Shown: positions 1 through 64,000 of the stretch, piece by piece
How the letters are laid out: every line of letters starts with the position of its first letter
How positions within the stretch are numbered: position 1 is the first letter of the stretch
NCBI GenBank assembly: GCA_963741955.1
Contig: CAVUKB010000007.1
Location: forward strand, 1,184,001 to 1,248,000
Length of the DNA: 64,000 bases
DNA from: an uncultured Acidobacteriota bacterium
GTDB lineage: Bacteria > Acidobacteriota > Thermoanaerobaculia > Gp7-AA8
Direction of reading: 5' to 3'
Position numbers and translations under genes: made by a program
Notes under the pieces: model-generated
The model's input: only the letters and a program-made list of their open reading frames with translations
Databases searched by the model: none
What the model was told of the DNA's origin: nothing

Positions 1-348
1 GGCATTCCGATTCTTCGGCAGAATGGAGAGGGGACGCTGCTGACCCGAGGGCCACGACTGAACATCCCCGTTCCGGCGCCGGATGGGAAGCCGATTCCGG
101 TCGACGACGCGGTGCTGGAGCGTTTCGCCTCACTCGGCTGGCTCGACCTCCGCACGAAGAACTTCGAAGCGTGGCGGGAGCGGATGCAGCGGATGGTGAC
201 GTCGCACGCGGACATCGTGAAGCTCGGCTCCGCCGCGTTCGACAAGACGAAGTATCTTCCGCAGGACTTCATCCCCGGTGATGCGGTCGGCTGGCTGTTC
301 AACAGCGAGGCCGACGATCTCGGGATGGTCGGCCACCGCCTCTTCTGA
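1..348 (+). CDS. 3' part of a hypothetical protein (truncated by window start)
   Basis: Frame 1 is open from base 1 (GIPILRQNGEG...) through ORF 112..348 to TGA; protein-like composition, no family recognised. Confidence 0.6.
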   Translation, partial: GIPILRQNGEGTLLTRGPRLNIPVPAPDGKPIPVDDAVLERFASLGWLDLRTKNFEAWRERMQRMVTSHADIVKLGSAAFDKTKYLPQDFIPGDAVGWLFNSEADDLGMVGHRLF

Positions 349-568
349 CGCCGCATGTGGCCCCTTGGACGGCACGGCTCCCGCCGTGCCGTCCGTCGCG
401 GAATCCCGGCGATTGTCGAGCTGGCGATGCACTCCGCTCCGGCCACTGGGACGGCTCGGCTTCCGCCGTGCCGGCCGGGGCGAAGCCGCGGCGTCTCATG
501 TGACTTCGCCGGACGTCAGTCACATCGCGCGAATCTTGCACCTCCCCACGGCCGGAGGTCGGAGAGCG

Positions 569-952
569 ATGACGCAATCACCGGGGCACAGGAAATGGCC
601 GGATCATCAGGTCCGCGAGGTTCCGCTTCAGGAACGGGTGCAGGCCGCCATCGGCGGAGAGATCGTCGCGGATTCCACCGGGGTGATCCGGGTGGACGAA
701 GACGGAAATCCTCCGCGCTACTACTTTCCCCGTTCGGACGTGCAGATGGAGAAGTTCGAGCGGAGCGCGACCGAGACGACGTGTCCGTTCAAGGGAACCG
801 GTCACTACTTCACGTTCGCATCGGACGGACATCGAGTCGAGGACGTTGCCTGGAGCTATGAAGAACCGTACGACGAGCATCAGGCGCTGAAGGATCGGAT
901 CGCGTTCTACGAGGGTGAGAAGCCGGAAGTCGCCATCAGTCGTCCGGATTGA
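569..952 (+). CDS. DUF427 family protein
   Basis: MTQSPGH start after GGAGAG; motifs PPRYYFPRSDV, TCPFKGTGHY, VAWSYEEP, IAFY are typical of DUF427. Confidence 0.85.
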   Translation: MTQSPGHRKWPDHQVREVPLQERVQAAIGGEIVADSTGVIRVDEDGNPPRYYFPRSDVQMEKFERSATETTCPFKGTGHYFTFASDGHRVEDVAWSYEEPYDEHQALKDRIAFYEGEKPEVAISRPD

Positions 953-1029
953 CGTCTGGAGCGGTCCTGCGGTCCGCACGGCGAGCTCGCGAGGCATCGG
1001 GATCGGGGTGGGCAGGGACAGCCGCGGCC

Positions 1030-1066
1030 GAAAACAAAGCGACCCGCCTCGCGGCGGGCCGTTTCG
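1030..1066 (-). terminator. Intrinsic terminator-like hairpin between convergent genes
   Basis: CCCGCC-TCGC-GGCGGG stem; the upstream A-rich tract reads as a U-tail on the minus strand after the M23 gene. Confidence 0.55.
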
Positions 1067-1088
1067 TCGTGAGAGCGCTCGAGTGTGA

Positions 1089-1967
1089 TCAGAACGCGTT
1101 GAGAATGTACTCGAGAGGATTGACCGGGTTGTTGTTCACCCTTACCTCGTAATGGAGGTGTGGCCCCGTGCTGCGGCCGGTGGAGCCGACGTAGCCGATG
1201 ATGTCACCACGCTTGATGTGGTCCCCGGGCTTGACCGCGTACGCCGAGAGATGGCCATAGCGGGTGGAGTAGCCGAAGCCGTGGGAGATGTAGATCACGT
1301 TGCCGTATCCGTTCGCCCATGATGCCTTGACCACCACTCCGTCCGCCGGGGCGCGCACCGGCTGGCCGATGGCCGAGGAGATATCGACGGCGTTGTGGGT
1401 TCCGGGCTCCCCGGTGAAGGGATCGGATCGGCCGCCGAATCCGTCGGTGAGGATTCCGTGCACCGGAGCGATGGAAGGCGTGCAGGACAGAAGGTGTGAG
1501 CGTCGTACGAATTTCGCTTCGAGTGTCGTCAGATCCTGTGCGATGCGCTTCGACTTCCAGGTCATCTTGTCGACTTCGTCGCGATACTGACCGCCGGGGA
1601 GTGCGTCCTCCTGGCTGATACCGCCGACGCCGCCCTGACTTCCTGCATCCAGCGTCGTCACTCCAGCGATGATCGCCAGTTTTCTCGTCTTGTCTTCAAC
1701 ACTCTTGAGCTGGGTGCGCAAGGTTTCGACGGACCTGCTGAACTGTTCATTCGCCTGTTGGAGCTCTTTGTTCTCTCTCTGCAGCTTCGCGAGCTCGTGT
1801 GTTTGCGAGATCGAGGTGAAATATTGAAGAGAGAAAAATGTAGAGAGGCAAAGGGAAGAGGCAACCAGGGAGACGGCGGAGAAAAGAGCCCGGTGCGACA
1901 AACGCAGTTTCCGGAACTTGGCCCGCGCGTGAGGCACGAAAATAATCGTTGAGTAGCGCTTGTCCAT
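1089..1967 (-). CDS. M23 family metallopeptidase (N-terminal TM, coiled coil)
   Basis: HNAVD (HxxxD), YGHLS and STGPHLHYEV (HxH) motifs. Confidence 0.93.
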   Translation of the reverse strand: MDKRYSTIIFVPHARAKFRKLRLSHRALFSAVSLVASSLCLSTFFSLQYFTSISQTHELAKLQRENKELQQANEQFSRSVETLRTQLKSVEDKTRKLAIIAGVTTLDAGSQGGVGGISQEDALPGGQYRDEVDKMTWKSKRIAQDLTTLEAKFVRRSHLLSCTPSIAPVHGILTDGFGGRSDPFTGEPGTHNAVDISSAIGQPVRAPADGVVVKASWANGYGNVIYISHGFGYSTRYGHLSAYAVKPGDHIKRGDIIGYVGSTGRSTGPHLHYEVRVNNNPVNPLEYILNAF

Positions 1968-2443
1968 GACTTCTCCGGAGTTAACTTTCGATAGGGGCCG
2001 ACGGGAAACCGGCGCTTATTCTTACGGAAAGTCGAATGGGTGTCAACGGAGTCATCCTCGAAATGGGGGATGCGCAAGCCGCTGATATGAGAGAAATTGC
2101 CCGAAGAAATGCTGTTTCTCCCTCTTTGTTGAGCCCGATTCGAAAAAATCGATCAGAAATTCAATTTTTTTATGCTGTAGCAGCATATCGGGGATGTCCC
2201 TGGTCCTCAGCGAAAATCTTTCCGTCGCAACGCTGCCACGACGCTCCCGTCTTGGTCCGCGGGCCGGCGGCGTCACGAAACCCGAAACTCCGATCTCCTT
2301 CATGCGCGGGAGCGCATTTCTTCCTTGGCCCGACGCGGCTGCACACATAGAATAGCGGCCGGCCCGCGGCGCGCTGTGCGCCGATCCCTCTTGGGCCGCC
2401 GGGGCATTGAGCCCGGGCATCACAACCAAACGGAGACAGGACA

Positions 2444-3559
2444 ATGCGGATCGGAGTACCGACCGAAGTCAAAGACAACGAATATCGCGTGGGAATGGTC
2501 CCGTCCGGAGTGCACGTACTCGTCGATGACGGTCACGAAGTGTTCGTCCAGAAGGGCGCGGGCGTCGGAAGTGGATTCGGCGACGAAGAATACGAAGCGG
2601 CGGGTGCGCGCATTCTCGACAAGGCAGACGACGTGTTCGAGAAGTCGGAGATGATCATCAAGGTGAAAGAGCCGGTGGAGCCGGATCTGAAGCGGCTCAA
2701 GAGCGGCCAGCTTCTGTTCACGTATCTTCATCTCGCTCCGGTGCCCGATCTCACGTCCCAGCTTCTCGAGAAGAAGATCGCGGGTATCGCGTACGAGACG
2801 ATCATCGGAAAGAACGGCAGCCTTCCGCTGCTCACTCCGATGTCGGAAGTCGCCGGCCGGATGTCGATCCAGGTCGGTGCGTTCTACCTGCAGAAGCCGA
2901 ATGGAGGGCGTGGCGTCCTTCTCGGCGGCGTTCCCGGCGTTCTTCCGGCGGACGTGGTCATCGTCGGCGGCGGCATCGTCGGCGTGAACGCTGCGAAGAT
3001 GGCGGTTGGACTCGGCGCCAGGGTCACCATCCTCGACACCAATCTCGACCGCCTCCGCTATCTCGACGACATCTTCCAGGGACGGATCTCGACGCTCGCG
3101 TCGAACAAGGCTCACGTCGCCGAGGCTGCGAAGCGCGCGGATATTCTGGTCGGCGGGGTTCTGATCCCCGGTGCGTCCGCACCGAAGCTCGTCACCCGCG
3201 AAATGATCAGTGAGATGAAGAAGGGCTCGGTCATCGTCGACGTGGCGATCGATCAGGGCGGCTGCGTCGAGACCGCTCACGCGACCACCCATTCGAACCC
3301 GGTGTACGAAGTGGACGGCGTGATTCACTACTGCGTCGCGAACATGCCCGGCGCGGTGCCGCGCACCTCCACCATCGCGCTGACCAATGCGACTCTTCCC
3401 TACGCCCGCCAGATCGCGAAGCTCGGCTTCAAGGAAGCGATCAGGTCGAACTCCGGCCTCGCTGCAGGCGTGAATGTCTACGACGGAAAGCTGACCTTCC
3501 AGGGCGTCGCGGAGTCGCAGGGGCGGAAGTACACGCCGCTGTTCGAGCTGGTCGCGTAG
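2444..3559 (+). CDS. ald: Alanine dehydrogenase
   Basis: [56 protein letters not shown]. Confidence 0.97.
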
Positions 3560-3583
3560 TTCCCGGATCCTCTTCGCTGATAC

Positions 3584-3618
3584 GAAAACGCCGCCCGGCC
3601 GGGCGGCGTTTCTTTTTC
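3584..3618. terminator. Bidirectional intrinsic terminator
   Basis: AAAACGCCGCCCGG-CCGGGCGGCGTTTCTTTTT hairpin between convergent ald and S8 protease. Confidence 0.8.
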
Positions 3619-3621
3619 CGG

Positions 3622-5274
3622 TCAGGGCGTCTGCAGGGGGCGGTGTCGCGGTGTCGACGGGAAGAGCTCCGGCACCAGCCTTTTCGCAGCGGCGAGCGCA
3701 TCGACTTCCCCGAAGCCGTAATCGGGATCCCATCCCACCGGTCCCAGATCATGGGCCGTCGCCAGGATCGCATTGCGCACCTGATAGCCCTTCTTGCTCG
3801 GATCGAGAGACCAGATCAGTGCGGCAACTCCTGCCACGTGCGGAGTCGCCATCGAGGTCCCCTGCAGGACCGCGTAGTCCGCGCCACTCTGGATGGAAAG
3901 AGTCACGGTTCCATTCTCCAGAGGCTTCAGTGACGCTCCGTCCTTCATTCCGACCGCGATGGAGAGAACCCAGGGGAACCGCTGTTCCGCGGGGATGATC
4001 TGGTTGTTCCCGTCCCGGATCAGAGTGAAGCTGCTGGCTCCCGCCTGGTTGTTGGCGATGATCACTCCGGTGGCGCCGGCGGTGATTGCATTCTTCACCT
4101 TCTGATTGAACGTGAAGTCTCCGCGGTCGATGAGGGCGATGTTGTTCTTCACCGCGGACGGAAAATCCGACGCGGCTCCTCCTTTTCCGCAATACACCAT
4201 CTGGCCGGTGACGGTCCCCGCCGGTGACCCTTCGATGCTGAACGCGAGAAAGTTGGCCGCCATCGTGGAGACCAGAGCTTCCTCTCCCCCTCCGATCTTG
4301 TAGGTCGAAAACACTCCGACCCCCGGACCGGCCACCTTCAGATCGTTTCCGGCATTCGAGAAGTCCGCTTTGGTCGCGGTGTCGTCGACGGCGCCGACCG
4401 AGATCACGGTGGGGTAGGCGCCCGGGTAGTCGACCGCCTGTGCCGATTCATTGCCGGACGCTGCCACGGTCACGATTCCGGCGTCGTACGCCCGCTGAAA
4501 TGCATCTTCTTCCAGGACCGATGAGTCGGGTGCGCCGAGGGAAAGATTGATCACGTTGATGCCGTGGCCGATCGCCCAATCGACTGCTTTCACTTCATCC
4601 GAGACGCTGCCGTTTCCGTCGGCGCCGAGGATTCGGAGTGAGTAGATCTGCACGTCTGGCGCGACGCCGATCACGCCGATCCCATTGTCTCTCGCGCCGA
4701 TCGTTCCCGCGACGTGCGTTCCATGGCCGTTTTCGTCCTGCGGGTCGTCGTCGTTCTCGACGAAGTCGAAACCTCCGGCATAGGCGCTCGCCAGATCGGG
4801 ATGATTCTTCGTGATCCCGGTGTCGATGATCCCGACTTTGATTCCCGCTCCTCGACCGTACGGCCAGACGTCCGGAGCATGCACCGCGGTGATCCCGTAA
4901 GGGGTGATCTGCGTCGAAACGCTGTCTGCGCTGACTGTAGAGAGAGTACGCCTTCGTCCGTCAGCGAACGCCCGCGCGTCCGTACCGAGGAGGTGCACCT
5001 GATGATCGCGCTCGACGGCCACGATTCCCGGCTCGTTCCGCAACTCCTCGGCTTCGGCCGCGGTCATGTCCGCGATGAATCCGTTCACGTGACGGAGAGC
5101 ATAAAAGTGATGCTCCTGTGTCGCCGTCCCGCCGTCGCGCGCCAAGACGCGGATATGGTCCGCACTCTGCGGCGGCGCTCCGCGGGTGGCCACGAGATAC
5201 CGGTGTGTCTCCGCCGCCAGACCCGCCGAGGAGATGAACAAAATGATCGCTACGAGCCAGACGAATCTCTTCAT
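3622..5274 (-). CDS. Secreted S8 subtilisin-like serine protease with I9 prodomain and PA insert
   Basis: Signal peptide; IIDTG, HGTHVAG and GTSMATPHVAG catalytic triad; PA domain (IALIDRG...KVKNA). Confidence 0.95.
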   Translation of the reverse strand: MKRFVWLVAIILFISSAGLAAETHRYLVATRGAPPQSADHIRVLARDGGTATQEHHFYALRHVNGFIADMTAAEAEELRNEPGIVAVERDHQVHLLGTDARAFADGRRRTLSTVSADSVSTQITPYGITAVHAPDVWPYGRGAGIKVGIIDTGITKNHPDLASAYAGGFDFVENDDDPQDENGHGTHVAGTIGARDNGIGVIGVAPDVQIYSLRILGADGNGSVSDEVKAVDWAIGHGINVINLSLGAPDSSVLEEDAFQRAYDAGIVTVAASGNESAQAVDYPGAYPTVISVGAVDDTATKADFSNAGNDLKVAGPGVGVFSTYKIGGGEEALVSTMAANFLAFSIEGSPAGTVTGQMVYCGKGGAASDFPSAVKNNIALIDRGDFTFNQKVKNAITAGATGVIIANNQAGASSFTLIRDGNNQIIPAEQRFPWVLSIAVGMKDGASLKPLENGTVTLSIQSGADYAVLQGTSMATPHVAGVAALIWSLDPSKKGYQVRNAILATAHDLGPVGWDPDYGFGEVDALAAAKRLVPELFPSTPRHRPLQTP

Positions 5275-5324
5275 GGACCTCTCTCCGTTCTTCTGTCAGG
5301 AAGAGGCGATTGTACCGCGGCTAG

Positions 5325-5502
5325 CCCGCATTTCTCACACCATCTCGTTGCGAGGAGGCGGAGAGCAGCCTGGATGCAAGGCGTACCCCGCTTCGGCGAC
5401 GAAGGCATAGTGGTGACTATGTTGAGGAGCCGAAGCAGGGGTGCAACGCAGCAGACAGGCCGCTATCCGTCTCCGCAGCAGAGATGGTGTGAGAAATGCG
5501 GG
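5325..5502. mobile_element. 178-bp MITE with IS1380-type terminal inverted repeats
   Basis: Perfect 22-bp TIRs CCCGCATTTCTCACACCATCTC / GAGATGGTGTGAGAAATGCGGG; the first 15 bp equal the IS end at 49160; flanks CTAG / CGAG. Confidence 0.8.
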
Positions 5503-5592
5503 CGAGCGATGATCCAGTGCAGCATCGAGCCTCTCGCCCGAGATTCACCAGTTCCGGTGACAGGTCCCGTGTCGGACGCTGCCGCGAACCTG

Positions 5593-5621
5593 AAAAAAGA
5601 AAAAGGCGCCCGGAGGCGCCC
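5593..5621 (-). terminator. Intrinsic terminator of the upstream S8 paralog
   Basis: GGCGCC-CGGA-GGCGCC stem followed on the minus strand by TTTTTCTTTTTT. Confidence 0.7.
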
Positions 5622-5648
5622 TCTTCTGGAGTTCGACGGGAGCGAAGC

Positions 5649-7328
5649 TCAGGGGTGAGCGGCCCGATGCCGTGGAGTGAACGGGAACTTCTCGGGGGCG
5701 AGTCTCTTCCCTGCTGCGAGAGCGTCGATCTCGCCGAAGCCGAAGCTCGGGTCCCATCCCGCCGCACCGAGGTCGGAGGCGGTCGAGAGGATCGCATTGC
5801 GGACTTCGAAGGCCTTCGCCTGAGGATCGAGCGACCAGATCAGTGCCGCAGTGCCTGCCACGTGGGGAGTGGCCATCGACGTTCCGTTGAGCGTGCCGTA
5901 ATCGTACGGCGCAGCCGACACCGTCGCGTCGGTCCCTTGAGACGCGCGAAGGGAGGCGCCGTCACTCTTCGAAACGAAGACGGTGACCGGCCACGGGAAC
6001 GTCACGTCATCCTGGTTCGCCTTGTTGGTTGCCGGATCGGTGCGGATGAGCGTCCACCCCCGGCTGTTGATGTCCTCGTCGATGTTGTCCGCGACGATCA
6101 CACCGATGGCTCCGGCATTGACCGCGTTCCGGACCTTCTCGTTGAATGTCATGTTCGCGATTGCGTTGGAACGCGCGATCAGGGCGATCTTTCCCCGAAC
6201 CGACGCCGGGATCTGGGTCGTCTTTCCTTCGCCGCAGTCGACTACCGGTCCGGTCGCGTCTCCATGCGGAGAACCGTCGAACGGAGCTGCTGAGATGTTC
6301 GCTCCACTCGACGCGACCGACGCGATTTCCGCCGAGCCGACCGGCATGGTCGAGAACACCTTCACGCCCGGCGCGACCACCTTCAGATCCGTTCCCTGAT
6401 TCGAGAAGCTGGCGAGGGCCTGTTTCTCGTCGACCGCTCCGACCGAAACTACCGTGGGATACGCACCGGGATAGGAGAGGGTCTGGGCTCCGTCGTTGCC
6501 TGCCGCCGCGATCGCGAGGACTCCGGCGTCGTATGCGCGCTGGAATGCCTGTTCTTCGAGAACGGACGAATCGGGCGAACCGAGCGAGAGATTGATCACG
6601 TTCATGCCGTGACTGATCGCCCAATCGATCGCCTTGATCTCCGCGGAAATGCTCCCGGAGCCATCAGCGCCGAGGATGCGCAGCGAGTAGATCTCGGCTC
6701 CGGGTGCGACTCCGACCACGCCGATCGCGTTGTTCTGTGCCGCGATGGTGCCCGCTACGTGCGTGCCATGGCCGTTCTCGTCGTTCGGATCGCTGTCGTT
6801 GTCGACGAAGTCGTATCCACCCTTGAACGCGGCGGCGAGATCGGGATGCGTCTTGTCGATTCCCGTGTCGATGATGCCGACCTTGATTCCTGCGCCGTTC
6901 GCAATCGACCAGAGCTTGTCGGCATGGATGGCGAGGATGCCGTACGGAACGGTCTGCGCGGTGACGCTCTCCGCCGTGACCGCGGCTGTGGAGGGAGTGG
7001 GGCGGATCCACGGCCCTCCGTCCGGATGCGAGGTCTCGAGGATGTGGACCTCGTGGTCGGGCTCGACGGCGACCACTCCGCTCTCTGCGCGGAGCTTCGC
7101 CGCGTCTTCCGGTGACATGTCGGCAATGAAGCCGTCGATGTTGTGGAGGGGATGAAAGTAGAGCGACTTACGCTCCCACGGCTGAAGATCGCGGTACCTC
7201 TCGCGAATCTCGGTGCGGGAAGCCGGGGCCGGGCCGCGGGTGGTCACGAGATATCGAACCGGCGTGGAGTCGGCCGCGAAAGCAGTCCCTGCAATCAGAA
7301 TTACCAGAAGAGAAAAGAGTCGTCGCAT
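5649..7328 (-). CDS. Secreted S8 subtilisin-like serine protease with PA insert (paralog of 3622..5274)
   Basis: Start MRRLFSLL signal peptide; IIDTG, HGTHVAG, GTSMATPHVAG; colinear with the neighbouring protease. Confidence 0.95.
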   Translation of the reverse strand: MRRLFSLLVILIAGTAFAADSTPVRYLVTTRGPAPASRTEIRERYRDLQPWERKSLYFHPLHNIDGFIADMSPEDAAKLRAESGVVAVEPDHEVHILETSHPDGGPWIRPTPSTAAVTAESVTAQTVPYGILAIHADKLWSIANGAGIKVGIIDTGIDKTHPDLAAAFKGGYDFVDNDSDPNDENGHGTHVAGTIAAQNNAIGVVGVAPGAEIYSLRILGADGSGSISAEIKAIDWAISHGMNVINLSLGSPDSSVLEEQAFQRAYDAGVLAIAAAGNDGAQTLSYPGAYPTVVSVGAVDEKQALASFSNQGTDLKVVAPGVKVFSTMPVGSAEIASVASSGANISAAPFDGSPHGDATGPVVDCGEGKTTQIPASVRGKIALIARSNAIANMTFNEKVRNAVNAGAIGVIVADNIDEDINSRGWTLIRTDPATNKANQDDVTFPWPVTVFVSKSDGASLRASQGTDATVSAAPYDYGTLNGTSMATPHVAGTAALIWSLDPQAKAFEVRNAILSTASDLGAAGWDPSFGFGEIDALAAGKRLAPEKFPFTPRHRAAHP

Positions 7329-7483
7329 GTGAGGTCCTTGGGCCATGGGTTGTCGAGGCTTTACCTTGCCGAAATGGGCGTGGCCGCCTCCAATATTCCG
7401 CTCCCCCACGGGTCGCCGGAACGGGTGGCATCAGGGCGGCATCGGATGGAATGGAACGAACCGGAGAGGGAGGACGAACTCGG

Positions 7484-7921
7484 ATGGAGCAATGGCGGAA
7501 CAACCTGATCGAGGAGACGAACGGGATGCTCACCGTTCTGAGGGAGACTCGCCGCATTGCGGTTCTCGGAATCAAGCCCGAGTCGGACGGCGAGAAGGCC
7601 GCGTATTACGTTCCTGCCTACATGCAGAGAGCGGGATACGAGATCATTCCCGTCCCGGTCTACTACCCGGAAGTCACCGAGATTCTGGGGCGCGAAGTGA
7701 TTCGTGATCTCCGTTCCGTGCCTCCCCCGGTGGATCTCGTGAATGTCTTCCGGAGGCCGAAGGACATCGACCAGCACGTGGATGACATGATTGCGCTCGG
7801 CCCGAAGGCGGTCTGGTTTCAGCTCGGGATCCGGAACGACGGCGCGGCGCGCCGCCTCGCCGAGGCGGGAATCAAGGTCGTTCAGGACCGCTGCATCATG
7901 GTCGAGCACGGAAGATTGTGA
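7484..7921 (+). CDS. CoA-binding protein (YccU-like)
   Basis: IAVLG, YMQRAGYEIIPV, VDLVNVFR, VWFQLGI, VVQDRCIMVEH. Confidence 0.9.
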   Translation: MEQWRNNLIEETNGMLTVLRETRRIAVLGIKPESDGEKAAYYVPAYMQRAGYEIIPVPVYYPEVTEILGREVIRDLRSVPPPVDLVNVFRRPKDIDQHVDDMIALGPKAVWFQLGIRNDGAARRLAEAGIKVVQDRCIMVEHGRL

Positions 7922-7923
7922 GC

Positions 7924-8016
7924 ATCTGATATCTGCTATCTCATATCTGATATTTATTCCTGATAACGATATCAGGTAATAGATAATAGATAGTCGATAA
8001 GAGATATGAGATCAGC
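7924..8016. repeat. AT-rich inverted heptamer tracts around a central hairpin
   Basis: ATCTGAT ATCTGCT ATCTCAT ATCTGAT ... CCTGATA-ACGA-TATCAGG ... AGATAAT AGATAGT CGATAAG AGATATG AGATCAG. Confidence 0.7.
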
Positions 8017-9514
8017 CGAAGGTTCCACCACCCGCGAGATCGAGATTCCCCCCTTCAGATTCTGGGAGACGCGCAGCGGGGAAGGCACTCCGGTGGTGCT
8101 GATCCACGGTCTGGCGGGATCGTCGGGATGGTGGCGTCACAACGTTCCTGCGCTCGCGAAGCAACATCTGGTCGTCGCAATCGACCTGGTCGGATTCGGC
8201 CGGAGCGGGGGCTGGCGAAGGGGATCCGCGTCGCTTCCTCTGCCGTTCGACGACACCGTCCGGATGCTCGCCCGCTGGATCGAGATCTCCTTCGCCGGGC
8301 CGGTTCACCTGGTCGGCCACTCCATGGGGGGCCAGGTCTCCATTCACCTCGCAGCCTTACGTCCGGATCTGGTGCGCTCACTCTCCCTTCTCGCCTCCAC
8401 CGGGATTCCATTCGAGGTCGACCCGATCCGCCATCTCGCGTCAGTTTCATTTCCTCGGCGGAACGTCCTGTCGTTCCTTCCGGTCCTGGCTCGCGATTTC
8501 TTTCGCGCCGGCCCCGCCTCGGTGGTCATTGCGTGGGGGCGGCTGGTGACGAACGACGCACGTGACGCTCTGCGCCGGATCCGCGCTCCGTCGCTCCTCC
8601 TCTGGGGAGAAGCCGATCCTCTCGTTCCGCTCCGTTATGGCGAAGAGATGCTTCGTCACCTGCCCACTGCGGATCTGGTGGTGGTGCCGGACTCCGGGCA
8701 CGTGGTGATGTGGGACAACCCGGAAGAAGTGAATCGAATCCTTCTCGAGTTTCTCGGCGACCTGGATCACGGCCTCGTCGCGGCTCCGCGCGTTCCGCAT
8801 CCGTTCGTCTGGCCGATCGAGGGATCGGCGGCCGGCCTCGCGTGGCGCCAGTCGGGTCCGGAACCTTCAGTGGTTCTGATTCACGGTCTCGGGATCTCCA
8901 GCCACTACTTCCGTCCCATGGTCGACGCACTGAAGAAGCGCGGCTGGGCGGCGATCGCGCCCGACCTTCCCGGAACGGGGTACAGCAGAGACGTACGGAT
9001 CGACCCTGGCCGGCATGCCGAACGCGTACTCGCGTGGTACAGGACTGTCGGAGGCGCACCCGCCATCTGGATCGGACACTCGGACGGAACGCAGATCGTG
9101 GAGCGCATCGCGACGCTCGCTCCCGGACTGGTTCGCGGCCGCATCCATCTCTCGCCGATCTGGAACGAGCGCCGTCATCCGTGGATCGAGCTCTTTTTCG
9201 CGGCGCTCGCCGACATCCCACGGGAGCGGGTCGGTCTGGTTCTCGAAGCAGTGCAGAGTTACTGGGCGACCGGCATTCCGGAACTGATCCGGCTCGCGCT
9301 CGCCTACGTGCCGGACGCGAAGCGGCTCCCTTCGCTCGACGAACGCTCCCTCGTCGTCGCGGGCGAGGACGATCCGCTGGTCGACTGGCAGACGCTCGGA
9401 CGGATCGCCGCGGGACGGCTGGTCCGTCTCCCGGGAGCGCACGCGATCATCGACTCACAGCCCGAAGCACTCGCCGACGTTCTCGTGCCGTGGCTTCAGC
9501 GCTGGTCACAGTGA
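8006..9514 (+). CDS. Tandem double alpha/beta hydrolase (start codon uncertain)
   Basis: Two VVLIHGL oxyanion motifs and two nucleophile elbows, GHSMGG and GHSDGT. Confidence 0.85.
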   Translation: MRSAEGSTTREIEIPPFRFWETRSGEGTPVVLIHGLAGSSGWWRHNVPALAKQHLVVAIDLVGFGRSGGWRRGSASLPLPFDDTVRMLARWIEISFAGPVHLVGHSMGGQVSIHLAALRPDLVRSLSLLASTGIPFEVDPIRHLASVSFPRRNVLSFLPVLARDFFRAGPASVVIAWGRLVTNDARDALRRIRAPSLLLWGEADPLVPLRYGEEMLRHLPTADLVVVPDSGHVVMWDNPEEVNRILLEFLGDLDHGLVAAPRVPHPFVWPIEGSAAGLAWRQSGPEPSVVLIHGLGISSHYFRPMVDALKKRGWAAIAPDLPGTGYSRDVRIDPGRHAERVLAWYRTVGGAPAIWIGHSDGTQIVERIATLAPGLVRGRIHLSPIWNERRHPWIELFFAALADIPRERVGLVLEAVQSYWATGIPELIRLALAYVPDAKRLPSLDERSLVVAGEDDPLVDWQTLGRIAAGRLVRLPGAHAIIDSQPEALADVLVPWLQRWSQ

Positions 9515-9602
9515 GCAGACTCGCGAGCCACGACCGCAGAGACGCACCATCTCCCCTCCGGCGACTCACCTGTTTCTGCCGGCGGGCGCCGGGCGGTTCG
9601 GG

Positions 9603-12600
9603 TCACGACTCTCGAGGAACCTGGTCTTGCAACTCGACTTTCTCTCCCTCTCCAGCGATCGCGTTCTCCTTCCCTCGGCGGAAGAGCCAGAGAACGACGA
9701 TCGCGAGGACGGCGAGAAGCGCGGCGGCGTTCCATCGCAGTGCGCTGTTGTGATTCGCAAAGAGTCCGAATGCGCTGGCGAGGATGCTCCACGAGAAGAT
9801 CGCGAGGGGCCACGCGAGTGGGTCGCCGCCGAGGATCACGAATCCGACCAGAAGGAGGATTGCCGCCCCGGCCAGCGCGACGAGGATCGCCCAGACTTCA
9901 CCATGCAGCGATGACGGCATCATCAGAATCGCGACGGAACCGAACAGGATGATCCGGACCGCCGAGTGGTACTTCTGCGGCACGGACCGGAAGAGAGTGA
10001 CCAGACAGACCACCACGGCCGATCCACCGACGGTGATGAGCAGTGCGGACCAGAGGGCGCCGAATGCCGGCGCCGTTGCGACGAGGAGCGGCGACGGGGA
10101 GATGGGGTCGGGAGCGAAACCGAGATGTCCGAACCAGCGGGGAAGGAATGAAGCGACCGCACTGGCGAGTGCGAAGATCGAGATCGCCGCGGCGACAGCC
10201 GCGACGGCCCGGGCCACCAGTGGACGCCGCTGGCGCACGTCGATCAGGCGTCGGGAAGCGGGATATCCCGTCTCGATGATTGCGATCGAAAGGAACAGCA
10301 TCCCGAGCTGTGCCGCAACGGTTCCCACTCCGCCCGCTACGATCATCACCAGAAACGTGTTCCACGCCATCGACGTGTCGTAACTCTGAACGAAGGCCGG
10401 AAGATCGAGGAAGATCGCGACGACCGGCACGACGATCAGCATCGCGGTGATTCGGGTTGCTCGCCTCCAGACGAAACGGCCGCTCCGGAAGCCGTACACG
10501 AAACCGGAGACCACCAGGGTGAGAAGGAGAAGCGCGGCGGCGATCTTCAGTGCGATCAGCGCGATATTCACGAGGCGGGTCTCCTCGGCTTTTCGAACCT
10601 CCGCTTCGGGGATCTTCACCGTCTTCGCGAACTGCGTGACTTCCCGACCCGCGACGCGGACCGTCGCGCGCTCCCAGGCCTGTGCGGCGAGAGGCTGGCG
10701 CGACTGGAAGTGGAACAGCCAGTCCTTCCGTTTCGGCTGCGGATACTGGAGTGCCTCTTTGACCTCCACCTGCGCGGGATCGACTCCGTATCGCTGCAGG
10801 ACGGAGCTCGCGGTCCGCTCGGCCTGAGCTCTGGCGAGAGAAGGTCCGGGATTGGTCTCGCTCTGATAGCGGTGATAGCCGACCACCTTCGACGTCCGCG
10901 GGTCGATCTCGACGAAGATCTCGTTCTTCTCCTGGGGGGTGAAGAAGCGGACCACCCACGTGGCGCCCTGCACGTCTTGGATCTCGATTCCGATCAGCGC
11001 GTCGAGCCCTCGTTTCGATTCGCGGGTGATGTACTCCGCGGCGACCTGAAAGTAACCGTCGGGAGAGCCGCCGTCTTCGCGCGAAGAGTCCTCGTCCCAC
11101 GATCGGAATCCCGGGACCGGAACGACGAGCACCTTTTGCGGCACAACTCGTACGCCGATCTCCGCGAGATGCCGTCGCGCAATCTGTTCCGCCCTCGCTG
11201 GATCGATCCGGTAGTCAGCGACGGAATCGAGAGTGGGACCGCTGAGGAGGACGATCCCTGCGATGGCCGCGATTGCGATCGCAATGATCGCCAGGTGGAG
11301 GCGCTGTGGCCGGCGCGGAGCAGGCAATGGTGGAGTTTCCGGCTCGGGAGGTGGCGGAGGTGCGGGCGCGGTGCCGATGGCCCGGTTGTCCAGTTCCTCG
11401 TCGGGCTCGAACCCTCCCTTCACGAAGTAAAGAACGATCGAGACGAGAAGGGGAAAGAGGAAGATCAGTGCGGCTGCCGCGGCGGAAAGAATGTAATAGA
11501 GATTGCCGGAGCGGAAGAGCACCAGCGCGGTGTAGAGCGCATCCACGGTGTAATGCCACACCAGGAGAGGGAGGAGTCCGAAGCGGAAGAGAATCAGGCC
11601 CATGAAAACGCCGGCGATACCGACCTCGAGCCCGCGGATGTAGAACGGCTGGTTCGGATACGTCGCGTGTCCGAATCCCCAGATGAACCCCGCGAGGACG
11701 ATCGCGAAGAGACGCGATCGAAACACCTTCTCGAAAAACGGGATGGAGAACGCGCGCGAAATGAACTCCTCGGAGAGTGCGGGGAAGAAGCCGATGAAGA
11801 GAACCGCGACCCACGGGAATGCGGTGTTGAGGATCTCGTCGTACGGAATGTCTGCCGGCGACCATGCCCCGAGCCTGTCGGCGATCATGTAGAACGCGAC
11901 CTGATAGGCGAGGAAGATCGCGACCAGCGCATATCCGAGCACGAATCCCTTGAAGACGCGTTTCGAGCGGAGGGCTTTCGGACGGAACAGCCGCGGGATC
12001 GCGAGCTTCAGGGGGAAGCGCTCTCGATAAAGAGGTTCGCCCGCGCCGACGATCACCATCAGCAGAAAGGCCATGAACACGCCCTGCAGTGCCGAGGAGA
12101 AGACGTGACCTGCCACGAATGCCGGATAGGAACTGGTGGTGTCGTATCCCGCGAGCGCGCTCGGGAACGAGTTCAGGCCCACCGCGGTGACCAGCACCGC
12201 GCACGTGATTCCGACCGCGATCACGAAGCGGATCGCGACGTCGCCCCGCCTCAGCCGCACGATGAAGACGACCAGCGCCGCGATGAACGTCAGTGCGAGA
12301 AAGATCGTGTCGATCATCCCGGCCGCGTTGTTCTTCGAGCGGAGGTTGCGGTAATCACGCTCCCACGCGTCCGGAACCTTCAATCCTTCTCCGTAAGCGC
12401 CGATCGTGTTCCCGTCCACCGTGACCCGGTAGCGGTAAGGCGCAGAGGCTGGATGGAGAGACCTCGAGTGCCAGGTGAGAATCCACTGGGTTCGATGCGG
12501 AAGATCGCGACGGCTGATCGAGACGAGATCGATCCCCTCTCGCGCGACTCCCACTCGATCGAGGAATCTTTCGCCCATCGCCCTCGCCGCTGCTTCGGTC

Positions 12601-13040
12601 ACCGAAGGGAGAGCGGCGTCTTCCGGACGTGCGTGCTGGAACCCGACCACGCGGCCGCCGGGTGAGACCCGCACGATCATCTCCTCTTTCTGCAGCGGAC
12701 GAAACCAGCGGTCGGTCCAGTACCAGACGCTGACCGGCCCCTTCATCAACTGATTCGCACGACGGAGACCGAGCTCGCGCTCCAGGAAGATCTTCGAGAG
12801 ATCATCCGATTCGAACTGCGACGCCGTCTTCCACGGAACCTTCCCGCTCCGGGCCAGCCCCAGATCGTGGAGAAGCTTCTGCGCGATCGTCATCGACTCT
12901 CCCCGGCCGACCTTGAACTCGATCGAAGCCTCGGGGAATGCATCCGCGAAGTAACGGATGCCGAACCAGCCGGCGAGGAGAAGAAGTGCGAGGGTGATGG
13001 CGAGAAAGCGGAAGTCGGTGCGGTCGAGCCTGTCGCGCAT
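9603..13040 (-). CDS. Large CPBP (CAAX type II) intramembrane protease with duplicated extracytoplasmic domains
   Basis: EEFISR, FIWGFGH and WHYTVD motifs in a multi-TM core; start MRDRLDR with TACAAT 6 nt upstream. Confidence 0.85.
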   Translation of the reverse strand: MRDRLDRTDFRFLAITLALLLLAGWFGIRYFADAFPEASIEFKVGRGESMTIAQKLLHDLGLARSGKVPWKTASQFESDDLSKIFLERELGLRRANQLMKGPVSVWYWTDRWFRPLQKEEMIVRVSPGGRVVGFQHARPEDAALPSVTEAAARAMGERFLDRVGVAREGIDLVSISRRDLPHRTQWILTWHSRSLHPASAPYRYRVTVDGNTIGAYGEGLKVPDAWERDYRNLRSKNNAAGMIDTIFLALTFIAALVVFIVRLRRGDVAIRFVIAVGITCAVLVTAVGLNSFPSALAGYDTTSSYPAFVAGHVFSSALQGVFMAFLLMVIVGAGEPLYRERFPLKLAIPRLFRPKALRSKRVFKGFVLGYALVAIFLAYQVAFYMIADRLGAWSPADIPYDEILNTAFPWVAVLFIGFFPALSEEFISRAFSIPFFEKVFRSRLFAIVLAGFIWGFGHATYPNQPFYIRGLEVGIAGVFMGLILFRFGLLPLLVWHYTVDALYTALVLFRSGNLYYILSAAAAALIFLFPLLVSIVLYFVKGGFEPDEELDNRAIGTAPAPPPPPEPETPPLPAPRRPQRLHLAIIAIAIAAIAGIVLLSGPTLDSVADYRIDPARAEQIARRHLAEIGVRVVPQKVLVVPVPGFRSWDEDSSREDGGSPDGYFQVAAEYITRESKRGLDALIGIEIQDVQGATWVVRFFTPQEKNEIFVEIDPRTSKVVGYHRYQSETNPGPSLARAQAERTASSVLQRYGVDPAQVEVKEALQYPQPKRKDWLFHFQSRQPLAAQAWERATVRVAGREVTQFAKTVKIPEAEVRKAEETRLVNIALIALKIAAALLLLTLVVSGFVYGFRSGRFVWRRATRITAMLIVVPVVAIFLDLPAFVQSYDTSMAWNTFLVMIVAGGVGTVAAQLGMLFLSIAIIETGYPASRRLIDVRQRRPLVARAVAAVAAAISIFALASAVASFLPRWFGHLGFAPDPISPSPLLVATAPAFGALWSALLITVGGSAVVVCLVTLFRSVPQKYHSAVRIILFGSVAILMMPSSLHGEVWAILVALAGAAILLLVGFVILGGDPLAWPLAIFSWSILASAFGLFANHNSALRWNAAALLAVLAIVVLWLFRRGKENAIAGEGEKVELQDQVPRES

Positions 13041-13084
13041 GGTGGAATTGTAGGTGGATTTCGAAATGTCCGGCGGCCTCCCCC

Positions 13085-13113
13085 TTGACAAGTTCCGCCG
13101 CCCCCCGCATTCT
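13085..13113 (+). promoter_or_regulatory. Sigma70-type promoter of the fadR-fadD-fadJ operon
   Basis: TTGACA (13085-13090), 17 bp, CATTCT (13108-13113). Confidence 0.7.
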
Positions 13114-13116
13114 TGC

Positions 13117-13136
13117 CTGAATGAACACTCATTCAG
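13117..13136. promoter_or_regulatory. FadR (TetR/YsiA-type) operator palindrome
   Basis: CTGAATGA-ACAC-TCATTCAG matches the Bacillus subtilis FadR box pattern TGAATGA-N4-TCATTCA and lies just after the -10. Confidence 0.85.
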
Positions 13137-13146
13137 CGGGGCGCCG

Positions 13147-13752
13147 ATGACTTCCATCCCTCATCCGGGTGAGGCCGGCACGGTGACTGGAAAGCGCGAG
13201 CGGATCCTGCGGGCGGCGATCGACGTCTTTGCACGGAGCGGCTACGCGAGCGCGAAAGTCGCAAACATCGCCAAGACGGCGGGAGTCGCCGACGGAACGA
13301 TCTACCTCTATTTCCAGGGTAAGGAAGATCTGCTGATCACGATCTTCCGCGAGCAGTCGCGCGGATTCCTCGAAACGCTCAGCCACGAGCTGCAGGGAGT
13401 CGAGGACCCGCGGGAGCAGCTCCGAATCGCGATCCGCGTCCATCTCGAATCGTTCGCGCGCGATCGCGCCCTGGCCATCGTCTTTCAGGTGGAGCTGCGG
13501 CACAGCCGGAAGTTCGTCTCCCAGCTCTCGCACGAGGAGGTGGCCGAGTACATTTCCGTGATTCGGCGGATTCTGGAGGACGGCCAGAAAAGAGGAGCGT
13601 TCCGTAAGGATTGGCATCCGCAAGTCGTCGCGAAGTGTGTTTTCGGAATGCTCGACGAGATGGTCACCTCGTGGATCCTTTCGGAGAAAGGCTTCGAGCT
13701 CCTCGAGCAGGTGGAGCCGCTCACCTCGTTCGCTCTGCGAGGGATCGAGTAG
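13147..13752 (+). CDS. fadR: TetR family fatty acid metabolism regulator (FadR/YsiA-like)
   Basis: HTH IAKTAGVADGTIYLYFQGKEDLL; C-terminal VFQVELRHS and FGMLDEMVTSW; precedes beta-oxidation genes. Confidence 0.85.
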   Translation: MTSIPHPGEAGTVTGKRERILRAAIDVFARSGYASAKVANIAKTAGVADGTIYLYFQGKEDLLITIFREQSRGFLETLSHELQGVEDPREQLRIAIRVHLESFARDRALAIVFQVELRHSRKFVSQLSHEEVAEYISVIRRILEDGQKRGAFRKDWHPQVVAKCVFGMLDEMVTSWILSEKGFELLEQVEPLTSFALRGIE

Positions 13753-13910
13753 TGGCCCCGACTCGGAGCGGGCGGCACCGTCCGTGAATTGGAATATGAT
13801 CGGCCCTGAATCTCCGTGGACCTCCGCCGCTGCTCCCGACGGGAGCGGCCAGATCCAATCGTGCCGGTCGCGGCTCACCCGAGCCGTGAACGCGGAGACG
13901 AGGTGAGGCG

Positions 13911-15734
13911 ATGCCAGTCGAGACCCTGAACGACATCTATCTCCAGACCTGCAGGATGGAACGCCCCGCGATCATGAAGTTCAAGCGGGGGGAGAAGTGG
14001 ATCGACATCCGCGTGGCCGATTTCGAACGGCGGGTGCGGCATTTCTCAACCGGGCTGCGTGGCCGGGGAGTGAAGCCGGGCGATCGCGTCGCGATTCTCT
14101 CGGAGAACCGTCCCGAATGGGCCATCGCCGATTTCGCGATCCTCGCTCTCGGCGCGGTGACGGTTCCGATCTACTCGACGCTGCTCGGGTGGCAGATCGA
14201 GTTTCTCCTCAATGACTCCGGCTGCGTTGCAGTGGTCGCATCGACCGCGGAGCAGGTGAAGAAGATCCTCGAGATCTGCGCGCACTGTCCGTCGATCCGG
14301 ACCATCATCACGTGCGACGAAGAGCTGGTCGAGCCGGAAAGGATCGTCTCGTTCGATTCGGTGATCGAAGATGGACGGACGATCGAGGAGGAAGAGGGCC
14401 GGACCCGATTCGACGAGCTCCTCGCGAAGGTGAGATCCCAGGACCTCGCAACTCTGGTCTACACCTCCGGCACCACCGGAAACCCGAAAGGGGCGATGCT
14501 CACCCACGGAAACATCACCTCGAACGTGTTGACCACCACCGGGATCGTGGAGTTCCGGACCGGCGACGTGGCGCTCTCGATTCTTCCGCTCTCGCACATT
14601 CTCGAGCGCATGGTGGATTTCGGGTTCTATTACCGCGGTGGTTGCGTAGCGTACGCGGAGAACGTCGCCAACGTCGCAGACAACCTTCAGGAAATCCGGC
14701 CCGACACGTTCGCTGCCGTCCCCCGGTTGTTCGAGAAGATGCAGGCGAAGATCCTGGACGTGGTCGCCGACTCTCCCGCTCCGCGGCAGAAGATCTTCAA
14801 ATGGGCGATCGGAGTCGCCGCGGAACGCCTGCCTTACGTGGTCGAGAGAAAGCCGATGCCGGCGTCGATCTCGTTCAAGTCGATGGTGGCGGACCGCCTG
14901 GTCTTCTCGAAGATCAAAGAGAAACTCGGAGGACACATCCGCTTCATCATTTCCGGCGGAGCACCTCTTTCCGCCGAGCTCGCGGCGTTCTTCATCGGAG
15001 CAGGAGTCGACGTTCTGGAAGGCTACGGTCTCACCGAGACTTCGCCGGTCATTGCGGTGAACACGTTCGAGGCGCGAAAGATCGGAACGGTGGGACGGCC
15101 GATTCCCGGAGTGGAAGTGAAGATCGCCGCGGACGGCGAGATCCTCACCCGCGGTCCACACGTGATGGTGGGGTACTGGAACAATCCGGAAGCGACGGAG
15201 AAGGCCATCGATCCCGACGGCTGGTTTCATACCGGCGACATCGGCGAGCTCGACGAAGAGGGGTACCTCAAGATCACCGATCGCAAGAAGGACCTGATCA
15301 TCACCGCCTACGGAAAGAACATTGCTCCGCAGCCGCTGGAAAATCTCCTGAAGAGCTCTCCCTACGTATCCACTCCCGTCCTGATCGGAGACCGGAGGAA
15401 GTACCTCACGGCTCTGATCGTCCCGAATTTCGAAAAGCTCGAGCGCGACGCGAAGGCGCTGGGGTTGAAGTTCGCTTCCCACGAGGAGCTGGTGAGCCAC
15501 CCGAAGATCCAGGAGATCGTGCAGAAAGAGATCGACCGTTTCAACCAGAGCCTCGACCGGCAGGAGACGATCCGGAAGTTCACCATTCTTCCGGAAGACT
15601 TCTCCATCGAGAGCGGGGAGATCACGCCGTCACTCAAGGTCAAGAGAAAAGTCGTCGACGAGAAGTACAAGCAGCTCATCGACGCGATGTATGCGGACCA
15701 GTCCTCGGAGAAGGACGTCCAGAAAGCCGGGTGA
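13911..15734 (+). CDS. fadD: Long-chain fatty acid-CoA ligase
   Basis: YTSGTTGNPKG, EGYGLTETSP, GWFHTGDIG, ITDRKKDLI, ITPSLKVKR. Confidence 0.93.
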   Translation: MPVETLNDIYLQTCRMERPAIMKFKRGEKWIDIRVADFERRVRHFSTGLRGRGVKPGDRVAILSENRPEWAIADFAILALGAVTVPIYSTLLGWQIEFLLNDSGCVAVVASTAEQVKKILEICAHCPSIRTIITCDEELVEPERIVSFDSVIEDGRTIEEEEGRTRFDELLAKVRSQDLATLVYTSGTTGNPKGAMLTHGNITSNVLTTTGIVEFRTGDVALSILPLSHILERMVDFGFYYRGGCVAYAENVANVADNLQEIRPDTFAAVPRLFEKMQAKILDVVADSPAPRQKIFKWAIGVAAERLPYVVERKPMPASISFKSMVADRLVFSKIKEKLGGHIRFIISGGAPLSAELAAFFIGAGVDVLEGYGLTETSPVIAVNTFEARKIGTVGRPIPGVEVKIAADGEILTRGPHVMVGYWNNPEATEKAIDPDGWFHTGDIGELDEEGYLKITDRKKDLIITAYGKNIAPQPLENLLKSSPYVSTPVLIGDRRKYLTALIVPNFEKLERDAKALGLKFASHEELVSHPKIQEIVQKEIDRFNQSLDRQETIRKFTILPEDFSIESGEITPSLKVKRKVVDEKYKQLIDAMYADQSSEKDVQKAG

Positions 15735-15737
15735 GAA

Positions 15738-17897
15738 ATGACCATCACTGAAGCCGACACCACTGCTCAACCGCCGATGACCTCCGGTGGAGTCTTTCGA
15801 ATCGAGCGCGATGGAGACATGGCGCTTCTCTGGATCGACCTTCCGGGACAGAAGGTCAACACGCTCTCGTCGTCGGTGATGACGGAGCTCGACCATCTCC
15901 TCGACGAGATCGCCGGGATGCGCGAAGTGCGTCGCCTCCTGATCGTGTCGGGGAAGCCGGGCATTTTCATCGCGGGCGCCGACGTGACCGAGTTCACCAA
16001 AGTCGAATCGCGTCAACAGGCCGAGGAGTTCATCAGGTTCGGTCAGAACGTCTTCCGGAAGCTCTCCCGCCTCCCGCAGATCACCATTGCGGTGATCAAC
16101 GGCGTCTGCCTCGGCGGCGGTACCGAGCTCTCGCTCAACTGCGACTATCGCGTGATGTCCGATGACCCGAAGGCCTCCATCGGTCTTCCGGAAGTGAAAC
16201 TCGGAATCCTTCCGGCATGGAGCGGCACCACGATGATGCCCCGGCTGATCGGGCTTCCGGCCGCTCTCGATCTGATCCTGAACGGGAAGACCCTCGACGG
16301 ACGTCGCGCGAAGAAGGTCGGTCTGGTCGATGACGTCATCGCCGCTCCGATTCTCATCGAGGGAGCGAAGATCTTCGCATCGCGTCAGAAGAGCAAGAGG
16401 GCGCCGGGAGGGAGGACGCACTTCTACCTCGAAGGAAATCCGCTCGGACGCGGATTCGCGATCAAGAAAGCCCGCGGCGCGGTGCTCAAACAGACCGGAG
16501 GTCACTATCCGGCGCCGCTGAAGATCCTCGAAGTGATGGAGACGGGACTCGCGAAGGGAGTCGAGGCGGGTCTCGCAGCCGAAGCACGTGCCGCGGCGGA
16601 GTTGATCACCGGCGCGGTCGCGCCGAATCTGGTCCGCCTGTTTTTCCTGATGGAAGACGCGAAGAAGCTCCCCGGCCCGAAGCCGAAAGAGGTCCACAGT
16701 GCCGGCGTTCTCGGTGCGGGACTGATGGGTGGCGGAATCGCGCAGATCGTCGCGGACAAGGCCGACATTCCGGTCCGGATGAAGGACATCAACTGGGATG
16801 CTCTCGCCGGCGGGATGAAGGCCGCTGCGAAGATCTGGAAGAAGAAGGTCGACCGCCGGAGGATGACCCGCAACGCCATGTCACGGAAGTTGGCGATGAT
16901 CACCTCCACCACCGACTGGAGCGGGTTCGGGGACGTCGACGTCGCGATCGAAGCGGTGGTCGAGAACGTCGGCATCAAGCAGAGCGTCCTTCGCGAGTTC
17001 GAGACCGTGGCGAAAGAAGGAGCGATCTTTGCCACCAACACCTCGACCATTCCGATCACCACCATCGCATCTGCGTCACTGCATCCGGAGAACGTGATCG
17101 GGATGCACTTTTTCAGTCCGGTCGACCGGATGCCGCTGGTCGAGATCATCCTCGGAGAGAAGACTTCCGAGGAGACCATGGCGACCGTTGCGGCTCTCGG
17201 AAAACGGATCGGGAAGACGGTCGTGATCTGCAAGGATGGCCCCGGTTTCATCGTGAACCGGATTCTCGGGCCGTACATCAACGAGGCGGGACTGCTCCTC
17301 GAAGAGTCGCACGCGATCGAGTCGATCGACCACGCCATGGTGAAGTTCGGGATGCCTCTCGGCCCGCTCGCCCTCCTCGACGAAGTGGGAATCGACGTCG
17401 CCGGGAAAGCCGCGCACGTCATGGCGGACGCGTTCGGTGATCGGATGAAGCCTTCGGAACTGATCGAAAAACTGCTCGAGGACAAGCGCTACGGAAAGAA
17501 GAACGGCCGTGGCGTCTATCTCTGGACCGAAGGGAAGCGCACCGCGCCGGATCCCACGGTCTACAGGCTGGCCGGTGTGGCGAACGCGCACGAAGGTGAC
17601 GAGGCGTTGATGACCGAGCGGATGGTGATGGTGATGGTCAACGAGGCCGCCCGGATTCTCGATGATGGCATCGCGTTCTCCGCTGCGGACGTCGATCTGG
17701 CGATGATCATGGGGACCGGATTCCCGCCGTTCCGAGGAGGACTGCTCCGTTATGCGGACTCCATTGGAATCTCGAAGCTCATCGAGAAGATGAAAGGACT
17801 GGCGGCGACATATGGACCCCGCTTCCAGCCGGCGGCACCTCTCGAGCGGATGGGGGCAGAAGGAAAGACCTTCTACGACGCCTGGCCGAAACGCTGA
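15738..17897 (+). CDS. fadJ: Fatty acid oxidation complex alpha subunit (enoyl-CoA hydratase / 3-hydroxyacyl-CoA dehydrogenase)
   Basis: FIAGAD, CLGGGTE, GLPEVKLGILP, GAGLMGGGIA, GMHFFSPV, GTGFPPFRGG. Confidence 0.92.
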   Translation: MTITEADTTAQPPMTSGGVFRIERDGDMALLWIDLPGQKVNTLSSSVMTELDHLLDEIAGMREVRRLLIVSGKPGIFIAGADVTEFTKVESRQQAEEFIRFGQNVFRKLSRLPQITIAVINGVCLGGGTELSLNCDYRVMSDDPKASIGLPEVKLGILPAWSGTTMMPRLIGLPAALDLILNGKTLDGRRAKKVGLVDDVIAAPILIEGAKIFASRQKSKRAPGGRTHFYLEGNPLGRGFAIKKARGAVLKQTGGHYPAPLKILEVMETGLAKGVEAGLAAEARAAAELITGAVAPNLVRLFFLMEDAKKLPGPKPKEVHSAGVLGAGLMGGGIAQIVADKADIPVRMKDINWDALAGGMKAAAKIWKKKVDRRRMTRNAMSRKLAMITSTTDWSGFGDVDVAIEAVVENVGIKQSVLREFETVAKEGAIFATNTSTIPITTIASASLHPENVIGMHFFSPVDRMPLVEIILGEKTSEETMATVAALGKRIGKTVVICKDGPGFIVNRILGPYINEAGLLLEESHAIESIDHAMVKFGMPLGPLALLDEVGIDVAGKAAHVMADAFGDRMKPSELIEKLLEDKRYGKKNGRGVYLWTEGKRTAPDPTVYRLAGVANAHEGDEALMTERMVMVMVNEAARILDDGIAFSAADVDLAMIMGTGFPPFRGGLLRYADSIGISKLIEKMKGLAATYGPRFQPAAPLERMGAEGKTFYDAWPKR

Positions 17898-18169
17898 TCG
17901 ATGCTTTCTGTTCCGGCGGCGCGTGGAGTGGGGCGACGCTCTCTTCGGGAGCGCAGAGCCCCCCACGTGCCGGCGATCAGCCACCCCCCGAAGAGCGCGA
18001 TCACCATCAGCATCAGCTGAAGCGCGACATCGCTCCACCGCATCGCTCCTCTGACACTGAGAACGTAGTAGACGAGGAGAGCGGGTGCGGCGAAGACGAA
18101 CAGAAGTCCGAACGCACCCAGTATGGCGTTTCCTGCGCGTGATTCCACGAGCACGATACGGTTCTTCAT
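17873..18169 (-). CDS. Small two-TM membrane protein
   Basis: RBS GAGGAGG before ATG; two hydrophobic segments; overlaps the fadJ 3' end. Confidence 0.6.
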   Translation of the reverse strand: MKNRIVLVESRAGNAILGAFGLLFVFAAPALLVYYVLSVRGAMRWSDVALQLMLMVIALFGGWLIAGTWGALRSRRERRPTPRAAGTESIDQRFGQAS

Positions 18170-18402
18170 GGGACCTCCTCTCTGGCGTGAGCGCCGATAA
18201 GTGCAATATAGGGTCCACCGGCTTCGTCATCTCTGATACGCCATTCTTCGATGGACCGCGACCCGACCACGACCCCACCGAAGAGAAGTCCGACTTGCCC
18301 CCGTCTTTCTGTGCCGCGTTTGTTCGGACTTTTCACAAGCGAGGCCGGATCTCTCTCACACTGCTTCACTGTGCAGGGTCGGATCTCCACTTTACGCCTC
18401 TC

Positions 18403-18429
18403 GTAACCGTTCTTCTACAAAGAGCCGTT
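18403..18429 (+). promoter_or_regulatory. Putative ECF-sigma promoter
   Basis: GTAACC, 17 bp, CGTT resembles the AAC...CGT ECF consensus; upstream of the TonB-family gene. Confidence 0.4.
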
Positions 18430-18515
18430 GAATACTTCATCGGCCTGAACGAGATTGAATACACAGGCCTGAATTCGAGCTCGACCGCGACGCGTCCGGC
18501 ACAAGGAGAGAATCC

Positions 18516-19247
18516 ATGTTCGAGACTACCGTGGTCCCATCGGATCGGCCCGAGTTGCGCCCCCGCCGCATCCTGTTGATGCCCGTTTCCATCGGCGCGC
18601 ACGTCCTGGTGATCACCTTCGCGGTGGTTGCATCGATCTGGACGGTCGGCTTCCCACAGGACGCTCCTGCTCAGGTCCGCGTGTTCACTCCGTTCGTCGC
18701 TCCGCGGGTTCCGCCTGCACCGAGGCCTCGTGCCGTCGCGACTCCGTCGCGAGTTGCTCATCCGCCGGCGCGTCACGTCGACATCTCCACTCCGGAGTCG
18801 GTTCCCGACACCATTCCGCAGCTTCAGCCGCCGGCCGGTGGCGCCGAGAATGCGGACAGTGTCGATTCCGGTGAGGAGAGCCCGTTCGAGTCCTTGATCG
18901 GGACGGGACCGGATGGCCCTCCCGCCGAGAATCTCCTGCCGCCGGACGATTCTGTCCCCCGTCCGGTCGGTGCAGGTGTGAAGGCCCCGGTGCGGATCGC
19001 GGGCGAGCCGCCGCTCTATCCGCACATCGCACGGGTTGCCGGAATCAGCGGAGCAGTGGTTCTGCGTTGCGTGATCGACGAGAGGGGTCATGTCAACAGT
19101 ATCGAAGTCGTGAGTACGCCGAGCCCGATGCTCTCTTCGGCTGCCGTCGATGCGGTTCGCGGCTGGAGGTTCCGCCCGGGAGTGTTTCGAGGACATGCCG
19201 TCGCGACGATCTTCGAGCTGACGGTGAACTTCCGGCTGGAGCGATAG
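18516..19247 (+). CDS. TonB family protein (TM, Pro-rich linker, TonB C-terminal domain)
   Basis: SIGAH TM motif; PLYPHIARVAGISGAVVLRCVIDERG...AAVDAVRGWRFRP. Confidence 0.88.
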   Translation: MFETTVVPSDRPELRPRRILLMPVSIGAHVLVITFAVVASIWTVGFPQDAPAQVRVFTPFVAPRVPPAPRPRAVATPSRVAHPPARHVDISTPESVPDTIPQLQPPAGGAENADSVDSGEESPFESLIGTGPDGPPAENLLPPDDSVPRPVGAGVKAPVRIAGEPPLYPHIARVAGISGAVVLRCVIDERGHVNSIEVVSTPSPMLSSAAVDAVRGWRFRPGVFRGHAVATIFELTVNFRLER

Positions 19248-19301
19248 CCGGCGGGGACCACGGCGCGGGTGGAGGCGCGCCGGCGCCGTGGTCTGGTCCG
19301 G

Positions 19302-21182
19302 TCAGGAAGCGACTGGAGGAACCGGCGGCGGATCGATTCGAAGTCCCGCTCTGACGTCCGGCTCGCTGCTGCCGAACGTCACCCGGTCACGGCCCTCCCG
19401 CTTGGAGCGGTAGAGCGCGTCGTCACAGACCCGAAGAACCATGCGAATCTGTTCCCCGTGCTGGGGATAGATTCCGACTCCGATGGAGGCGGTGACGCGG
19501 ATGGAACTTTCCTCGGTAACCCGGAAGTCGCGAGCGTGCAACTCTGCCCGGAGACGCTCGGAAAACGTGAGCGCCCCTTCCGATCCGGTATTCGGCATCA
19601 CCACCATGAACTCCTCGCCGCCATAACGGACGGCGAGATCACTCCCGCGAATGGTGGAGCGGAGAACTTCACCGAACTGCGCCAGCACCTGGTCTCCTGC
19701 CTGGTGCCCCCAGGCATCGTTGATCGACTTGAAATGATCGAGATCGATCGAGACGAACGCGATGGAGGTTTCCTGGCGTCGGGCCATTGCGATCTGAATG
19801 CGAAGGTATTCGTCCAGGAACCGCCGGTTGTAGAGACCGGTCAGATCGTCGGTGATCGCGAGCTGTTTGAGCTCCATCTCCCGCTCCTGTGCGAGCTGCA
19901 CCATCTGGAGGTTCTCGATCCCGACGCCGATCAGTCCGGCAGCGGAGGAGAGAATCCGTGCCTGAGCAGGGGTCGGGGTCGCGCGGGTGAGGGAGAACGC
20001 GGCGAGCGTTCCGACCGTCCGGCTTCTGCCGACCAGGGGGAGCTTCGCGATCAGATGGACGTGCGCGGCTGCCGGACTCTCGTGCTCTTCCGAATCGGCG
20101 TAGCTCCCGCTCAGGGCGGTTCCGGGCATCAGGGTGCGCGACTCCTGATCGACCCTCCGGACCAGCTCTACCGGAAGGCCCGCTGCGGCTCCGAGACGCA
20201 CCACATCATCGGACTCCACGATGTGAATGGTCGCCGCATCGACGATGTCGTGGTCGACGAAGAGCCGGACCGCCACGTGAAGCATCTCGTCGAGATCCAT
20301 GCTGGGTGCGGCGACCGCGACCGCGATTCCGTTCATCAGCGCGAGCTGCCGTTCGCGTGTGCGTTTCCAGCGTCGCAGGACGATCCATGCCGCGATCGCC
20401 GCAACGAGGAGGAGAACCACGGCGATCGTCCCGATCGTCGCTTCCCGCACCCATGGCGGTGGCGGGGTGGACAGAATCCGCAGCTCGGTCGGAGAGCGCA
20501 TGATCAGCTGGAACCCGTCCGTGTAAGGGCGATTCATGGCCCGGATGCTCAGGACACCGGTCGCATCGATCTCACTTCCGGGCTGCAGCCGTCTCAGGTC
20601 GAGCTGCCGTCCGATCTTCGGCGGCAGATAAATCTCGAGCGACTTTCCCCGGTCGGCGATGGTGATCGTCGCAGGGTCTTCCGCCTGGACCGCGGTGATG
20701 GTGCCGCGAACCACGAGGAGTCGCCCGTAGTACTGCCAGTCGAGAGCCTCGCGGAGGCCGACGCGCAGCGGTCGCGGTTGAGGGATCTGACCCAGCGTGC
20801 GGATGAATGGACGGTTGATCTGCACCGCTCCGCGGTACTGATCGACGGTTCCGGTCACGTCGAGGAGATCTCCGCGTTTGACTGTTCCACCGAATCGCGG
20901 GCTGAAGATGTAGATGCCGCCCGAGCCGTCCTGGATGAACGCCTGAAAGTACGCATCCGACATCACGCCGCTGGGCAGCGTCACCACTCCCTGCACGTGC
21001 ACGCGTTGCCCGAGGCGGTCGGGCACCGTGTCGTGATTCGCATCGCGAAGAACGGCGGAGATCGGCTCGAGCGGTTCGGTGTCGGCCGTCGCGGCTGCGA
21101 AGCCGCTGGGCGCGACGACGAGCCCCAGGCCGAGAGAGACGAGAGCGCCGGCCCGAAGAAGCAGATCAGTCGAGAATCGCAT
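19302..21182 (-). CDS. Membrane-anchored diguanylate cyclase (extracytoplasmic OB-fold-like pair, GAF, GGDEF)
   Basis: Signal peptide, TM, TDDLTGLYNRR, DLDHFKSIND, RGSD I-site, YGGEEF. Confidence 0.9.
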   Translation of the reverse strand: MRFSTDLLLRAGALVSLGLGLVVAPSGFAAATADTEPLEPISAVLRDANHDTVPDRLGQRVHVQGVVTLPSGVMSDAYFQAFIQDGSGGIYIFSPRFGGTVKRGDLLDVTGTVDQYRGAVQINRPFIRTLGQIPQPRPLRVGLREALDWQYYGRLLVVRGTITAVQAEDPATITIADRGKSLEIYLPPKIGRQLDLRRLQPGSEIDATGVLSIRAMNRPYTDGFQLIMRSPTELRILSTPPPPWVREATIGTIAVVLLLVAAIAAWIVLRRWKRTRERQLALMNGIAVAVAAPSMDLDEMLHVAVRLFVDHDIVDAATIHIVESDDVVRLGAAAGLPVELVRRVDQESRTLMPGTALSGSYADSEEHESPAAAHVHLIAKLPLVGRSRTVGTLAAFSLTRATPTPAQARILSSAAGLIGVGIENLQMVQLAQEREMELKQLAITDDLTGLYNRRFLDEYLRIQIAMARRQETSIAFVSIDLDHFKSINDAWGHQAGDQVLAQFGEVLRSTIRGSDLAVRYGGEEFMVVMPNTGSEGALTFSERLRAELHARDFRVTEESSIRVTASIGVGIYPQHGEQIRMVLRVCDDALYRSKREGRDRVTFGSSEPDVRAGLRIDPPPVPPVAS

Positions 21183-21270
21183 CCGGTTGGTCGTTCGATC
21201 GTAACGTGGAGCAGCCGAGTATGTATGCGATTATACGCCCGCAGGATCGGACCACGTTGGAGGAGGAGAG

Positions 21271-21807
21271 ATGACACGATCGCCCCTGCGACCGCAGCCC
21301 TCGGAATACGCCGAATTCTACCGCGGGTACGTCGACCTGGTTCCCGAAGTAGACATCCTCGAGGCGCTCGAACAGCAGCGCCTCGAGCTTCTCTCGGCGT
21401 TCGGCTCCGTCGGGGCCGATCGTGAAAAGTTCCGCTACGCGCCGGGAAAATGGAGCATCCGGGAAGTCGCCGGACACCTCATCGACAGCGAACGGGTCTT
21501 CGCGTATCGCGCACTCTCGTTCGCCCGCGAAGAAGGGGTCGAGCTTCCCGGATTCGACGAGAATCAATGGTCGGCATCAGCGGGCGCGGATGCCATCCCG
21601 CTCGCGGAGCTCTCTTCCCATTTCGATGCCCTGCGTCGCGCGAACCTTGCCATGTTCCGCGCCTTCCCCTCCGGTGCGTGGGAGAGGAGCGGCGTTGCGA
21701 ACCAGGTTCCGATCACCGTTCGTGCGCTCGCGTGGATCATGGCCGGTCATGCCAGACACCACCTTCGGGTCCTCGAAGAGCGGTACGGCGTCCGTCGCGA
21801 CGGCTGA
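21271..21807 (+). CDS. DinB/YfiT family protein
   Basis: YAPGKWSIREVAGHLIDSERVF, LPGFDEN, AGHARHHL. Confidence 0.9.
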   Translation: MTRSPLRPQPSEYAEFYRGYVDLVPEVDILEALEQQRLELLSAFGSVGADREKFRYAPGKWSIREVAGHLIDSERVFAYRALSFAREEGVELPGFDENQWSASAGADAIPLAELSSHFDALRRANLAMFRAFPSGAWERSGVANQVPITVRALAWIMAGHARHHLRVLEERYGVRRDG

Positions 21808-22157
21808 AGAAGGAGGGGTGCACGCCGCGGGTCATAGGTTTCCCGGGTTTCCCGGGCCGGCGTGACGTCTTCCAGCTCGAATCGGGCTGGCCTCTCGCTA
21901 CCGACCCGCTCGGCAGCAAGGTCACGCTCCGGCTCGAGCTCCACCTCCTCGCCACGACACGGGGTGAGAAATCCGAGCTGGCAGTTCCGCGCGAACTGAA
22001 GGACCGGCACCCCCCTGGGGGAAGCAGAGTCTGCCGTCGGAATCGGCCGCGCCCGGGGCGGCTCGAATTCCGAAAAAGGAGAGAGCGGTTCAATCCTTCG
22101 GAAATGGCGAGGCTTCTGCATTGCCGATTGATGGCAACGAAAACGAACCGCGAGGAT

Positions 22158-22173
22158 TGACCCCATGGGGTCA
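22158..22173. repeat. Perfect 16-bp palindrome upstream of the RAYT-like gene
   Basis: TGACCCCATGGGGTCA is its own reverse complement. Confidence 0.75.
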
Positions 22174-22203
22174 TGTCTCGACAAACCATGTTAGGATGTA
22201 GCA

Positions 22204-23157
22204 ATGGCTAGACCTCTCAGACTGGAGCATCCGAACGGCCTCTGGTTGGTGTCGAACCGGCGGGATGAGCGGCACGCCATCTTCCGTGACGACGAAGACC
22301 GGGAGAGCTTCATCCGGACCGTGGGACGGGTTGCGATCGCATCCCGCTGGCACGTTCTGGCTTACGGACTTGCGGACCGGCACTACGTGCTTCTTATCCG
22401 GACCCCGGAAACGAATCTTTCGACCGGAATGAGGCAGATCAACGGAATCTACACGCAATACTTCAATCGACGTTACCGCCGCAAGGGCTCCCTGATGGAG
22501 GGGAGATTCCGCGGGGTGATCGTGGAGCAGGACGCGAATTTCGCCGAGCTCCTCAGGTATGCGGTGACCATGCCGGTGACCGAAGGCGCTGCGCGCTCCG
22601 CGGCGTCCTGGAAGTGGAGCAGCTATCGCGCGACGGCGGGACAGGTGACACCTCCGGAATGGCTCGACGTGGATGAAGCCCTCACCGCATTCGGACGGAG
22701 TCGAAAGAAGGCGCAGGAGTCGTACCGGCAGTTCATCGCCGCGGGAAAGCGTTCCGACTACGACCCCTGGAGCCAGGTGAAGGGTCAGGTCTTTCTCGGA
22801 AGCGAAGAGTTCCGGCGGAAGATGATGAAGGAGCTTCCCCGAGTCGCTGGATCATCGGAGACCCGCGAGCGCCGGGTGCTGAAGGGACGTCCGAATCTGA
22901 GCGCCATCTTCGGACAGACGGCGAAGGAATTCCGGATGGACGAGAAGGACCTCCGCCGCGGCCGCGGCGGCACGCCGCGGACCATGGCGGCGTTTCTCGC
23001 CCGCCGGGAGGGGAGCATCTCTCTCGGGCCGATCGCGAGGGCTCTCGGTATCGCCGAATCGGCGGTCTCGCGGCTGGCGCGACTGGGGGAGGAGCAGTAC
23101 GAGGGGGACGCCGATTTCCGCCGCTCCGCGGACCGCATCACCAAACGAATCATCTGA
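22204..23157 (+). CDS. REP-associated tyrosine transposase (Y1/RAYT)-like protein with C-terminal HTH; catalytic motifs degenerate
   Basis: MARPLR, IFRDDEDR, NLSTGMRQINGIYTQYFNRR, WKWSSYRA, GQVFLGSEEF typical of RAYTs; HUH region reads LADRHYV. Confidence 0.88.
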   Translation: MARPLRLEHPNGLWLVSNRRDERHAIFRDDEDRESFIRTVGRVAIASRWHVLAYGLADRHYVLLIRTPETNLSTGMRQINGIYTQYFNRRYRRKGSLMEGRFRGVIVEQDANFAELLRYAVTMPVTEGAARSAASWKWSSYRATAGQVTPPEWLDVDEALTAFGRSRKKAQESYRQFIAAGKRSDYDPWSQVKGQVFLGSEEFRRKMMKELPRVAGSSETRERRVLKGRPNLSAIFGQTAKEFRMDEKDLRRGRGGTPRTMAAFLARREGSISLGPIARALGIAESAVSRLARLGEEQYEGDADFRRSADRITKRII

Positions 23158-23195
23158 TCAGCTTGGGGTGAGCCGTATCTCAGCGTACTTGCGCT

Positions 23196-23704
23196 CCGGG
23201 GTGCGGATCCCGCCCTGCGGGATCCGCCGCTAGAATCGCGTTGTACGCGAGGAAGAGCGAGCCTGGGGGTGAGCGGGAAGCGTCACGCACGAGCCGGAGC
23301 GGCTTCGCTTCTGCCACAGCCGTCGTCTCATCCCTCTTCGAACGTGAGTTGCGCGGCGGATCAGAGGATCCGCGCCCCTCGGCGTTATCTCGCCTCGGGG
23401 TAGTTCTTCCGGGGTGCGGATCCCGCCCTGCGGGATCCGCCGCGAGCGTCGCGTTGTACGCGAAGAAGAGCGAGCCTGGGGGTGAGCGGGAAGCGTCACG
23501 CACGAGCCGGAGCGGCTTCGCTTCTGCCACAGCCGTCGTCTCATCCCTCTTCGAACGTGAGTTGAGCGGCGGATCAGAGGAGCCGCGCCCTTCGGCGTTA
23601 TCTCGCCTCGGGGTAGTTCTTCCGGGGTGCGGATCCCGCCCTGCGGGATCCGCCGCGAGCATCGCGTTGTACGCGAAGAAGAGCGAGCCTGCGGGTGAGC
23701 GGGA
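23196..23704. repeat. Repeat family A: tandem 213-bp units (about 2.4 copies) with GC hairpin
   Basis: CCGGGGTGCGGATCCCGCCCTGCGGGATCCGC starts at 23196, 23409 and 23622. Confidence 0.92.
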
Positions 23705-23716
23705 CCAGCGGTTGCG

Positions 23717-25063
23717 TCAGTGCGTGAATGGGCTCGGGTAGCTCGTCAGTGACGTCTCTCTGAATCCGATGCCGTGTGCCGCCAGCTCTTCGAGAATCGA
23801 TTCGTAGAGCTCGGGGATCACCGGGATCAGCGCACCGGTGGCATGGATGCGGCGCCGGTCGAGCAGGAGGCGCGTCGCGATCGCGGCCGGAAGGGTGACC
23901 GTTCTCGCCATCGCCGAGTCCCCCCACGCCTTGCCGATCTCGGCCAGGGTCGAGCGGATGTACTCGTGCCGCCCGTCGGGATAGATGGCAGTGATGTTGT
24001 GCTGCATGGCCACCATGTCGCGCTCACCCGGGCGATAGACCATCATCTTCTGCAGGCGGTCGACGAAGATGTCGAGAGCCGACGCGGACGAACGAGGCAG
24101 AGGACGGTCGGAGAAGAACCCTGCCCACTCCAGCCGGGTGATGATCTCCGAATCGGGATCGATCCCCAGGAACCTCGCGACCCTTGCCACGAGCGCCCCC
24201 CCGTTCTCCGGAAGGAGCCGGGTGAGGAAATCGGCATACGTGGTTCCCTCCGGCCACTCCCGTACCGTCACGTCGAACAGCCCGAGGTCCGCAGCCGCTT
24301 TCATCGTGTCGCACCAGCCGGGATAGCGGATGGTGCCGCGGAACATGTTCACCACCCCATTGAGGCCGTAAAGGTCGATGTACGAGATCGAGTCGCGGTT
24401 CGGATAGATCTCGAACACGCCCTGGCTCTCGACTTCGAACGGCCAGTGATGCGCGAACAGATCCGGTCCGTCCACCTCGACCGTGTTCCCGTTGCGGAGG
24501 TAGCGCGCGCTCTCGCGTCCGGCGAGAACCACCCCTCGGGGATTCCAGGAGAACTTGTACCCCCACGGGTTGTCGTGGGCGTCGGGCGCCGGAAATCCGC
24601 CGCAGCAGCTCGAAAAGTGTGTGATGGTCGCGCTCCGCGAGCGGAGCTTGTTGACCAGATGTACCGCCGACATGTGGTCGATGCCGGGGTCCAGTCCGGT
24701 TTCGCTGAGCACCGCCACTCCTGCCTTCTTCGCTTCGTGGTCGAGCTCCCGGACCGCGGGCGACTGATACGACGTGCTCACGAAATTCTTCCGGTGTGCG
24801 ATGGCCATCTTCGCCATCGGTGCCTGAAGGAACGCAGGAAGGAGACAGACTACGACGTCGGACTCGCGCACCAGCCGGTCGACGGCGGGGGTGTCGGTCG
24901 CATCGAGGGTCAGAGCTCGAACGCGGTCGCTGGTCTCGAGAAACGGCTGGACGCGCTCGAGCTCCTGAGCGGCGACGACGATTCGGTATTCGCGGCGATC
25001 GAGGAAGTAACGGATCAGGGGGGGCGAGGTCATCCCTGCGCCGAGAAGCAGAATGTTCTTCAT
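23717..25063 (-). CDS. Saccharopine dehydrogenase (glutamate-forming, Lys9/AASS-SDH-like)
   Basis: ILLLGAG, ETGLDPGIDHMSA, SCCGGFPAP, NPWGYKFSWNPRG, YPNRDS, RGTIRYPG, SAMARTV. Confidence 0.93.
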   Translation of the reverse strand: MKNILLLGAGMTSPPLIRYFLDRREYRIVVAAQELERVQPFLETSDRVRALTLDATDTPAVDRLVRESDVVVCLLPAFLQAPMAKMAIAHRKNFVSTSYQSPAVRELDHEAKKAGVAVLSETGLDPGIDHMSAVHLVNKLRSRSATITHFSSCCGGFPAPDAHDNPWGYKFSWNPRGVVLAGRESARYLRNGNTVEVDGPDLFAHHWPFEVESQGVFEIYPNRDSISYIDLYGLNGVVNMFRGTIRYPGWCDTMKAAADLGLFDVTVREWPEGTTYADFLTRLLPENGGALVARVARFLGIDPDSEIITRLEWAGFFSDRPLPRSSASALDIFVDRLQKMMVYRPGERDMVAMQHNITAIYPDGRHEYIRSTLAEIGKAWGDSAMARTVTLPAAIATRLLLDRRRIHATGALIPVIPELYESILEELAAHGIGFRETSLTSYPSPFTH

Positions 25064-25208
25064 TTCGTTTACGGTCCGTGCCCGGCTCCGGCCGGGCTCG
25101 GCGATGATCGTAACATCCGTTCCGGTGACGACGCCAACCGAGGAGTCATCGATTCCCGGAGCCGAAGCACTCTCTATGGAGCCGTCGGCAGAGGGGGGCC
25201 CTCTCGGT

Positions 25209-26558
25209 TCACGACTCCTTCACGAATTGCTCCAGATACCGATACGGGGGAGTGAGCACTCCACGATGAACGATCACCGCGCGGGTGAGCTCCGTTGGAA
25301 GCTCGAGAGCGTCGTACTCCACCTCCCAGTCGCACTCCGCGAGAGGCGCCGCGAAACGGACCAGGCTGTCCCCGAAGTGCTCCGACGACTCGACCGGCAG
25401 CTCGCACGGGAGGTTGTCCACGGCCATGATCACCGGACCGCGTCCGCGTGATCCCATCGAGACCTCACCGGTCGACGGCTCCCAGACGTAGATCGGATCT
25501 CCCGGCGTGGTGGACCGAACCGTCGCTTCGATCGATCCTCCGATGTCGCACGTGATGTCTCCGATCACTCTGAGCTTCGGCTGAGTCTCGCTGTTCCAAA
25601 GCCGGGCCAGTTGTTCGCGTGTCACCAGTCGCGGCTGTTCCGGTTCCCAGTAGATCCCGTTGACGAGGACCGTGATGTGCGGAAGGAGTCGATCGAGCGC
25701 GGAGCGGTAGAGCTCGGGATGCTCCCTGTACTGGTACAGCTCGAAGCCGCCGCCGTCGATCCGTTCGTACCGCTGCGAACGGTCGAGGATGGTCTTGTAC
25801 ACCACGTTTCGGGGACGGGTGCGATCTTCCGGCAGCGACGGAAGCTCTTCCGGGTCGATCCACTGATACGGGAGCCGGTCGAACACTTCCTGCGCCCCCT
25901 TCGAGACGTTTCCACTTCCCGCGAACGCGAAGACCACCGGACGGAGACCGGCTTCCAGTCCGTCGTGCCGGATCCGTTCGCCGATCCTTCCGATGTGACC
26001 GGTCGCCTCGTCGAGGCTCGAGTACTGGTGAGCGAGCCGGACATCCTGGAGCGGAGTGTGGAATCCTTCCGTTTCGAGACGATTGCCCAGCGCCCAGAGG
26101 GTGTCGATCATTCCCGCGTATCCGGCGTGCCGGGAGAAGAAGATCAGCCGTCTCCCTTTCGCATCGGTGATCCTCTCGTAGTCGATCAGGGTGCAATTCT
26201 GATCCATCAGCCGGCGAAGCAGCGGCATGTTGTAGACCTGACCCTTGGTGGTGTGGGAGAAGAAGAGATAGGTCGTGTTCGCCTGCAGCTTCGCGATCGG
26301 GATTTCTTTGACCCCGAGGATCACCCGGCAGGGGGAGAGGTCGATGTTCAGCTCCGCTCCGGCGCGCGTGTAGTCGAGATCGTGGAACACCCGGCGGGAG
26401 GAGGGTTGTACGCGGAACGAGAGCGTCTGCTCGCGAGTGAGCTCGGAGACGTGGTCGGGGGTGAGGGGCGCACGGCGCTCCCACCGGTTCTTGTCTTCGG
26501 CGCGGATCCCGATGATGGACGGCAAGGCAACCTCCCGGACGGATTGGATGAACGCCAT
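25209..26558 (-). CDS. Lysine-ketoglutarate reductase (AASS-LKR-like, AlaDh/PNT fold); start uncertain
   Basis: IRAEDKNRWERRAPLTP, LGVKE, FFSHTTKGQVYNMPLL, LIDYE, GSGNVSKGAQE, DITCDIGGSIE, AVDNLPCELP. Confidence 0.9.
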   Translation of the reverse strand: MAFIQSVREVALPSIIGIRAEDKNRWERRAPLTPDHVSELTREQTLSFRVQPSSRRVFHDLDYTRAGAELNIDLSPCRVILGVKEIPIAKLQANTTYLFFSHTTKGQVYNMPLLRRLMDQNCTLIDYERITDAKGRRLIFFSRHAGYAGMIDTLWALGNRLETEGFHTPLQDVRLAHQYSSLDEATGHIGRIGERIRHDGLEAGLRPVVFAFAGSGNVSKGAQEVFDRLPYQWIDPEELPSLPEDRTRPRNVVYKTILDRSQRYERIDGGGFELYQYREHPELYRSALDRLLPHITVLVNGIYWEPEQPRLVTREQLARLWNSETQPKLRVIGDITCDIGGSIEATVRSTTPGDPIYVWEPSTGEVSMGSRGRGPVIMAVDNLPCELPVESSEHFGDSLVRFAAPLAECDWEVEYDALELPTELTRAVIVHRGVLTPPYRYLEQFVKES

Positions 26559-26759
26559 TGTAGTGTTTCATGAATCCCTTGCATCCGGTTACGGGCGCCG
26601 GCAGATCGGACGAGGGATTCATGAAACGAATGCTATCGCGATGCGGGGCTGAGGCTCCAGGTCACTGCGCCGGCAGAGCCCGATCGAGAGCGGACGCGGG
26701 CGGCCTGCCTGCTGAAAGAATTGCATGGCCGCCGCGTTTCGTCTTACGATCCCGAATGT

Positions 26760-27266
26760 ATGGGATCCAATACGAATTCCGCAACCGACCGTGAAGTGAA
26801 GTATGTCCTCGACGCGCTGAGGATCATCGTGCGTGCCCTCAGAGTCGCGGACGCGGGACTCCAGCACCGTCGAGGCATGAGCGCAGCGCAGATGTTCGTC
26901 CTCCAGCAGCTGGCGGCCTCGCCGGGGATCTCGCTCAATCAACTCGCCGAGCGGGTTCTCACCCACCAGAGCTCCGTCTCGGTGGTGGTCAAGCGCCTGG
27001 TGGAGCGAGGGCTGGTCGTCCGGAAGCGGTCCGCCGATGACGCCCGCAGACTCGAGCTCTCGCTGACGTCGAAGGGGAGACTCGCTGCGCGAAAAGCTCC
27101 TCCCGCAGTTCAGAACGAGCTGATCGCCGGCTTGCGCGAGCTCTCGCCCGTGCGAAGACGGGCTCTCGGTCGAACCCTCTCCGGGATCGCGTCCAGAATC
27201 GGCGAAGGAGGCGCGGTGCCGCCGATGTTCTTCGAGAATCCACGCGGCGGAGGAGATCGTTCGTGA
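26760..27266 (+). CDS. MarR family transcriptional regulator
   Basis: GMSAAQMFVL, SVSVVVKRLVERGLVVR...DARRLELSLT. Confidence 0.88.
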   Translation: MGSNTNSATDREVKYVLDALRIIVRALRVADAGLQHRRGMSAAQMFVLQQLAASPGISLNQLAERVLTHQSSVSVVVKRLVERGLVVRKRSADDARRLELSLTSKGRLAARKAPPAVQNELIAGLRELSPVRRRALGRTLSGIASRIGEGGAVPPMFFENPRGGGDRS

Positions 27267-29077
27267 CCGCACCGGATTCGCGAGCCGGTGGTTTCATCCC
27301 GGTGGCTCCGTCGATGGAGCCGGCGCTCTCGGATGTCCGTCTTCCCGCTCCGCCTCTGCTGATGTCCCGCCGGGATCTCGTCATCGCGATCCTGGCCGTG
27401 CTGCTCGGTGCGGCGGCGGCCGTGATCGCGGACGCACTGGTGCATCTGATCGGGCTGATCACCAACCTCTGTTTCTATGGCCGCTTCTCGGACTCCTTCG
27501 TCGATCCGGGAGGAACCACTCTCGGCTGGCCGCTCATCTTCATTCCTGCCGTCGGTGGAGTGATCGTCGGCATCATGGCCCGGTACGGCTCGATCGCCAT
27601 CCGCGGCCACGGGATCCCGGAGGCGATGGAGCAGGTGCTTCTCAACCAAAGCCGGATCCCGCCGCGGGTGACGCTCCTCAAGCCGCTCTCCGCCGCGATC
27701 GCAATCGGGACCGGAGGACCGTTCGGTGCGGAAGGCCCGATCATCGCCACGGGTGGGGCACTCGGCTCTCTCGTCGGTCAGATCTTCCGCACCACCGCGG
27801 TGGAACGGAAGACGCTCCTCGCGGCGGGAGCGGCGGGGGGGATGGCGGCGACGTTCGGGAGTCCGGTCTCCGCAGTCCTTCTGGCCATCGAGCTTCTGCT
27901 GTTCGAATATCGCCCGCGCTCGGTCGTCCCGGTCGCGCTGGCCAGTGTCACTGCGACTGCGGTCCGATTCGCGATCGTGGGTTCCGCGCCGATCTTCGGA
28001 ATGCCGCACCTCGAAGCGCCCGGCGGCGTGGCACTCTGCATCTACATCGCGATCGGCGCGCTCCTGGGGGTGGTCTCCGTCTTCGTCACGCGCGCGGTCT
28101 ACGCAGTGGAGGACGGGTTCGAGCGGTTGCCGGTCCACTGGATGTGGTGGCCCGCGATCGGAGGTCTCGCGGTGGGTGTGGTCGGACTGGTCGTGCCGCA
28201 GACCATGGGAGTGGGGTACGACAACATCCACGCTCTCCTGATCGGTTCAATGACCGGTCGGGCACTTCTGATTCTCGCGGTGATGAAATTCATCTCGTGG
28301 GCCATCTCTCTCGGCAGCGGTACGTCCGGAGGAACGCTCGCTCCTCTCTTCACCATCGGCGGCGGCATCGGAGGGGCGATGGGATTCCTCCTCGTCGCAG
28401 TCTGGCCGGGAAGCGGTATCGATCCACGGATCGCCGCGCTGATCGGAATGGCGGCGATCTTCGGCGGAGCGTCACGCGCGCTGCTCGCCTCTGTGGTATT
28501 CGCATTCGAGACGACCCTTCAGCCGATGACACTGCTTCCGCTCCTCGGAGGATGCGCGGCTTCGTACCTCGTCTCCGTATTTCTGATGGAGAACACCATC
28601 ATGACCGAGAAGCTGGCCCGCCGCGGCGTTCGTGTCCCAGCCGAGTACGCAGCAGATTTTCTCGACACCCTCCGGGTCGGCGAGTACTGCACGCGCGAGG
28701 CCGTATCGCTGCGCGCATCGGATTCGGTGAGATCGGTTCGCCAGTGGCTCGGCGAAGCGGGTGCTCAGTCGACGCATCAGGGATTTCCGGTTCTCGACGA
28801 ACGGGAATCGCTGGTGGGTGTCGTCACCCGTCGCGACCTCCTCGCCTCCGGGATCGATCCGCGGAGGGAGGTGAGAACGATCGTCCGCCGCCCCCCTGCC
28901 GTCTGCCTGGAGAGCACGACTCTGCGCGAGGCTGCGGATCACATGATCGACGAAGGGGTGGGGAGACTTCCGGTCGTCACAGGGGATTCCTCCATGCGCG
29001 TGGTCGGCATCATCACCCGGAGCGACATCCTTGCGGCACACCGGAAACGCCTCAGCGACGTGCGGCAGATCGCCTGA
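27263..29077 (+). CDS. ClC family chloride channel/transporter with CBS pair
   Basis: GHGIPE, GGPFGAEGP, GTSGGTLAP; C-terminal CBS domains (GFPV, RLPVV, GIITRSD). Confidence 0.93.
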   Translation: MTAPDSRAGGFIPVAPSMEPALSDVRLPAPPLLMSRRDLVIAILAVLLGAAAAVIADALVHLIGLITNLCFYGRFSDSFVDPGGTTLGWPLIFIPAVGGVIVGIMARYGSIAIRGHGIPEAMEQVLLNQSRIPPRVTLLKPLSAAIAIGTGGPFGAEGPIIATGGALGSLVGQIFRTTAVERKTLLAAGAAGGMAATFGSPVSAVLLAIELLLFEYRPRSVVPVALASVTATAVRFAIVGSAPIFGMPHLEAPGGVALCIYIAIGALLGVVSVFVTRAVYAVEDGFERLPVHWMWWPAIGGLAVGVVGLVVPQTMGVGYDNIHALLIGSMTGRALLILAVMKFISWAISLGSGTSGGTLAPLFTIGGGIGGAMGFLLVAVWPGSGIDPRIAALIGMAAIFGGASRALLASVVFAFETTLQPMTLLPLLGGCAASYLVSVFLMENTIMTEKLARRGVRVPAEYAADFLDTLRVGEYCTREAVSLRASDSVRSVRQWLGEAGAQSTHQGFPVLDERESLVGVVTRRDLLASGIDPRREVRTIVRRPPAVCLESTTLREAADHMIDEGVGRLPVVTGDSSMRVVGIITRSDILAAHRKRLSDVRQIA

Positions 29078-29097
29078 GAGCTCACGCTTCGATCCGT

Positions 29098-29258
29098 GGA
29101 GTCTGCGCGGTAGAAACGTCCGTAGCGAGAAAGCGGAGCAGCGAGGCCAGATTCGTTCGGATTTGAGGTGCGTAGCGGTGGCTACTCGCCGAAAATCCGG
29201 GCGGATTTGGACCGCTGATCCGCTTTCGCAGTAGGACAGTTTCTACCGCGCAGACTCC
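29098..29258. mobile_element. 161-bp MITE/REP-like element with 20-bp perfect terminal inverted repeats
   Basis: GGAGTCTGCGCGGTAGAAAC (29098-29117) and GTTTCTACCGCGCAGACTCC (29239-29258); internal arms also pair imperfectly. Confidence 0.7.
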
Positions 29259-30091
29259 CAGGCGCCGAGAAGATCGGAGATGATGCTCTCGTCGGGTGCA
29301 GAGCGACGCATCTCGTGACGCAGCCGGATCGGACCGGAGAATGATGGCGTCGCATCGTGAGCGCGGAGCTGCTCGTCCAGACGGCGCTCCAGAATCTCTT
29401 CGATCCCATCTGCGGGCTGGACGATCCCGAGGGCGATGAACTCGGCGGGGCCGATGCGTGCGACAAGATCCGCGTGACGGAAAGTAGAGCGAAGTACGTC
29501 GGCGGCGGTCATCAGAATGTCGTCTCTCACGTCGGGACGGTGTCCCTTTCCGAAGCCCTGGAGATCGGCGGTGGCGCGGAAGGAGAGAACTTCTTTCGCC
29601 CCGAGCGCAGCGAGACGGAGATGTCGCGCCGCGAGCCGGTCGAAACCAAGGCGATTGAGAAGGTGAGTGAGGGGATCGAGCCACTGTTCTTCACTGATCG
29701 CCCGGTCTATGCGGCCGCGCTGGATCGCGTGGATTACAGTCTCGAAAAGATCGATCGGCGAGACCCGTTCCTTCAGCACGTATGCGGAGGCGCCGGCTTC
29801 GACGGACTTTATCGCTGCCGCCTCATCTGCAGATGTCGAGAGAATCACGACCGGGATATGGGGGGCCTGTGCAGTCACTCGAATCAGTGCATCGACTCCC
29901 CAGTCGTCCGGAAGCGTGAGGTCGAGCATGACGAGATCGAAAGGTTCCTCCGCCAGGCGTTCGCCCGCCTCCGCGGCATTTTCGCAGACGGTGGTACGCA
30001 CGCCTTCGAATGCAGTCAGTGCGGTCGAGAGCCGAATCGACCATGAAGGCTCGTCTTCGACGATGAGCAGATGCACCGATCGATCAGTCAT
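29243..30091 (-). CDS. Response regulator receiver fused to degenerate GGDEF domain
   Basis: LLIVEDE, LVMLDLTLPD, AGASAYVLK; DPLTHLLNR; RHAD-LVARI-GPAEF in place of GGDEF. Confidence 0.85.
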   Translation of the reverse strand: MTDRSVHLLIVEDEPSWSIRLSTALTAFEGVRTTVCENAAEAGERLAEEPFDLVMLDLTLPDDWGVDALIRVTAQAPHIPVVILSTSADEAAAIKSVEAGASAYVLKERVSPIDLFETVIHAIQRGRIDRAISEEQWLDPLTHLLNRLGFDRLAARHLRLAALGAKEVLSFRATADLQGFGKGHRPDVRDDILMTAADVLRSTFRHADLVARIGPAEFIALGIVQPADGIEEILERRLDEQLRAHDATPSFSGPIRLRHEMRRSAPDESIISDLLGAWESAR

Positions 30092-30332
30092 GGCAATGCT
30101 TTCCGGGTGAGCGTACGACGCGAGCGCACCCAGTCCAATATCGGTGATGAGCGCCCCGGCTGCAAGTCCGGATGGATGCCGGGGCAAACTTCTTGCAGCC
30201 CGACCACGTCCGTTGCCCGGCGGCCATCGGGCATTTCTGCTGGCCCGACTCGTGAAGGGAACCCCGCCCGGATCGCGGCGTTCCGCTTCGGGAAGTATGT
30301 CCGCTGCGCCAGATGGAGGTCGAAGTCTTTCG

Positions 30333-30989
30333 ATGTCACAGCTGTTCAGCCGATGGACGAATTTGTTTTCGCGTTCGGCTCTCGTACTGGTCGCCGTCGC
30401 GCCGGTCGTGTTCGTCGCCCTCGGGTGGGAGATCTACATGTCATCCTGGACCACACGAGTCGGGCGGCCGATCGACCAGCCGATCCCCTTCAGTCATAAA
30501 CACCACGTCAGCGAAGATGGAATCGACTGCCGCTACTGTCACACGTCGGTCGAGAAGAGCTCCTTTGCCGGCATTCCTCCGATCAAGACGTGCATGACCT
30601 GTCACTCGCAGCTCTACGTGAACAGCCCCATGCTCGCGCCGATACGAAAGAGCTTCGAGAGCGGGATTCCCGTCGAGTGGAACCGGGTGAACCATCTTCC
30701 GGAATTCGTCTTCTTCGATCACAGCATCCACGTCGCGAAGGGTGTCGGATGTTCGACCTGCCACGGACGGGTCGACCAGATGCCGATCACCTGGAAGACC
30801 CACAGCTTCTTCATGCGCTGGTGCCTCGATTGCCACACCCATCCGGAGCGTTACCTCCGGCCCCGCTCGAAGATCTTCGACATGACGTGGGAGCCTCCTC
30901 CGAACCAGATCGCGCTCGGCAAGAGGCTGATCGAAAAGTACGGAATCAACGTGAAGCAGATGACTGACTGCACCATGTGCCATCGATGA
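30333..30989 (+). CDS. actA: Alternative complex III pentaheme cytochrome c
   Basis: N-terminal TM, QPIPFSHKHH, five CxxCH (CRYCH, CMTCH, CSTCH, CLDCH, CTMCH). Confidence 0.93.
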   Translation: MSQLFSRWTNLFSRSALVLVAVAPVVFVALGWEIYMSSWTTRVGRPIDQPIPFSHKHHVSEDGIDCRYCHTSVEKSSFAGIPPIKTCMTCHSQLYVNSPMLAPIRKSFESGIPVEWNRVNHLPEFVFFDHSIHVAKGVGCSTCHGRVDQMPITWKTHSFFMRWCLDCHTHPERYLRPRSKIFDMTWEPPPNQIALGKRLIEKYGINVKQMTDCTMCHR

Positions 30990-33988
30990 GAAATCCGGAG
31001 ACAGAAAGACTCGATCTCGACGTGATCCGCCGCCGCATCGAAGAAGCGGGCGACGGTTACTCGTGGCGAAGCCTGGACGAGGTCGCCGCCACCGAAGAGT
31101 TCCAGGAGTACCTGCAGTACGAGTTCACGGAACAGCAGGAGATCTGGAGTGATCCGGTCAGCCGCCGCAACTTTCTCAAGCTGATGGCGGGCTCGTTCGC
31201 TCTCGCCGGCCTGACCGGCTGCATCAAGTTCCCGGCGGACAAGATCGTCCCGTACATCGACCAGCCGGAGATGCTCGTCCCCGGCCAGCCTCTCTGGTTC
31301 GCGACGGCGGTTCCGTTCCGCGGCTTCGGACGCGGTGCGATCGTCCGCAGTAACGAGGGGCGTCCGACCAAGATCGACGGAAACCGGAGGCACCCGGCGA
31401 CGCTCGGTGCGACCGACCCGTTCATGCAGGGCGAGCTGATCGCGATGTACGACCCAGAACGCGCGCAGTCCTTCCGTGTGGACGGGAGAGTGACCACCGC
31501 GGAGACGTTCATCGACGAGATGCTTCTGGTTCTCGAGCGTGAGGCGGCCCGTCAGGGGTCAGGTCTGCGGATCCTGACGGGGACCGTCACGTCGCCCACC
31601 ATCGGCGCCCAGCTGAAGGCGATCCAGCAGAAATATCCGGCCGCGCGATGGCACCAGTGGGAACCGGTCAATCACGACACCGAGTACCGCGCGGTCCGCA
31701 CCGCGTTCGGCGGCGACTACGATCTCAGCTATCGATTCGATCGCGCGAAAGTGATTCTTTCGCTCGATTCCGACTTCATGTTCGGTCACCCCGGGAGCAT
31801 CCGTTTCGCCCGCGACTTCTCGTCCACGCGGCGGGTGATCGACGAGACGCCGGCGGAGATGAATCGCTTCTACTCGGTGGAGGTGATCCCGACCGTCACC
31901 GGCTCGGTGGCCGACCATCACCTGGCGCTCCAGGCCCGCGACATCCAGGCCTTCGCTCGCGATCTCGCGGCCCGGCTCGGGGTCGCGGGCGCCGCGCGCG
32001 ACGCGTCGTGGATGACTCGAGACCGCGACGAAAAGGAGAAGTGGATCTCGGCTCTGGCGCGCGAGCTCGTCGCGAATCGAGGTCAGTCACTCGTGGTCGC
32101 GGGTGAGCATCAGCCCGAGGTGGTCCACCTCGCCGCGATGGCGATCAATCAGATCCTCGGCAACTTCGGGGAGACCGTCGTCGTTCTTCCCCCGTCGGCG
32201 GTCCAGCCGGTCGATCACCTCCAGTCGCTGCGGGAGCTCGCCGCGGACATGGCCGCCGGAAAGGTCGAGACGCTCTTCATCATCGGCGGCAATCCGGTCT
32301 ACGACACCCCCGGCGATCTCGAATTCTCCCGGCTTCTGGAAAAGGTGCGGACACGCGTGCATCTCTCGCTCTACGAGAACGAGACGTCGCTGAAGTGCAA
32401 CTGGCTCGTGCCTCGTAAACACTTTCTCGAGGATTGGTCCGACATTCGCGCGTTCGACGGGACCATCTCGATCATCCAGCCTCTCATCGCACCTCTGTAC
32501 GAGTCGCGATCGCCCCACGAGCTTCTCTCTCTCATCGCACACGAGCCGGCGCGCACCTCCCACGACATCGTCAAGGAGTCGTGGCGGACTCAGTCCGGCT
32601 CGGCCGATTTCGAGACGTTCTGGGAGACCTCGCTCCTCCATGGAGTGGTGGACGGTACCGCGCACGCCGACACCGGTCTCACCCCATCCGTGCCCACCGC
32701 CGCGCTCCAGCCTCCCGCAACGAACCGCATCGGAGGACTGGAAGTGGTCTTCCGGCCCGATCCGACGGTCTGGGATGGAGAGTACGCACAGAACTCGTGG
32801 CTTCAGGAGCTCCCGAAGCCGATCACGAAGCTCACCTGGGACAACGCGATCCTGATCAGTCCCTCCACCGCGGACCGCTTCGCGCTGCAGAACGAGTGGG
32901 TGGTGAAGGTCCGTGCGCGCGGGGCGGAGGTGGCGGGAGCGATCTGGATGGTGCCGGGGATGCCGGACGACACCGTCGTCCTGAATCTCGGCTACGGGCG
33001 CAAGACCGGACACCCCGAGGGAGCGGGAGGCGGCTTCAATGCGTACCTGCTCCGCCCGAGCGATTCGATGCTCTGGGTGGAGGGGGCGGAAATGGTGAAG
33101 GGTGCCGGGAAGTACGCACTCGCGTCGACCCAGCACCATCAGACCATGCAGGGGCGGGACATGCTCCGCCACGCGACGCTCGAGGAGTATCGGAGGGTTC
33201 CCGATTTCGTTCGACGCCCCGACAAGGAGCCTGCTCCGGACGAGACGATGTATCCGCCCTGGCCCTACGACGGCTACAAGTGGGGGATGTCGATCGACCT
33301 GAATACATGTATCGGCTGCGCCGCGTGCGTCATCGCCTGTCAGGCGGAGAACAACATTCCGGTGGTGGGAAAGAAGGAAACGGTCCGGAATCGCGAGATG
33401 CACTGGCTCCGCATCGACCGTTACTACACCGGTATCCTGGAAAAGCCGAAGATCTACTGGGAACCGGTGCCGTGCATGCACTGCGAGAACGCACCGTGCG
33501 AGTACGTCTGTCCGGTCGGCGCGACGGTTCACAGCAGCGACGGCCTCAATCAGATGATCTACAACCGCTGCATCGGAACCCGTTACTGCTCGAACAACTG
33601 TCCATACAAAGTGCGCCGCTTCAACTTCCTCCAATACACCCCGGACGACATTCCGACGTACGCGATGATGGCCAATCCGAACGTCACCGTCCGAAGCCGC
33701 GGGGTGATGGAGAAGTGCAGTTACTGCGTGCAGCGGATCAGTGCCGCTCGCATCCAGGCGGAGAAGGAGATGCGCCGGATCCGCGACGGGGAAGTCACCA
33801 CCGCCTGTCAGGATGCCTGTCCCACACAGGCGATCGTCTTCGGCGACCTCAACGACCGGAGCTCGAAGCTGCGGAAGCTCAAAGCGCTTCCCCGTGACTA
33901 CGGAATCCTCACCGAACTCAATACCCGGCCGCGGACCACGTACCTCGGCAAGATCGAAAATCCCAACCCGGAGATCGAGACGGAGTAG
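30986..33988 (+). CDS. actB: Alternative complex III subunit B (molybdopterin-oxidoreductase-like + 4Fe-4S)
   Basis: WRSLDE, Tat motif SRRNFLK, EGRPTKIDGN, NSWLQELPKP, CIGCAACVIAC, CMHCENAPC, RGVMEKC. Confidence 0.95.
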   Translation: MRNPETERLDLDVIRRRIEEAGDGYSWRSLDEVAATEEFQEYLQYEFTEQQEIWSDPVSRRNFLKLMAGSFALAGLTGCIKFPADKIVPYIDQPEMLVPGQPLWFATAVPFRGFGRGAIVRSNEGRPTKIDGNRRHPATLGATDPFMQGELIAMYDPERAQSFRVDGRVTTAETFIDEMLLVLEREAARQGSGLRILTGTVTSPTIGAQLKAIQQKYPAARWHQWEPVNHDTEYRAVRTAFGGDYDLSYRFDRAKVILSLDSDFMFGHPGSIRFARDFSSTRRVIDETPAEMNRFYSVEVIPTVTGSVADHHLALQARDIQAFARDLAARLGVAGAARDASWMTRDRDEKEKWISALARELVANRGQSLVVAGEHQPEVVHLAAMAINQILGNFGETVVVLPPSAVQPVDHLQSLRELAADMAAGKVETLFIIGGNPVYDTPGDLEFSRLLEKVRTRVHLSLYENETSLKCNWLVPRKHFLEDWSDIRAFDGTISIIQPLIAPLYESRSPHELLSLIAHEPARTSHDIVKESWRTQSGSADFETFWETSLLHGVVDGTAHADTGLTPSVPTAALQPPATNRIGGLEVVFRPDPTVWDGEYAQNSWLQELPKPITKLTWDNAILISPSTADRFALQNEWVVKVRARGAEVAGAIWMVPGMPDDTVVLNLGYGRKTGHPEGAGGGFNAYLLRPSDSMLWVEGAEMVKGAGKYALASTQHHQTMQGRDMLRHATLEEYRRVPDFVRRPDKEPAPDETMYPPWPYDGYKWGMSIDLNTCIGCAACVIACQAENNIPVVGKKETVRNREMHWLRIDRYYTGILEKPKIYWEPVPCMHCENAPCEYVCPVGATVHSSDGLNQMIYNRCIGTRYCSNNCPYKVRRFNFLQYTPDDIPTYAMMANPNVTVRSRGVMEKCSYCVQRISAARIQAEKEMRRIRDGEVTTACQDACPTQAIVFGDLNDRSSKLRKLKALPRDYGILTELNTRPRTTYLGKIENPNPEIETE

Positions 33989-33990
33989 AC

Positions 33991-35376
33991 GTGTCGGAGA
34001 AGAGACAAAGGACCGCATCTTTCGGCCAGCAGGCGCCGGTGATCGACGAGAGCCAGACCTACGAAGAAGTCTCCAGTCTGATCACGAAGATCGTCACCGA
34101 CCGCCCGCAGTCGAAGAAGTGGTGGCTCGGCTTCGCGATCTCGTTCGTCCTGACCATGGTCCTGTTCTGGGGGATCGCGGTTCTCCTCATCAATGGTCCG
34201 GGTATCTGGGGGATCAACATTCCGGTTGCGTGGGGATTCGCGATCACGAATTTCGTCTGGTGGATCGGAATCGGCCACGCCGGAACGCTGATCTCCGCAA
34301 TTCTGCTTCTCCTCCATCAGGAGTGGCGGACCTCGATCAACCGCTTCGCTGAAGCCATGACCCTCTTCGCAGTCGCCTGCGCGGGGCTATGGCCGTTGCT
34401 GCACCTCGGACGTCCCTGGCTCTTCTACTGGATCATTCCCTATCCCGACACCATGAACATGTGGCCGCAGTTCCGGAGTCCTCTGGTGTGGGACTTCTTC
34501 GCCGTCTCCACGTACGCGACGGTGTCGCTGATCTTCTGGTACATGGGAATGGTTCCCGACCTCGCCACGGTGCGTGATCGGGCGACGCGCAAGACTCAGC
34601 GCATCGTGTTCGGCATCATGGCCCTCGGGTGGAGAGGCGCGTCGCGACACTGGCACCGGTACGAAAAGGGATATCTGATTCTCGCCGGCCTCGCCACGCC
34701 GCTCGTTCTTTCCGTCCACAGCGTGGTCAGCTTCGATTTCACCATCGCCATCGTTCCCGGCTGGCATTCGACGATCTTCCCTCCGTACTTCGTCGCCGGG
34801 GCGATCTTTTCCGGATTCGCGATGGTGCTCACACTCTCCATTCCGTTGCGCAAGTTCTACCACCTCGAGAAGGTGCTCACCATCCGGCATCTCGACAACT
34901 CCGCGAAGCTGATGCTCGCCACCGGATTGATCGTCGCGTACGGCTACCTCAACGAGCACTTCCTCGCCTGGTACGGCAACGACAAGTACGACATCTACAT
35001 GGACCTGAACCGGATCGTCGGTCCCTACGCCGCGGGATGGTGGGTGCTCATGTTCTGCAACGTGATCGCTCCTCAGATCCTCTGGTGGAAAAGATTCAGG
35101 CGAAACGTCCCGCTTCTCTTCGTGATCTCGCTGATCGTCAACGTAGGAATGTGGACCGAGCGCTTCGTGATCGTGGTCACCAGTCTGCACCGCGACTACC
35201 TCCCGTCGTCATGGGGGATGTTCTGGCCGACGTTCTGGGACTGGGCGATGCTGATCGGATCGCTCGGATTGTTCACCGCTCTCTTCTTTCTCTTCGTGCG
35301 CTTCCTTCCTCAAAGCTCGATGTCGGAGATGCGGAAGCTCATCGCGGAGAAGAGAGGAATCGTGGAGGAGAGCTGA
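33991..35376 (+). CDS. actC: Alternative complex III subunit C (NrfD family)
   Basis: NFVWWIGIGHAGTLISA, WRTSINRFAEAMT, FRSPLVWDFFAV. Confidence 0.95.
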   Translation: MSEKRQRTASFGQQAPVIDESQTYEEVSSLITKIVTDRPQSKKWWLGFAISFVLTMVLFWGIAVLLINGPGIWGINIPVAWGFAITNFVWWIGIGHAGTLISAILLLLHQEWRTSINRFAEAMTLFAVACAGLWPLLHLGRPWLFYWIIPYPDTMNMWPQFRSPLVWDFFAVSTYATVSLIFWYMGMVPDLATVRDRATRKTQRIVFGIMALGWRGASRHWHRYEKGYLILAGLATPLVLSVHSVVSFDFTIAIVPGWHSTIFPPYFVAGAIFSGFAMVLTLSIPLRKFYHLEKVLTIRHLDNSAKLMLATGLIVAYGYLNEHFLAWYGNDKYDIYMDLNRIVGPYAAGWWVLMFCNVIAPQILWWKRFRRNVPLLFVISLIVNVGMWTERFVIVVTSLHRDYLPSSWGMFWPTFWDWAMLIGSLGLFTALFFLFVRFLPQSSMSEMRKLIAEKRGIVEES

Positions 35377-35379
35377 CCG

Positions 35380-35919
35380 ATGGGAACGAAGGAAGGTCTG
35401 TACGGGCTGCTAGCCGAGTTCAACACCGTGGACGGGATCAAAGATGCGGCGTGCGAGACGCATCTCGCCGGGTACCGGAAGTTCGAAGCGTACACGCCGT
35501 TTCCGGTCGAAGGTCTCCCGGAGGCGGTGGGGATGAAGTGGAGCTTCGTGCCGTTCTTCTCGCTCGGAGGAGGGATCACCGGAGGACTGGGCGGATTCTT
35601 CATGTGCTACTACGCGAACATGTACGACTACCCGCTGAACGTGGCGGGGAAGCCGCTCAACAGCTGGCCGTCGTTCATTCCGGTGACGTTCGAGCTCACC
35701 ATACTCGGCGCTGCACTCGCCACAGTACTCGCGGAGCTCCTCCTCAACCGGCTTCCGATGCCGAACCATCCCGTTTTCAACGACCCGCGCTTTCTCCGCG
35801 CCTCCAGCGACCGTTTCTTTCTCTGTGTGGAAGCGGAAGATCCGGAATTCGATCTGAAGAAGACCCGCGAGTTCCTCGAGAAGCTGACCCCTCACGTCGT
35901 GTCGGAGGTGGAGTGGTGA
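35380..35919 (+). CDS. actD: Alternative complex III subunit D (DUF3341)
   Basis: EAYTPFPVEGL, DYPLNVAGKP, FIPVTFELTIL, DRFFL. Confidence 0.92.
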   Translation: MGTKEGLYGLLAEFNTVDGIKDAACETHLAGYRKFEAYTPFPVEGLPEAVGMKWSFVPFFSLGGGITGGLGGFFMCYYANMYDYPLNVAGKPLNSWPSFIPVTFELTILGAALATVLAELLLNRLPMPNHPVFNDPRFLRASSDRFFLCVEAEDPEFDLKKTREFLEKLTPHVVSEVEW

Positions 35920-36494
35920 TGCGCTGGCCCACACTCTTCGCTCTGACCCTGTGCGTTCTCGCGACCGCCGGCTGCGAGCGGTTCATGCACTCGCAGCCGA
36001 AGTTCAGGCCTCTGGAGAAGACCGAGTTCTTCCGCGATCACAACTCGTCGCGGCCGATCGTCGAAGACACCATTCCTCAGGGACACCTGCAGCTCGATCA
36101 GAAGTATCTGACCGGCGAAGCGAACGGCGAGCACGCGATGTCGTTTCCCTTCCCCATCACCATGAAAGTGCTCGAGCAGGGAAGGGATCGCTTCGACATC
36201 TTCTGCGCGCCGTGTCACGGACTGGAGGGTGACGGCAGAGGAATGGTCCCGCGACTCGGATTCAAACAGCCGCCGTCCTATCACACGGATCGTCTCCGCG
36301 CCGCGCCTCCGGGACATTTCGTGCACGTGATGACGTACGGATACGGAGTGATGTTCGACTACCGCGACCGGCTCACTCCGGAGGAGCGCTGGGCGGTGGC
36401 CGCGTACATCCGAGCGCTCCAGCTCTCGCACAACGCGAGGATCACCGACGTCCCGAACGACGAGCGGGGAAGGCTTCTGAAGGGGAGCTCATGA
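35919..36494 (+). CDS. actE: Alternative complex III monoheme lipoprotein subunit E
   Basis: ATG overlaps actD stop; lipobox TAGC; MHSQPKF; CAPCHG; ERWAVAAYIRALQ. Confidence 0.9.
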   Translation: MRWPTLFALTLCVLATAGCERFMHSQPKFRPLEKTEFFRDHNSSRPIVEDTIPQGHLQLDQKYLTGEANGEHAMSFPFPITMKVLEQGRDRFDIFCAPCHGLEGDGRGMVPRLGFKQPPSYHTDRLRAAPPGHFVHVMTYGYGVMFDYRDRLTPEERWAVAAYIRALQLSHNARITDVPNDERGRLLKGSS

Positions 36495-37648
36495 TCGAGA
36501 TCGAAGGGACGGTGAGATTCCAGCGACGGGCGGCGCTCTTCGGAGCGATCGCGCTCGCGGCTTCGATCGTCTGGGGATTCTTCCGCCCGGATCAGTTCTT
36601 CCAGGCCTGGCTGGTGGGATACATCTACTGGCTGGGGATCTCCCTCGGAAGCCTCTCGCTGCTGATGGTCTACTACCTCACCGGAGGAATGTGGGGCTAC
36701 GTCCCACGCCGTCCGCTGGAGGCAGCGGCGAACACCCTTCCTCTGATGGTGGTCTATTGCATCCCGGTGATGATCGGGATGCACTATCTCTATCCCTGGT
36801 CCCGCCCCGGTGCGCTGCTCGATCCCGACATCAAACACCAGTATCCGTATCTCAACATCCCGTTCTTCGTCATCCGCGCGATTTTCTATTTCGCCATCTG
36901 GATTCTGCTGGCGTGGTGGTATCGGCGGAAGTCGGCGCTGCAGGACGAGACTGCAGACGAATCGATCCAGATGCGGCTCTTTCAGGTCAGCGGCCCGGCC
37001 CTGGTCGTCTATTGCGTTCTGACGACGTTCGCGGGATGGGACTGGATCATGTCGATCGCGCCGAAATGGCACTCCACGATCTTCGGAATGGTGGTGATCG
37101 TCAATCAGGGCCTCTCTGCCATGGCCTTCGCCGTCGCAATCACGTTCTGGCTCTGGAAGCGCCCGGAGATCCGGCGTTACGCCAACGCGGAAGTCTTCCA
37201 CGACATGGGGAACATGCTCCTGATGTTCATCATGTTCTGGGCCTACGTCGTATTCTCCCAGTTCCTGATCATCTGGTCCGGCAATCTCAAATCCGAGATC
37301 GCATGGTATCTCCCCCGATACAAGACGAACTGGATCGGCATCGGCCTCTTCATCGTCCTCTTCTACTTCTTCATCCCGTTTCTCTTTCTCCTCTTCCGCT
37401 GGGTCAAGAGCGGTCGCGGATTCATCATCGGAATCGCCGGAGCGCTTCTCTTCGTGCGATTGATCGACGTGATCTGGACGATCGAGCCGAACTTCCATCC
37501 CACCGGCCTCTCCATCTCGTGGATGGACATTCTCGTCCCCGTCGGGATGGGCGCGTTCTGGATGGTCTGGTTCCTCTGGGAACTGAAGAAGCTTCCTCTC
37601 CTGGCGCTGCACGACGCGAGGATCGAACGGATCGAGGAGCGTGCCTGA
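36491..37648 (+). CDS. actF: Alternative complex III subunit F
   Basis: Polytopic; DWIMSIAPKWHSTIFG, HDMGNM, SQFLIIWSGNL. Confidence 0.92.
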   Translation: MIEIEGTVRFQRRAALFGAIALAASIVWGFFRPDQFFQAWLVGYIYWLGISLGSLSLLMVYYLTGGMWGYVPRRPLEAAANTLPLMVVYCIPVMIGMHYLYPWSRPGALLDPDIKHQYPYLNIPFFVIRAIFYFAIWILLAWWYRRKSALQDETADESIQMRLFQVSGPALVVYCVLTTFAGWDWIMSIAPKWHSTIFGMVVIVNQGLSAMAFAVAITFWLWKRPEIRRYANAEVFHDMGNMLLMFIMFWAYVVFSQFLIIWSGNLKSEIAWYLPRYKTNWIGIGLFIVLFYFFIPFLFLLFRWVKSGRGFIIGIAGALLFVRLIDVIWTIEPNFHPTGLSISWMDILVPVGMGAFWMVWFLWELKKLPLLALHDARIERIEERA

Positions 37649-38324
37649 CGTGAGCGAGCGCGAACGAAAGGATCGGAACAGCGTCAGCGCCTGGTGGGCC
37701 GTGGTGGGCGCGCTGGTCGCAGAGCGTGTCGGAAAAGCGTTCCGCCGCCGGCGCGAACGTGCGTCTCGAACCGAAAGGATTCACGGCGAGGCGGAGACGG
37801 TGGAGAAGAAGCCTCAGCACGCCCACGAGACGAGCGATGCGAATCCGAAGGGCCTCTTCATCTTCGTGATCTGCGCCCTTGCCGCTCTCTCCGGCATCGT
37901 CTTCATTCCGCAGGCGGTGATGAACTACCTCGAGCATCACGACAGGGAAGGGACGATTCAGGAACGTATCAAACCGAGAGGACCACTTCCTCCGGAGCCG
38001 CGCCTGACGAACGAGCCGGCCCTGAAGTGGGAAGCGGTGCGAGGCGAGGCGGTTCACGATCTCGTCACGTATGGATGGGTGGACCGCACCAAGGGAGTGG
38101 TCCGCATTCCGATCGAGCGAGCGATGGAGCTGATCGCCGCGGCGGGACCGGACAAGGCGCGGCATTCTCCGCCGCCCGTCCCGATGCCGGTCGCGTCGGA
38201 AGGCGCCGGGGCGACGAGCACCTCGCCGCCGCCGGAGGGGAACGCGGTGCCGGCCGAAACCGTCCCGCACCCGAACCAGCCTCAGACCCTGAATTCCGCG
38301 ACGCTCCACGGAGGGCACCGATGA
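37641..38324 (+). CDS. ActG-like single-TM protein (start uncertain)
   Basis: HETSDAN, TM, PPEPRL, YGWVDRTKGVVRIPIERAM; lies between actF and the oxidase genes. Confidence 0.75.
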   Translation: MPDVSERERKDRNSVSAWWAVVGALVAERVGKAFRRRRERASRTERIHGEAETVEKKPQHAHETSDANPKGLFIFVICALAALSGIVFIPQAVMNYLEHHDREGTIQERIKPRGPLPPEPRLTNEPALKWEAVRGEAVHDLVTYGWVDRTKGVVRIPIERAMELIAAAGPDKARHSPPPVPMPVASEGAGATSTSPPPEGNAVPAETVPHPNQPQTLNSATLHGGHR

Positions 38325-39325
38325 CGGCGCTCGCATTCCTTCTGGTCCGGCTCTTTCCCGTCGAAGGTTCGTCGATGGCGTCCCGGGTGGACAGTCTCTA
38401 CTTCTTCCTTCTCGGGCTCTGCGGATTCGTATCTTTCGGCATCTTCGTGATGATCGTCTATTACTCGATCAAGTACCGGGCCGGAGCGAAAGTGGACCGC
38501 TCGAACCCGGTGATGGGATCGTATTTCATCGAGACCTCCTGGGCGGTGATCCCGTTTCTGATCTTCCTCTTCATCTTCGCCTGGGGCGCGAAGATCTACT
38601 TCGACGAAGGGGTCCCTCCGAAGAATGCCTCGCCGATCTACGTCGTGGCGAAACAGTGGATGTGGAAGATCCAGCATCCGAACGGGCGGAGGGAGATCGA
38701 CGAGCTGCACCTCGAGGTGAACCAGCCGGTCCGGCTTCTGATGATCTCCGAGGACGTCATTCACAGCTTTTACGTTCCGCAGTTCAGGCAGAAGCAGGAC
38801 GTCCTGCCGCGACGTTACACCTCTCTCTGGTTCCAACCGACGAAGGTGGGTACTTACGATCTCGAGTGTGCCGAGTACTGCGGCACGAACCATTCCCGGA
38901 TGATCGGCCACGTGGTGGTGATGACCCCCGAGGATTACCAGCGCTGGCTGTCGGGAGAGACGCGGAAGATCGCGGACAACATGCCGATGGTCGAAGCGGG
39001 ACGAGTTCTCTACAACCGCTTCGGCTGCGTGACCTGTCACGAGTCCGGTGGACCGAAGGGACCGAGCCTGGTGGGACTCTCCGGACGCACGGTCCGCCTC
39101 GCGGACGGTCGCACGATCGTTGCAGACGAGAGCTACCTCCGGGAATCGATCCTTCAATCGCACAAGAAAGTGGTGGCCGGCTACGACCCGTTGATGCCGG
39201 TGTTTCAGGGACAGATGAGCGAGACCGAAGTGATGGAGCTCATCGCATTCATCAAATCCATGGAGAAGAGTGAGCCATCTGATGTCGTCCATCAGCGTGA
39301 ACGCGCCCAAAGCCCGAACGACTGA
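38321..39325 (+). CDS. coxB: Cytochrome c oxidase subunit II with fused cytochrome c (caa3-type)
   Basis: KQWMW, EDVIHSF, CuA motif [13 protein letters not shown]-terminal CVTCH. Confidence 0.94.
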
Positions 39326-40940
39326 CCTCGTTCAGGATCTGAGGGAACCGAACTATCTCACCGAGAGCCACGGCGTCCGGTCGTGGCTGCTGACGACCGA
39401 TCACAAGCGGATCGCGTGGCTCTACCTCGTCGCCATCACCTTCTTCTTCGTGATCGGAGGCATCGCGGCCCTCCTCATGCGGCTCGAGCTCCTCACCCCG
39501 CAGGGAGATCTGGTCACCGCATCGACGTACAACCGGCTCTTCTCGATCCACGGAATCATCATGGTCTGGTTCTTCCTGATTCCCTCCATTCCGGCGGTGA
39601 TCGGGAACTTCGTCATTCCGATCATGATCGGCGCTCGCGACGTCGCGTTCCCGAAGCTCAATCTTCTCTCCTGGTACATCTTCGTGATCGGTGGGATCTT
39701 CACCATCGTCACCGTGATCGGCGGGGGAGTGGATACCGGGTGGACGTTCTACACGCCATACAGCAGTACCTACTCCAACAGCAACGTCATGCTCGCCGCG
39801 ATCGGCGTCTTCATCACCGGCTTCTCGTCGATCCTCACCGCGCTCAATTTCATCGTCACCATCCACAAGATGCGGGCGCCGGGCCTCACCTGGTTCCGTC
39901 TTCCGCTCTTCATCTGGTCGATGTATGCGACGAGCCTGATCCTCGTGCTCGCCACGCCCGTGCTCGCGGTGACGCTCACCATGCTGATCCTCGAGAGGTT
40001 CTTCAGCATAGGATTCTTCGACCCGAAACTCGGAGGGGATCCTCTCCTTTTCCAGCACCTCTTCTGGTTCTATTCACATCCGGCGGTCTACATCATGCTG
40101 CTGCCGTCGATGGGCGTGGTCAGCGAGATCATTCCCTGCTTCGCGAGGCGGCGCATCTTCGGCTACAAGTTCATCGCTTTCTCCAGTCTCGCCATCGCAT
40201 TCCTCGGCTTTCTGGTCTGGGGACATCACATGTTCGTCAGCGGCCAGTCGATCTATGCCGGGATGATCTTTTCGCTGCTCAGTTTCGCCGTCGCAGTTCC
40301 ATCGGCCATCAAGGTCTTCAATTGGACCGCCACTCTGCGAAAGGGGAGCATCCATTTCGACACGCCAATGCTCTACATGCTCGGGTTCATCGGCCTCTTC
40401 ACCGTCGGCGGGATGACCGGGCTCTTTCTCGCCGCGCTCGGCATCGACGTCCACGTCACCGACACGTACTTCGTGGTCGCTCACTTCCACTACATCATGG
40501 TCGGCGGATCGGTGATGGGATACCTCGGCGCGATCCACTTCTGGTGGCCGAAGATGACCGGGAAGAAGTATCCCGAGATGTGGGGACGCGTCTCCGCGCT
40601 GATCGTCTTCGCCGGGTTCAATCTGACGTTCTTTCCGCAGTTCCTCCTCGGCTATGCCGGGATGCCGCGCCGGTACTACTCGTACGCGCCGGAGTTCCAG
40701 ATGCTCCACGTTCTCTCGACTGCGGGAGCTTCGATTCTCGGGCTCGGGTATCTCTTGCCGCTGCTCTATCTCGCGTGGGCCGCGAAGTACGGCGAGCCGG
40801 CAGGACCGAATCCCTGGAACGCGACAGGACTGGAATGGACCACTCCTTCGCCGCCGCCGAAACACAATCATCCGGTGACTCCCGTCGTGCGCGAGGGGCC
40901 GTACCACTATGCGGACGGAGCGGAGGTGCAGAGTGTCTGA
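39282..40940 (+). CDS. coxA: Cytochrome c oxidase subunit I (A2-type)
   Basis: [40 protein letters not shown]; exact start uncertain. Confidence 0.96.
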
Positions 40941-41589
40941 GTCGGCATCGGTCGTAGCCGAGCAGTTCGACGACCTCGAACAGCAACGCGACGTGGCGCG
41001 CTTCGGGATGTGGGTCTTCCTGGTCACGGAAGTGCTCTTCTTCGGTGGCGCGATCACGTCGTACTGGGTCTACCGTCTCCTCTATCCGCACGCATGGCTG
41101 ATCGGAAGCTCGAAGCTGATGATCTACTGGATCGGGACGGTGAACACCGCTCTCCTTCTGATCAGCAGCTTCACCATGGCGCTCTCGGTCCATGAAGCAA
41201 AGGAGGGACGCCGGTGGCGTCTGGTGCTCTTTCTGATCACCACCATGATTCTGGGTCTCGCCTTCCTCGGACTGAAGTTCTACGAATACCACCTTCATTT
41301 CGCCGACGGGCTGGTGCCCGGGCCGAAGTTCTCCTACATCGGACCGGAACGGAGCCACGTGGAGCTCTTCTTCTCGTTCTACTACCTGATGACCGGGATG
41401 CATGCGCTGCACATGACGATCGGGATTCTCCTCCTCCTGGTGATGATCCTTTTCGCGCTCTCGGGAAAGATCACCAGCCGCTGGCATTCGCCGATCGTGA
41501 TCGTGGGGCTCTACTGGCATTTCGTCGACATCGTCTGGATCTTTCTCTACCCGTTCTTCTATCTGGTCGGAAGCAAGGGGGGCTCATGA
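40933..41589 (+). CDS. coxC: Cytochrome c oxidase subunit III
   Basis: [40 protein letters not shown]. Confidence 0.93.
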
Positions 41590-41882
41590 GCGAAGAAGTC
41601 ATCTCGCGAAAGACGTACGCCTGGGTCACCGTCGCACTCCTCATACTCCTCGGCGCGACGGCGGGCGCAGTGTGGATTCACATGGGACGCTTCAATACCG
41701 TCGTGGCGATCGGAATCGCGGTCATCAAGGCGCTGCTGGTGGTCACGTTCTTCATGGAGCTGAAGGTGAGTCCGAAACTCCTCTGGGTGGTGGCGATCGC
41801 CGGGGTGTTCTGGCTCACGATCATGTTCGGCCTCTTCTATGCAGACTACCTGACCCGCATCCCGATCATCCTCGGAGGGTGA
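41586..41882 (+). CDS. coxD: Cytochrome c oxidase subunit IV
   Basis: MSEEVIS start overlapping coxC stop; IKALLVVTFFMELK; ADYLTR. Confidence 0.88.
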   Translation: MSEEVISRKTYAWVTVALLILLGATAGAVWIHMGRFNTVVAIGIAVIKALLVVTFFMELKVSPKLLWVVAIAGVFWLTIMFGLFYADYLTRIPIILGG

Positions 41883-41963
41883 TCGCACCCTCTCCCCGTC
41901 CGGGTCACCGGTCCCCTCGTGGTCGAAGTTTCAAGGACCGCCGGCCGCTCTCACGCGCCGCAC

Positions 41964-42280
41964 GGACAGGTTGCGCCGCTCGTTCCGATCATCCATGCTC
42001 CAAAACTCTGGTACCTCGTTCCCACGAAGCGCGACTCATTCCTACTCGCGCAACCTCCTCAGCGCCGTAGGCGCGATTGACAGTAGCCCAGGGTGAAGGC
42101 GCTCCGCGCCGAAACCCTGGGAGGACGGACGCCACGACAATGACTGTTGTGCCTTGCCGAAATTCCGGCGGGCGCGACGCGTGCCCGCGATGCCGAAGAC
42201 ATCGCGTTGAACAAACGTTCTGCACGCGGCGTGACCGCCGAGGGCACGCGCCGGAATCGAAGTCCATCGTGGCCGAAGTT
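41964..42280 (+). repeat. Repeat family B, copy 1 (REP-like, about 300 bp)
   Basis: Contains GTAGCCCAGGGTGAAGGCG...CGCCGAAACCCTGGG hairpin; near-identical text at 43231, 44150 and 44490. Confidence 0.9.
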
Positions 42281-42375
42281 TCCCCCGATTCCGCGGCCCG
42301 TTTTGGAGCGTCCATGCGTCAGTCTTTGTCCGTTGGGACATCGAGCGTAGAACGGACGACCGGACGGCTAAAGCA

Positions 42376-42774
42376 TCACGAGTCGGTGAGAAGACGTTTG
42401 ATTCGTCTGACGAACTGTTCGGACTCTGCGACCAGGAGCTCAACCTCTTCCCTTTCGAACGACGAGAGAGCGAGGTAATCGGCTGCCTGCCGACGGTCGA
42501 ACAGAAGATCGAACGTCCTTCCCCATTTCGGTTCGAGCAGACCGGCCTTGACCAATTCCCGATGCACTGCAGCTCGCAATCAGGAATGTTTGACGAACTG
42601 ATGTCCCATCTGGAGGAGCACGGCGCTCGCAGAATAGAAGCATGCGTAATACGAACGGTTGACCGCGAACTCGAGTCGGCCGGCGTTCATCTCAGAGGTC
42701 GCCGACGCGATAGCCTGTTCCGCCCTGGAGATCCACTGAGACACGACTTCTGTGCGTGCCGGATCTTCCGTCAC
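42376..42774 (-). pseudogene. HEPN-domain toxin interrupted by an in-frame TGA at 42580-42582
   Basis: AVNRSYYACFY...KHS*LRAAVHRELVK...RQAADY; ORFs 42580..42933 and 42376..42579 share a frame; GTG start overlaps the MNT stop. Confidence 0.85.
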
Positions 42775-43115
42775 GCGGCGACCCCATCCTTTTCGATCTC
42801 GCGCCGAATCGGAAGAACTGCGTACGGCCCATGCAGCCAGTCCTCGCGCGAGACGATGACCGTGCTGATCACGACTTCGTGTTTCATTTCGAGGTCGAAC
42901 AACGCTTCGATCACCGAACGGTGCTCTCGCCACGAAAGTGAGCGCGAAGTCACCAACAGAAGATCGATGTCTGACTCGGGGTCGTCCGTCCCTCTGGCCT
43001 CTGAACCGAAGAGCACGATCTCCGCGACCGGGAATCGCTCCCGCAGCAGCGCGGCGGCGTCGCTGATGGCGCGGCGATCGCCCGCGGAAAGCTCGATCTG
43101 GTCGATCGATCTCAT
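42771..43115 (-). CDS. Minimal nucleotidyltransferase (MNT) antitoxin
   Basis: LFGSEARG...ESDIDLL motif; directly upstream of HEPN. Confidence 0.9.
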   Translation of the reverse strand: MRSIDQIELSAGDRRAISDAAALLRERFPVAEIVLFGSEARGTDDPESDIDLLLVTSRSLSWREHRSVIEALFDLEMKHEVVISTVIVSREDWLHGPYAVLPIRREIEKDGVAA

Positions 43116-43230
43116 GACTCGATTGTACTCCGAAGTGTCGCCTGGAGCCGGGTTGGTGCGACTCGGGGAGCTACTCGGAACGGGCCCGGCGCACCTCTTC
43201 ATGCGGGGCCCTGACGATAGGTACTCCGCC

Positions 43231-43485
43231 CCCACGAAGCGCCACTAGAACCTACTCGCGCAACCTCCTCAGCGCCGTAGGCGCGATTGACAGTAGCCCA
43301 GGGTGAAGGCGCTCCGCGCCCGAACCCGGGGAGGACGGACGCCACGACAATGACTGTTGTGCCTTGCCGAAATTCCGGCGGGCGCGACGCGTGCCCGCGA
43401 TACCCTGGCCACCGCACTGAAGAAAGTCTGGCACGCGGCATGACCGGCGAGGCGAGTCGCCGAAATGCCCTCATGGCCGAAGATT
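43231..43485 (+). repeat. Repeat family B, copy 2
   Basis: CCCACGAAGCGC...CCTACTCGCGCAACCTCCTCAGCGCCGTAGGCGCGATTGACAGTAGCCCAGGG... matches copy 1. Confidence 0.9.
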
Positions 43486-43571
43486 CCCCAAAAGTGAATC
43501 GCGGTCGGAGCCACCCCTCCCTCCCTGAATCCGGGGATCACCGTAGGCCCGCCCCCGAGGTAGAATCAGCC

Positions 43572-43829
43572 GTGCCCGTCATCAGCAGGTTTTTCGGAAT
43601 CGTGATCGCGATGAACTATCGCGAACACGGCCCTCCTCACTTCCATGCCTGGTACTCCGGGAGAGAAGTCACGTTCCGGATCGAAGATGGGGTGGTGACC
43701 GGTGAAATGTCGGGACGGGCCCTGATGCTTATCAGAGAGTGGTGGCAGATGCACCGCGACGAGCTCGAGGATAACTGGGATCGCGCGCAGCAACGCATTC
43801 CGCTGCGCCCGATCGATCCGCTGGAGTAG
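43572..43829 (+). CDS. DUF4160 family protein (putative TA component)
   Basis: MPVISRFFGIVIAM, EHGPPHFHAWY, EWWQMHRDELEDNW, IDPLE. Confidence 0.9.
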   Translation: MPVISRFFGIVIAMNYREHGPPHFHAWYSGREVTFRIEDGVVTGEMSGRALMLIREWWQMHRDELEDNWDRAQQRIPLRPIDPLE

Positions 43830-43831
43830 CC

Positions 43832-44074
43832 ATGCACTACACGGTGACTGACGCGAATTACGTGAAGGATTACGTGATCCATCTGCGTTTTGCCGATGGC
43901 AGCGAGGGAGACGTCGACCTGTCGGCCGAGCTCTGGGGCGAGGTTTTCGAGCCGCTGAAGGATCCGGCGTTGTTTCGGTCATTTACGGTCGCCGAGTACG
44001 GCACCATCGCGTGGCCGAACGGCGCAGATTTCGCTCCGGAATTTCTCTACGCGCGGGTTCACGTTCCCGCCTGA
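43832..44074 (+). CDS. DUF2442 family protein (putative TA component)
   Basis: LRFADGSEGDVDL, GEVFEPLKD, TIAWPNGADFAPEFLY. Confidence 0.9.
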   Translation: MHYTVTDANYVKDYVIHLRFADGSEGDVDLSAELWGEVFEPLKDPALFRSFTVAEYGTIAWPNGADFAPEFLYARVHVPA

Positions 44075-44149
44075 GCCCCTCGCGGGAATCGCGATTCGCG
44101 GGAGGTTTCAAGCACCACCCATCCCACCCGCCCCGCACGCCCATGCCGC

Positions 44150-44666
44150 ACCGCTCATCCCGAACATCCGTGCTCCAAAACTTTGGTACCCCGTTCCCAC
44201 GAAGCGCCACTCGAACCCACTCGCGCAAACTCCCTGAGCGCCGTACGCGCGATTGACAGTAGCCCAGGGTGAAGGCGCTGCGCGCCGAAACCCTGGGAGG
44301 ACGGACGCCACGACAATGACAGTTGTGCCTTGCCGAATATCCGGCGGGCGCGACGGGTGCCCGCGATACCGGAGCCATCACGTCGAACGATGTTCTGCAC
44401 GCGGCGTGACCGCCGAGGGCACGCGCCGGAATCGAGGCCCCTCGTGGCCGAAGATTCAAGAACTCCCGCCCGCCCTTCAATCGCCGCCCGGACAGGTTGC
44501 GCCGCTCATCCCGAACATCCGTGCTCCAAAACTTTGGTACCCCGTTCCCCCGAAGCACCACTCACCACCACTCGCGCAACCTCCCGAGCGCCGTAGGCGC
44601 GATCGAAAGTCGCTCAGGGTGAAGGCGCTTCGCGCCGAAACCCTGGGAGGACGGACGCCACGACAA
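44150..44666 (+). repeat. Repeat family B, copies 3 and 4 (copy 4 truncated, lacks ATTGACAGTAG)
   Basis: CCGCTCATCCCGAACATCCGTGCTCCAAAACTTTGGTACCCCGTTCCC occurs near 44151 and 44502, each followed by the family B hairpin. Confidence 0.88.
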
Positions 44667-45269
44667 CTACGGCGTCGTCACCACCATCGCGCCGCAGCGG
44701 TTCCGCCCTTTCCTTCGATACGAATGCGGGACCGACGCATCGAAGTAGATCGAGTCGCCTTCGTCCAGCTCGTGTTCCGCCCGGCCGATCGTGATTGCGA
44801 GGCGGCCGTTCAGGACGTGCAGAAACTCCACGCCGGCATGGACGTGCGGCACCGCGTCCTCCGCCGCCACCGGCTGGAACTCCGCGTAGTACGCGTTGAG
44901 CTTTCTCTCGTTTGCCGTGAAGTCGAGGCTCTCGAAAAAATACGACACCGCGCCGCCGTCCGGCTGATCCGGAAACCGCTGGCGCTCGCCCCGGCGCACG
45001 ATCGACACGACCTGCCGCTTCGACTCGTCCCGGAAGAAGTAGTCGAGCCCGACCCCGAAGACCATCGCGATCCGGAGCAGCGTCGGCAGCGGCGGATAGA
45101 TGTTGGACCGCTCGATCTTCGACAGGAGCGCCGCGGAGAGCCCGGTGTGTCGTCCCAGTTCCACCAGCGCCATCTTCTTTCTCAGCCGGAGAGCCCGAAC
45201 CTTCTCTCCGATCTCGTAGTCCCTCAGCCCCTCTTCGAGCGTGCTCGACAGCATCCTTTTCCTCCCCAT
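44667..45269 (-). CDS. XRE family regulator with C-terminal cupin domain
   Basis: IGEKVRALR...LSKIER...PPLPTLLRIA HTH; HVHAGVEF...GDSIYFDASVPHSY. Confidence 0.9.
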   Translation of the reverse strand: MGRKRMLSSTLEEGLRDYEIGEKVRALRLRKKMALVELGRHTGLSAALLSKIERSNIYPPLPTLLRIAMVFGVGLDYFFRDESKRQVVSIVRRGERQRFPDQPDGGAVSYFFESLDFTANERKLNAYYAEFQPVAAEDAVPHVHAGVEFLHVLNGRLAITIGRAEHELDEGDSIYFDASVPHSYRRKGRNRCGAMVVTTP

Positions 45270-45413
45270 CGCAGATCGTTTTCACCACGCGACTCAGACC
45301 CGGGCGCGATTCTCACCTCAGGAAAACGACTTCGCTGCGTCTACTGACATTCAAAGCAATTCTCACTATCTTCAACTCACCGTCGCAAGTCAAGACGGGA
45401 AAGGAGAAGGAAG

Positions 45414-45896
45414 ATGAAACGAATCGCAATGACCTCACTCGCAGTGCTGCTCGTCACGGGGACACTTTTCGCGGGCGGGGCCCCGAAGAAAGACATCGTC
45501 GATACGGCGGTCGCGGCGGGCTCGTTCTCGACACTCGCAACCGCGCTGCAGGCGGCCGGCCTGGTCGACACTCTCAAGGGACCCGGCCCGTTCACCGTCT
45601 TCGCGCCGACCGACGCGGCGTTCGCGAAACTCCCGGCGGGGACTCTCGAGACCCTCCTCCAGCCGCAGAACAAGGCGAAGCTCCGGGCCATCCTCACCTA
45701 CCACGTCGTCGCCGGATCCGTCCCGTCGTCGGAAGTCGTCAAACTGAAGCACGCCAAAACGCTCAACGGGGAGTCGGTCTCGATCGAGGCCACCAAGGCC
45801 GGCGTCACCATCGACGGTGCGAACGTCGTCAAGGCCGACATCCAGGCGAGCAACGGAGTCATTCACGTCATCGATTCGGTGATCCTGCCGAAGTAA
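45414..45896 (+). CDS. Secreted fasciclin (FAS1) domain protein
   Basis: [38 protein letters not shown]. Confidence 0.94.
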
Positions 45897-45928
45897 CCCG
45901 GCGGACCCATAATTGAAAGGAGATCAAC

Positions 45929-46144
45929 ATGAGAAGCATTGATGTCGTCGCTGCCGTTCTTCTGGTCGTCGGAGGTCTGAACTGGGGTCTCGTCGGCGCC
46001 GCGGATTTCAACCTCGTCGCCGCACTCGTCGGAGCGGGCACTCCGCTCGCACGAATCGTCTACGCGCTGGTCGGTCTTTCGGCGCTGTACCAGATCGCTT
46101 CGATCCGTCTGATTCAGCGCCGCTGGGGCGTCGCAACGCGCTGA
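45929..46144 (+). CDS. DUF378 family small membrane protein
   Basis: LLVVGGLNWGLVG...IVYALVGLSALY. Confidence 0.9.
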   Translation: MRSIDVVAAVLLVVGGLNWGLVGAADFNLVAALVGAGTPLARIVYALVGLSALYQIASIRLIQRRWGVATR

Positions 46145-46147
46145 TCG

Positions 46148-47569
46148 ATGCGAATCCTCGTCACAGGTGCGACCGGCTACATCGGCGGACGGCTGATTCC
46201 GCGACTGCTCGCCGCGGGTCACGCCGTACGGGTCATGGTGCGCGACGCATCGCGCATCGCCGGCCGCCCCTGGTTGCCGGATGTCGAAGTCGCGGTCGGG
46301 GATGTCCTCGACCGCGACTCGCTCGTCCGGGCGCTCGAAGGCGCCGACCAGGCGTTCTATCTCATTCACTCGATGATGGCCGCCGGCTTCGAGACGCTCG
46401 ACCGCAGCGGCGCGGAGAACTTCGGCTCCGCCGCTCCCTCCACTCTCCGCAAAGTCATCTACCTCGGCGGACTCCTTCCGAAAGGCGAACAGCGCTCGAA
46501 ACACCTTCGCAGCCGCGCCGAAGTCGGATCGACGCTCGCGCGCTCGCTTCCGGTGCTCGAGTTCCGCGCCGGTCCGATCATCGGCTCCGGCTCTGCGTCG
46601 TTCGAGATGGTGCGGTATCTCACCGAGCGACTCCCCGCGATGGTCGCGCCACGGTGGATCGACAACCAGGTGCAGCCGATCGCGATCGACGACGTCCTGC
46701 GATATCTCGTCGCCGCCGTGGACCGCGACGAGACCGGCGTGGTGGAGATCGGCGCCGATCGCCTCACCTTCCGGCAGATGATGCAGGGCTACGCGAGCAT
46801 CCGCGGACTGCGGCGCATCATCGTTCCCGTCCCTGTGCTCGCGCCGCGCGTGGCCGGATTGTGGGTCGGGCTCGTGACTCCGATTCCGAACAGCCTCGCC
46901 GTTCCCCTGATGGAAGGGATCGTCGAGCCGGTGCTCGCCGACACCTCACGCGCGCGCGCCATGATGCCCGCCATCGATCCGATGACGTATCGCGAGGCGG
47001 TGTCGGCGGCGCTGGAAGAAGCCGAGGACGCAGAGACGCGATGGAGCGGCGCGCTGCATGCGACGAATGTGGTCGAGCTCACCGATCGCGAAGGTGCGAT
47101 CCGCGAGGTCCGAAGCATCGAAGTCGGCGCGCCGCCCTCGCGCGTGTTCGACTCCTTCACGTCGCTCGGAGGCGCCCGGGGCTGGCTGGCGTGGAATGGA
47201 GCGTGGTGGCTGCGCGGTGCGCTCGACCGTCTCGTCGGGGGGCCGGGCCTGCGCCGCGGACGCCGGCATCCGCAGCATCTCCTGCCGGGCGAAGCTCTCG
47301 ATTTCTGGCGCGTCGACTCGATCGAGCACGACAGGCTCCTGCGGCTGCGCGCCGAGATGAAGGTTCCCGGCGACGCCTCCCTGCAGTGGGAGGTCGCGGC
47401 AGAAGGATCGGGGTCACGTCTCGTACAGACCGCGATGTTCGTCCCGCGCGGCCTCGCCGGCGTGCTCTACTGGTATCTCCTCTACCCGCTGCACGCGCGG
47501 ATCTTCAGTGATCTCGCCAGCGCGATCGCTCGAGATGCGGAAACGCGGGAGCACGAGAGCACATCGTGA
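46148..47569 (+). CDS. Atypical SDR oxidoreductase with DUF2867 domain (YbjT-like)
   Basis: VTGATGYIGG, IIGSGSASFE, DFWRV, LRAEMKVPG, GVLYWY. Confidence 0.9.
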   Translation: MRILVTGATGYIGGRLIPRLLAAGHAVRVMVRDASRIAGRPWLPDVEVAVGDVLDRDSLVRALEGADQAFYLIHSMMAAGFETLDRSGAENFGSAAPSTLRKVIYLGGLLPKGEQRSKHLRSRAEVGSTLARSLPVLEFRAGPIIGSGSASFEMVRYLTERLPAMVAPRWIDNQVQPIAIDDVLRYLVAAVDRDETGVVEIGADRLTFRQMMQGYASIRGLRRIIVPVPVLAPRVAGLWVGLVTPIPNSLAVPLMEGIVEPVLADTSRARAMMPAIDPMTYREAVSAALEEAEDAETRWSGALHATNVVELTDREGAIREVRSIEVGAPPSRVFDSFTSLGGARGWLAWNGAWWLRGALDRLVGGPGLRRGRRHPQHLLPGEALDFWRVDSIEHDRLLRLRAEMKVPGDASLQWEVAAEGSGSRLVQTAMFVPRGLAGVLYWYLLYPLHARIFSDLASAIARDAETREHESTS

Positions 47570-47773
47570 GCGGGCCGGCGCAATCCGCAGGCCTGCAAGA
47601 CGATCCAGGGCTCGAGATTCACTGAAGCGGAAGGAACGTCCCCACTTCGCATACGAAGTTCCCGGCAGTGCTTCCAGTCGTGAAAGAATGACGGGAGCGC
47701 CCGGTCACTCGACCGTGGCAGATCCGATCGCACCCGCTCCCGGAGAGCAGACCGGATCGAGAAGGAGAGAGTC

Positions 47774-48169
47774 ATGAAGGGTTTTGTGGACGACATCGAA
47801 CATCTGACTGAATCGAACGACGACTTCCGTCGCGTGCTCTACACCGGAAAGAACCTGCAGCTCGTGCTGATGTCGCTGAAACCGGGCGAGGAGATCGGCG
47901 AAGAAGTGCACCACGACCGGGATCAGTTCTTTCGATTCGAAGCGGGAGAAGGTGAAGTGCTCATCGACGGCAACCGCAGCGCCGTCCATGCGGACATGGC
48001 GGTGATCGTACCGGCCGGCGCCCGCCACAACGTCACGAACACCGGCGGCGGGCCGCTCAAGGTGTACACGATCTACGGCCCGCCGGAGCACAAGAACGGC
48101 ACCGTACACCGGACCAAAGCCGACGCCGACAGCCACGAGGAGCACTTCGACGGAAAGACATCCGAGTAG
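47774..48169 (+). CDS. Cupin domain protein
   Basis: NDDFRRVLYTG, LQLVLMSL, EIGEEVH, DQFFRFE, HNVTN, YTIYGPPEH. Confidence 0.9.
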   Translation: MKGFVDDIEHLTESNDDFRRVLYTGKNLQLVLMSLKPGEEIGEEVHHDRDQFFRFEAGEGEVLIDGNRSAVHADMAVIVPAGARHNVTNTGGGPLKVYTIYGPPEHKNGTVHRTKADADSHEEHFDGKTSE

Positions 48170-49159
48170 GTGCGACAGGCGCTCGGGGGCCGAAGTGTCA
48201 AGGACCGCTGCTGGTCTTCATGCGCCACACGGAGCCGTCGCCTTACTCGCCCGGACGGTTGGCGCTCTAAAGTTTTGGCGCCTCGTCCCGACGAAGTATC
48301 ACCATACCCACTCGCGCGGGCTTCACCCTCTCCCCGTCCGGGGTCATGTCTTCAGTCGAGGCACGACTTTCGGGGAGAGGGAAGGGTGAGGGGCAACCCT
48401 GAGAGTTGAATTCGAGGCCGCAGCCGGATATCACTCCTGTTCGCACACGCGCCGAGGAGTGCGGATCCAGCCCTGCAGTCCGCCGCGCAAATCATGTTGT
48501 CCGCGATGAAGAGGAAGGTTGTGGCTTCCGCGAAGCGTCGGTAATCCTCGCGCTCAGCTCCGCTTCTGCCGCATGGCGAGGGGCGCCCCTCGGGGCCCGA
48601 GGTTCGGGGCGCGGGGCTCGAGCTAGGAGCCTCGAAGCTCGGAGAATGACGAGATCCGGATCGGAAGATTTCAATCCCTGGAACGGCACGCGGCACGTGC
48701 GCACCCTCTCCCCGTCCGCACCCACACAACTTCAGCCGAGATCCGCCCTTCGGGGAGAGGGAAGGGTGAGGGGCAACCCCGAGAGTTGAATTCGAGGCCT
48801 TAGCCACTCGCCTCGTCTACGCGTGAATCATGTTATCCGCGATGAAGAGGGAAATTGCGGCTCCCGTGAAGCGTCGGTAATCCTCGCGCCCAGCCGCTTC
48901 TGCCGCATGGCGAGGGGCGGCACGGCTTCCGCCGTGCCGGCCGCGGCGCCCCTCGGGGGCCGAGGTTCGGGGCGCGAGGCTTGGGATTCGGGATTCGGAG
49001 AATGACGAGATCCGGATTGGGAGTCTTCAATCCCTGGAACGGCACGCGGCACGTGCGCACCCTCTCCCCGTCCGCACCCACACAACTTCAGCCGAGATCC
49101 GCCCTTCGGGGAGAGGGAAGGGTGAGGGGCAACCCCGAAAGTTGAATTCGAGGCCTTAG

Positions 49160-50876
49160 CCCGCATTTCTCACAAGACTCTTTTGGGGGAGTTCAACCGG
49201 AGCTGAAGGGGGCGTTCAGCGTAGATTTTGCCGGAATGGGGAGAGTTGGAGTCGAACAAGGCTGAAGTTATTTGACTGGGCGCTGGTTCCGGAGGGCGGC
49301 GGAGGTTCGGGCAGTATCGTGCAGCCAACGCTCAGACACACGTTTCCTCTGGTTCAGAGTTGAACAGACGTGGTTGCGGGAAGATGAGTTGAGGAACGAT
49401 CCGCCTTCAGGGAGAGGCAAGAGCTAAGTTGCTGCAGACCAGCGCGAACAGCTTCGTCATCGGATACCCACTCGAGAGTGAGATCCATATCTTGCGCGTG
49501 GTCACGCGGATCCGTGCTCCGATCTTGAACAGCTTCAGCCGAATTGTGTTGCACTGAGCGGTGGCCAGCTCGGTTCCTTTCAGTCCCAGCCGCCGCAACG
49601 CATTCATCAGCAGATAGGCCGCCGAAGAAAACCAGAGCCGCAACTGATTTGCTCTCATCGTTGCCGCCGAGGTCCGATCCGAAAACAGAAAACATTTCTG
49701 TTCCTTGATTCGGTTCTCCATCTCTCCGCGCTCACAGTAGAGCTCTTCGTACAGCGGCTTCACCGCCATCGCCTCCACCGGGAGCGACGTTACGACGAAC
49801 CTGCCGTTGGCTTTGTCCACCAGGTACTCGGCTTTCGCCACCACACGACGGGACCGGCTCCAGCTCTTGCGAGTCCGGTAGTTCAGATCCTTGTAGGTGC
49901 GGCACGCCTCGGAGAGATGTTGCGACTCGGCTCGTACCAGAGCCATCTCCGCCTCGATCATCGCCTCGAGGCGCCGGTTCTTGGGCAGACCGATCGCGTA
50001 ATCGATCCCTTCGGACTCGCACCAGCTCAGGATCTCGTCGCAGCAGAATCCCGAATCAGCACGAATCACGATCTTCACATCCGGCCAGCTCTCACGGATC
50101 TGCCCAATGATCCGCCTGAGTTCCTCGACCGTTCCCTCGGCAGGTCCGACGCTCGCCTCTCGCAGACGTGCGCAGAGCAGATCCTGTCCACAGAACACGT
50201 AGAGTGGCAGATAGCAGTACGACCCGTAGTGGCCGTGGAAAAATCGCCCCTCCTGATTCCCATGGATTCTGTCCTCGGTCGTGTCCAGATCAATCACGAT
50301 CTGATCCGGAGGAGTCGACCTGGATTTTAAGAACACGTCGACGAAGAATTTATCAATCGCGTTTCCGTCATAGACGATCCGCTTGTATCGATCCTCCCCG
50401 TGACCATCCGGGGTCAACTCCAACCGGTTCAGCGTACTCTTGCCCGCCAGCGGCTGCCTGGGATCCGATTTGCCCGATAAGGTCCCGATCAGCGGATCCT
50501 CACGCAGAGAATCGTGATCGTTCAGATCTTCATATCCGAGAGCCAATCCCATCACCCGCTGCCGGATCATCGACTCGAGCGAGTGCTGAACCAAAGTGCG
50601 TTTTCGGTAATCCCGAAAGCATCCGACGAACCTTTCCAGAATCCTCGTCCGCCTTTCCGTCTCGAGCAGCAGGAGCCCTCCCCCGTCCGAAGTGAGCTGT
50701 CCACCGTCGAACCTGGCGACGATCTCACGCCCTCCCACCCCTTGGAATCGCAACTCGTTCCCGCTACACTCTGTCTGCTTCATACCGCCGCCTCCCGTGC
50801 TGTTGATGTTGTTGTGCACACTCAACTTAATAGCACGGAACGGCGGTCTTTTTCTCCCTACTGTGAGAAATCCGGG
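49160..50876 (-). mobile_element. IS1380 family insertion sequence, 1717 bp, TTAG target duplication
   Basis: IRs CCCGCATTTCTCACA / TGTGAGAAATCCGGG; TTAG on both sides; empty site GGCCTTAGCCACTCG near 48796. Confidence 0.95.
49407..50783 (-). CDS. IS1380 family DDE transposase
   Basis: FDGGQLTSDGG, GYEDLNDHD, IDLDTT, RADSGF, YCERGEMENRIKE, ANQLRL. Confidence 0.95.
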   Translation of the reverse strand: MKQTECSGNELRFQGVGGREIVARFDGGQLTSDGGGLLLLETERRTRILERFVGCFRDYRKRTLVQHSLESMIRQRVMGLALGYEDLNDHDSLREDPLIGTLSGKSDPRQPLAGKSTLNRLELTPDGHGEDRYKRIVYDGNAIDKFFVDVFLKSRSTPPDQIVIDLDTTEDRIHGNQEGRFFHGHYGSYCYLPLYVFCGQDLLCARLREASVGPAEGTVEELRRIIGQIRESWPDVKIVIRADSGFCCDEILSWCESEGIDYAIGLPKNRRLEAMIEAEMALVRAESQHLSEACRTYKDLNYRTRKSWSRSRRVVAKAEYLVDKANGRFVVTSLPVEAMAVKPLYEELYCERGEMENRIKEQKCFLFSDRTSAATMRANQLRLWFSSAAYLLMNALRRLGLKGTELATAQCNTIRLKLFKIGARIRVTTRKIWISLSSGYPMTKLFALVCSNLALASP

Positions 50877-51505
50877 TTAGCCACTCGCCTCGTCTACGCG
50901 TGAATCATGTTATCCGCGATGAAGAGGAAAGTTGTGGCTTCCGCGAAGCGTCGGTAATCCTCGCGCTCAGCTCCGCTTCTGCCGCATGGCGAGGGGCGGC
51001 ACGGCTTCCGCCGTGCCGGCCGCGGCGGCAGCCGCGGCGCCCCTCGGGGGCCGAGGTTCGGGGCGCGGGGCTCGAGCTAGGAGCCTCGAAGCTCGGAGAA
51101 TGACGAGATCCGGATCGGAAGATTTCAATCCCTGGAACGGCACGCGGCACGTGCGCACCCTCTCCCCGTCCGCACCCACACAACTTCAGCCGAGAGCCGC
51201 CCTTCGGGGAGAGGGAAGGGTGAGGGGCAACCCCGAAAGTTGAATTCGAGGCCGCAGCCGGATATCACTCCTGTTCACGCACGCGCCGAGGAGTGCGGAT
51301 CCCGCCCCCGCGGGATCCGTCGCGTGAATCATGTTGTCCGCCCTCGGCCTGACATCGGAGAACGAAGAGGGTTCACCATTCGCCGGGCTCGTCGGAGGGG
51401 AGGCCGGCGCCGCGCCACCTCGACGAGCGAGCGGGCCTCCGCAGCGGTCGAAGACCTGACCCCGCTCGTCCCCGGCGCCGTCCTCGCGCTATACTGGCGG
51501 CTTCC

Positions 51506-53928
<2,423 letters not shown>

Positions 53929-53957
53929 CATCGCGGCATCTCGCGCAGAGCCCCTCC

Positions 53958-55377
53958 CAGTGGGTCGTGCGTCGCGCACGAGGCTCCCCGGCATCATGCC
54001 GGGGAGCGATGGCGTGGATGAGACGCGAGTCGCTCTTCTTGCGTTGCAGTGAGTGTCGGGTCGCGGTCTTCGGGAGGATCGCGGGTTTCGTCGCGGAACA
54101 GGGCGGCGCGGGACGCCGCCCTGCATCGGACGAGACGTCCAACCCACAGCCGCCCTGCATCGGACGAGACGTCCAACCCACTACAGTGGGTCGTGCGTCC
54201 CGCACGAGGCTCCCCGGCATCATGCCGGGGAGCGATGGCGTGGATGAGACGCGAATCGTACTTCTCGCGCTGCAGTGAGTTCGGGTGTCGGTCTTCGGGG
54301 AGATCGCGGGTTTCGTCGCGGAACAGTGCGGCGCGGGACGCCGCCCTGCATCGGACGAGACGTCCAACCCACAGCCGCCCTGCATCGGACGGGACGTCCA
54401 ACCCACTACAGTGGGTCGTGCGTCCCGCACGAGGCTCCTCGGCATCATGCCGGGGAGCGATGGCGTGGATGAAACGCGAGTCGCTCTTCTCGCGCTGCAG
54501 TGAGTTCGGGTCTCGGTCTTCGGGGAGATCGCGGGTTTCGTCGCGGAACAGGGCGGCGCGGGACGCCGCCCTGCATCGGACGGGACGTCCAACCCACAGC
54601 CGCCCTGCATCGGACGGGACGTCCAACCCACTACAGTGGGTCGTGCGTCCCGCACGAGGCTCCCCGGCATCATGCCGGGGAGCGATGGCGTGGATGAGAC
54701 GCGAGTCGCTCTTCTCGCGTTGCAGTGAGTTCGGGTGTCGGTCTTGGGGGAGATCGCAGGTTTCGTCGCGGAACAGGGCGGCGCGGGACGCCGCCCTGCA
54801 TCGGACGAGACGTCCAACCCACAGACGCCCTGCATCGGACGAGACGTCCAACCCACTACAGTGGGTCGTGCGTCCCGCACGAGGCTCCCCGGCATCATGC
54901 CGGGGAGCGATGGCGTGGATCAGACGCGAGTCGCTCTTCTCGCGTTGCAGTGAGTTTCGGGTCGCGGTCTTCGGGGAGATCGCGGGTTTCGTCGCGGAAC
55001 AGGGCGGCGCGGGACGCCGCCCTGCATCGGACGAGACGTCCAACCCACAGACGCCCTGCATCGGACGAGACGTCCAACCCACTACAGTGGGTCGTGCGTC
55101 CCGCACGAGGCTCCCCGGCATCATGCCGGGGAGCGATGGCGTGGATGAAACGCGAGTCGCTCTTCTCGCGCTGCAGTGAGTTCGGGTGTCGGTCTTGGGG
55201 AGGATCGCGGGTTTCGTCGCGGAACAGGGCGGCGCGGGACGCCGCCCTGCATCGGACGAGACGTCCAACCCACAGCCGCCCTGCATCGGACGAGACGTCC
55301 AACCCACAGCCGCCCTGCATCGGACGAGACGTCCAACCCACAGCCGCCCTGCATCGGACGGGACGTCCAACCCACAG
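53958..55377. repeat. Repeat family D: six tandem 225/226-bp hairpin-rich units with nested 33-bp subunits
   Basis: CAGTGGGTCGTGCGTC starts at 53958, 54184, 54409, 54634, 54859, 55085; subunit CGCCCTGCATCGGACGAGACGTCCAACCCAC twice per unit, four times in the last. Confidence 0.95.
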
Positions 55378-55386
55378 AGAGTGTCC

Positions 55387-55459
55387 GGGCGGTCACGCCG
55401 CGTGCAGAACGTTCGTTCATGTGAAGGCCCGGGCTGCGCGGGCACGCGTCGCGCCCGCC
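55387..55459 (-). repeat. Inverted fragment of repeat family B
   Basis: GGCGGTCACGCCGCGTGCAGAACGTT...GCGGGCACGCGTCGCGCCCGCC is the reverse complement of about 42167-42240. Confidence 0.8.
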
Positions 55460-55720
55460 TCGATCCTCGAGGAAGGGAAAGAAGCTTGTGTTTGCCGGCG
55501 CAGTGAGCGGGCGAGTGTTGCTCCGGTACGAATATTGCTTGAGCTCGTGCGAAAGGGTTCGAGCCAATGCGCGTCAGGAGACAGAAAGACGCACCTGCGA
55601 GAATCTCGACGCCTCTTCGTTCGTCCAATCCGACGCCCCAATCTGAAGGCGGTCGTCCCGCCTGAAACGTCTTCATCTTCGTGGAAGTCCTTTCCGAACG
55701 GATGCTGGGAGTGAACAGCC

Positions 55721-56914
55721 GTGAGAATTCTTTATTGCGCCTCGATCGCATTCATCCTGTTTGCTGAAGGAACCGCCTATGCCCTCCCCGCCTTTGCCCG
55801 GCGAGAGGGCGTGAAGTGTCAAATGTGCCACTTCCGGTTACCTGAGCTCAATGAGGATGGACATGCTTACGTTCGCCGAGGTCTCCGGGAGGAACCAAGG
55901 AGCAAGATGAGCGAAGGAGAGGCTGGCTCCGGGGAGGAGATGGGGCAGCCGACGAAGACGCCGGCAGCGGCGGTTCGCCGGAAGTTGGGAGAGCCGCTGC
56001 CGCTGCAGTGGGCCGACTACTTCACAGTCATGGGCCACCACATGGTGACGCAGAATCGCGGAAGCCGGACCCGGTTCGATGCAGGTCGCATCGATCTCTG
56101 GATGGGAGGCCCAATCGATCGGCATTGGTCAGGACTGGTAAATCCGACCGCGGACATTGAAGAAGGCGGCCTGGACGTCGAGCAAGCATATGTGCATTAC
56201 GACTCGCACTGGAATGAGAGATTCGTGTCGGCCCGAGTAGGACAGATCATGCCGTTTGCGATTCTTTTCAACCAGGGCGGTCCTGGCATGTCGTTGAGCG
56301 CCCCGGTCGTGCTCACCACGGCAGCCGACACGGGAACGACGTGGACGCCGACCACATTGATGCGCGGCGCTGAAATTGGGGCGGTGAACCTGCCGCGGTG
56401 GAATGTCTATGCGGGAGTGGTGCAGCCGAATCGCGAGGGCTCGCAGACCACCGACCCCCACACTGACGCATATGCGAGTGCCGAATACCTGATCGGAAAA
56501 CGAGGCGATTCGCTCACTGCGTACGGCTACTGGGGGAAGGCGACGGGGCTGGATGCTCACGACCGCGGATTTCACCGGATCGGATTATTCGCAAATGCGT
56601 ATGCGAAGAGCACGAAAGCGACGGCGGGATATCTGACGGGGTCGGATGATTCCGTCGGGCGTTCGCTCGACAACTGGGGCTATTTCGTGCAGGCGGAGCA
56701 GCTTCTCTCGGAACAGTGGGCCGCGTACGTACGCTACGACCGCTTCCGCCAGGACCTGGCGGCCGGGGGTGCTCGCAGCATCGATGGACCGTCGGTCGGA
56801 GTGTCGTGGTGGGCGCAGTCCCAGATTCGCCTGACGCTGGAAGGACGAGTCCTCGAGACGTCAGGAGAACGGAACAATCGAATGCTCATGGCCGAGTTCA
56901 TGTGGGTTTTCTGA
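55721..56914 (+). CDS. Cyc2-like fused monoheme cytochrome c / outer-membrane porin
   Basis: Signal peptide, then LPAFARREGVKCQMCHFRLPELN (PxFAR-x5-CxxCH-x3-PxL); amphipathic beta-strand body ending in aromatic residue (FMWVF). Confidence 0.72.
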   Translation: MRILYCASIAFILFAEGTAYALPAFARREGVKCQMCHFRLPELNEDGHAYVRRGLREEPRSKMSEGEAGSGEEMGQPTKTPAAAVRRKLGEPLPLQWADYFTVMGHHMVTQNRGSRTRFDAGRIDLWMGGPIDRHWSGLVNPTADIEEGGLDVEQAYVHYDSHWNERFVSARVGQIMPFAILFNQGGPGMSLSAPVVLTTAADTGTTWTPTTLMRGAEIGAVNLPRWNVYAGVVQPNREGSQTTDPHTDAYASAEYLIGKRGDSLTAYGYWGKATGLDAHDRGFHRIGLFANAYAKSTKATAGYLTGSDDSVGRSLDNWGYFVQAEQLLSEQWAAYVRYDRFRQDLAAGGARSIDGPSVGVSWWAQSQIRLTLEGRVLETSGERNNRMLMAEFMWVF

Positions 56915-57106
56915 GATTGCGAAGATCTTTGATCTCGCCGGGCACGAGCGGCCTTTGCCCATCGAAACCTTCCGCGTGGGGGGGGGCGGCGCCGCCAGCG
57001 CCAGGGCAGGCGAGTCTGCTTCCTCCGCTTTCCCCGACCCGTGGCACCTGGCGAGCCGGAGGAGCCACGGCTGGGCGTACCTTCCCGGCGGATGAGAGGA
57101 GGATCA

Positions 57107-57646
57107 ATGAGCAATCGTGCCGGTCTAATCGTCGCTATCGTCCTGTTGTCTATCCCGGCCGGTGTCGTGCTCGTCTCCGCGACGGGTTGCAGTCGTCGGA
57201 CCTACGCACCCCATGAAAAGAGCGAAGCGGCCTCCCCCCCTTTCTCGTTTCGGTCCAACGGTGAACGAATCTACTTCACGTTGACCGACGAGCGAGGCGA
57301 ACGGATCTCGTTTCAGGGGGGACCGCCGTGGTTGTCGATGCATGGCGGCAGTTGCGCCGACTGCCACGGATCGGACGGGCGCGGTGGAAAACAGGTGATG
57401 ATGGGAACTGCAGTCCCCGCCGACATCCGATACAGCGTCCTGACCGCGAAAGAGCATCCGGCGGGTGGAGAACATGCCGACCACCCTCCTTACACCGATC
57501 GTCTCATCAAGCGAGCGATCACAGAGGGACTCGACCCGGCAGGCGGGCGGCTCGATCAGACGATGCCGCGCTTCACCATGCCCGAGCAGGACTTGAACGA
57601 CCTCGTGGACTATCTGAAACAGCTCGATGGAAAGAGGGCGGAGTAA
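57107..57646 (+). CDS. Monoheme cytochrome c, probable lipoprotein
   Basis: RBS GAGGAGG; hydrophobic leader ending ATGC; SCADCHGSDGRGG; RAITEGLDP...MPRF...DLVDYLK. Confidence 0.88.
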   Translation: MSNRAGLIVAIVLLSIPAGVVLVSATGCSRRTYAPHEKSEAASPPFSFRSNGERIYFTLTDERGERISFQGGPPWLSMHGGSCADCHGSDGRGGKQVMMGTAVPADIRYSVLTAKEHPAGGEHADHPPYTDRLIKRAITEGLDPAGGRLDQTMPRFTMPEQDLNDLVDYLKQLDGKRAE

Positions 57647-57692
57647 GGTTGCGCACCTGCGACCAAAGCCGAGGGACGATCTGCGAGATCGA

Positions 57693-60301
57693 CTTTCAGG
57701 GTTGCCCCTCACCCTTCCCTCTCCCCGAAGGGCGGTCCTCGGCTGAAGTTGTGTGAGTGCGGACGGGGAGAGGGTGGGCACGTGCCGCGTGCAGTTCCAG
57801 GGATTGAAATCTTCCCATCCGGATCTCGTCAATCTCCGAGCCCCGAGCCTCGCGAGAACGGTACGGCGTGCAGTCGTACGATTCGCGCAATCAACTTTCA
57901 GGGTTGCCCCTCACCCTTCCCTCTCCCCGAAGGGCGGTTCTCGGCTGAAGTTGTGTGGGTGCGGACGGGGAGAGGGTGGGCACGTGCCGCGTGCAGTTCC
58001 AGGGATTGAAATCTTCCAATTCGGATCTCGTCAATCTCCGAGCTTCGAGCTTCGAGCCTCGAGCCTCGAACCTCGAGCCTCGCGAGAACGGTACGGCGTG
58101 CAGTCGTACGATTCGCGCAATCAACTTTCAGGGTTGCCCCTCACCCTTCCCTCTCCCCGAAGGACGGTTCTCGGCTGAAGTTGTGTGAGTGCGGACGGGG
58201 AGAGGGTGGGCACGTGCCGCGTGCAGTTCCAGGGATTGAAATCTTCCAATCCGGATCTCGTCAATCTCCGAGCTTCGAGCTTCGAGCCTCGAGCCTCGAA
58301 CCTCGAACCTCGAGCCTCGCGAGAACGGTACGGCGTGCAGTCGTACGATTCGCGCAATCAACTTTCAGGGTTGCCCCTCACCCTTCCCTCTCCCCGAAGG
58401 ACGGTTCTCGGCTGAAGTTGTGTGAGTGCGGACGGGGAGAGGGTGGGCACGTGCCGCGTGCAGTTCCAGGGATTGAAATCTTCCAATCCGGATCTCGTCA
58501 ATCTCCGAGCTTCGAGCTTCGAGCCTCGAGCCTCGAACCTCGAACCTCGAGCCTCGCGAGAACGGTACGGCGTGCAGTCGTACGATTCGCGCCATCAACT
58601 TTCAGGGTTGCCCCTCACCCTTCCCTCTCCCCGAAGGGCGGTTCTCGGCTGAAGTTGTGTGGGTGCGGACGGGGAGAGGGCGGGCACGTGCCGCGTGCAG
58701 TTCCAGGGATTGAAATCTTCCAATTCGGATCTCGTCAATCTCCGAGCTTCGAGCCTCGAGCCTCGAGCCTCGAGCCCCGCGAGAACGGTACGGCGTGCAG
58801 TCGTACGATTCGCGCCATCAACTTTCAGGGTTGCCCCTCACCCTGCCCTCTCCCCGAAGGGCGGTTCTCGGCTGAAGGTGCGTGAGTGCGGACGGGGAGA
58901 GGGTGGGCACGTGCCGCGTGCAGTTCCATGGATTGAAATCTTCCAATCCGGATCTCGTCAATCTCCAATCTTCGAACCTCGAGCCTCGAGCCTCGAACCT
59001 CGAGCCTCGCGAGAACGGTACGGCGTGCAGTCGTACGATTCGCGCAATCAACTTTCAGGGTTGCCCCTCACCCTTCCCTCTCTCCGAAGGGCGGTCCTCG
59101 GCTGAAGTTGTGTGAGTGCGGACGGGGAGAGGGTGGGCACGTGCCGCGTGCAGTTCCAGGGATTGAAATCTTCCAATCCGGATCTCGTCATTCTCCGAGC
59201 CCCGAGCCTCGAGCCTCGAGCCTCGAGCCTCGAGCCTCGAACCTCGAGCCTCGCGAGAACGGTACGGCGTGCAGTCGTACGATTCGCGCAATCAACTTTC
59301 AGGGTTGCCCCTCACCCTTCCCTCTCCCCGAAGGGCGGTCCTCGGCTGAAGTTGTGTGAGTGCGGACGGGGAGAGGGTGGGCACGTGCCGCGTGCAGTTC
59401 CAGGGATTGAAATCTTCCAATCCGGATCTCGTCAATCTCCGAGCTTCGAGCCTCGAACCTCGAGCCTCGAGCCTCGAGCCTCGAGCCTCGAACCTCGAGC
59501 CTCGCGAGAACGGTGCGGCGTGCAGTCGTACGATTCGCGCCATCAACTTTCAGGGTTGCCCCTCACCCTTCCCTCTCCCCGAAGGGCGGTTCTCGGCTGA
59601 AGGTGCGTGAGTGCGGACGGGGAGAGGGTGGGCACGTGCCGCGTGCAGTTCCATGGATTGAAAACTCCCAATCCGGATCTCGTCAATCTCCGAGCTTCGA
59701 GCCTCGAGCCTCGAGCCTCGAGCCTCGAGCCTCGAGCCTCGAGCCTCGAGCCTCGAGCCTCGAGCCTCGCGAGAACGGTACGGCGTGCGGTCGTACGATT
59801 CGCGCAATCAACTTTCAGGGTTGCCCCTCACCCTTCCCTCTCCCCGAAGGGCGGATCTCGGCTGAAGTTGTGTGGGTGCGGACGGGGAGAGGGTGCGCAC
59901 GTGCCGCGTGCAGTTCCAGGGATTGAAATCTTCCAATCCGGATCTCGTCAATCTCCGAGCTTCGAGCCTCGAACCTCGAGCCTCGCGAGAACGGTACGGC
60001 GTGCAGTCGTACGATTCGCGCAATCGATCTTCAGGGTTGCCCCTCACCCTTCCCTCTCCCCGAAGGGCGGTTCTCGGCTGAAGTTGTGTGGGAGTGCGGA
60101 CGGGGAGAGGGTGGGCACGTGCCGCGTGCAGTTCCAGGGATTGAAATCTTCCAATCCGGATCTCGTCATTCTTCGAGCCTCGAGCCTCGAGCCCCGCGCC
60201 TCGAGCCTCGAGCCTCGAGCCCCGAGCCTCGAGCCTCGAGCCTCGAGCCCCGCGCCCCGAGCCTCGAGCCTCGAGCCTCGAGCCCCGCGCCCCGAGCCTC
60301 G
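57693..60301 (+). repeat. Repeat family C array: 11 tandem units of 202+7n bp with variable (AGCCTCG)n tract
   Basis: Units start at 57693, 57895, 58125, 58362, 58599, 58822, 59052, 59296, 59547, 59812, 60028; terminal heptamer run about 60172-60301. Confidence 0.96.
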
Positions 60302-60306
60302 CGTTC

Positions 60307-60777
60307 TCAGATCGCCGGGCCGGGGTGCTTCTTCAGCTCGAGCTTCCGCCGGCTGAGCTCCTCCCCCAGGGTGTCGAGCTCGTCGTCGCTCATCACGCTC
60401 TTCGCCTTCGGAAACATCTCGTCCTCTTCCTCGTGGATGTGGTGATGCACGAGCTCGTTGAGCACGTGGGCCTTCCCGAGGAACTCGTTGCTGTTCGGGT
60501 TGGTCTTCTTCAGCTCCGGGAGGACCATGTCGACGACGTGGTGCTCTTCCTTCGACTCGAAGAAGAGAACCTCGTCTTCCTTCTTTTCGACCGCGTCGCG
60601 AAACGCGGGATAGAAGATCTCTTCTTCGATGGTGGTGTGGATGCGGAGCTCGCGGTCGATGCGATCGAGAAGCTCTTCGCGGTTCCTGGTCGCACTCGAT
60701 TTCGTCTCGACCAGCTCGTCGAGGAGTTTCTTCACTTTCTGATGGTCTTCCTTCAGCACGTCGAGGGCGTTCGGCAT
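60307..60777 (-). CDS. Hemerythrin-like domain protein
   Basis: MPNALDVLKEDH, HTTIEEEIFYP, EEHH, HHIHEEEDEMFP. Confidence 0.92.
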   Translation of the reverse strand: MPNALDVLKEDHQKVKKLLDELVETKSSATRNREELLDRIDRELRIHTTIEEEIFYPAFRDAVEKKEDEVLFFESKEEHHVVDMVLPELKKTNPNSNEFLGKAHVLNELVHHHIHEEEDEMFPKAKSVMSDDELDTLGEELSRRKLELKKHPGPAI

Positions 60778-60841
60778 TGGATCCTCCTGCCGTTCAACGT
60801 CGCAAGAGCGGTGCCGGAGCGCGGGGCGTTGCCGCGCGGCT

Positions 60842-61318
60842 CTACTTCCCCTGATCGGCGAGGTCCTGCGCCTGGTCGAGGGTCGTATCGATCGATTCCT
60901 GCCGCTGGACCACGTCTCCCGGGAGTGAGCCGCCGGTGCGGATTGCGGAGTCGAATTCGCCGGTGAGGCTGCGGAGTGCGTCGACGGCGTCTCGAGCCTT
61001 CGAGCAGGAGTCGTCCGGGCAGGAGCAGTCGGAGGAGGCGCGGGAGATCGCGCCATCGACGTCGGAGCGGAATGCGTCCCACGCGCCGAGGTCCGGAGAA
61101 GGGTTGGCAAAGCGCCCGATGCCGCCGCCCCAGAGCTCGCTCGCGGCTCGTGCGGATGCCACACACGGCGACGAGCCGGCCACGCCGGCCTCAGTGTGTG
61201 AAGCGCTGCTCCTGGAAAAATGCGAGCGGAACCAGGGGGAGCCGTAGCGAACGCCGACGACGACTGCGACGACGAGGACGACGAGGCGGATCAGAGTGCT
61301 GGAAGCCGATCGTGCCAT
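60842..61318 (-). CDS. Hypothetical membrane-anchored protein with four Cys
   Basis: N-terminal TM; C...CSC...C; helical C-terminus. Confidence 0.65.
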   Translation of the reverse strand: MARSASSTLIRLVVLVVAVVVGVRYGSPWFRSHFSRSSASHTEAGVAGSSPCVASARAASELWGGGIGRFANPSPDLGAWDAFRSDVDGAISRASSDCSCPDDSCSKARDAVDALRSLTGEFDSAIRTGGSLPGDVVQRQESIDTTLDQAQDLADQGK

Positions 61319-61342
61319 AGCGGAACGATCATACGCCGATCA

Positions 61343-62479
61343 TCAGGAACCTGATGTCTTCTGGGCGAACGCGACCCGCATGAATCCGCGCGTCTCGGGA
61401 TCTGCCATCGCGTAGGAACGGCAGAGGAGCTCCACCTCTTCGGGGTCGTCCGGATCTTCGACCGTGAATCCGTCCTCCGGCTGCGTGGGCGTGTCGACCG
61501 GGCGAGTGGTCCATTCGCCATCGGCCGAGAAGCGACACTCGATGAACGGCTTTCGTGGAGGAGGGGAGGTCGGCGCGGCCGCTTCGAGCGCCATGTCGAG
61601 CTCGAGCTCGAGCGACGTGTCGGTCTCGACCTCATCGTCAGTCGGGAGCTCGTCGAACCGGCTCCGCGCCGGGGGCGGCTGGCTCGACGGCGGCGTGGTC
61701 TCCGGAGCGGGAGTCTCGAGCTCGAGGGAGAGGTCGGGAGCCTCTTCCGGCGTCGCGGATTCCTCCGGCTGCACGGCGTCCGGTTCTTCTGCCTGCACTT
61801 CGAGTTTCTCTTCGATTTCTTCGGGGTGCGTTCCGGAGTCGTTCCCGGCGGGCTCCGCGTCGATCTCGAGCGGGATCTCCGGCTCGCTCTCGAACGAGAT
61901 CTCGATCTCGGGCGAGGTTGCGAACGCTCCGGAGTCTGCTGCGAGGTCGCTCTCGATCTCGACGGACTCCTCGGTTACGGAGGAGATCTCCGGTTCGCTC
62001 TCGAATGAGATCTCGAGCTCCGGCGGGGCGAAGGCTCCGGACTCTGTTGCGAGGTCGCTCTCGATCTCCGGCTCCGAAAGTTCGGGCGCCTCGGGAGGGG
62101 GAGGGGGTGGTGGTGCGGAGCGACGCTTTTTCGGATCGCGTTCGTCGGGACAGACCGCCGATTCGTCGAGCTGTTGCAGTCTCTCTTGCAGATTCTCCTT
62201 CGAAGGTCCGATGCCCTCGACCAGGAGGAGTCCGGAGTGGTAGATCAGCTTCTCGCCGCTTCTCCCTCCGATCTGGCTGCGGACCACTTTCACCCGGAAC
62301 GCGTAGAGCTCTTCGTTCCAGTCGAACTCGAGACGGTGCAGAGTGCCGGGAGCGAGTTTGCCGTCGTGGAGAATGCGGAAGCCGGCGAGTGAGACGTCGA
62401 CCACCGTGATCCGCTCCTTCCCCAGCAGGCCGGGAACGTGGACGAAGTAACGCGGTGAGCCTCTCCGTTCAGGATTCAA
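61343..62479 (-). CDS. PilZ-like domain protein with long acidic linker
   Basis: ERRGSPR (RxxxR) and DVSLAG (DxSxxG); Glu/Pro-rich internal repeat; compact C-terminal domain. Confidence 0.75.
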   Translation of the reverse strand: MNPERRGSPRYFVHVPGLLGKERITVVDVSLAGFRILHDGKLAPGTLHRLEFDWNEELYAFRVKVVRSQIGGRSGEKLIYHSGLLLVEGIGPSKENLQERLQQLDESAVCPDERDPKKRRSAPPPPPPPEAPELSEPEIESDLATESGAFAPPELEISFESEPEISSVTEESVEIESDLAADSGAFATSPEIEISFESEPEIPLEIDAEPAGNDSGTHPEEIEEKLEVQAEEPDAVQPEESATPEEAPDLSLELETPAPETTPPSSQPPPARSRFDELPTDDEVETDTSLELELDMALEAAAPTSPPPRKPFIECRFSADGEWTTRPVDTPTQPEDGFTVEDPDDPEEVELLCRSYAMADPETRGFMRVAFAQKTSGS

Positions 62480-62600
62480 CGTGACGTAGCTCTCTCATCG
62501 AAGTTCGGCCGTGAATCGCGAGGCGGCCGGGATCGGTTCATTGTAGGACGGCGCGGCGAAGATTTCGAATCCGCTGAGCCGCGGAGAGACTCCGAGCGCG

Positions 62601-62927
62601 CTATTCACGGAATTCATCCGCAACCCGGCGCTCGTTCCGGACCGACTCCATCACCACCTCGACGCGTCGAGGATCGTAGTCGAACGGGAGGAGCCCGAGG
62701 AATCGGAGCTGCTGGCGGAGCTCGGGGGTCGCGCTCTTCACGAAGAGGCGGTTCCAGGTCCAGAAGTCGGTCGGATGGAACCAGAGGGTCCGTTCACCTT
62801 CCGCCGCCGCGATGGCGGGCCGTTTGAAGAGTCTGAGAAAACCGTACTTCTGATCCCTCAGCTCCGCGCTCCCTTCGTGGACCACCGGCTCTCCGGCGGG
62901 ATCGACCTCGATCCATACGACTTCCAT
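62601..62927 (-). CDS. Hypothetical protein
   Basis: ATG with TAAAAT 6 nt upstream; protein-like composition. Confidence 0.6.
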   Translation of the reverse strand: MEVVWIEVDPAGEPVVHEGSAELRDQKYGFLRLFKRPAIAAAEGERTLWFHPTDFWTWNRLFVKSATPELRQQLRFLGLLPFDYDPRRVEVVMESVRNERRVADEFRE

Positions 62928-63031
62928 CGCTCGATTTTACCCGTCGATTAGGTGCTGCGCTCGCATTCTCTCTTCGATGTGCTTATCTTTAGTACGGACT
63001 TCCGAGAACTCCCGTGCATTGACAACCCTGA

Positions 63032-64000
<969 letters not shown>

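What the first reader, a model, noticed from the sequence alone, without database searches (positions are those of the whole stretch)
22158..23704. Full-length RAYT homologue with selectively erased catalytic motifs beside a hairpin array: candidate domesticated REP-binding protein
Seen: the 317-aa ORF is intact and keeps RAYT scaffold motifs (MARPLR, IFRDD, NLSxGMRQxNGxYTQxFNRR, WSSYRA, GQxxLGSxxF, C-terminal HTH). The positions I recall as catalytically important are changed: YHVxxRGN reads WLVSNRRD, the HUH metal site LMxNHYH reads LADRHYV, GHLFQGRY reads GSLMEGRF, and YxxLNPV reads YAVTMPV (Tyr kept). A perfect palindrome lies 30 nt upstream and a 213-bp hairpin array starts about 40 nt downstream. 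Known: Y1 HUH enzymes need both His residues for metal-dependent cleavage. Inference: changes focused on the active site without stops or frameshifts suggest selection for a nuclease-dead DNA/hairpin-binding role (regulator or organiser of the many REP arrays), analogous to nuclease-dead TnpB derivatives.
Basis: partly seen in the sequence, partly recalled or inferred. Interest (0 to 1): 0.82.

Follow-up and report, generated by a model that had tools for sequence, protein, structure and literature searches.

The report
Nuclease-dead transposase relative kept as gene
An intact gene descended from a single-strand DNA transposase has lost most of its metal-binding catalytic residues but kept its DNA-binding parts, and close cousins with the same losses are strongly conserved, so it is most likely a transposase turned into a DNA-binding protein.

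Summary
Window 22204-23157 (+) is an intact 317-aa ORF. It has a perfect 16-nt palindrome 30 nt upstream and a 2.4 x 213-bp hairpin array 37 nt downstream.

The protein is not a classic RAYT. It belongs to TnpA_REP subclass 2.1, also called TIRYT: a RAYT-type HUH fold plus a C-terminal DnaA-domain-IV-like helix-turn-helix.

It lacks the second HUH histidine (HYH to HYV), the helix-D Asn metal ligand (YxxxN to YxxxM), and the family His/Gly/Asn of WHVxxRGN and GHL. It keeps the first His and the Tyr.

About 20 relatives show the same pattern. One orthologue pair of these is collinear over 6.9 kb, with dN/dS 0.057, lower than its flanking genes. Whether the query shares their ancestral loss is unresolved (AU p 0.48).

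The palindrome contains the family's terminal-inverted-repeat tip (GGGGTCAKGTCT) at -37, the same offset as in the conserved orthologue pair. That 12-mer occurs 70 times in this genome against 1 for the control, as solitary copies and often inside coding sequence.

The hairpin array belongs to a 92-locus genome-wide family. It is absent beside the three relatives with available DNA, so the adjacency is probably coincidental.

Verdict: a domesticated, probably nuclease-dead DNA-binding derivative. The proposed link to REP arrays is not supported.

The parts
22158..22173 (.). Perfect 16-nt palindrome TGACCCCATGGGGTCA: two head-to-head copies of the family's TIR tip. Candidate operator.
   Evidence: perfect, and the only copy in the genome. 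GGGGTCA at -37 from the ATG, the same offset as in HUH-less L011/L042 and L043.
22167..22178 (+). TIR-type 12-mer GGGGTCATGTCT, a variant of GGGGTCAGGTCT.
   Evidence: GGGGTCA[GT]GTCT occurs 102 times in the genome; the exact G-variant occurs 70 times against 1 for the reversed control; the same sequence is the TIR of HUH+ family genes in other genera.
22204..23157 (+). Intact 317-aa ORF: catalytically degenerate TnpA_REP subclass 2.1 / TIRYT homologue.
   Evidence: the ORF; 2205 homologues at E<=1e-3, best non-self 47-49% identity. AF2 pLDDT 86.2, pTM 0.81. GC3 0.79, like its neighbours; under neutral drift at 0.3 substitutions per site the ORF stays open in only 0.2% of simulations.
22204..22653 (+). 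N-terminal RAYT-type HUH fold (aa 1-150) with a dismantled metal site: H15L, G20R, N21D, H62V, H96S, N123M. H60 and Y119 are kept.
   Evidence: Foldseek 4er8_A, E 5.5e-7, TM(target) 0.77 over 155 columns; motif columns. E. coli TnpA_REP uses H59, H61, Y115, N119, H123 and E161.
22879..23154 (+). C-terminal DnaA-domain-IV-like helix-turn-helix domain (about aa 226-317).
   Evidence: 3pvp and 1j1v, TM(target) 0.82-0.83, rmsd 1.4-1.5 A; family profile against DnaA chains, E 2.1e-7; weak TIGR00362 match at aa 231-316.
23162..23173 (+). CTTGGGGTGAGC: a direct-orientation GGGGWSAS-type motif just after the stop. It recurs in each array unit. There is no inverted right-end TIR here.
   Evidence: family D3: 23162, 23263, 23476; there is no TGACCCC downstream of the gene, unlike the HUH+ relatives.
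23195..23704 (+). Tandem array, 2.4 copies of a 213-bp hairpin-rich unit. It belongs to a genome-wide GGATCC-hairpin repeat family and is probably not functionally tied to the ORF.
   Evidence: 447 HSPs merging into 92 loci, 56 kb in total; this family flanks none of the genome's Y1 genes in a REPtron layout.

Best explanation
The ORF encodes an immobilised, most likely nuclease-dead descendant of a TIR-flanked Y1 (HUH) transposase of the TnpA_REP subclass 2.1 / TIRYT family.

Shown:
- It keeps the RAYT-type fold and a C-terminal DnaA-domain-IV-like HTH.
- Two of the metal ligands defined in E. coli TnpA_REP are replaced: the second HUH His and the helix-D Asn.
- Four further residues that are near-invariant in active members are also replaced.
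- It is single copy, lacks an inverted right-end repeat, and has the codon composition of its neighbours.
- A set of about 20 relatives carries the same pattern of losses. One orthologue pair from that set is collinear and under stronger purifying selection than its flanking genes.

Inferred:
- The protein no longer cuts DNA and works as a sequence-specific DNA-binding protein.
- Its likeliest site is the TIR-derived motif GGGGTCAKGTCT.
- That motif sits 37 nt upstream of its own start, here doubled into a perfect palindrome, so the first role would be autoregulation from that operator.
- A wider role at the many solitary copies of the motif in the genome is possible but unproven.
- The adjacent 213-bp array is most likely a bystander.
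For: 1. Family and fold. There are 2205 homologues. Foldseek gives 4er8_A RAYT at E 5.5e-7 for the N-terminal part and DnaA domain IV at TM(target) 0.82 for the C-terminal part. The profile matches DnaA chains at 2.1e-7 and 4er8 at 1.2e-4. The literature places proteins of this architecture in subclass 2.1 / TIRYT.

2. Motif loss. Of 64 columns at least 85% conserved in 195 HUH+ homologues, the query keeps 46. It differs at 9 of the 11 columns that 18 other HUH-less proteins have lost, against 9 of 53 elsewhere (p 7e-5).

3. Selection.
- Under neutral drift of 0.3 substitutions per site the ORF stays open in 0.2% of 2000 simulations.
- The query keeps 44 of the 53 other conserved columns. The HUH+ median is 94% and the 5th percentile 81%.
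- HUH-less orthologues L042 and L043 are 89.7% identical, with dN 0.054, dS 1.02 and omega 0.053-0.057.
- Their flanking genes have omega 0.148 and 0.158, within a 6.9-kb collinear block.

4. Trees put the query inside an all-HUH-less group: FastTree support 94, and IQ-TREE without the 32 motif columns SH-aLRT 91 and 94.

5. TIR link.
- HUH+ relatives are flanked by GGGGTCAGGTCTT... upstream and ...TGACCCC at the stop (positions).
- The query and L042/L043 keep GGGGTCA at -37.
- Between L042 and L043 a 23-nt block GGGGTCAGGTCTGCTATGATTCG is invariant within diverged intergenic DNA.

6. Four intact HUH+ paralogues and decayed copies elsewhere in the genome show what active and dying copies look like here.
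Against: - No orthologue closer than 49% identity exists in the collections searched. Run X2 holds the same strain. Selection on this copy is therefore inferred, not measured.
- The AU test does not reject placing the query with the HUH+ sister clade (delta lnL 0.71, p 0.48). The strong dN/dS result may not transfer to it.
- H60 and Y119 are retained. Of the four a-priori catalytic residues only 2 changed (not significant). Residual or altered chemistry cannot be excluded.
- DNA binding, the binding site and autoregulation are untested.
- The simple sigma-70 scan found 0 promoter-like sites in 21750-23800.
- The HUH-less relative in G005 (L022/L041) has no GGGGTCA upstream.
- There is no conserved synteny between the window and G006.
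Confidence: 0.6

Rival explanations
1. Transposition regulator. The dead copy binds the ends of active TIRYT elements or TIR-MITEs and represses their movement, as truncated or inactive transposase derivatives do in other systems.
For: It keeps both DNA-binding modules and a TIR-type site. The genome holds intact HUH+ paralogues, one of them multi-copy with decayed fragments.
Against: The intact paralogues in this genome (L002-L005) have no GGGGTCA-type TIR in the 90-150 nt examined on either side; the only near match is a TCACCCC 189 nt downstream of L003. They carry a different CCGAGGTA..CTCGG hairpin before the ATG. No inverted TIR pairs (MITEs) exist here: 2 convergent pairs among 296 degenerate sites.
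Confidence: 0.13
2. One reading: a hairpin-binding regulator or organiser of the genome's REP-like arrays, with the adjacent 213-bp array as its cognate target.
For: The array starts 37 nt after the stop. Its GGATCC-hairpin family flanks none of the four short classic RAYT genes, which each have their own REPs in a REPtron layout, so the family lacks an obvious partner. Each unit holds a GGGGTGAG motif that fits the published TIR consensus GGGGWSAS. Another repeat family embeds GGGGTCATGTCT, the query's own variant, in 18 of its 32 copies.
Against: There are 92 loci of this family in 5.4 Mb. By my estimate that gives roughly a 4% chance that a given gene has one in a flanking spacer. The array is on one side only and not in inverted REPtron arrangement. 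No tandem arrays lie within the 12-17 kb fetched around the HUH-less relatives in G006 and G005. Published subclass 2.1 genes have no REPs nearby.
Confidence: 0.08
3. Still an enzyme. With H60 and Y119 retained, it cleaves or joins DNA using a non-canonical metal site or a partner protein.
For: Tyr and the first His are kept. The TIR-type 12-mer is abundant in this genome although no HUH+ gene flanked by it was found. This could mean recent activity.
Against: Val and Met replace two ligands of the metal site defined in 4ER8. Four more residues near-invariant in active members are gone. Most members of the HUH-less group also lack the Tyr: the Tyr is kept in 22% of 18 and H60 in 6%.
Confidence: 0.08
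4. Neutral relic. A dying TIRtron copy whose frame happens to be open in a GC-rich genome.
For: Long terminal branch (0.69-0.70). Sub-threshold Pfam and NCBIfam scores. No close orthologue. Right-end TIR lost. Quentin et al. 2018 treated motif-less homologues as non-functional (passage seen).
Against: See the neutral simulation, the retention of 44 of 53 other conserved columns, and the non-random location of the changes (p 7e-5). The alignment is full-length and free of frameshifts, including the HTH. The model is confident. The genome's real decaying copies carry stops and truncations.
Confidence: 0.08

Closest known systems
TnpA_REP subclass 2.1 (Quentin et al. 2018, PMC6006769), also called TIRYT / TIRtron (Di Nocera et al. 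2013, PMC3733652)
   Same: Length of about 320 aa. N-terminal Y1 core with family signatures (NH[YF]H, FQ, Y[IV]xLNP in active members). C-terminal Bac_DnaA_C / HTH-like domain. No REPs in REPtron layout. A TIR motif fitting GGGGWSAS upstream. Acidobacterial hosts are well represented (passages seen; own data).
   Different: The second HUH His, the YxxxN Asn and other invariant residues are lost. Only the left TIR is present and it is doubled into a palindrome. The gene is single copy. Both papers state or require that HUH and Tyr be conserved. Quentin et al. removed 202 of 924 motif-less sequences as probably non-functional.
E. coli RAYT / TnpA_REP (PDB 4ER8; Messing et al. 2012, PMC3479197)
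   Same: Best structural match of the N-terminal domain. A Tyr on helix D, four residues before the metal-ligand position.
   Different: 14% identity. E. coli uses H59, H61, N119, H123 and E161 with Y115 and binds a GTAG REP hairpin. Here the equivalents of H61 and N119 are Val and Met, a 170-aa extension with a DnaA-like HTH is added, and no flanking REP pair exists.
DnaA domain IV (PDB 3PVP, 1J1V, 2HCB)
   Same: The C-terminal 90 aa superpose at 1.4-1.5 A with 24% identity. The family profile matches DnaA chains at E 2e-7.
   Different: There is no AAA+ module. The likely target (GGGGTCAKGTCT) does not resemble the DnaA box. Quentin et al. made the same point for the family.
TldR, the TnpB-like nuclease-dead repressors (listing and abstracts seen for PMC10705468 and PMC13622181)
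   Same: A transposon nuclease of the IS200/IS605 world that lost catalysis, kept target recognition, and was recruited as a DNA-binding regulator.
   Different: A different protein (TnpB RuvC fold against TnpA HUH fold). TldRs are RNA-guided. Nothing here suggests a guide RNA. This is a functional analogy only, not membership.

Membership tests
RAYT / TnpA_REP (NCBIfam NF047646; Pfam PF01797 Y1_Tnp) | Profile score above the curated cut-off | tested here: not met
   NF047646: 45.0 bits against cut-off 80. PF01797: 20.7 bits against 23, and 22.6 bits in the genome scan.
RAYT / TnpA_REP | HUH motif with both histidines | tested here: not met
   HYH reads HYV: H60 is kept and H62 is Val. Both His are 100% conserved in 195 HUH+ homologues.
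RAYT / TnpA_REP | Catalytic Tyr on helix D | tested here: met
   Y119 is present in RYAVTMPV.
RAYT / TnpA_REP | Helix-D Asn metal ligand, four residues after the Tyr (N119 in E. coli) | tested here: not met
   N123 is Met. The ligand set comes from Messing 2012.
RAYT / TnpA_REP | RAYT/Y1 fold | tested here: met
   Foldseek 4er8_A: E 5.5e-7, TM(target) 0.77. ISDra2 and IS608 TnpA chains follow.
RAYT / TnpA_REP | REPtron layout: cognate REPs on both sides in inverted orientation | tested here: not met
   The array lies on the 3' side only. Four other Y1 genes in the genome do show the layout with their own REPs.
RAYT / TnpA_REP | Mn2+-dependent cleavage of single-stranded REP DNA | not testable with these tools
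   Needs a biochemical assay.
TnpA_REP subclass 2.1 / TIRYT | C-terminal Bac_DnaA_C / HTH domain after the Y1 core | tested here: met
   Precomputed PF08299 appears on some homologues.
TnpA_REP subclass 2.1 / TIRYT | Full-length sequence kinship with family members | tested here: met
   E 1e-88 to 1e-63 over 90-100% of the length, to proteins named RayT or transposase that carry PF01797.
TnpA_REP subclass 2.1 / TIRYT | Gene bracketed by terminal inverted repeats (GGGGWSAS type) | tested here: not met
   The left motif is present at -37 (GGGGTCAT, 7 of 8 consensus positions). No inverted copy lies downstream; there is only a direct GGGGTGAG at +7.
TnpA_REP subclass 2.1 / TIRYT | HUH and Tyr motifs conserved, as stated for all published members | tested here: not met
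   against passages.
DnaA domain IV-type DNA-binding domains | Fold of the HTH domain | tested here: met
   3pvp and 1j1v: TM(target) 0.82-0.83, rmsd 1.4-1.5 A.
DnaA domain IV-type DNA-binding domains | Sequence-specific double-stranded DNA binding | not testable with these tools
   No protein-DNA prediction or assay was available.

The most novel reading that the evidence does not exclude
HUH-less TIRYT derivatives are chromosomal site-specific DNA-binding factors. Their cognate site, the former transposon end GGGGTCAGGTCT, has been spread or maintained as tens to hundreds of solitary copies across the chromosome, including inside conserved coding sequence in five reading frames. That distribution resembles uptake-signal or nucleoid-protein sites rather than transposon copies.

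The observations behind this:
- In the two genomes where the only gene next to this motif is an HUH-less one, the motif is solitary (G000: 70 copies; G006: 30).
- In four genomes with an intact HUH+ gene bracketed by the motif, most copies form 51-200-nt inverted pairs, i.e. MITE-like elements.
Probability: 0.2. Interest if true: 0.85.

Novelty: new variant of a known kind. Interest (0 to 1): 0.62.

Why it matters
RAYT-type Y1 transposases are already cited as domesticated bacterial transposases, but as active nucleases. The largest survey of the superfamily set aside homologues without HUH and Tyr motifs as probably non-functional.

Here a group of such proteins shows strong purifying selection (omega 0.057) in a conserved chromosomal locus. 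This argues that a Y1 HUH transposase has been turned into a non-catalytic protein, a TnpA counterpart of the nuclease-dead TnpB repressors.

The case is testable. There is a candidate 16-nt operator in front of the gene and a sharply defined 12-mer present in about 70 copies. If the protein binds these, it links a former transposon end to a genome-wide site set, an unusual route to a regulatory or chromosome-organising system.

The limit is that the studied copy has no close orthologue, so its own selective state rests on indirect evidence.

Tried and rejected
- Single-sequence phmmer against PDB chains gave only a chance hit (E 0.5). A family profile and a fold search were needed.
- Homodimer prediction (complex prediction): no answer, score 0.00. 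It is not evidence either way.
- Expression: no RNA holder listed.
- Read laying: run X1 is the probable source. X2 holds identical short contigs of the same strain. X3 holds nothing. So there are no variants for a population dN/dS.
- The metagenome-contig scan returned 80 loci. 3 are HUH-less by my classifier, none of them from the query's group, so it added no DNA for that group. The genome-contig scan gave only L042 and L043.
- Synteny between the window and the G006 locus: none.
- The sigma-70 consensus scan of 21750-23800 found 0 promoter-like sites and one weak terminator-like site on the minus strand overlapping the palindrome.
- Strand polarity of the 12-mer relative to local GC skew: none. 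Counts were 24 against 22, and 9 against 15.
- AVSR[LM] in the HTH as a shared derived mark of the query's subgroup: found in 4 HUH-less proteins but also in 2 HUH+ proteins, out of 465 records scanned. This is weak.
- An extended match of the query's leader to C7:1261078 turned out to lie at the start of an outer-membrane-efflux-like ORF. I judged it coincidental.
- The idea that the array's left edge continues to the stop codon was rejected: only a 12-nt match exists.
- One search failed on a malformed search term and was corrected.
Full report
**What is there**

- Window 22204-23157 (+) is an intact 317-aa ORF with an ATG start.
- The perfect palindrome TGACCCCATGGGGTCA lies at 22158-22173, 30 nt before the ATG. 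It is the only copy in the 5.44-Mb, 16-contig genome.
- A tandem array of 2.4 x 213 bp with 96% matches runs from 23195 to 23704, starting 37 nt after the stop. Its unit folds into several hairpins, z = -2.9 against shuffles.
- The neighbouring genes are ordinary chromosomal genes: DinB_2 upstream, two saccharopine/alanine-dehydrogenase-type genes downstream on the other strand, and a GGDEF protein further up.

**Family**

- Curated profiles only graze the protein. Pfam Y1_Tnp scores 20.7 bits against a cut-off of 23. NCBIfam REP_Tyr_transpos scores 45 bits against 80.
- Homologues are nevertheless plentiful. There are 2205 at E<=1e-3 in the word-indexed search. The exhaustive representative search gives 21041 at E<=1e-3 and 590 at E<=1e-30.
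- The nearest non-self protein is only 47-49% identical. The query's own 90% cluster has one member.
- An AlphaFold2 model built on a 148-row alignment is confident: pLDDT 86.2, pTM 0.81.
- Foldseek matches the N-terminal 155 columns to E. coli RAYT (4er8_A, E 5.5e-7, TM 0.77 on the target).
- It matches the C-terminal 90 residues to DnaA domain IV (3pvp, 1j1v; TM 0.82-0.83, rmsd 1.4-1.5 A).
- The family profile also finds DnaA chains (E 2.1e-7) and 4er8 (E 1.2e-4) by sequence.
- This architecture is TnpA_REP subclass 2.1 of Quentin et al. 2018. Passages seen describe a C-terminal Bac_DnaA_C/HTH, no REPs nearby, and motifs NH[YF]H, FQ and Y[IV]xLNP.
- Those authors equate subclass 2.1 with the TIRYT/TIRtron elements of Di Nocera et al. 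2013. Passages seen describe genes bracketed by terminal inverted repeats sharing GGGGWSAS, with a sharply defined acidobacterial group.

**The motif changes**

Against 32 and then 231 full-length homologues:

| Family consensus | Query |
|---|---|
| WHVTxRGN | WLVSNRRD |
| LMxNHYHL | LADRHYVL |
| GHLxQGRF | GSLMEGRF |
| RYVVLNPV | RYAVTMPV |

- In E. coli TnpA_REP the metal is held by H59, H61, N119, H123 and E161 next to Y115 (Messing et al. 2012, passages).
- By position the query keeps the first His (H60) and the Tyr (Y119). It replaces the second His (V62) and the Asn four residues after the Tyr (M123).
- I took the 64 columns that are at least 85% conserved in 195 homologues having HUH and Tyr. 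The query keeps 46 of them.
- Eleven of those columns have lost conservation in 18 other HUH-less proteins: positions 15, 20, 21, 57, 59, 60, 62, 96, 119, 122 and 123. This set was defined without the query.
- The query differs at 9 of these 11 but at only 9 of the other 53 (Fisher p 7e-5).
- With the four a-priori catalytic residues alone, 2 of 4 against 16 of 60 is not significant (p 0.31).
- So the statement that holds is this: the changes sit in the same active-site blocks that a whole set of relatives has abandoned. 'Every catalytic residue is erased' would overstate it.

**Not a lone oddity**

- Of the 231 full-length homologues, 31 lack the His pair, and 22 of those also lack the Tyr. 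Two of the 31 rows are gapped fragments.
- A FastTree of 263 rows needs at least 6 changes of HUH state. It puts the query in an all-HUH-less group of 21, support 94.
- An IQ-TREE of 68 rows with the 32 motif columns removed again gives an all-HUH-less group of 22 (SH-aLRT 91).
- In that tree the query sits in a subgroup with P0029, P0127, P0159 and L022 (SH-aLRT 94).
- The AU test does not reject the alternative that the query belongs with the neighbouring HUH+ clade (delta lnL 0.71, p 0.48).
- A single old loss shared by the query is therefore the best tree but is not established.

**Selection**

- DNA was available for only four HUH-less loci: the query, L042 (the same place as L011 in G006), L043 and L022/L041.
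- L042 and L043 come from two different species-level acidobacterial genomes.
- Their genes are 89.7% identical in protein, with dN 0.054, dS 1.02 and omega 0.053-0.057.
- The two flanking genes have omega 0.148 and 0.158.
- The whole 6.9-kb locus is collinear at 76% nucleotide identity.
- That is a vertically inherited, strongly constrained gene, not a dying transposon.

For the query itself the evidence is indirect:

- In simulations of neutral drift the frame stays open in 1.2% of runs at 0.2 substitutions per site and in 0.2% at 0.3 substitutions per site. These correspond to 34% and 46% amino-acid difference.
- Its terminal branch is 0.69-0.70 changes per column.
- It keeps 44 of the 53 non-active-site conserved columns. 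The HUH+ median is 94% and the 5th percentile 81%.
- It aligns end to end without frameshift, including the HTH.
- Its GC3 of 0.79 matches its neighbours at 0.75-0.83.
- The same genome shows what active and decaying copies look like. It has four intact HUH+ paralogues at 34-40% identity, one of them multi-copy. It also has fragments with stops and truncations.

**The palindrome is a transposon end**

- Many HUH+ relatives in other genera are bracketed by GGGGTCAGGTCTT... upstream and ...TGACCCC at or just after the stop. Examples are L012, L014, L021, L023, L024, L032 and L039.
- Exact bracketing positions are G003:C109 5467(+)/6505(-), G015:C60 45003(+)/46063(-) and G016:C307 11056(+)/12119(-).
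- The query has GGGGTCA at -37 from its ATG. This is the right half of the palindrome; the 12-mer GGGGTCATGTCT is at 22167-22178.
- HUH-less L042 and L043 have GGGGTCA at the same -37.
- Between L042 and L043 the 23-nt block GGGGTCAGGTCTGCTATGATTCG is invariant while the DNA on its upstream side has diverged. This is a footprint of function.
- The query has no inverted right-end copy, only a direct GGGGTGAG 7 nt after the stop.
- The HUH-less gene in G005 has no such motif upstream.
- I read the palindrome as the retained left end of a former TIRtron, doubled head to head and now a candidate operator. Binding itself is inferred.

**An unexpected genome-wide signal**

Counts:

- GGGGTCAGGTCT occurs 70 times in this genome. 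The reversed, non-complemented control occurs once.
- Single-base neighbours are mostly rare. The exceptions are A at position 1 (60 copies) and C or T at position 8 (40 and 32 copies).
- The degenerate form RGGGTCABGTC occurs 296 times.
- Among 41 related genomes the exact word is abundant only in G003 (84), G000 (70), G021 (58), G015 (41) and G006 (30). All others have 11 or fewer.
- G016's gene is bracketed by the variant GGGGTCAGGCCT. G016 has 26 copies of that variant and none of the other. G003 has none of the variant, and G002 and G021 one each. The abundant word therefore tracks the TIR of the resident gene.

Arrangement:

- In G003, G015, G016 and G021 most copies form convergent pairs 51-200 nt apart, i.e. 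MITE-like elements.
- In G000 and G006 no HUH+ family gene examined carries the 12-mer in its flanks; the gene found next to it is the HUH-less one (for G006 only two of six family copies were examined).
- In those two genomes the copies are solitary. G000 has 2 convergent pairs among 296 sites. None of the 30 listed for G006 are paired.
- In G000, 40 of 70 copies lie in coding-like open frames, spread over five reading frames and both orientations. The crude ORF map used covers 63% of the genome.
- In G006, 12 of the 21 sites sampled out of 30 do the same.
- There is no strand polarity relative to GC skew, and density is roughly even across contigs.

I cannot explain how an exact 12-mer comes to sit in conserved coding sequence. 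The pattern resembles binding-site or uptake-signal words more than transposon copies. The contrast rests on 2 against 4 related genomes and may be confounded by kinship.

**The array**

- The 213-bp unit belongs to a genome-wide family: 447 BLAST HSPs merging into 92 loci, 56 kb in total.
- By my estimate, about 4% of genes would have such a locus in a flanking spacer.
- The genome has four short classic Y1/RAYT genes: C7:941635, C10:469871, C6:499864 and C5:696001. Each sits between inverted arrays of its own REP hairpins.
- The GGATCC-hairpin family of the 213-bp array flanks none of them, so it has no obvious partner.
- Against that idea, the array is on one side only. No arrays occur in the 12-17 kb around the HUH-less genes of G006 and G005. 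Published subclass 2.1 genes lack nearby REPs.

**Literature and novelty**

- Three full-text searches found no description of a conserved HUH-less lineage of Y1/RAYT/TIRYT proteins. I also read passages of five papers.
- Di Nocera et al. state that HUH and Tyr are conserved in all their RAYTs and TIRYTs.
- Quentin et al. excluded sequences without the motifs as likely non-functional, keeping 722 of 924.
- The 2022 review of recruited mobile elements mentions IS200/IS605 only for TnpB/IscB.
- I therefore rate this a new variant of a known kind.

**Caveats on sources**

- G022 and G030 are unpublished genomes. They enter only the tallies. They also supply two HUH+ rows (L013, L034) in the tree and the listings. 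No claim in this report depends on them.
- The ligand equivalences to E. coli rest on motif position and the fold match, not on a residue-level structural superposition, which the tools did not return.

Noticed in passing
Genome-wide; in the window at 22167-22178, 31555-31566, 48340-48351 and 51452-51463 (G000:C7:1206167, 1215555, 1232340, 1235452-1235463): The 12-mer GGGGTCAGGTCT (with GGGGTCATGTCT) is about 60-fold over-represented: 70 exact copies against 1 for the control. In this genome and in G006 the copies are solitary and often lie inside coding-like frames in five reading frames. In four related genomes with intact TIRYT genes the same word forms MITE-like inverted pairs.
   Followed up: partly
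G000:C7:941635-941979, C10:469871-470206, C6:499864-500208, C5:696001-696237 (outside the window): Four short classic Y1/RAYT genes, each sitting between inverted tandem arrays of its own REP hairpin (for example AGCCCCGTAGGGGCGATTGACA, or CGCCCCGAAGGGGCG at period 91). These are textbook REPtron layouts and show that several RAYT/REP systems coexist in this genome.
   Followed up: partly
window 53958-55307, 57837-60221 and 60173-60301: Further large tandem arrays: period 225 x 6, period 230-237 x 10, and a CGAGCCT heptamer run. The genome is unusually rich in 90-270-bp-period arrays, and its commonest 12-mers (up to 508 copies) all come from such repeats.
   Followed up: no
G000: 18 sites, for example C1:188330, C5:1094225-1094543, C7:1232340 (window 48340): A repeat family places GGGGTCATGTCT, the variant in the query's palindrome, between the inverted arms CCCTCTCCCCG and CGGGGAGAGGG. 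It is sometimes in tandem at 159-nt spacing. It accounts for 18 of the 32 copies of that variant.
   Followed up: no
G000:C12:4377-5312, C4:15396-16334 and 16559-17005, C7:445317-446252, C6:158827-159342, C10:392-850: A multi-copy HUH+ paralogue (about 40% identical to the query) with conserved upstream DNA. It has intact, truncated and stop-bearing copies, several near contig ends. It looks like a recently active element, and a CCGAGGTA..CTCGG hairpin sits just before its ATG.
   Followed up: partly
G000:C7:456051 (outside the window): GGGGTCAGGTCTTCGATTCTCGCTTGTACG resembles the left-end leader of HUH+ TIRYT genes in other genera (L024, L039). No family ORF was found within reach, so it may be a solo left end.
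   Followed up: no
L042 and L043, upstream of the HUH-less gene: The invariant 23-nt block contains TATGAT about 20 nt before the ATG. This may be a -10 element overlapping the TIR-derived motif.
   Followed up: no
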